Source of the DNA: Podospora anserina | Lineage: Eukaryota | Reading direction: 5' to 3' | NCBI GenBank assembly: GCA_017654855.1 | Contig: CM030332.1 | Coordinates: 6,572,001 to 6,636,000 of the forward strand | Length of the DNA: 64,000 bases | Shown: positions 1 to 64,000 of the stretch, piece by piece | Numbering within the stretch: position 1 is the first letter of the stretch | Layout of the letters: each line of letters starts with the position of its first letter | Notes under the pieces: generated by a model | Databases searched by the model: none | Seen by the model: only the letters and a program-made list of their open reading frames with translations | Told to the model about the DNA's origin: nothing | Made by a program: the position numbers and the translations under genes

Positions 1-1
1 A

Positions 2-256
2 CCTTACCTCCACGAGTCTAGGCACAATCATGCCATGCGGAGGCCCCGTGGACCCGGTGGGCGGTTCCTGACAGCCGACGAAGTGGCCCAGATGGAAAAG
101 GACAAGGCAAATGGTGTCGAGACCAAGTTCGAGGACACGGCGACAAAGACATCCACGGGTGCCTCGAAAAGAAAATCAGACGGAGGCTCTGCGCCTGCGG
201 CCAAAAAAGCGAAAAGAGCCAACTTGACTCCCGAAGATGAAGAAGACGAGGAGTGA
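2..256 (+). CDS. HAP2: CCAAT-binding factor subunit HAP2/NF-YA, 3' end (gene starts before the window)
   Basis: Frame from base 2 reads [24 protein letters not shown], the NF-YA DNA-binding motif. It is followed by a basic and acidic tail and TGA at 254-256. Confidence 0.93.
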
Positions 257-846
257 TAGGGGAGTGGTGGCGTTTTTATTTGGCGTGGGCGAAAGAGAAA
301 AAAAGACGGGATGCGTTTCCCACTCTATACCCAGTATTTTCTTATGTTGAAAGAAAGGTCATGATGTTATGACAGCCAACCTACTCTTGTTTACTCGAAA
401 TATTGGGATTGCGTGAGCAAACAACCGGACTGGTTCTGTTTTTGGCGAGGAGTAGGAGTCTTGGGGGGGAAGGGGTGGTGATGTCGTGTGTTTTACACTT
501 GATCCTTCTTCAGATTGGGCAACGATACTTCCTTTTTATTTTATTTTTCTTATTGGGGTGTTTTATAAGCGCTTTTGCATCGACACACCGATGGGGCCTT
601 TTAGTCCTTCCTGTTTCCTCTTTTTACTCTTCGAATACACTTCGCCTCACAGCAGCAAACCAAAGCATAGCGTTCGGTCTCGGTCGGTGGGAAACTCACG
701 GGGTGTGGGACGGGTCGGGGAGAGGCAGGACAGGAGAATGGGAATACCGGTGTTTTCACTTTTTTCCTATTCTCTGAAATCATCTGGAATGGAAAGGAAA
801 GATTGCACAAATATTTTGTGAAATGGGTCACGACGGGATACCCCCC

Positions 847-871
847 TTTTTTTTTTTTTTTTTTTTTTTTT
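847..871. repeat. poly-T tract
   Basis: Run of about 25 T downstream of HAP2. Confidence 0.9.
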
Positions 872-1914
872 CTTCGCAACATTGCGCCCGCGCCTTTTTG
901 TTACTTTATGTTCGCAACACATACACACACACTTATACCTTCTTTTCAGCGTACTCTATGTCTGTGATTTACTTTGTGTTGTTTTGATTTCATCATATCA
1001 CTTGAAGCGGATACCTTTTCGTTTTCTTTTGCCTCGATTAGAGGTTTGTGGGTTTGCGGGTCGGGTTACCCAGAGAAGCCTGGGGTGATCAAAAAAACTT
1101 GACGAGTACGTACACATGGAGTCTTTCGAAAGAGGAACGGAATTTAAGAGTATGGCACAGTTAGCTCAGTTTCGGGCCTGTTTTGGTTCGGAATCGCGAT
1201 GCGTTTATGCCGTCTTTACCTTTGATGCTGTAGACAATGTACCAACAGCCAATCCTCTGGCTAGGGTCGGATCTTGACTCTCGTAAAAGAAACAGTGAAC
1301 CAAGCAAATTGTGCAGAGAAGCTTATTTTTGCTAGCTCCGATCTATAAGATTTAAGAGATATATTGCATGTGCCTCCTTATTGGATCAGAGAGTGATATA
1401 TCCTCCTGCATGGCGTCGTGATTTGAAGGGGGTTTGATCGTGTTGTGGATTGGGTCCCCCGGGGTGGAGTGGGCGGTCAGCCGATTTGATGGATATGCAT
1501 TTCAAGGGGGAAGAGAGGAAGGTGAGTGGTCGGTCGGAGGTTTTTGGTCTACCCTTGTCCACATGGTAGAGGGCCACAGAAGATATGGGATTGCTTCGAG
1601 AAGATTAGATTAGATCGGTTGTCAGATGGTGGTGCTGGGTTGGCTGAGCGCTGGTGAGCAACCTACCCACTGCCTCTTGCCAATTGTGCGCCTAACCTAT
1701 CAGGCAGCAACAACACCCATCACCGGGAAAAAGAGAAATGTGGGGCAAAACTGCCAGCTTGGGAGCCACACCTCGCTGTTGCTGCTCATTCACCATCAGT
1801 CCCAACGCAAGAGAGACGACAGGAGGCACAAACCGGGAAATTAAACGACAGCTTCAACGACGAAAGACTTGCATATCGCGCGAATTATTCGACGAGACAT
1901 AACTATCAAGAAAC

Positions 1915-2613
1915 ATGCTCTTCTTCAGGTATGCATTTGCCCCTCTTGGCTTTCAGACATCGACGTTCTGGGGTGTGTTTTCATGAATTTGGGGAGGGAA
2001 GTGAAGTGTGAATGGCGGGAAGGGAGGGGGGGAAATCACAACACCGCATCGAAACTCTCATCCATCAAGAGAGTCACCATCATGACCCAGACAAATGCAG
2101 CAATAAGGCATCACAAACACAGGCCCTCCCCTCATTCCCTACCACCACACCATTCTCATCCCATACCCGATTACCCGAATGCTAACATTTACCTGAAAAG
2201 TTTCTTCAAAACCCTTATCGACCACGAGGTGACCGTCGAGCTCAAAAACGACATCCGCATCCGCGGCGTCCTCAAGAGCGTCGACCAATACCTCAACATC
2301 AAGCTCGACAACATCCAGGTGGTGGATGAGCTCAAGTATCCTCACTTGGTACGGCGCCCGTCATACCAGTTATCTCTTGCAATGGAGAGTCAGCTGACAA
2401 AGGAGATGTAGAGCGCTGTCAAGAATGTCTTTATCAGAGGCTCGGTCGTGAGATATGTCCATCTGCCTTCTCAGTCGGTGGATATTGACTTGCTGGAGGA
2501 TGCTACGAGGAGAGGTATGCTACATCTTGCCCGGCTTCTGCCTGACGATAAGGGTGCTGATGATCGAAAAAAAAAAAACAGAGGCGGCAAACCAAGCTGT
2601 GAAGGCGAAGTGA
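1915..2613 (+). CDS. LSM2: U6 snRNA-associated Sm-like protein LSm2; exons 1915-1928, 2201-2348, 2412-2514, 2582-2613
   Basis: Splicing at GT..AG sites gives MLFFSFFKTLIDHEVTVELKNDIRIRGVLKSVDQYLNIKLDNIQVVDELKYPHLSAVKNVFIRGSVVRYVHLP...DATRREAANQAVKAK*, a canonical LSm2. Confidence 0.95.
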
Positions 2614-3200
2614 GGAGACTGCTAGAAACGGCGCGGGGAGGTGAAACGAAGAAGGAGGTAGAAAAGCCAAAGCTACTCGTGGCATAAGAAGTATGGCACT
2701 AACAGCCATGACGAAAGGGGAGGTCCGCAAAAGACAACTGGTGTATTTGTTGTCCTTGCATCTCAGAGAGGGTTTGGATCTTATGCGCGGGAAGAAGAGG
2801 AGAGGTGGAAATTGCCCAGGCTATTATTATTATTGCAAATGGGTCAAGAGTATCTTGGTGGTAAAAACATTGACACCGAGAGGAGGATAAAGGGTCATGC
2901 AGAATGTGGAATAAAATAAGTGCGTTTAATTCCCCATAACTTTGAAGCGTGTGTGTATCTTCGCAACCTTTGCATGTCATTCCCCATTGTCACCTCTTCA
3001 ACAAAGCCAGCACTGTGCGCCCATGTTTTCTTTACCCATTCATCAACAATCGTGCTCTCAATTGTGAAGTTACTATTGTCTTCCCCTCACCACAAAGCCA
3101 AATCCAAGACTTTCGATCGCATGAGGTTGAGTCATGTGTGGGGTCAAGAAAGACTTGCATATTAGCCGCTTATCCACCAACTTATTTCAACACATCAACA

Positions 3201-3312
3201 GGGAGCTTGGCTCAGTTGGAAGAGCGCAGGTCTCATACGATTACAAGTATGATCTGGCTGTCTTAACACCAGAGTTATCCTGAGGTCGTGAGTTCGAGCC
3301 TCACAGTTCCCA
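3201..3312 (+). tRNA. tRNA-Met (CAT), intron-containing (intron ~3238-3276)
   Basis: Acceptor stem GGGAGCT/AGTTCCC+A, A-box TGGCTCAGTTGG, anticodon arm CAGGT-CTCATA..ATCCTG, T-arm GTGAGTTCGAGCCTCAC, and a T-rich Pol III terminator downstream. Confidence 0.9.
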
Positions 3313-3495
3313 TCTTCTTTTGCTTTTTGAGCCTGCTCCCCCACCGGCTTGGCCTTCTTTTTACTTAACACTATTTTATTACATCGTAAGTCTTCATATT
3401 TTGTTTCAACTGTTACATAATGTTATGACTAAACTACGCTGGACTCTTCACCCATCCCCCTATATCCCGACCTCTTTATATCCCAATCAAAACAA

Positions 3496-6246
3496 TCACC
3501 AATACACCACCCCCTCCTCCTCCTCCTCCTCCTCCTCCTCCTCTCTCCCATCTACACCCTCCTTCACCTCCAGCCGTCCGCCCTTCAACCTCCCCCTCTC
3601 CACAATCCACCGATCAATCCACCCCTTCATCCGTTTCCTGCTCTGTTCGCTCCCCACATTCACTGTCGGCACCACCCTCCCGATCTTCAAACCCATCACA
3701 AAAATCGCCAACTCCCTAAAGCTAGAATGCTCGCTATACGGCACCCCCAATAACACTCCCTCTTTGGTGCTTCCCCTCATGGGTATCAAATCCGCCTTGC
3801 GAAACCTACTCCTCCACGCCTTTCCATACAAGAGCTGTTCCATCGGTACGCTACCCGGGGCCATATCCGCCTTGATATTTAGGCTCTTCAAACTCGGGGG
3901 GCGGTAGTTCCACCCCGAGGGCTTGAACCCTACAATCCGGGAGAATCCAAACCGGCGATTTTCCTCGAGGTAAGAGATGAGATTCTCCTTGTTGAGGTCA
4001 GACAGCGAGGCGAGATGGACTTGCGCCTCTTGGGGGTTGGGAGTAAGGAGGGAGATGAGCTCTGGGTCGTCGAGTTGGTTCACGATTTTGAGTTTGTAAG
4101 GCGAGGCGTAGATTTTGGATTCGAGAGCGAGGGCGATGCCGACGCAGATGCGCTCTTTGCCTATGGAGTAGGTGCCGCAAAGGATGAGGAGGCGGTTTCT
4201 CTGGGAGGGTTGGGGGTTGCCTGAGAGGGCGGTGAATGCGTTCAGGGGGGCAGTGGGAGTAGGTGGTTTAGAAGGTGGTGGCGGGGGGTCATTTGTGGTG
4301 GTGGTGAAGAACTTGCTGACTGAGGTGGATGGGGCGCCGCCTTCTCGACGACGGAGGAGGGAGTCCCATTCTTTGTCGTCGTTGGAGATGAGGGCTTGGT
4401 TGAGGAGGGACGACATCTCTGCGCAGGTGGCGATGACGTCTTTTTGCGGAGGGAAGGAGTATTTTGGGTTGAGATAGGTGGTGTCTAGATAACAGACGTC
4501 AATTTTCTGGTGCTTTGTCTTGCCTGTTACGGCGTCAATTGTCTCTGGGCGGAGGTGAGGGTGCTCAAGGTGAGCTTGACAGGCTCGGAAATCCCCACAG
4601 TGCAAGATCCGATGTGTCTTGCCTCCTCCCATGGCCTTCTCAAACAAGAATAGAGAGCTACCGGGGCAATGGTTGGCGGGGATCATTGTTACTGTGACCC
4701 CCTTTGTGTGCGGGACTGGAACGGTTTTGTCAAACTCAAGCTCAACGACATATTTAGCCGCTGTCTTTAGCTGTGTCTTGACGAGTGACCCCGTTACTTT
4801 GCTGCAATAAATCGGGCCGTGAGTCCAGTTCGCCGTGAGGCCAATGTAGTGATCACTGTGAAAGTGACTGAGAAAGTAGGCCTTGCAGCCCTCCACAGCA
4901 CCATACCTGAAGGCATCAACACAAATCGAGAACCCAGGCATAATCTTGTAAAACGGACAAGTCCGCTTATACGCCGGCATTCCTCTCGAGGCGTTCTCTG
5001 CCGCAGCAGCCGCTGCCCAAGCGGTATCCTCAGCATGTCCAGACATGAGCTTAGCAAATGCTGAGCCCGAGCTGCCAGCTGAAGTCTTCTCACCGAAACT
5101 GATAGGATTCGCCTGTCCTGGTCTAGGCACAGCCGCTTTCGCAAACCTCTTTCCCACCTCAGCACCATCGATCTCTTTATTCTCTTCGAGTGCCGCTGGT
5201 GGCTTGGGCTGCGGTAGCGGCGTCGGATTCCCATCCAGACAGGCATTGACATGCTCCGAAGCCACCTGCTCTGACGCACCCGCCAAACTGCCCCCGCATA
5301 TTGGACATGCTTCCATCATCTCTTCATCAGTACGTCTGTCCATACCAAACTCTTCATAACCCTCCAACATGGCTTGCTCTTCCATGTCCCGCATAGCTTG
5401 GAGTTCTTCGCCGGTGAAATCCTCGTCGAATTCCTCTTCGCCTAACTCATCGATTGGCTCCTCTTCTGCAGGTCCTTCATTCGATGTCAAATTCGCTCCG
5501 GAGGTCTCATGTCGCAGCAGCGGCACCTTGCCCTTTACTTCTTGATCTTGATCTTCGTCATCCCTATCTGTTATCCTGGTCCCGTTGGTAAGTCTGTCGC
5601 CGGTAGTAGACTCGCAAACATTTTCTGCGGGGTCTGCAGACGCAAGGGTAGGTCTCACCCTTGATGGAGTCGTCGAGTCGTCATCATTGCTCGTTTCGTT
5701 TTCATCCCCGTCCTCGTCAGAAGAGGAGTCGTCCAAAAATGGATTTGGAACCTTCTTCTTCGCAGGTGGCTTCCTCGGCTCGTTCTGCTCCTTTTTGACT
5801 GTCGTCGACTCGGCATCTACTGAAACCGCCCTCGATTCCTCCCCACCCTCCTGCAAACCGAAACTCAACCTCCTCTTCTTAACCGACCCCCCATTCTCAT
5901 TATATCTCTCCCCTCCCCCCTCCTCCTCCACGGGCCTCTTGACGTAATCATCTGCCCCGTACATATCTTCCTCGTCCTCTTCTCCCCCCTCCCCTACCCC
6001 CCCTTCAACCCCCCCTTCAACCCCACCTTCAACCCCCCCAATAAACAAGTCCTCATCCTCCGTCTTCTTAAAATAACTCAAAATGCTCGCATTCGGCTTC
6101 GTCTTCACCTTCGGCCCTTTCGTCACAGGCTGCACCTTCATCCGCGCCCCAGGCGGTTGATTCGGTGTGATCGTTTTTTGCTTCAATTTCGGCTTCGGTG
6201 TCGCCGCCGTCTTTGGCTTGGCTTTTGATATTCTTGCGGGAGCCAT
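3496..6246 (-). CDS. PSO2: DNA interstrand cross-link repair nuclease PSO2/SNM1 (metallo-beta-lactamase/beta-CASP, with UBZ zinc finger)
   Basis: Motifs FLSHFHSDHYIGL, ANHCPGS, LHCGDFR, LDTTY, YSIGKER and VPYSEHSSF, plus UBZ-like CPICG..HVNACLD. The ATG at 6246 (MAPARISK) is preferred over the ORF-track start at 6360. Confidence 0.93.
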   Translation of the reverse strand: MAPARISKAKPKTAATPKPKLKQKTITPNQPPGARMKVQPVTKGPKVKTKPNASILSYFKKTEDEDLFIGGVEGGVEGGVEGGVGEGGEEDEEDMYGADDYVKRPVEEEGGGERYNENGGSVKKRRLSFGLQEGGEESRAVSVDAESTTVKKEQNEPRKPPAKKKVPNPFLDDSSSDEDGDENETSNDDDSTTPSRVRPTLASADPAENVCESTTGDRLTNGTRITDRDDEDQDQEVKGKVPLLRHETSGANLTSNEGPAEEEPIDELGEEEFDEDFTGEELQAMRDMEEQAMLEGYEEFGMDRRTDEEMMEACPICGGSLAGASEQVASEHVNACLDGNPTPLPQPKPPAALEENKEIDGAEVGKRFAKAAVPRPGQANPISFGEKTSAGSSGSAFAKLMSGHAEDTAWAAAAAAENASRGMPAYKRTCPFYKIMPGFSICVDAFRYGAVEGCKAYFLSHFHSDHYIGLTANWTHGPIYCSKVTGSLVKTQLKTAAKYVVELEFDKTVPVPHTKGVTVTMIPANHCPGSSLFLFEKAMGGGKTHRILHCGDFRACQAHLEHPHLRPETIDAVTGKTKHQKIDVCYLDTTYLNPKYSFPPQKDVIATCAEMSSLLNQALISNDDKEWDSLLRRREGGAPSTSVSKFFTTTTNDPPPPPSKPPTPTAPLNAFTALSGNPQPSQRNRLLILCGTYSIGKERICVGIALALESKIYASPYKLKIVNQLDDPELISLLTPNPQEAQVHLASLSDLNKENLISYLEENRRFGFSRIVGFKPSGWNYRPPSLKSLNIKADMAPGSVPMEQLLYGKAWRSRFRKADLIPMRGSTKEGVLLGVPYSEHSSFRELAIFVMGLKIGRVVPTVNVGSEQSRKRMKGWIDRWIVERGRLKGGRLEVKEGVDGREEEEEEEEEEGVVYW

Positions 6247-6977
6247 TTTGTCGACTGGGGCGTGGGGAGGGGGGAGAAGGCAAGCCGATCGGAGTTGGCA
6301 AAAGTGCAACACGTTGAGAACGCGACGAGTGTTGGAGGGGTGGCGTAAAATGTCCGCCACCGGGAGGGGAGCAAAACGCTAGGTCTGCGCGGTGTCACGT
6401 GCCCTGCACTTAGAGAACGAGCCAAGGGGGTCAGGGCAAAGGAGACATGAGAACAAAGAGAATATTGATTTGTCCTGTGCTATTGGATACAGCTGGTTCA
6501 AGAGGCGGGAAGCTCAGCTAGTCGTCCCGCCAGGGCCAAACTTTCCTCGTTCTAGACCCGAGGTGCCGAAGTAGTCTCATCCTATTCGCGTCAGAAATAG
6601 GGGCTTCTAGGTATGGCTCACAGGCCTCAAAACATTGTCGTAAGCCGATGAGAGGTGGCAGAGACTCTCAACAACTCCAACGGCACATCACTCTTTTGCA
6701 TATTCATATTTGGGACCGACGTCCGGTACGCAATTACAGACATTTGGTAGAAAAGTTCATTGGTATTGCATTTGACGCTATGGTCCCGCTTTTTAACCCC
6801 TTTATTGAATGCTGATCCGGAAAAACGCTGGCTTTTCATAACCACAGAGGTATCCCGTATCCGCTTCCGTTTCAGTAATATTGCTCTTGAGCGGTATAAT
6901 ACCCGGTGTCATCACATAGTCCTCCTTCTTGTCCTCCTTCTCGCCACCGACGGTGCTCTACACTCCCTAGAGGTACT

Positions 6978-8880
6978 CTACTCCTCCGCCTCCTGAACCG
7001 GCTCGGCGACCTCCTCCTCCTCGTCATCCAAGCTCCCAGCAGGGACCTGGTAGAGTCGGAGGATGTTCTTGTTGGGGTCCTTGACCAAGATGTACTTGCC
7101 CTCTGGCTGCTGAAGAACCATGTCGGCGATGGTACGAACGATACCCCAGCCGTTGGACAGCTGGAGGTTCATCTGGTTGGCAAAGTCCTTAGGCTTCCAG
7201 CCAACAACGCCAATAATGACGTGCTTGTCATTGGTCTTGGGGTTCGCGCGAGACACGAAACTGGTGAAAGCAAAGTTAGCCACCACATGTTCCAACAGAT
7301 ACACAGAACAGGACAAAAACATACCCAATCTTCATGACATCAGCCTTGGCAAGAATAGACTGAACAGTCCATCTGGCGAGCTTGCAGCTGTTGTTCTTCA
7401 TCTCAGTGGCGACTACAGCACCACGCTGAGACACAAGCTTGGTCCTCCAGTCAAGGCCACCACCGCTGCCTTGAGCCTTGCTGTCAAACTCGTTGAGAGC
7501 GTGGACAGTGACGAACTGGTTCTCGTTGTTGAGAGCGCTCTTTTGCACCGCATCCAACTCGGTGCGGACGATAAGATAAGTGGGGCTCTCCTCGGTGGTG
7601 GAAAGATCGAACCGTCTGTACTTGTAGGCCTTGGACGCAGGGGGCACGGACTCCTCGGGGGAGTAGAAGGGGTTCTCGTGAGCCATGCTGACCTTGTGCT
7701 GCTCAAGCACAACCTGGTTGGCAAAGTTGTGGTTGATATAGGTAGCCTCCTCCGCGAGCGCGGTGGGCTGGTTGATAGAATCCTTGGATCCCTCGGAAGC
7801 CTCGAGCGGCGCATCGGCGGCGTTCTCGTTGACGGTGACCATGTCAAGAGCGGCGTTGTCGCGCTTGTCAAAGAAGACCTTGTTGCCCTGTCTGACAATG
7901 ACGATATCCCAAGAGTAGACGGAACGGGGGGCGCACATCAGCATCGAGAGAATGCTATCAGTGGCAAAGATGGTGGCCTCCTCCTTGTCAGCGAGCTCCT
8001 GGATGATAGGATCCACAGAGGTCGTGACGTTGTAGGCAGCACGGTCAAGCGCAAGAAGCTTGCGCTCCGAGTTCTTGACTGGTGGCTTGTCGTAGGAGCG
8101 GTCGTAGGCATTTACGAAACCGTAGCTGTCGATATCCTCACCCTCGTCCGTCTCGAGGTTCAGCTTGCTAAGACGGTTGTAGTCAATCTCCTCAAGCAAG
8201 GTCCAGTTGGGCTTGATGTTGATCGAAGCATCACGGTTGCGAGCAGGCTTGTCGTAATCCTTCCAGCCAAAGCGACGACCGCCGCGAGCATTGCCGCCAC
8301 CGCGGGCACCGCCCCGGTTGTCATAGCCTCCGCCATATTGCCCACCGCGACCGGCACGCTGGAACTGTTGACGACCACCGGCGGCTCTGGAATCTCCCCT
8401 TCCACCGCGCTGGCCACCGCGGCCACGGGTGAAAACGGCACCACGGCCGAAGCGGGTCTTGGTTGAGTCGCGAACGTTGGAGACAACGGAGAAGGAAGCC
8501 TCGTCCTCGGCGACAGGAGGAGTGAACAGAGAAGCGGAACCGGCACCATAGACTTGTTGGTCTGGAGAGAGCAGATGTTAGTACGCATAGCAGATACAAA
8601 TCGCACGTATGCGAGTGATGAGCCCTTGCGACAGGTCCATCCAGCACCCACCTCTAAAGTTCCTGTTGAATTGCTGTCTGCCACCACGGCCGTCTCTGCC
8701 ATCCTTGTTGTCGGTCCAGTCAGCCATGCGACCGAGCTTGTCGCTCTTGGAGAATGGGGCGTAGGGAACGCCGTTGAGGGTGGTCTCGGTGGTAATCGGG
8801 GGGCCCCAAGTGCCCTCATGCTCGGGCAACGAGTTGATCAGGTCGACCAGGGCCGACTCGCCTGGTGGTGGGACAGCCAT
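6978..8880 (-). CDS. eIF3d: Translation initiation factor eIF3 subunit D; exons 8880-8652, 8561-7325, 7260-6978
   Basis: Motifs [44 protein letters not shown] and GFVSRANPK...[10 protein letters not shown]. Introns have GT/AG ends and CTAAC branch sites. Confidence 0.95.
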
Positions 8881-9511
8881 ATTGGGTTGTGTTGATGTGG
8901 GATAAGAGTTGGGCTGCTGAAGGTATGCTCCGGATGATGTCCAATAAGTAGTGATCGTAGAGTGAGCCGAGATCCGGTGCTGTGGCGGTTGCGACGTGAA
9001 TGCGGAGTTGCAGCAGTTTGACAGAGGGCTATTTTTCAAAAGTGAAATTCTCGTGGTGGGGTGTTGTGGGTGTGGGGCAACCGCTTGCGGTAGCACAGTG
9101 CGGAGGGGCAGGAAGGTCGGTGACAGAAAAGCAGGTACCACACACGTCTAGAACATGGTTTTCTAGAGGTCAAGTACATCCAGAAGCATCTTCTACACCC
9201 TCTGATGTCTAATAGCTTCTGTTGAAAGCTCACAGATCTTATAATATGCCGTGAAAGGCCTATGGGCTGTCATCCGATACGTCGTAGCGGTAAAGCAATC
9301 CTATTATTCTGTCCATAGCAAGTCAGGAGACAATACTAACCACTCCCACAAGGACAAACACTGGAACCATGTCCCCAAAGCACTATTTACTTTTCTACGG
9401 ACTCAGATACCTTCAAAAGTGACAATAGGGACATCTAATACAGTGCGCCGTCCAAGTTGCTCAATAACACCCGAGAAATAAACATCAAAGCTCTGTAGAT
9501 CCCAACCAATG

Positions 9512-10994
9512 TCAATATCCCAGTACAAGCTCCGATTTCGTCGAGAAAACATTCTCCAACGCATCTCGAACCTCGAACTCCTCCATCACAGAACCAAACC
9601 TGCGTAAATGTCAGCAAACATACTCTAACAGCACCGTAACTAGCCGAAGGCAAGCGACCAAGAAGTACTCGAGAATCAACATACCCATAACACCTAACCT
9701 TCCCAGCCAACTCATCAGCCAGCTTTCTAAAATCTTCCATCCTCAACATATTAACACCCGGGTGCGTCATCACCATCCCCCACGCCATTACAGGTGTGAT
9801 CTCCCCCTCAAGATTCAGTTTCTGGCTGAGGTCCATCAACGTTGCCAAGTCGGGCTTTGCCAAATCCCATGTACGCGGCTGCTCTCCAGTACGGCCACGA
9901 TCGGTGACACCATGATTGTGTGTCTTGGTTTCTCCACTGTCGTTGTGTCCAAACGGGACCTCAGGGGCCATCTGGGCAAACGACTCGGGTGGGCACGATG
10001 CCATGAGAGCATGTCCGCAGGGTTCGACTCCGCCCGATTCGACAGTTCGGTCAAGTAGCCATGGTAGGTGTTCCATGCAAGGTCTCTCGAGCCTATTTTC
10101 TTCTGCCGAGAAGGTGTGGCGGAGTGGTTAGCTTGACGTTCTTCTCCGCTACCATATCTTCACGCCATCATCCTTGAGCCTCCGCCCTCCCACTGGTCGC
10201 AAAGCCATATGGCAAGGTAAGTGGGGGCAGCACAAGGAACAGAAAAGCGATGTTAAACAGGCAAGCACACATGGTTACAACATGAAAGGGATATCTTACG
10301 TTAACACAAAATCGATCCCAAGTTGCTCGTAATCGAGGTTCGGATTCGGATTCGGATTCGGTTGGTTCTCGAACCCTCTCATACCCCCATTGTTTGGTGA
10401 CGGGCCGCTCTGGTGTCCCATTCCGCCGGTTGGGAGGGGCGACGCAGTGAAGTTGCTTGTATTGCTCGATATTGGCGCGTAGCTCCCGGTGATGCTGGCG
10501 GGACCGGACTCGTAGCCTAGACTTGGGTTGCTCAAAGAATCGTCCAACAAACTGGGACCACCCACAGCCACCCCTTGGCTTAGGAGCGCCTTGAGCTGGC
10601 GATTTTCCTCAGCCAGCTGGTCTTTATCCTGGGAGGCATGAGTGAATGCCTCTTTGAGCCGAAGGACTTCGTCTTCGAGGGCCTTGATATATCGTTCTTT
10701 GCGCTCTCGGTGTGTTCTATAATTTGACAGTGGTCAGAGACTGTGTTGCTAACCATGGATTCTAAGGTACACCTACCTTTGCGCTTGTCGGTTCAGCTCT
10801 TGTCTTCTGGTCAGCGCAGGCTTGCTGTCGGGCTTGGGTCCTCGACGCTTTGGAGGCTGCCCAGCCTTCGTTGTCGACTTCTTGTCGGTGATATTTTTCA
10901 GAAATTCGAGGTTCAGTGAAGACAGCGGGCCTGTGTCCTGATCCGAGGGTCCCGCATCGAGATTGTAGTCGTCTGGCGACAACGATGAAGACAT
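9512..10994 (-). CDS. flbB: FlbB-type bZIP transcription factor, 4 exons (approx. 10994-10777, 10717-10299, 10093-9684, 9599-9512)
   Basis: LSSLNLEFLKN..KRRGPKPDSKPALTRRQELNRQAQR|THRERKERYIKALE basic/zipper region. C-terminal RPCMEH and KVRCYGFGSVMEEFEVRDAL match the FlbB family as recalled. Confidence 0.82.
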
Positions 10995-12686
10995 GTTGTT
11001 ACTGTCGTAACTGTTGGTGTGGAAGACGGGGAAATGCTATTCGTGGCCCTTCGGAACTGGTACTTTTTGGTGCGCCGGAAGCGCGCCGGCAGTAGGAAGA
11101 TTGACAATACAGATATGCGATCTGGTCTAGACGAAGATGTGGGGGGGCCCGAGGCAAGCTCATGCGCCGACTTGAACGCCGTCGAGTTTTAGGAGGACGG
11201 GGGCTATTTGGGAAAACAAGACACGCACGTATTTTGTGTTGGAAAAGCCTCGGGAAGTCATGCAGAGGAATCGACGCAACGGGAAGTATGGTGGTAAACA
11301 ATTCTGCGAACTTGTTTCCGTCGTCAACGACGGTGGGAGGCGCCTGGTGATGATTGCTGCGCCTACTTCATGGGGGGTCCATTTGGAATGGCGAGCTGGC
11401 GTGCCTGAGCTTGGCAGTCAATTTGGGGGTGCAGTTTATCTGCATCTAAGTAATCATGAAACTGGTGCCGAGGGAACGATGTTAGAGGCCAAAAAAATCA
11501 ACCTGATTAGCCTCGATCAAGGCCTTCAGAAAGAATACATGTCTTGCGACACAGACAAGTCCTCGGTAAGTCTCCTCCTAGTAGATGATGAGACGATTGG
11601 ATGGTTTTGGACAAGAGGCCGAAGCTGACTTCCAACCGAGCTGCGGGGAGGTATCACTGTCCAGTCTCCAAGCTGAAGAGGACCTGAGTTTGGCGGAGTT
11701 AAGATCCCACTGTGGGCAAGGCTGGCGGATTCCTCGCTGAGGCAGGGATTCCCAGGCCAAATGAAATGTGGAGTTTGGTTGTTTCTGTAGGCGAGGCCGA
11801 GCTCGAATCCATACAATTCTGAAGAAGGCATCGTCTTTTTGTGTTCGAAAAGCAACATGATGTGAATCACAAGATTATTGTTCTGGAAGCCAGAGAGGCG
11901 ACCCCCACGAAGCACTAGAAAGCTTGGCGATGAGGGTTGCGTATCTCCTTGGCATCGCGTCTTATCGCTGGAAGCATGCACAAGGAGAACACCGGTGTTT
12001 CGAAAGGGAAGGCAGTACGGTGAGTTTGGTATTGATGTGTTGGTATATAATAGGTTTTCTACTCAAGGTTTGGAAGCAATTCTGCTGTAGAGAATGGAGC
12101 AGATGGCATGGGAGCCTTGAGCAGATCACACGAGGTCAATCGTGGAGTCGGACAGGGGTTATGTCTGGTGGCGCTCCCGCAACGATCAAACACCAAGCTT
12201 GTCACCTAACCCACGGCCAAGATATCGCCGTCTCAAAGCTAACGACCGGCCAGGGTATTCCTGAGTCTCGACGGACGTCATCTCATTTTGATTGATGAAG
12301 CGGCGGCCTTGTAGACTCCAGCTAGAGTCATGACGGCTGCCTTTTGGTGCGCGTGCATGATGCGTCGTAAATAACCTAGTGGATCTACACTTCTTCCTTG
12401 ACGAACTTCATTATTTTACCTTGGATGCCTGGAAGGTCAACCACCTACCACTTGGGAGTTCCTGCCCTTGGAAAACACACGCAACTTAGCCGTGCCTTCC
12501 TGAGGTGTGCCCTTCCCGCCCATGGTCGAACACTTCACCATGATGAAAACAAAGGTGCTCCGAGCATCGCCAAACCCTCTCCCTTCATCCAGCCAGCTGG
12601 TCTCAATCCTGGTGACAGCCATCTTACCTTTACAATAACCTCGCATCATTCATTGTTAGCATCCATACAGCCAACAACCCAACACC

Positions 12687-13746
12687 ATGACCTGCCTCAC
12701 CAACCTCTTCCCCCATCCCCTCCGTGGCCTCCTCCTCGTCACCCCCTTTCTCCTCTCCACCGGCCTCGCCAACCTAACCCTGTTCCTGCTCCCCTTCGCC
12801 AAACTCCTCCTCCCCTCCTCCTTAATCCACACCCTCTGCTCCCTCATCGCCGGCACGCTAGTCTACCGCTTCATCCAGCACATCTTCACTGCGATCAACA
12901 GCGCCGAAATCACCTTTTCCGGCGACACCCCCTTGCCAAACGAGTCCGCCATCGTCATATCAAACCACGTCGCCTGGTCAGACTTTTACCTTGTCCAAGC
13001 TGCTGCTGATAAAGCAAACATGGGAGGCCACACGAGATATTTTGCAAAGGCGGGGTTGAAGTGGGTTCCGTTCTTGGGTTAGGGATTATGGGGGATGGGT
13101 ATGCCTACTGTTACGAGGGAGTGGACGAGGGATAAGAGGGAGTTGGAGAGGGTTTTCAGGGGGGTGAAGGAAGAAGGGTGGAAGACTTGTGAGGTTTCTT
13201 TGGGGGGAAAGTTGATGATGATGAGGGGCTAATGATATGTCTGTAGGGCTGGTATCTTTTTCGGAAGGGTCACGGTTTACACCGGAGAAATACCTCCAGT
13301 CACGGCTCTGGTGCAGGCAGAATGGCAAACCCCAACCAGAGTATCTGCTCTATCCGAGGACGAGGGGATTTATTGCTACGGTGCAGCATTTGAGGAAGGC
13401 GCCGCATGTCAAGGCGGTGTATGATTTGACGTTGGCGTATCAGTGTGGGGAGGAGTTTCAAAAGGCGCCGACGATGTGGGAGACGATTGCAGTCCCGAAA
13501 TTGAGTCTGACTAGGGAGCAAGGGGGGGTGGGGTATCGATTTCATGTACATGTGAGGAGGTTCCCCATTGAGGAGTTGCCGGGGGATGCGGCCGGGCTGG
13601 CGAAGTGGTTGGAGCAGAGGTGGGTGGAAAAGGGGAGGTGGCTTGAGGCGAGGAGGTTGAGGTGGGCGAGTGTGGATGTGCTGAGGAAGACTGACGGGAT
13701 TTTTGGGGGGATGGGGAGGGTGGTGGATGAGGACTCTCGAACGTGA
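12687..13746 (+). CDS. Lysophospholipid/1-acylglycerol-3-phosphate acyltransferase (PlsC/LCLAT1-CST26-like), exons 12687-13188 and 13247-13746, with one in-frame TAG at 13080-13082
   Basis: NHVAWSD (NHxxxxD), FAKAGLKWVPFLG*GLW, REWTRD, FSEGSRFT and LLYPRTRGF motifs all lie in one spliced frame. Intron GTGAGG..GCTAAT..TAG at 13189-13246. Confidence 0.85.
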
Positions 13747-16700
13747 GCGTGGGGAATTCTTGACTGTCATGGATTATGGAAGGTGTTGGTTCACTTTTGA
13801 TTGGTGTAGCCTACAAGCTGTATCATCACAACCATTGCTACCAGTTTGCAAGATGGACTGAGACCAGCTATGAGATGAGCATGTGAACGTGGTGAATGTG
13901 ATGATGGGGTGACTTGGGGTTCAACGAAGGTATGCTGTGGTACGGTACGTTATTGATCATGACGCCCCCAACTGCGAGCCCAACGTCCTTGAGCGGGGAA
14001 AACTGTCCGGTGAGCTATGCAATGGGAGATGTGATATGTCTTTTTGGATGGCATTAGGGCCCCTAGAGACCGTTGTGATCCAGCAACTCCCGGGAAACCT
14101 TTCCGTCTTGTGGTGGCCTGAAGCCTGACTACCGTGTGTCCATGGCTTTTCATTTGCCAGGACACGAAGCTGAAGCCATCGTCAAACGGGGAAGCCCAAA
14201 GTTTACAGCAATCTTGAGACATTTATAGCATCCTGATGTCCCACAACAGCACCAAACAGCAAAGCTAACCAGATAGCTGATTCTGCTGTGAAAAAGGCCA
14301 CCGGGACCACAGCTTTGCTTGGCCCAGTAGAGGTGGCTAATAGGCAAGAAGAGTCGTCCGAGCTTGGGGTGGGCATTCGAGGTATGGTGGCACTGCAGCT
14401 TCCAATAGCTGAAGTTGAGCAAACAGGAGTGGGGGATCACGAGGGGAGGCCGTCGATGGGGATCAGATGTCTTGCTATTACCTACACAGGGTCTTCGCTT
14501 GTGGCTTGTCAGGTGTGTAACAGGTAGAGACAAGGGGAATCAAAGTTGTTTGAGTGTCTGACAAGCGTATGTGCAGCAACGCCTATCACCTTTTATCCCG
14601 CAATGATCGTCAAAGAGTGACGGTTAGTCGGGAAAGGGGTCTGGAACCTTTGGGGTTGCGACAAAGCCCAGTCCGCTTAGGTTGTCCGCGGACCAACTAC
14701 GGGGAAGAGCCCAGCGCAAGCGGGCGATCGAGATCAGGGTTGAGGGGGAAGAGGGGTAAACTACGGGGAATAGGAGTCAATTGCACCGTCACGTGGTGGT
14801 GATTATTAGTAGTTGTGGAAGTTCTGCACTTCATTTTGAGCGACATTGAAAGAGGGCTGGTGGCGCTAAGGGATATGCAGTCCTTTTGAAAAATCGACTG
14901 TTCAGATGTCTGTCGTCATATCGTCGGAGACAGGGAGGCCAAAATAGAGGAAGAGATAGGAAGAAAGATGTCGGCTGAAGTCTCGAATCTCCAACGGCTT
15001 CCGGCAGAGCAAAGCCGTGACGACGGAACCGGGTGAGGGTCACCCATCCAATGCTCATAGACAGCCGAGTCGTCCCCAAAGTTTGACACAGCCGTCTGTG
15101 CTGTGCTTGGGTAGCGACAATCCAAATTGAAAAGGCATCGAGCGGATGAGACCGTGGTGGGATGGACGAGAGGGCCCTTCGTATGCCATGTGTTGGGTTG
15201 CATTGTGTATGCAGACTCGTTCCACCGAGACACACCATCAAGCCGCCTCAATAGTATGATGGCAACGCAGCTCAATAGCCTCAGGAGGGGGACGCTGCAA
15301 CAAAACGACGATGACTCTTTGTTGCTTGCTGCGGGCACCGCTGGAAACTCCGCATCAGACTATCACCTGGCGTGCTTGCATTGCTGCAGGGTAATGCCAC
15401 CCACAGGAGCGGTAACCGACCTTTCATCCCAACAATGCACTCAACTTTGCTGCTACATCAAGCATGCTGCATCAGCAGTGATAAGTTCTTGGCTCCAGAT
15501 CGGGATGCTCTCCAACCCCTCCCTACTGGCCATTGTGCGTCCCAAGACATTCCACCCTGAACTTCTTCCATTGGCAACGCGGAGGGGTCCGTCTGTGGGC
15601 TAACTTCGAGTTCGACCCAGCTTGAGGAACGCCTATGAAGTCATCTGTGGATGCGTTTGTCTGAGGATCGAGCGATGATCGAGGCGGTCTAGATGAAGTT
15701 CTGGGGAAAAAGGAGGGGTCTTCGGGTAGCAGAGCCAATCTAGAGGAGCAAGTGACGGGAGCTTGTTCAATCGGCCGAGATATGGTTATTGCCAGCGGAA
15801 ATGGTAAAGAAACCAAGTCATGGGCTGGATAGACGTTGACTGGGTCTGATCCTGTGTCATTTGGTTGTCTCGTGCGACTAAAAGTCATGCAGGATAAAGA
15901 GAATCAGCCAACGAATGGCTTGATGGAGGGGGTGACGTTTGTTGTGATGGTAGATCTGTTTCCTCAACCGTGTCGTTTCTTTTGATCGGCCCACAGCAAT
16001 TCGGCAAACCCCAGGAGAGGGTAATCAAAAACTGAGCGATGACATGTTGAACGTTTCAAAGACACAAGAAAACGATTTCTCAGAACTCCGAGTCTGTCTG
16101 AAGTGGCCCCAATTGCTGACCACACGTGTGGTCAGTGCTCCTGTTGTGGTGGAAGATCCAGATCATGACCAAATCCACATTCGGGTTTGGGGGACTTTAC
16201 CCCGCCAAGTGCCAAACTGAATGACCACTCCAATCCGACAGCCAGACCCTGGGCATGGAAAGCATGACAGCAAAAAGGGGTTCGAGACAACCTGAAAAAA
16301 CAGCCGTGTTATGGCTATCTTGAGCTCCTCCTTCAGACCACGGCAACGGGCTGAATTGGCATTGTTGTTTTGTTTCTTGAGACTGAAGCTGCCAAATTGT
16401 AGCACTACCTTGGTTCGCGGAACACCCGCTAGCACATAATTGGTACTGATACTGCCAGGGAACATCCTGGAAGCAGCAGCTGACGCACTGCTGATTGGAC
16501 AAGACCGGCTTCTTCCCCGCTTTCAACGGTACCCCACGCATACGCAGGAAGAGCAAGAGAGCCAGTCAGTCCAACTCGCTTCGTCAGGAACTGCTTCTTT
16601 CCTATCTCTTGGAAAGAAGATGGCAAGCAAAGCCGGGGACAAACATTCTGGATGGGGATAATCTGATAGAATTTCCTGAGCCACAGATTGAAGTGAGAAG

Positions 16701-17735
16701 CGAGTGGCACAGACAGACACCTGGTACCTAGACAGACCCAGACACAGACAGCACCGGTGCCGGACAGGTCGGTAAGGTTGCTTTTTTTCGCTGACCACGC
16801 GCACCCATCAACTCGCCAATCACCCACAGACAAACCTGCCAAGGGCCAAGGAAACAAAGGACCTCCCCACTTAAACTTTGGCTGGGACAACAAAACCCAC
16901 CTGAGCCCGAGTCAACGACGACGACACCTCTGGACAACACAGCCAGCACAGCCAGGCCGTATCCTTGCCGAGCGACTCCTCCCGCAGCTGTTTCGTGTCT
17001 TGCTGCCCGCCTTGTCTGAGAATTGTCGCGTCGAGCCGAATCACAGCCCCGCGATCGAGTCGTTTTCCCGACAGTCCCTTGGGCCTGTGCCCACAGCGCA
17101 CCGTGACCGAGGGCGTGCGAGCGGCGTGCGTGCTGTACGTGCTCTAGCTGCTATCGATAACGAGGTCCCGCGGTCGTTCTGCTCCACAGTTGCCCGCCCT
17201 AGAGCCGCCATTGAGCCCAGCCTGTCTTCTCGGGCAAAGCGAGTGGTTCTTTGCTGTTGCCCATGCCCCCAGAGTGAGCACTTCCAAGCCAGCGCGAAAT
17301 AACGACCACCTACTCCCAATCCACGGCGGCGATACCTTCACGTCAAGAACAGCATGTCTCAGGCTTGTGCTGGGTTCTAGCTTTTGGCATCTTGGGCCTC
17401 TACTGCCCTGCTCCGGCCCCACCTGCGAGCATTTGGCTGCTCTCCAGTTACCAGCCACACGCCGAGAAACCTTCGACGACCAATTTCACCGTCTGCTTGA
17501 CAGACAAACAACGTTCTTTGCCGGCCAGAAAAAGAGACAGGTTACAACGGAAAGTCCCTCGATGCTCAACCTCCCAACCGCCAGGGGATACCCTTGAGTC
17601 CATCCTCTCGCCTGTCGTATACATCTACATCCACCACCAGCCCTTCAGATTAACTTGTCGAGGGATATCACCCAGTCTACAATTGTCAATGTTGTCGAAT
17701 GAATAAGGAGCCGCCAGAATAGCCACTTTACTGCA

Positions 17736-20700
17736 ATGGAAGAAGAGCCTACCCCACCCAACATGCTGGCCCCGCCGGCCTTGAACTCGCTCCGGGCCGG
17801 CGGCATGGAGAGATCGTTCAGCGAGAACATTCGTGAGGAGAGAGAGGAGCTCCGAGAGGCTGCCGAGCAGACTCTCAATGTCCTTCTGGATCTTAACCTC
17901 AATGGGACGATTCGATGGGTGAGCCCATCCTGGGTTGATGTGATTGGGACACCACCAGAATCCGTCATTGGAACACCAATTGCCGACCTTGTTGTCAGCG
18001 AAGACCCGACTATCTTCTCCAAGGTTGTGCAGGACATGAAAGACGATGACCGGCGCAGCCAGTTTATACGATTTGCTGTCAAGCTGGGGCCCATGGCAAA
18101 GCTTTACCCGGTCGAGATGATTGGAGAGCCTGCTGAGGAAATGCCCCTCCCTACTGTTGAGCTAGAGGCCCAGGGTATCATGGTGTATAGTGGTGCGTCT
18201 GAGGGAGAAAGCCATGTGAGTTGCATCAGATGAATGCCATTTCTCGACCCAGGCGCTAATGCTTTCTCTTCAGAGCATGTGGATGATCAGACCCTGGGTA
18301 GCCCCACGAGAGATCAAGATTGATTTACCACCGGTTATCGTTGATTCTCTCGGGTCCGGCGCTGAAGTGTTGGCGAGTTACCTGACCCAACTCGCAGAAT
18401 CCGGACTTGACGATCCAGCCCTCCATCCCCCGCCCCTTCCGGTTCTTTGCCGAATTTGCGAACGTCAGATTTCCCCGTGGTGGTTTGAGAAGCACACAGA
18501 CCTCTGCTTGCAGGAACATCGAGCTGAGATGGATGTTCAGATGGCGCAAGAAAATCTGACTGAGCACAGGAGCGCGATTGTCAAGGTTCTCGACGCGTTA
18601 GGAGACACTCGACGAAGTCGCTCCTTGGTAGGAGAGCCATCGCCGCCATTGGCTGCTGAATACAAAGGGTTGCTTATTAGGGCGCCTACCTCGGCTACTT
18701 CTTCCCCGGGCACATCATCGCCAATCCTTGGCGCAGGTCGGTCGCGAGAACGATCGTCTGGATTTGGACATGCGCGAGCGCGGTCCTTCGCCGTGCGCAG
18801 GCCGCAGGTCCGGATTGTTGAGCTCTTACTGGATCTTTGCGATACAGCCATTGAAATCAGCACGCCGGCCATCAAGGAGTCGCCCCAGCCAGACGGTGAA
18901 ATTCGCACGCAGTCCCCTCAGTCGGAAGGACATATCACGCAGGTTTTACAGTGGGAGACCCCAGGAACCAACACACTGGAACAGGAGCAGGGGCTTGCCC
19001 TGCTTTGCAGTGATACAGAAAAAGTAGCTCGGGACAAGGTGGAGGCCGTATTCCGTCACCGACGAATCTTGGAGTATGCCGAGCGAATTCGCGTCGAGTT
19101 TGCCATTATCGTTCAAAACTGTATCGATAAAGCCTTGCGTAGTGCGGCTAGGATTGCCTCTGGACATCCCCTCAGTGACACGACCGAGGATGAAGACGAG
19201 GCTGCCGTCATTGCGCCATCTCGGGGGGAGGAGGATATCTTTGTGGGAAGTTTTGATGAGCACCCTTCTGGTTTGGCTTTGGCATTAGAAAATGCAGATA
19301 TTGATGAAGATCCTGAAAGACGGCGTTCGTCTGCTGTCCACTCTACGAGATCAAGCAGTCCCCGAGAGTGCCCAACGCCGCGATCTCACCGAGGTGCCAC
19401 AGCCAACTTTTCGGGTGCGAATCAGTCTCGACGAGAATCAATGATTTTTGAGAGCGATGCGGGTGCGGACAGCGATGGAAGCTTGCGATCAGCATCCGTG
19501 GCGTCAAGGCCGCCGCCGCGGACAGACTCGCCCATGTCCGAGTTCAGTGATCTCCGCCGGCAGGCAAGTTCGCGACAACATCATCGCAGAAGCCTGATTC
19601 TCCCCGGAGCCGTGTCTCCGCGGCGGCAGGAATCGCCATCACGTATGGGTCCGCCGTCGTCCCCCCTTCGGATTCACAAGCCCCGTAGCTTTCCCTTCTC
19701 CTCAGACGCTCTTGTGTCTCCTGAGGCGTCCCCGTTGCTCACACATAGCGAGTTCACTTCGCCGAGCGTTCCCCATCATGTTCACCACAGAAGACAATCC
19801 TCGGCTGCTGTCTCGGCATCCACCGGGGACTTGCCCCTGAGCATCAAACCGCCTGTATCGCCACGACTAGCGCCTCAAGCCAAGGCCGTGCCTCCGTCGA
19901 TCAGAGACTTCGAGATCATCAAGCCCATCAGCAAAGGCGCGTTTGGTAGCGTCTATTTGTCCAAAAAGAAGTCGACAGGCGAGTACTTTGCCATCAAAGT
20001 ACTCAAGAAAGCTGACATGGTCGCCAAGAATCAGGTCACCAACGTTAAAGCGGAACGGGCCATCATGATGTGGCAAGGTGAAAGCGACTTTGTTGCCAAG
20101 CTATACTGGACCTTTTCGAGCAAAGACTACCTGTACCTCGTAATGGAGTACCTCAACGGAGGGGATTGTGCGGCACTCATCAAGATTCTGGGCGGTCTAT
20201 CTGAGGAATGGGCAAAGAAGTATCTGGGCGAGGTTGTTCTCGGTGTTGAGCACTTGCACAGCCGCGGAATCGTTCACCGAGATCTCAAGCCTGATAACCT
20301 GCTGATTGATCAGAAGGGCCACTTGAAGTTGACCGACTTCGGTCTTTCACGGATGGGTTTGATTGGTAGGCAGAAGCGGGCACTGAACAGCGGCACTGAT
20401 GCTGCCCCCGACTTGCTCAAGCAAGGACCGTTCGCTCGGTCGACATCCATCGCATCATCCAGGTCGACTTCCATGGACCTTCAAGGCCGCAGCCACTCGC
20501 CTGGTTCCACGCCGCAAATGACTCCTAGCGATTGCGCCGTGAGCCTAGGACCACCCTCCTACTTCAACCTTGGCACATTGTCGCAGGAACCACGTCGTGT
20601 GTCCACTCAGCGCAGCGACAGTGGCGGTAGTGAAGCACTGTCGCAGATGATTGGGAATCTATCTTTGGCTGATCCTCAAGTGAGCTACTCATCATCGGCC

Positions 20701-23628
20701 ATTCTTTCCCCTGCCGAGGGGAGTGAAGTTGAGCCTGGCGCATCCCCAGACTTTGCCTCCCTTTCCCACGTCACTTCACACAACGGTCTCGAGTCCCACA
20801 GGGGCACTCCTCCGCAGCCATCAATGGCGCCGCCAAATTGGGCTCTGTTTGACCCCGAAGATACCACCCGCCGCTTCGTTGGCACTCCGGATTATCTTGC
20901 TCCGGAAACAATCAAAGGCGAACCTCAAGACGAAACCAGTGATTGGTGGTCCGTTGGATGCATCTTGTACGAGTTCCTCTACGGCATCCCGCCGTTCCAC
21001 GCCAGTGAGGCCGAGCAGGTATTTGAGAACATTCTTGCCCGGAGAATGACGTTTCCTGAGATGGACCCAGAGATATCACCCGAGGCCAAAGATATCATCA
21101 ACAAGCTGCTTTGTATGGATCCCAGCCAACGCCTGGGTGCTAACAAGGACGATAAGTTCCAGAGCGGAGGCGAGGAAATCCGTCATCATCCTTGGTTCAA
21201 TGGTGTGAACTGGGACACGTTGCTTCAGGATGAGGCCGAGTTTGTGCCCCAGCCGGAAGACCCTGAGGATACCGAGTACTTTGACTCCCGTGGCGCCACG
21301 CTCCAGTCTTTTGTGGAAGAGATGGAGGATCAGAGCTCGCCCCCTCCCGGTGGCCCCCTTTCCGACAATTTTGACCGACCGCACGATGCCCTGTCTCGGG
21401 TTAGATCCCAGGTCAACTCCATGAAGCGTGGTTTGATGCCTCTGCACATTCCTCCGCACGTTAGAGACCACAAGAGTAGCCGGAGGCTCAGTGAACCTGT
21501 GGCCGCTGATGACTTTGGGAATTTCACTTTCAAGAACCTGCCTGTTCTCGAAAAGGCGAACAAGGATGTGATCCAGAAACTGCGCGCAGAAGCTCTCGCG
21601 GGCTCAAACAAACCCATCAGTCCCGGCGGAGCGAGCAACAACAGCATTACTTCTACCGGAACAGGCCTTGAGGGTAGTCCCATCATTGCCAATCCGGTTC
21701 AGCGGACGCTATCCAATGCCAAAGCTACTCAACGGCCCCAGTCGCCCTCTGGTCTGAGCCACGCCAACTCGTCTCCCAGTCGTGCTTCCCAGCCTTCGTC
21801 GCCCCTATTGGTCTCTTTTGTGGCAGGCCAAGGCGAGAATAGACGCAAGGCCTCTGCGAACTCGAATACATCGCAGCCCTCAACAACGACAAGTTCACTG
21901 CAGCCGGGAAATTTCTTCGATCTACCCCGCGTTCCGCCTAGTCTGCAGAAAGCGGCCACTAGTGTTGCTGCTTCACCGTCCCCGGTGAAAAGTCGTGGGG
22001 GAGGGTTGCCTCCGCTGCCGCTCTCGTCACCGTCAAAGCCAATGCCGAATCACCTGATGTCTACTCCCAGGCACAGCGGAAGCTCCGTCGGCGGACGTTC
22101 CCGTTCGTTGACGGTGGGCTCGCAAGAAGGTAGCCCGGTGGCAGCAGATCTCTTCTTGGCGGCTGCTCATAAGAATCGTCGCAGCCAAGTATTTGACATG
22201 TCACCATCATCCTCGGACAACGAGGGCGACAAGGCCAATGCGCTGCTCAGAGTTCAACGACGGCGTCAAAGCTCGAGACGCATGTCATATATCGCGGCAA
22301 ATGAGGGCATTCCTATTTTCCGTGCCCTCGACGTTTTGATATGCGATGATCATCCCATCTCCCGCATGGTGATGGAAAAACTCCTGGAGAAGCTGCGGTG
22401 CCGTACCGTTGCCGTATCAACAGGTCCTGAGGCCATTCGATACGCCATGAGCGACATCAAGTTCGACATCATTTTCCTGGAGTTTAGGTTGCCGCAGATT
22501 TCAGGTTGGGACGTTGCCCGTATGATACGCGAGACCAAGCATGCAAACACCCATACTCCCATTGTTGCGATCACAGCCTACTTGAAGGATCTGAACGGGC
22601 CTTATCTCTTTGACTCGCTCATCGAGAAACCGATCAGCTCATCAAAGCTAACCGAGGTTCTTTGTTCGCTTTGTCAGTGGAAAGCGCCCATGCCCGGCCA
22701 GCTGGTCAACACAACTCAAACATCGTTGCCGCTGCCGCATCCTGTTCCTTCGAGTCTCCGACAACAGGAAACCTTTCGACTTGAGGACAGCCCCACCTCT
22801 AATTCGTCTGGATATGCCAATCGTTCGAGCAGCAGCTTCCGGGAGGACTCAATCGCATCTAGTCTATATGGAGACTCGGAGTCCGTCATGACAGACGACA
22901 TTCCGGTTCTGATCAGCAGGAAAGCCACTGGTGACTGGGAAGAGGGCGGCGGACTTGGCATCTCAGGTGCCGAGGAGATATTGTCGGGCCAAGGCGAGCC
23001 GATGAGGTCTCCCACGCTCCCTCATCTGGTGACTCAGCAATCAGCACCAAGCCAGATGGAACACTCGCCGCTCCAAAAGAAAGGACCGATGCCTCAGCGT
23101 TCCTTTGAGAAGTTAAAGGCGAGGCGCGAGTCGCTCGAAAAACGGAGGTTCGAGGGCAATGTTGATTCGGCTGATGACGAAGACGACGAGTTGGATGCGG
23201 GGGGGACTGGCCGTACCCCGGCCTCTCCATCTGCTAAACACTCGCGCGCTAAGCAACAGCTGCCCTCGTCCAAGCTTGGCATCGAGATGATGAGGGCAAA
23301 CAGCCACGACAGCATGCTAGAGCCTCAGACACAAGTAGCCACGCCGAATCATGAAGGTCAGCTTGAATTCCCCGAGAGTATCGGGCCGGAGATTGCCCCA
23401 ACTCCTATCACGCCGCTTTCCAAGGTGGTGGAGGATCTCAACGAGGGAGTAGAGACGCCACCGGCTGCTGAGGGAGAAAGCGTCGACAAGGCAGATATCG
23501 ACGTAGATGAGACTCCCCGTCCCAATTCGACCTTGGCATTCATGGCGTCCATTGACGAAGACCCGACTCCTCGCCCCCCTGCGCGGGTAACCGATAGAGA
23601 CAACGTCTTGCCTTTTTCTGGGATTTAA
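17736..23628 (+). CDS. RIM15: RIM15/Cek1 serine-threonine kinase (PAS, zinc finger, split AGC kinase, receiver domain); exons 17736-18215, 18274-23628
   Basis: N-terminal PAS, CRICERQI..FEKHTDLC, IKPISKGAFGSVYL, HRDLKPDN, DFGLS, a long insert, FVGTPDYLAPE, and a C-terminal REC domain (VLICDDHP). Confidence 0.95.
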
Positions 23629-24621
23629 ATTGCCGCTACAAGCCCCAACCACAAACACACACATACACATAACACATACACGAACCCAAGATTTCCTTTC
23701 ATTGTCTTGTCAACATATCATCGCTCAATATTTCATTTTGAGTCAGCGCGGCGTTTTACTGGCGGGAAGGAAGCTTGATGGAAGCTGAAGACTGCATCAC
23801 GAACCAACTCTTTGCTTTTGCTCTTTCATTTGTTATTTTTTTGGCATAGTGTGTACGAGTTGATTAGTCGAGCATCAAGAAGTGAAGTTGGGATGAGGAA
23901 GATGGTAGTGTTGTTTCAGATATGTGATTTTTTTTTAATTTTTTATTTTTTTTGCAAGCTGACTTCGGTACATGTGTTGCCCGAGAAGGAAGGAGGGACT
24001 GAACGTTGTATTGCACAGCAGATACATTTTGGAATGTGATATTTTGGCGATGAAGATGGTTCGTTTGAACAAATTGATTTGAGATGAGTTGAGCTTTTGC
24101 GGGTTTTGTTGTGTGCTTCTTGAATGTTGTATGTCGCTTACCCCCCGTTTTTTTGAGCGTGCTTTGCAGAGTTATTTGTGGGATGATAGTAAGCACGCTT
24201 TTGCAGAGGATGTAACCTTTTGTGGGATTAGGTCACAGGGCTTGGGGGGTGAGAGTGATAATATAAGATACTAGATTGCAAAGCGGCTGTTCTCGTGATG
24301 GTGATATATCTGTGCACTGAGATGGCTTGTCCACGAGAAGCTGGCGAGTTAGTGTAGGGTTAAGACAGGAGGATAGGGGGCGCTCTCCTTGAGGGCTGGG
24401 TAGCGTGAGGTGAGCTGTGACTAGCCGGCCGGGCTTCTCCGTATGCGGCTCGGGGTCCTTGTGGCTTGCAGCAGCCGAGACATTTTTTGACTGCAACACA
24501 ACATGACATCACACAGGGCCTCTGCTGTGAAGTGTGTGCCGACTTCCGTTGAAGTTTTTCCGCCTTTTCGTCTTCCCCACAGGCCAACAACCATATATTA
24601 TCCACCTTCTCGAAGTCCACC

Positions 24622-24627
24622 CACGTG
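24622..24627. promoter_or_regulatory. CACGTG E-box, candidate NUC-1/Pho4 site
   Basis: Perfect CACGTG ~1.46 kb upstream of a Pho84-family transporter. A short motif like this may occur by chance. Confidence 0.3.
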
Positions 24628-25007
24628 TGTAAACTATTGGATCAGAATAGCCCCGAGGGTGCCCGCTGTTGAGTTTACGGATGGTAGGGATGTGACCCCG
24701 AACATGCTGTACATTCGGCCGCATTCATGGGAGCTGGCGGACAGCATATTCCTGTGTCGCGTGCTCAACATCCGGATCAGCATTGCACAGTCTGCCCTAT
24801 GAGAACAACCTGAGTAGCACAGAAAGCCAAGCACAAACAAGCTCACTTGGCTGTATTGGCATCATTGGCATTGCATTGGCAAAGCATTGGCGACATTGCT
24901 TGTTGTTGTCTTGGGAGCTCTTGGGGGTGGCTTGACTGTCCTAGCTACGGGTTCAGTCCTAGGACCATCCTTGACCCCGCGAGCCCCCACCAGTGTCAAG
25001 AAGTGTC

Positions 25008-25013
25008 CACGTG
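25008..25013. promoter_or_regulatory. CACGTG E-box, candidate NUC-1/Pho4 site
   Basis: Second perfect CACGTG, ~1.07 kb upstream of the transporter ATG. Confidence 0.3.
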
Positions 25014-26082
25014 CACGGGACTTGCCTCGACCGCCTCGAACACCACAGGAGCGCAGGCCGAGCAAGAGTCAGCAATATTCCATGCGAGTTTGTCTAAAGC
25101 TCTGACTCTTGGAGGCGAAGGTAGGGGCCGGTGCTTAGGCGAAGCTCGGTGGCAGACCAAAGCAGGCTCTTCAAAGGGTGCGGACCCCTGAATGGGAAGA
25201 TTGGACGATGATGGCCTTGACTATCAGTTTGCAGCAGATCGGGCGGTAAAGACTGATAAAGATGGATTGAGTCACCGCCGAGAGAAGTGTTGGTGCCGAG
25301 GCCTGAAAGCAAAGCTTTTTGAAAGCTTTGGAGCTTCACATCAGTAGCGAACTGGCAGCTGCCGCCCGGCTGCTCGTTGAAAAGCGGCCCACGCGACCAC
25401 TTTCCGTATGGGGCAGAGCACAAAATATGGGGGGAGTGGCAAGGTGGCCGGCAGTCGAGCAAGTTGTAGAAATTGCTGAGAGGGCGATACCACGCCTCCA
25501 AACTCGCCAAAAAAGTGACCAAACGCCCCTCTCTTTAGACTCCATGGCGCTGTGCCACTGCCCGCTGCGTAGATTCCCGTGACAAGACAAACCCTGTCCT
25601 GCGATAAGCTTCCTGTCGTGAGAAGAGGGAAAAAAAAAAAAACCACATCCCCACCCCTCCTCACATCGGCCATCGTCGCTACTGGCCCCGAGGGAGTGGA
25701 CGTTTTATCCATCAAGACCCCTCTCCCGCCTCCCGTGCTCCATCACACCTTCCCCTCTACAAAGTACACAACACCCACACCTACCCACAGATTACTTTAC
25801 TTAAAAGGAAGTTGAAAACGTTTTGACCTTTTCCCCTTCTTCCCCTTCTTTCCCTCTTCCTCCCGCAAGTCTCAACGAACGACTAGTGGACTAGCCGGGA
25901 CACTGGCTCGGTTTTAAACTTTACCTTTTCTCCCCCTTCCCACTTCCCTTATTTTTTCTTCTACACCCTCCCCTAAAACTACCCATATCCTCGGTATCTC
26001 TTCCTTTTTATCACCAGCTCGAACCTGAGCATCTGGTTTGTTTGCCAAAGCGCGGGGGGATTTTTACGTACAGAATCGGCAG

Positions 26083-28230
26083 ATGGCCGACCTCCTCCGT
26101 CACCATCGTCACCACGCCCCCGGGGCGGGAGAGATCCCTGTCCCCCACGGCCCCTCCACCGGCGACGAGCACGAACACTACCCCAAATCCGTCAGCATGG
26201 ACCAGCAACATGCCATCTTCTCGTACCTCACCCACCCGGACGACTGCTACACCCCCGAGGGGACGTACTGGGCCGACCTCCCACTCAAGGAGCGGGTCAA
26301 GTTTGTGAACAATGTGCAGAACAAGGAGGCCTGGGAGGAAGTCAAGGCGATAGGCAGGATGATGAAGGAAGATCCGCTGAGCCCGGTGTCGTGGTACTGG
26401 ACGAATGCGGTGCTGCCTGGTGCCGGGCTGGGATTGGAGGGTTATGTGTTGTTCAGTATTGGGAATTTGGAGCCGCTGTTCAGATCTACCTGGCCGCAGT
26501 GCTGGGGGAAGAACGCGACCGAGTGCAGCGCCAACTGGGTTGCTTCGGTGACGTATTTGGAGGTTATTGGTATTATGGTTGGCCAGATGGCTGTGGGGGT
26601 TATTGGAGATTGGATTGGCAGACGATGGGGGTTGATTCAGGATGCTGCGATCATGTTTGTGGGTTTGCTGATGATCACGGCGAGTTGGGGCCTGGATCTC
26701 AATGGCTGGGTTATCTGCTATGCTTGGAGTTTGTTTTTCTATGGTGAGTTTGGGAAGAGAACCGGTGGGAGTTTGGACATTGGCTAACGAGTGATCACAG
26801 GTTTCGGTGTTGGTGGTGAATATCCTATTACTGCTACTTCATCGATGGAAAACGCGGTTTCCGCCGGCAAGCTATCTACGAGAGAGGACCGTCTTCACCG
26901 CGGACGCAAGGTCACCATGGCCTTTTTGATGCAAGGTTGGGGTCAGTTTTTCAACCAGGCTTTGCTGATCATTCTCCTCCTGATTTTCCACCACGGCGAC
27001 GGCAACCCGCCCTACGGCACAACGACCACCCAATGGCTTTGGCGCGTGTCGTTTGCCATCCCTGCTGTCGGTACGCTATGGCTTGTGTACCACCGTGCCT
27101 ACAAGATGCCGCACGCGGGCCGCCAGCTCGCAGCTGTCAAGAAGAAGAGCAACGTCACAGGTTACGATGTGGATTCCCTCCGCCTTGCCTGTAACATCTT
27201 TGGCGGTCGTTTGCTTGCCACGGCTGGCACATGGTTCTGCAACGACGTCTTCTTCTACGGCAACAAGCTTTTCCAGGCTCAGTTTATCGCTGTCTTGAGC
27301 GGGCCGACTGAGTCCGTCATGACTGGATGGATTTGGAACTTGTACAACGTCATTGTATCGCTTGTTGGGTACTATCTCGCCTCTATCCTCATCGACAACA
27401 AGTTCTATGGCCGCAAGATGATGCAGCAGGTCGGTTTCTTGATGTGCTTCATCATGTTCGTCGTCCCCGCCTTCAACTACGAATATTATACCTCTCCGGC
27501 CGGTATCAAGGCGTTTCAGGCCATGTACTTCCTCTCGAGTTTCTTCAACCAATTCGGTCCCAACAGCGTTACTTTCCTCGTGGCTGGCGAGGTCTTCCCT
27601 ACGCCCATCCGCGCCTCTGCCCACGGCTTCAGCGCTTGCATCGGCAAGGCTGGTGCTTTGCTTGCTTCAGTTCTGTACAACTACATTGACACTCAGACAA
27701 AGTTCTATGTCGTCCCATGGTTCGGTCTCGCGGGTATGCTTCTTACCTCGCTTTTCCTTCCTGACACCACCGGCCTCGATCTTAAGGAGCAAGAGCGTCG
27801 CTGGGCCTACATCCGCGCCGGTCGCGACCAGGATTACCATGGCATTGCCGTTCACCCCAAGCACTTGTCTCTCTGGGAGCGGTTGAGAGGTGTAGGCAAG
27901 AACTACAACCCTGAGCTGGACCGCAGGCAGAAGATTGAGGACATTCGTGAGGAGTGGGAGGGCAAGGAAAGAGCTCGTGCCCAGAAGGAGGCGGGTGGTG
28001 ATGCGACTGGGATGGATGATTTGAGTGACGATGAGTGGACAGATGAGGTGCATCATTACTTCAGAAACACCCGGGAGCCATCGGAGAAGGAGAGAGCTGC
28101 GGCTGTTACTGGCAAGGGTGGAGAGATCACGATGACACCGGCGAGCATTTCGACGCCTTCGAGTGCGGCCATGACCGAGAAGGGTGATGAGGAGAAGCCT
28201 GGCTCTTCGTCTGCGTCGTCGGCGAGGTAG
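26083..28230 (+). CDS. MFS transporter, phosphate:H+ symporter (Pho84/Git1-like) family; exons 26083-26743, 26801-28230
   Basis: Motifs GDWIGRR, GFGVGGEYP, FLMQGWGQ, WFCNDVFFYG and QFGPNSVTFLVAGEVFPTPIRASAHG, with many hydrophobic helices. The start codon is somewhat uncertain. Confidence 0.88.
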
Positions 28231-29461
28231 CAACGTTGGTGACCATGGGGTTTCGTGGCTTTTTGATGTTGGCTGTTTTTTTTGTTGGTGAACTGGTCGA
28301 ACCGGGATTCGTGCATGATCCTTGTTGAAGAGCAATGGAGTTTAGGAGTCTCATGGGGTCCTGTGTCGAGCAAGGAAGAAAAGCACAAGTTTTATTGATC
28401 ATTCATTTTTGATGCTTGACTGTCCTGCTTTCCCATGTTTCGTGATATCTCATGTGCTTAGCTTCTGATGGTGGTATTTCATTGGGGATACCAGAGGTAG
28501 CGAGTATGGCTGACAGGCGTGTAGAGGATAGATTGGCGGTGGATATTTCGGATCAGCTAGATGATTGAATTAATGACAAGGGAAATTGAAGGAAGTGTAT
28601 TTGTTGGATAGTATCTTTGACCAAAAATGAAGACATTTCGAAGACGCAGAATACCTCGTCGCTTCCTCAGCAACCCCTATGCACCCCAGACATTTGTGCA
28701 TTGCATACCCGTTCCGAATATGCAGCACCTCGCCTCTCCCTGCACGTCTTTGACGCTATTACTTAAGAGAAAAAGACCCTGATTTGTCAACGCATTTCCA
28801 ATAATTCGTGAAGCCATCACCATGATGGTGATGGTGGGGGTGTTGAGGATTGCAAAAAAGGATCTGAATCCAAGTTGTATGACCCCAACCCGATTTGAAC
28901 GGATAACCTTTCGATCTGGAGTCGAACGCGCTACCGTTGCGCCATGAGGCCTCTTGCTTGATGTGGAGTTGAGTACGAGTGTCGGTTTATGAAAAGAGCA
29001 GTTCGGAGGTGGCTGCTCCGAAAGCGCCAAAAAAAAAAACAAAAAAAAAAGTGGACGTGGTTTTCCGACAACAAAACAACAACCGGCTAGGGGAGGCGGA
29101 AAGGGGTCCGAAAAGGGGTTTGAATAACAAGGCGGTTAGTCAGCATTTTCCTGGCAAGGTGGGGGGAGGTTTCGGGGGGTGTCCGGGGAAGATGATTGGG
29201 TAATGGCGCATGGGGCTCCTTGGCACTTATAAGCGTGATCCAAACAAGCTGTTTGGTGAAGGACAGGAAAAGGGTAGTGTCAAGACAGGAGGGGGTTGAT
29301 TACTTGTCTTTATACTATACAGCTGTCACTTGATCCCATCACTCAAACAACGTGAAGGTGATGTAATAAATATCCAATTCATCCTCTACTTTGGAGTCCA
29401 TTCCACAATAAGTCATCGGTCCCCCCCCCCCCCTTTTCGCGGTACTTACTTAGCTAACCGG

Positions 29462-32073
29462 CTAACCCCCCTCCAGACCATAAATGGCCCTCACCACCTC
29501 CCAGTGCCACGCCGTCCCCCCGTCGATAGGCTTCAAGTCCCTCAACCAGTCGAGATACAAACCCACCGTCTCCCTGGCGTCCATCTCAAACCTCTCGCCG
29601 CAAAGCGTGCTTCTTATCCTCCTCAACAGCGGCACCGTCGTGCTCAGATGTAATAACAGCAAGATACCAAAGAAGTTCTGGGTGAAGAAGAACATACAGG
29701 GCACGAGCCGCTTGTGCTTGCATGTGGGGGACATTGCCACTGGCCATTTCAGCGAGGCCTTGAGGCACTCGGCTGCGCCCAGGGCGTCGTCTTGGGTCAC
29801 GCTGTCGGGGTAGTGGAGAGCTTTGTAGAGGAAGGGACGGTGGAGGAGGTATTTGGCGTAGTAATAACGAGAGCGGAGAAGCGCGACTTGGATGTCGAGG
29901 ACGTAGGGGTATTGAGCCGGAGGGGAGTCGAGATCGGTGGAGAACATCAGTGGTGGTGCTGGTGTCGATACCGCTGGTAGTGATGATGGTTGACTGGTGT
30001 GAGACATGGACGGGGAGATGGGCGTGCTGGCTGGGGTGTGGGTGCTGCCGCCGAACATGTCGGTAGTAGTGCTGGGGAAGGCTCCTGGGCAATCCTCTTG
30101 CCAGCGAAGGTGAGGAGGGAGCATGCCGCGCCATTGTTCCAGTTGAAGGCCCAGCTGCTGGATCGTAATCTGGCTAAGGCTAGGGCTGTTGTTTGCCGAA
30201 GTAAAGGGGGTGGGAACACCGCCTAACTGGGCGGACATTGGTGCTGCTGTCGTAAGTTAGCAAAGGCCACGGAAAAGGATCGGGCAGAGGGAAGTACTGT
30301 TGCTGAGGGCGTGGTGAAATCCCACCAGTAGCCGCCTCAGGACAATCTGAGAGGCGAAATGCTCTTGGAAATGAGACTGTTGGTTGCTAATGACATCGTC
30401 TTCACAGAAAGGACCGCTAAAAGTCGGAAGTCCTACATTGTTCTCCATCCTCTCAAGACCTGTGAGCGGGAACCCCAGCTCGAGATTGAGAGAACTAGAC
30501 GGCTCTTGTCAGTGAACCATTTTGAGCTTTACAGACACCAGGCTACTTACGTCTCCAAGATAGAGCAATGCCAAAATGCTCTCCTGATCATGTCCACCCT
30601 CGGTGAGGATAGCTCTCCGGGGTTGCTACCCACTTTAGCAGCGATTCCATCAAATTGACCCAAAACTAGGGAACCGTACCTGGTTATGAGAGCCTGAAGT
30701 GCCAAAGAGGTGGAGGCAGTCATTCTCCAAAAGTCCTGTGCGCCGATTAGCAATTTGCCTTCCAACAGATTGCAGTTTAGGAGAGACACACCATCGGATA
30801 GAAGCAGCTCCCATAATATGCACTAAACTATTGTTAAGAACTGGCTGGAATGCTTACACACGACATGGAGCAGGGTGTCCTACCTTGCGAGGGCGAATAT
30901 CTGAACGTTTTCCAGACTGCACTCCGTGAGATCAAACCCCATTCTGCTTCTCGCCTCGTTGAACAAAGAAAGTCCAGGGGGGTGCGCTTTCGAGCCTCCT
31001 TTCACCCCACTCGCTCGTCCGTTGTAAACGTGCACAGGTGCCCCTTCTCTTCCTTCTAGCGATACCTCCCCGAGAGCGAATACCAGCAGGGCGATGGTCG
31101 AGGATATCGAGTTGCTGAAGCCGCTCCTGTAAAGGGATGGCAAAGTCTCCTGCATGAAGGACTGGCGATCTAGAATAGGGTAGAAGAGGTTCATAGTGTC
31201 GAAGTAAGCCTGGCTCCACATCCGAACGTTTTCCCAGGTCAAGGTCGTAAGAAGCCCAGGCGAACGCTCAGTGCGCATGGTGCCTTCGGAAGGCAGCCCT
31301 TGTGACTCTGGGCGATGGACTCCTAGCATGTGCGAGACTCCATCGCGCTCCAACGAGGAGAAGTTGACGTGTGGCAACCGCGCCTGGATCGAAGCAAACA
31401 GTTGCTGTACCGCTGGCCAGCCTAGCATCTGGTGAACAGAGGAAACATATTTGTACTGGTCCTGACCCACCGGTGCGTTTCGAGACAAATCGTGCTGCAA
31501 GTTAAATGGTGCTGCTGTCAGCGCTGGGTCAATCATCGCAGCTCCAGCCTGACTGGCATAGTCGGGTGCCTGAAGATGGGGGAAGCCAAGGGCGGAAGGG
31601 CCGGCGCTTCCCCGATGGCCTAAATCGTCCACTTTCGTTTCCAAGTTCAGCAACCGATCATCGAGGCCCTTCAACCGTTCGAGAATCTCCACTAGAGTCT
31701 TGTCTTTCCTGTACCACGCGTTAGTTGCTCACCGACACAGGAAGCAGGACAGGGCAAAGAAGAAAGGGGCAGGGGAAATGCCGAGCCTACTTGGTGGGAA
31801 CGGGCTCTCGATAGTTGCATTCGAGCCTGAACTTTTGACAGGTGCCACATTTGGGACGCTGTTCATCGCATCGTTGCTTTCGACTGCGGCAGGTATCGCA
31901 TGCCTGAAGACAAGGTCAGAGAACATACACTGGCCAGTGATAGGGGGGATGAGGGTCCGAACCTGTGCGGCGATGGCGCCTCTCTCCTTTCTGATATTGG
32001 AACTGGATGAGGATGCTATCGAGGGGCTGGCATCGACGGTGGCTGATGTCGGTGTCGCTGGAGGGTCGCCCAT
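29462..32073 (-). CDS. Zn(II)2Cys6 transcription factor with fungal-specific TF domain (multi-exon)
   Basis: Exon 31903-31791 encodes ACDTCRSRKQRCDEQRPKCGTCQKFRLEC. Later exons contain YFDTMNLFYPILD and RRAFWHCSILET. Splice sites are canonical. Confidence 0.9.
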
Positions 32074-34226
32074 CTTCTTTAAAGAAGGGCTGACCGCGAT
32101 CCAAGCCGGCCTCGGACACTACGGTCAATCCAGGATGCCCGGTGATCGGTCAAATATGTTGGTTTGGTCTCTGGGGTGCTGACACATGGAAGCAGGCCGG
32201 CAGCGGAAGCGGGGATGGGTCGACGATAGCTATGCCCAACCAACACCGACGAGGCCGTATTGGCGGCGTATGGCCCCGTCAGCCCAAAGCTGGCTTGGTG
32301 GACAGGACTCGCATCAACCATTTCCCGTCCCCCACCTTGTCTTGCGGACTAGGGCTTGGAGGGTTCAGCGATGACGGAGCAAAAGACGGAGCAGAAGACG
32401 GGAGGTACCAAACACAGCGCATGAAACGGTAAGATGGGGGTGGAACGGAGACTGATTCTGGGCACGGGAGTTATATTTTTCGGCTCCAGCAAAGACTCGT
32501 GATGTGAGTGGCCAGCCGGTCTTTTGGCTCGCAGCAATAGTTGAGGTTATGACAGGAGCGGGAGGGGGAGGGGGAGACGGAGACAGTTTTGGACACGACG
32601 TGGAAAGGTGTAGCATCTAGGGCAAGGATTCCGTACGGGGCCCTTCGGCGACATCCACGGTATCCAGGTAGAGCAAAGAGGTAGGAAGAGAGGGCGTGGG
32701 ATTGGCCCGGGGGTCATGGAAGATGGAGTCTTCAGAGGGGGCTGGAGAGTTTTCCGAAGCGACACCTCTTTGGGAGGGCCCGAAAAAGTCGCATGCGCAG
32801 GGCCTTGGAACCGGCAGGACGCTACGTCATCGGGCAGGGTGTGTGCAAAGGTGCCAAGCAGTTCCGTTGGCCGTTCAGTCAAGGTTTTCTTCTGCTCGTC
32901 CCTCCATCACCATCTCAACTGAGACAGGCGTTCATCCCATGCGGTCAGCCACCATCGACATCGAGATACATCGACCCTTGAGCAGCGATGACCGGTTGCG
33001 CTGTCCGCCGTGAAAAGATGATAGCTGCTTGGCTGAGGTAACCGTGTCGGAGATAACTTGGGATCGAGCCTCGCTGGTCGTGCTATGTGTCTGTGTATGT
33101 CCAAGGGTTGAAAGGGATCCATGCCGCCCCGCTTGACTGCGGCTCCTCCCACACCCTCGGGGACTCGACAGCTGGGGTGCTTTCTTCGATGAAGATCATT
33201 TCCGCATAGAGTCAAAGCCTGAATGGTCGCAGAAGGCTGTCGAATTGGCGGTTCCTGAGTATCACTGCACGGCTCGGTGTAAGTGTCACCATGGGGCTCT
33301 CCTCTTCGCTCTGGAAAATGTTTCGACGTCAGCGATAGGTTGTCGCCCGTTAGAGGTGCATATCGAGACATTGGTAGTCGGAACAATTTGTTTTTCCGTC
33401 GACTTCACGTCATGGACTGCTAACCTGCCGTGCACGGACCCCTGCATCAGCCGTTATCTTATCCATCTTATCAAACAGTGCGACATCGTGAGCCACGTTG
33501 TCGACACGGAGACAGATTCATGCAACATGACAGGGCTGACCACAAACGACACTCGGTTTCATCATGGTTCCTCCAACGGCCAACAGCCCAACAACGTCCC
33601 AATCCGCCGGTTAACATGTGCATAGCGATCCAATACTCGGAATTGCCCACACCTACTCTGTAGTCGAGCATCCAAATCAGTGGCGGGTGGCCATTCCTCG
33701 ATTGACAACACCGCGATTGTGCGTGGCCAATTAATGTGCGGAAGACAACTCTGCACCTCTTAACCATGTTGCCAAGCGGCTATCTTACAAACAGTCTTCT
33801 GTCTCAGTCCGAGTGCCCGGAATCTGGCTTGACATGTCACAGTCCGCCAGACCTCATAGGGCTGTAGGGCTGACCAAGGAATTGTCAACATCTGTAGAAA
33901 AGAGTTCCAGTGGGGTTATGCGTCCGGTCTTCTCGGTCTTTGGCGTTCAATCTCGCTCTTGTCATACAATATTGTTCCTTTCCCACGCCCTACCTTACGC
34001 CTCGCAATACAACACTGTTATTCGAGAAAATACGGTTGGGCCTTGCTCACTCAAGTAGTCATCATTGGCCATTAAACGATGATCCTGGGTATATGCGAGT
34101 CAGATAGAACCGTGAAACTCATATAAGTCGAGGCTTGTCCCCTTCAAAAAATGAAGACACCGACCTCGACACCTCAAACGACATACACAGTCCCTGCCTA
34201 TTTCAGTCAACGCTCTCAACACCAAC

Positions 34227-35021
34227 ATGGCTTCAACTCAAAAGCCAACCATTGTGCATGTCAATGGCGCTTGGCACACACCGTCATCAATGACTAAACT
34301 CATCACTTCCCTTCGAGCCCTCGACTACGAAGTCCATTGTCCTCGCCTGACGTCGGTGAACGGCGCACGGCCTCCCAATTCTAGCCTAGCTACTGACTCA
34401 GAGCTTCTTCGGTCGTACGTCTCCAGCCTTGTTGAGGCAGGTCGCGAAGTCGTCATCATTATGCACTCATATGGAGGCAAAGTAGGCACCAACGCTCTGC
34501 ATGGGCTCAGCCGTGAAGCCCGCTCAAAGAAGGGACTTGGAGGCGGCATTGTTCAACTGATCTATGTCTGTGCTTTTGCGCTGGCTGAGGGGCAATCCAT
34601 GGCAGCGCTTATTGCAGAGTTCGGGCACAAAGAGTCGATGCCTGTTGTATTTAATATCGACGAGGATGGCGGGCTCAGTTTCCGGGATGCGAAGGGACCA
34701 CTTATTGGGGATGATCTCGGCGAGTCAAACGAGGAAGAGGTGCAAGCGTATCTCGACTCACTAGTGTCGGTTTGGAATGGACTTTGTACGAGGGATACCG
34801 TTACAGGTCCGGCTGCTTGGAAAGAAAACCCGGTTGCCTATGTCTATTGCACGAAAGACAACATGGTGCCATTTGAATACCAGAAGTCGTTGGTGGCGAA
34901 TATCGAGAAGGAAGGGAGGGAAGTAAAGACGTTTGTTTTGGAAACTGGTCATTGTCCCAACGTCACGGCCACAAAGCAGCTGGTGGGCGTGATTGATGAG
35001 GTCATTGTGGGAGCAAACTGA
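34227..35021 (+). CDS. Alpha/beta hydrolase (methylesterase-like)
   Basis: VHVNGAWH oxyanion region, MHSYGG nucleophile elbow, TKDNMV acid and TGHCP His. TATAAG lies ~105 bp upstream. Confidence 0.88.
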   Translation: MASTQKPTIVHVNGAWHTPSSMTKLITSLRALDYEVHCPRLTSVNGARPPNSSLATDSELLRSYVSSLVEAGREVVIIMHSYGGKVGTNALHGLSREARSKKGLGGGIVQLIYVCAFALAEGQSMAALIAEFGHKESMPVVFNIDEDGGLSFRDAKGPLIGDDLGESNEEEVQAYLDSLVSVWNGLCTRDTVTGPAAWKENPVAYVYCTKDNMVPFEYQKSLVANIEKEGREVKTFVLETGHCPNVTATKQLVGVIDEVIVGAN

Positions 35022-35797
35022 TGGTGTTTAGCTGCCATCTCTGGAGTTTGAAGAGCAAAATGCAGTACTATGGTATCACTCACAGAATCTACCTTAGCTC
35101 TCATCTGTTTGATGCCCTGGTTTGTGTTCCACAAGTTTCTAGACCGGAATTCACCCGACTGACGCAAAATCGACAAATGACTCTCGAATTAAAGCCATAG
35201 TCTTTTGTGTATATTTACACTTCCTCTTCAGCCAACAAAATCAAGACACCTAAGTCTTTCTGAGTTGCTCCCTGCCAGGCCACTCCAATTCAAGCAACGC
35301 CCCATAGTGGAATATGAATGCGCCATTGCTCCGAGTTCAGGTTCGGGTTCGAAGATGCCCGGATTATGAAATAACTATCCTACCTTATTGCTCTCAGTGA
35401 ATACTGAAGAGTTACTTGTGTCGTTTACGTAAGTGACTCTGAGCAGGAGCAATGCGTCGACAGCAAGTCACCAACATGTTCACTTGACATTAGCATATTG
35501 GGACTGTCTCAAACCTTCACCAGATACCTTGGATATCCACTATGATAGCATTACTATCGGTCTAGTTGGGTGAATAGCTCATTGCTTTATTCTGACAGTC
35601 AGCCAACTTGCTCCTGAGTCCCTGACATAAACTTATAAAATATCTCTTCTCGGAATCAAACCCAGATCTCGAACTCTTCTCTTCTTCCTTTCCATCAAGC
35701 TACAGAATACCAATTATCACTTGGTAACGACATCGCACCGAGATCTAACCCTCTCACAATACCAGTGTATTCTAGCAGCTCTACTCGACTCGCCAGG

Positions 35798-38330
35798 ATG
35801 TTCACCATCATTATCAACATGCACGTTGCCTTCAATAATCTTATTGAATGCAGCGGAGTTCACACATTCAAAGACAGAGCTGAGCTTTTCGCCGAGTCCG
35901 AGTATGTCACAGAACCTGAAGCTGTCACCGAGCCCCGGGGCATCTTGACTCAGGCCAAAGAATTGTCTCTCGAGGGAGACTTGGCAAGCGAGATCATCGC
36001 TGGGCAGACGGACAGCACGATTGATAACGCTCCAAAGACTTTTGCAGCTGTCAACCCAACAGGTGGCCACGAGACTCTGGCCACCTCCACTGACAACACT
36101 GGGGGCGCCAAGAATGCCGGGAGAACAAGAAAGACCTGCAAGACTCGTAGGTTGGATGACCAGGAAATGGACCACATGTGGATCTGGTCCACCACCACCA
36201 CACCAGCCACACAACCTTGTTGAGATTACCCCTGAATGATCACACTGGCCACAACAAGACTAATATTGGGTCAATTTCTATGGGAGTTATACCAAAATGT
36301 AGCTCAATCACTGTCAGAGTCAGACATTGCATCTGCTTCTCGCTTGCGCCTGGTTTGAACCCGATGACGTGCGCTGCGCCGCACAGGCTGGGCTGGCTCT
36401 GGCTGCTCCACATCCTCCTTGGCTACACTTCTTCCTCCACCACCCTCCCTTCAATGCGGGCCTCTTCCAGTTCACAGAGTCTCACAAACTTGGAATTCGA
36501 GTCTTCTCTATTCAACTTGCGCCTTTTCTTGCTTCCTGGGCCTTCTGGGCGTTCTGTTGGTGCCTTGCCGTATCAGCTTTGTGGATGGATGCCTCAGATC
36601 TCAGTGTGAGTATAGTACTGGTGAGAGTCCTTGCCGCAAGCCGTTTTCCGGCCGGCGTATAGTTCTTAAGTAGGTCCCTGACCTTCTTGGCCACCTGGGA
36701 ATCCCCCACGGTATAGAAAGTAGGTGTTTTTGAAGAGAGATCCAACGGCACCACAGGGACTACTACCTGGCTTGAAAAAAGCGGTTTGCGCCTACGTATG
36801 GGCCATAATCCTGTCCCACGCCAGCCGCCGGTAATATTTTCTTTCTTAAAGCCCTACTTACGGGCAAAGTTATATAGCCGGACTAAGTCGACTTTACCGT
36901 TAGGCGTATAGTTAGTAAGGGCGTCGTTTACAGCTATAAGCCTCTTATACACTTTTTTTACGCTAGAAAAGTAATTAATATTAAGGGGTTAAAGGACGTA
37001 AGAGTAGTGGGGGGGTAGGAAAAGAAAGTAAATATTACTCCTATAGTACCGGATTATAAAATCGTTAATAGTATATAAGCTATAGCTATTATAAATAAAA
37101 AGACGGGGTTCTAATAGATCCTTAAGTTTAATCCTTAATATAAAAACTTTTTTAAACTAACTAATAGTAAAGTTATTACTAATTTAGTTATTCTTTAATA
37201 TAGCTATATACTAGTCTTTATTTAATTAGTCCTTAAACCATTACTTTTAAAAATCTTTACCTTTAAAGATAATTCCGGAGGGAAAAACTCTTTTATCTTA
37301 TAAGATACACTTAAGTATAGTGGTCTAAGTCCTTCTTCCGTTCTATTTAACGTATATAGACTTCTTATTCCGCTTTGAAGACTTAATAATTAAGCCGTTT
37401 TCTCCCTAGCCTTCCATTATACCCACCTTATCGTAATTATACCTATACCTAAGCTTAATCTAATTAACGGTAAAATATAGGTTAAAGAATTTATTAATAT
37501 TCTTTAAGGTAGTTTCGTTAACTTTAGTGTAATTAATTTTCTTTTTAACCTTTATTTTAATATTAGGATAACGGCTAATAAAGTAGGATACCCAGTACTT
37601 ACTAAGGGGGTTAGGATTGCCTTATTTAATTAGTAAACTAGCCGTTAAAGCTTTTATATTGGTATAGGTAGGAGCGTAGTTAAGGCTTTCCTAACGAAGG
37701 ATCTATTAAACAATAAAGTCTTTTTGGCCGTAAGAAAGTCGCTATTGGTTTTTATGGGCAAGGTTCCTTGGTAGGGTACTATCAATACGGTACTTTAGGG
37801 TAGAACGTGAAATCCCGTGCTTGTTGGACGCTTTTCGCTGGCTTATACCAGCGGCAATGTCTTTCTGGGCATTTTTAATATCCTCCTCGGTATATTTGGC
37901 TATTGGTGGGTACCTGGAGCAAAAAAAAGTAAAAGAAAAGCTTCATTTTTGGTCTCTGTGGGTGGAATATAAAGTGTGTGTTGATATCGGGGGGCTTTCG
38001 GAGGTCCAGGGTTGTGGAGGGTTTAATGTGGGTAGATGGTTTGGGTAGTTCAAACCTACCCGGGCCATATCCATATGTGGTCCACTTCCTTGTCATCCAA
38101 CCTACCACCAAAGAGACCAGGAATGCCCGAATGAACCCGGAGTATGTACCTATTTCAGATTTACGATTCCAGCAATCACCTAGGTACCTACTGACACAGG
38201 TATATTTTCACCAGGCCGATTACCTACACTAACGGAACCACTCCCTATCGAGTGGAGAACCCGATGCCCGAGGGGGCACTCGGTCTGGCCGCGTCCCGCT
38301 GGGCGAAGAAGGATTATTCCGTGTAGGTGT
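35798..38330 (+). pseudogene. Small orphan gene (MFTIIINMHVAFN...) interrupted by a Fot1/pogo transposon
   Basis: TATAAAA 164 bp upstream. Removing 36150-38104 rejoins the frame as ..KTCKTR|TTKETRNARMNPE.. A possible GTATGT..CAG intron and last exon end near 38330, which is uncertain. Confidence 0.55.
36150..38102 (-). mobile_element. Full-length Fot1/pogo (Tc1-mariner superfamily) DNA transposon, RIP-inactivated
   Basis: ~40-bp imperfect TIRs (GGTTGGATGAC(C/A)AGGAA(A/G)TGGACCACAT(G/A)TGGAT), with TA on both flanks (36148-9, 38103-4). The minus-strand relic reads [ATA]AKYTEEDIKNAQKDIAAGISQRKASNKHGISRSTL (HTH) and DKVGIMEG*G. The core is TpA-rich with many stops. Confidence 0.92.
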
Positions 38331-39303
38331 CACTCTTTATAAGACCACACTAGATTCAAAAGCTGATTCATTACGCTGCTCTCATATCATCACCGGCTGC
38401 CTAGAGCCCCGATGCAGTGGCTGTGTCTACGAGGAGCAAAGCTTGACCGGCTCAAGATGGGCTTAATTGGTCGGCAAAGATTTGATCGCAGGGACACGCG
38501 TTCGCTCAATTTGAGTAAACGAGAGGGCATATGATAGATGATATCACTTCTAGGGTAAGAATAACGAGATGATTATGATGACGATAGCATTTATACCTAG
38601 GTACCTAAGGCGGTTAGCTCAACAGGAAATGTGCTTTCTCTTAACCCATTATATTCTAAGAATCTTTCATATGGAGATGCTTTCGTATCTTGGGCAAGCA
38701 CAGGTTATACTCGTTTGAGCCAGGGATCAATCCGTGAAGTTTCCTGCACTTTTATCACGTTTTATTCATCGCTGCCTTACCTTACACACCTTACTTAGAG
38801 ATCTGTGGGTGCCCTGAAAGGTGATGAAACGTCCAAGTAATGCCATTGGTTACAAAAGATTCATCACCACCTGTTGAACAGGCTGTGCTTCAAAATCTTG
38901 CTTACCTTGTTATTGTCCGGTTATGGAGAAATGAGAGTAGGTACCTGACTCCAACATATCTTTCTGGGCTCCAGGCTCTTATTCTCACACAAAACTAGTG
39001 TGCTTTGAGACCGTGTTCATCTGGATCACCTACCTAGTGAATGCTGAATCTCACCTTTCTAGTGAATACTCTATCTCATCTTTCGGTAGTGGGCTACTCG
39101 AAACTCGGCTTGCCCCTAAATGTGGACCAACAACCAGGTATAAAATCTTTTTCTCCTCACACAACCACAAAATCTTCCCTTGTTCTACTCACCAACCGAG
39201 AAGCATCTTAAAGTCTCTCCTACGCCCAGAGATTTTGTCAAGACCTTTAGCGCTCTCTCCATATTTCCCCAAGCCATATCACCCACACGGATTCGGAGCC
39301 ACG

Positions 39304-39762
39304 ATGTTTACCATCACTATCATCATGCACGCGGCCTTCAACAGCGTCTTCGATATCAATGGCGCCACCGTGGTGAATAACGGTGCTCGGATCGACTATA
39401 CGACCAGTTCCAGCGAATCTGTTGAGCCCAAGAGCGCTATCAACAACGGCGATTTGAACTTTGCCAACAGCGCCCCCACGTTCGACAACGGATCCAGGTC
39501 CAAGTGCGCTGTCAGAGGTGCCAGCATCACCAAGCTCGACAATGTTGCCATAGCTAAAAACACAACCAAGCTCAATAAAACTTCGACTGGAACCACCACT
39601 AAGCAGGGCAACACGACCGATGTGGCTGTGCCTTCTGCTGCCGGTTCTTGCAAGCACTGGTCCAAGTCGCGCACCAACTTCCGAACCTCAACCAACCGCT
39701 GTCCCACGAAGACTGCCAAGTCGACTGGCCACTGCCAAAATTGGCCAAGATGGAGTGCTTAG
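39304..39762 (+). CDS. Small orphan protein (152 aa, MFTITIIMHAAFN...), paralog of the 35798 gene
   Basis: TATAAAA 165 bp upstream. The N-terminus is shared with the 35798 ORF, and the frame is open and N/T/S/K-rich. Confidence 0.6.
   Translation: MFTITIIMHAAFNSVFDINGATVVNNGARIDYTTSSSESVEPKSAINNGDLNFANSAPTFDNGSRSKCAVRGASITKLDNVAIAKNTTKLNKTSTGTTTKQGNTTDVAVPSAAGSCKHWSKSRTNFRTSTNRCPTKTAKSTGHCQNWPRWSA

Positions 39763-64000: not shown

Follow-up and report, generated by a model that had tools for sequence, protein, structure and literature searches.

An in-frame TAG at an invariant tryptophan codon of a Podospora anserina acyltransferase gene: a candidate for restorative A-to-I editing

An acyltransferase gene of Podospora anserina, located in the 64,000-nucleotide stretch of DNA analysed here (contig CM030332.1 of assembly GCA_017654855.1; hereafter the window), is interrupted by one in-frame TAG at a codon that specifies Trp in all aligned homologs from outside the family Podosporaceae. 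We propose that this TAG is a candidate for restorative (premature-stop-correcting) A-to-I editing of the mRNA, which would convert UAG to UGG and thereby gate production of the full-length acyltransferase. Judged from sequence evidence, this explanation is probably correct. We also lean, by a smaller degree of confidence, towards a family-wide form of the proposal, according to which Podosporaceae would have placed their sole CST26/LCLAT-type enzyme behind an RNA-editing switch through an ancestral TGG-to-TAG change, so that it would be made only in fruiting bodies, with a burst of change on the stem of the clade (0.73 changes per site) followed by purifying selection. We infer the editing event, its stage and the role of the enzyme, including the terms 'sexual-stage' and 'lipid remodelling', from the observations below.

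Gene structure and encoded protein

The acyltransferase gene comprises two exons on the forward strand (Table 1). When joined by script, they give a coding sequence of 1002 nt, in which the TAG at codon 132 is the single internal stop and no other lesion is present, as expected from an earlier note on this DNA that had described an otherwise intact acyltransferase with a TAG at a conserved Trp. The local reading is ...ttg ggt TAG gga tta tgg..., which translates as LKWVPFLG, the stop and then GLWGMGMPTVTREWTRDKRELERVF; the reading frame is thus interrupted within the FLGWGLW block, where the Trp codon is replaced by TAG. The frame had also been described as running through a normal intron into the FSEGSRF and LYPR motifs, and both were found in exon 2.

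With TAG read as Trp, exon 1 matched PF01553 (Acyltransferase) over residues 75-153 (E 5.1e-09, 36.5 bits versus a cut-off of 23), and exon 2 matched PF16076 (Acyltransf_C) with an E-value of 2.6e-11 (43.7 bits versus a cut-off of 26.5). By both Pfam cut-offs, the protein called PlsC-type in the earlier note is PlsC/AGPAT-type with a C-terminal PF16076 domain. Residues N93, H94, V95, W97 and D99 of motif I are invariant in an alignment of ten sequences. The homologs carry the database label '1-acyl-sn-glycerol-3-phosphate acyltransferase', and we take the PF01553 and PF16076 pair to indicate here a CST26/AGPAT3-5/LCLAT-like lysophospholipid acyltransferase. By descent, the gene is a member of the AGPAT/LPLAT acyltransferase family, although it can encode the enzyme only through recoding of the stop. 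It appears to be the only CST26/AGPAT3-5/LCLAT-like gene of P. anserina. A sequence search for solved structures returned no matches.

Table 1. Features of the acyltransferase locus and of the transcript-like contigs placed on it (positions counted from the first nucleotide of the window)
Feature	Position	Strand	Remarks
Transcript-like contig span, run X7	12097-13925	+	
Transcript-like contig spans, run X9	12254-13189 and 13247-13720	+	
Transcript-like contig span, run X8	12344-13846	+	smallest across the gene
Exon 1	12687-13188	+	ATG at 12687; residues 1-167 and first base of codon 168
Motif I, NHVAWSD (HxxxxD catalytic motif)	12963-12983	+	residues 93-99; upstream of TAG
Predicted RNA hairpin	13060-13109	+	stems 13060-13077 and 13089-13109; 11-nt loop 13078-13088 containing A13081
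In-frame TAG, codon 132	13080-13082	+	invariant Trp (TGG) in homologs; A-to-I editing is proposed at A13081 (UAG to UIG, decoded as UGG)
Intron	13189-13246	+	58 nt, GT..AG, phase 1; spliced contig in run X9
Exon 2	13247-13746	+	TGA stop at 13744-13746; motif III and Acyltransf_C domain
Motif III, FSEGSRF (xEGxR)	13258-13278	+	residues 172-178; E and R nearly invariant in alignment
LLYPRTRGF	13345-13371	+	exon 2, downstream of TAG

Tryptophan at codon 132 in homologous proteins

A total of 251 homologs were fetched, and codon 132 was covered by the alignment in 245 of them. Trp occupies this position, within the block VPFLGWGLWxMGMP, in all 235 sequences that do not come from Podosporaceae, and the ten Podosporaceae models have no residue for it; an apparent Trp in four of these models arose because the aligner had slid the Trp of LKW into the column. 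A scan of metagenomes revealed six loci, all of them conventional W-type homologs whose exon 2 shares 62-70% identity with that of the window, with no Podosporaceae locus among them. The five loci that cover exon 1 have Trp at the stop position, and the intron position is common to the Podospora gene and the metagenome homologs. The earlier note gave Gly-Trp as typical of such enzymes at this point, and this agrees with the Trp of every aligned non-Podosporaceae homolog and of every metagenomic locus that covers exon 1.

Public gene models of Podosporaceae

The best database match of the gene is a cluster of Podospora proteins, and the locus tags of the sister species end in _117905. The public model of P. 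anserina S mat+ (P0127, 332 aa) corresponds letter for letter to the spliced protein of the window without the TAG codon. The same codon is gapped in all ten Podosporaceae models, six from Podospora species (P. anserina, P. comata, P. bellae-mahoneyi, P. pseudopauciseta, P. pseudoanserina and P. pseudocomata) and four from other genera (Triangularia verruculosa, T. setosa, Cercophora samala and Apiosordaria backusii). Exactly one codon, the TAG, is cut from the models of P. anserina and P. comata, and 18 nt encoding VPFLG and the stop are cut from those of the remaining four Podospora species (327 aa); in the window sequence these 18 nt have GT first and AG last. The models of T. verruculosa, T. 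setosa and A. backusii have gaps of 13-17 codons which start exactly after VPFLG, and the C. samala model has a 27-codon gap around the stop site.

Introns of 3 nt or 18 nt are far smaller than fungal introns, and these cuts are therefore not real introns. It had been anticipated that gene predictors might use a GT donor at 13078, but the public models instead cut the TAG alone or 18 nt. Contig open reading frames (ORFs) from P. anserina (P0129, 131 aa) and P. comata (P0132) terminate at VPFLG. Because the evidence from the other genera consists of gaps in gene models and not of DNA, a lesion at codon 132 is strongly implied for these genera, and we infer that the stop is also TAG outside the P. 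anserina complex. The ten public models, patched with impossible 3-nt and 18-nt 'introns' or with deletions of a conserved motif, represent a practical annotation problem in their own right.

Phylogeny, constraint and copy number

The ten Podosporaceae sequences group as one clade (SH-aLRT 100) in a phylogeny of 39 proteins; the stem of this clade is long (0.73 changes per site) and its inner branches are short (0.00-0.11). The four proteins from other genera share identities of 0.79-0.86 with P. anserina upstream of the stop and 0.86-0.93 downstream of it. No second lesion was found in the models of the ten species, nor any further gaps. A neutral model scaled to the clade sum of 0.60 amino-acid changes per site, which corresponds to approximately 0.28 changes per nucleotide site, predicts that about 11 further nonsense mutations should have arisen, and the probability of observing none is roughly 1e-5. 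This model ignores indels, and counting them would strengthen the case for constraint. The lack of new stops where about 11 are expected therefore indicates that the part beyond the TAG is translated, now or throughout the history of the family. The lesion appears to be old and to have been retained across Podosporaceae. The earlier note had suggested looking in relatives for conservation of the stop together with constraint on both of its sides, and both were seen at the level of protein models, with the codon gapped in 10/10 and identities of 0.79-0.93.

Within Podospora, the P. comata protein (P0123) and that of P. anserina differ at 11 of the 131 residues before the stop and at only 2 of the 201 after it, and the proteins of the remaining four sister species match P. 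anserina almost completely over the full length.

Podosporaceae proteins share 48% identity upstream of the stop and 66% downstream with the ortholog from Diplogelasinospora. A search with this conventional Diplogelasinospora protein retrieved orthologs that share 65-76% identity with it from further families of the Sordariales (Echria, Lasiosphaeria, Bombardia, 'Podospora' didyma, Rhypophila, Immersiella, Schizothecium and Naviculisporaceae). The best 120 of its 589 matches included no copy of the conventional W type from Triangularia, Apiosordaria or the P. anserina complex. The simplest reading of these sequence data is that the TAG gene represents a fast-evolved ortholog and the sole copy of its subfamily in Podosporaceae. 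The alternative that it is an old paralog kept only in this family is not favoured, since a tree in which the TAG clade is constrained to group with the other Sordariales was not rejected by the AU test and was in fact better by 6.0 lnL units (p-AU 0.60), and since no second copy was seen among the same best 120 matches.

Proteins from Neurospora, Sordaria and Chaetomiaceae were absent from the best 120 matches of either homolog search, in which many other Sordariomycetes were present. In these fungi the gene may have been lost, may be very divergent, or may also be broken and unannotated.

Base at position 13081 and splicing in transcript-like contigs

The stretch is present in 19 of the 22 listed sequencing runs, which were available as contigs only, and those of four runs in the public domain (X4, X7, X8 and X9) were placed on positions 12000-14500 of the window. 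The kinds of these runs were guessed, with the exception of X9, which includes a spliced form; the runs carry no stage label, and contigs drop minor variants. At position 13081, contigs of all four unstaged runs have A and no other letter, as far as contigs, which drop minor variants, can represent the RNA. An assembly error at 13081, which the earlier note had wished to see checked, is ruled out by the same base.

The contigs of run X9 contain a joint from 13188 to 13247 (58 nt skipped, GT..AG) at a depth of 10.8 together with an unspliced contig at a depth of 25.6, and those of X4, X7 and X8 contain the intron-retaining form only. Retention of the intron brings the frame to an end at a TAA (13230-13232). 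Joints starting at 13077 or 13078 were found in none of the four runs, and 13188 to 13247 was the sole joint seen. The donor at 13189 is thus real, and the TAG, through which the contigs run unbroken, is retained in the RNA. Use of this donor rather than of the one at 13078, which had been named earlier as a point to verify, is thus established for X9.

A spliced ORF of 195 aa (P0130), present on four Logan contigs, begins at a Met downstream of the stop (MPTVTREW). Searches in the size ranges of 294-2000 aa and 91-293 aa, as well as the 12 members of the cluster, revealed no ORF of the gene with Trp at codon 132 and at least 90% identity, and a near-length protein search for contig ORFs from other Podosporaceae or for edited (W) forms returned nothing above 63% identity. 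These negative results weigh little against editing because the kinds and stages of the runs are not given and contigs drop minor variants.

In the 5' leader, the window has C at 12511, where contigs of all four runs have T, and X9 also has T at 12442. These are the only differences between the contigs and the window in the placed region, and they could reflect a strain or reference difference or a change in the RNA.

Sequence and structural context of A13081

The editing preferences reported for Fusarium graminearum are a strong one for U at position -1, a pyrimidine (C or U) at -2, G at +2 and a purine (A or G) at +1, +3 and +4, with over 62% of the edited sites in predicted hairpin loops of the ±30-nt fold (PMC9600606). 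The accessible part of PMC11156358 likewise describes a preference for U at -1 and for hairpin loops, as well as UAG-to-UGG correction of premature stops. From -2 to +4, the context of A13081 is UUAGGGA (TTAGGGA in DNA), which matches this F. graminearum consensus at 6/6 positions and agrees with the earlier remark that editing favours a UAG context. Among the 327 A residues of the interval 12344-13846, just two (13081 and 13513) have all six preferred neighbours. Over the whole window, the complete set surrounds 14 of 626 TAG triplets on one strand and 16 of 594 on the other.

Folding predicted a hairpin around the stop with a minimum free energy of -17.7 kcal/mol (z -1.74; 14 of 200 shuffles were as stable). 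A13081 fell within the same 11-nt loop with flanks of 20, 30, 40, 50, 75 and 100 nt, and its probability of being unpaired was 0.76-0.87. In a control, hairpin loops also held 19 of the 43 UA sites of the transcript. Because of this high background and the only mild z-score, the predicted structure adds little to the proposal and the primary context adds more.

The second A with a full set of preferred neighbours, A13513 (CUAGGGA), is located in a 6-nt hairpin loop, and its editing would turn AGG (Arg, in ...SLTREQGG...) into GGG (Gly).

Proposed mechanism

ADAT-dependent A-to-I mRNA editing acts in the development of fruiting bodies in Fusarium, Neurospora and Sordaria. We propose that the TAG arose by mutation of the invariant Trp codon (TGG) in the last ancestor shared by all Podosporaceae. 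Unedited mRNA would then give a 131-residue stub that keeps motif I (HxxxxD) and has none of motifs II-IV or the C-terminal domain. Deamination of A13081 by the fungal ADAT (TAD2/TAD3)-dependent editing activity would convert UAG to UIG, which is read as UGG, so that Trp132 would be restored and the full enzyme of 333 residues would be produced chiefly or exclusively at sites of active editing, of which perithecia are the most probable. The presence of A at 13081 in every contig represents the main evidence against this explanation.

The ADAT genes are described in the available text of a preprint as differentially expressed during sexual development of P. anserina (bioRxiv 10.1101/2024.12.09.627484). 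In the papers searched, we found no report of site-level A-to-I editing in P. anserina, and no paper naming the gene as Pa_1_17905, although supplementary tables may list it or its orthologs. No paper was found that links A-to-I editing, an acyltransferase and a premature stop in perithecia of ascomycetes. The word 'editing' is absent from the P. anserina re-annotation paper (PMC9801653), and the available portions of PMC6660238 and PMC9949647 contain nothing relevant to editing of this gene.

Alternative explanations

Translational readthrough would mean that UAG is occasionally read by a near-cognate tRNA, giving a small amount of full-length enzyme at all stages from an unchanged RNA. It is consistent with the constraint on both sides of the stop, with transcript-like contigs in 4/4 runs and with the unedited state of all RNA contigs seen. 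However, near-cognate readthrough of UAG inserts mostly Gln, Tyr or Lys and not Trp, the residue that is invariant in 235/235 homologs, and a purine after the stop, as in UAG-G here, generally favours termination. Readthrough also leaves unexplained why the stop is a one-transition derivative of TGG in a 6/6 editing context, and we consider it unlikely.

A second possibility is that the stop is never recoded and the gene functions in pieces, through either the 131-residue N-terminal stub or a C-terminal product whose translation begins within the frame (at M136 or M138, for instance), or else that it acts as a regulatory RNA. Contig ORFs were indeed called for both halves (P0129 and P0130), and the downstream part is the better conserved of the two (0.86-0.93 versus 0.79-0.86). 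On the other hand, each piece would be deprived of essential motifs, as motif I lies upstream of the stop and motif III and PF16076 lie downstream, and both halves are conserved with the frame kept across the stop. We know of no split enzyme in this acyltransferase family, and this explanation appears quite improbable.

The gene could also be a dead or dying unitary pseudogene in which the stop was merely inherited and papered over by gene predictors. The intact catalytic motifs argue against decay, as do the absence of a second lesion in the ten models, the short inner branches and the roughly 11 extra nonsense mutations that neutrality would have produced. These observations make a pseudogene very unlikely in spite of several features that would suit it, namely the very long stem branch of the Podosporaceae clade, intron retention in the contigs of 3/4 runs, the lack of edited RNA in the contigs of the four runs and the 11 changes in the first 131 residues of P. 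comata.

Removal of the stop by alternative splicing, either from the 13078 donor to the 13246 acceptor, which would preserve the frame, or through a micro-intron such as the 18-nt GT...AG segment cut from four public models, is highly improbable given that no joint at 13077 or 13078 occurs in the four runs, that fungal introns are much longer than 3 or 18 nt, and that the longer splice would remove the conserved GLWxMGMPxVxRxWxRD block, as the earlier note had foreseen for its R-x-W-x-x-D segment.

Comparison with known systems

Restorative editing, the explanation that we prefer, has precedents in F. graminearum, where 71 'PSC pseudogenes' are described whose premature UAG is corrected to UGG in perithecia; conserved domains are present in 28, hypothetical proteins are encoded by 43, the stops are generally conserved in evolution, and the transcripts of 16 are abundant at all stages (PMC10776026, in its available text). 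The accessible descriptions of such Fusarium targets (PUK1, AMD1, FgRID, FgAMA1 and the 71 pseudogenes; PMC10776026, PMC11156358, PMC4817773) resemble the Podospora gene in having UAG at an ancestral Trp in an intact and constrained gene, conservation of the stop among relatives, U at -1 with purines downstream, a hairpin loop, and gene models broken or patched by annotators. In contrast to these targets, the Podospora (Sordariales) case is known from sequence and its editing is only proposed. Its product would be a conserved metabolic enzyme, apparently the sole copy of its subfamily, unlike the 43 of 71 Fusarium cases that are described as hypothetical proteins, and compared with the Fusarium targets its stop seems to be shared by an entire family (at least four genera).

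A conserved premature UAG is also present in CHE1 of F. graminearum, where it requires A-to-I editing, which takes place in vegetative hyphae under oxidative stress (PMC11169179, available text). Because CHE1 is edited in hyphae, the term 'sexual-stage' is an assumption for the Podospora gene.

If editing is confirmed, A13081 would be the first defined A-to-I recoding site of P. anserina, with a core membrane-lipid enzyme as its product. The proposal, if true, would mean that restorative editing has turned a core membrane-lipid enzyme into one used for reproduction only, and that a premature stop can persist across several genera or a whole fungal family. The measurable activity of such an enzyme would suit tests of the trade-off between survival and reproduction that has been proposed for Fusarium, and P. 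anserina is a century-old genetic model in which crosses and gene replacement are easy. If editing is absent, the gene would still represent an unexplained conserved and constrained ORF with an internal stop.

Among the AGPAT/LPLAT relatives with Acyltransf_C, which we take to include human AGPAT3-5 and LCLAT1 and yeast CST26/PSI1, the Podospora protein shares the PF01553 and PF16076 domains, the NHxxxxD and FxEGxR motifs and a hydrophobic N-terminus. It differs from them in the interruption of its ORF at the invariant Trp and in the strong divergence of the Podosporaceae clade.

Neighbouring reading frames

Two long ORFs in the neighbourhood of the acyltransferase gene look ordinary. The one at 3496-6378 on the reverse strand encodes an SNM1/PSO2-type DNA-repair metallo-beta-lactamase (PF07522, PF12706), and the one at 18220-23628 on the forward strand encodes a large protein kinase that also carries a response-regulator receiver domain (PF00069, PF00072).
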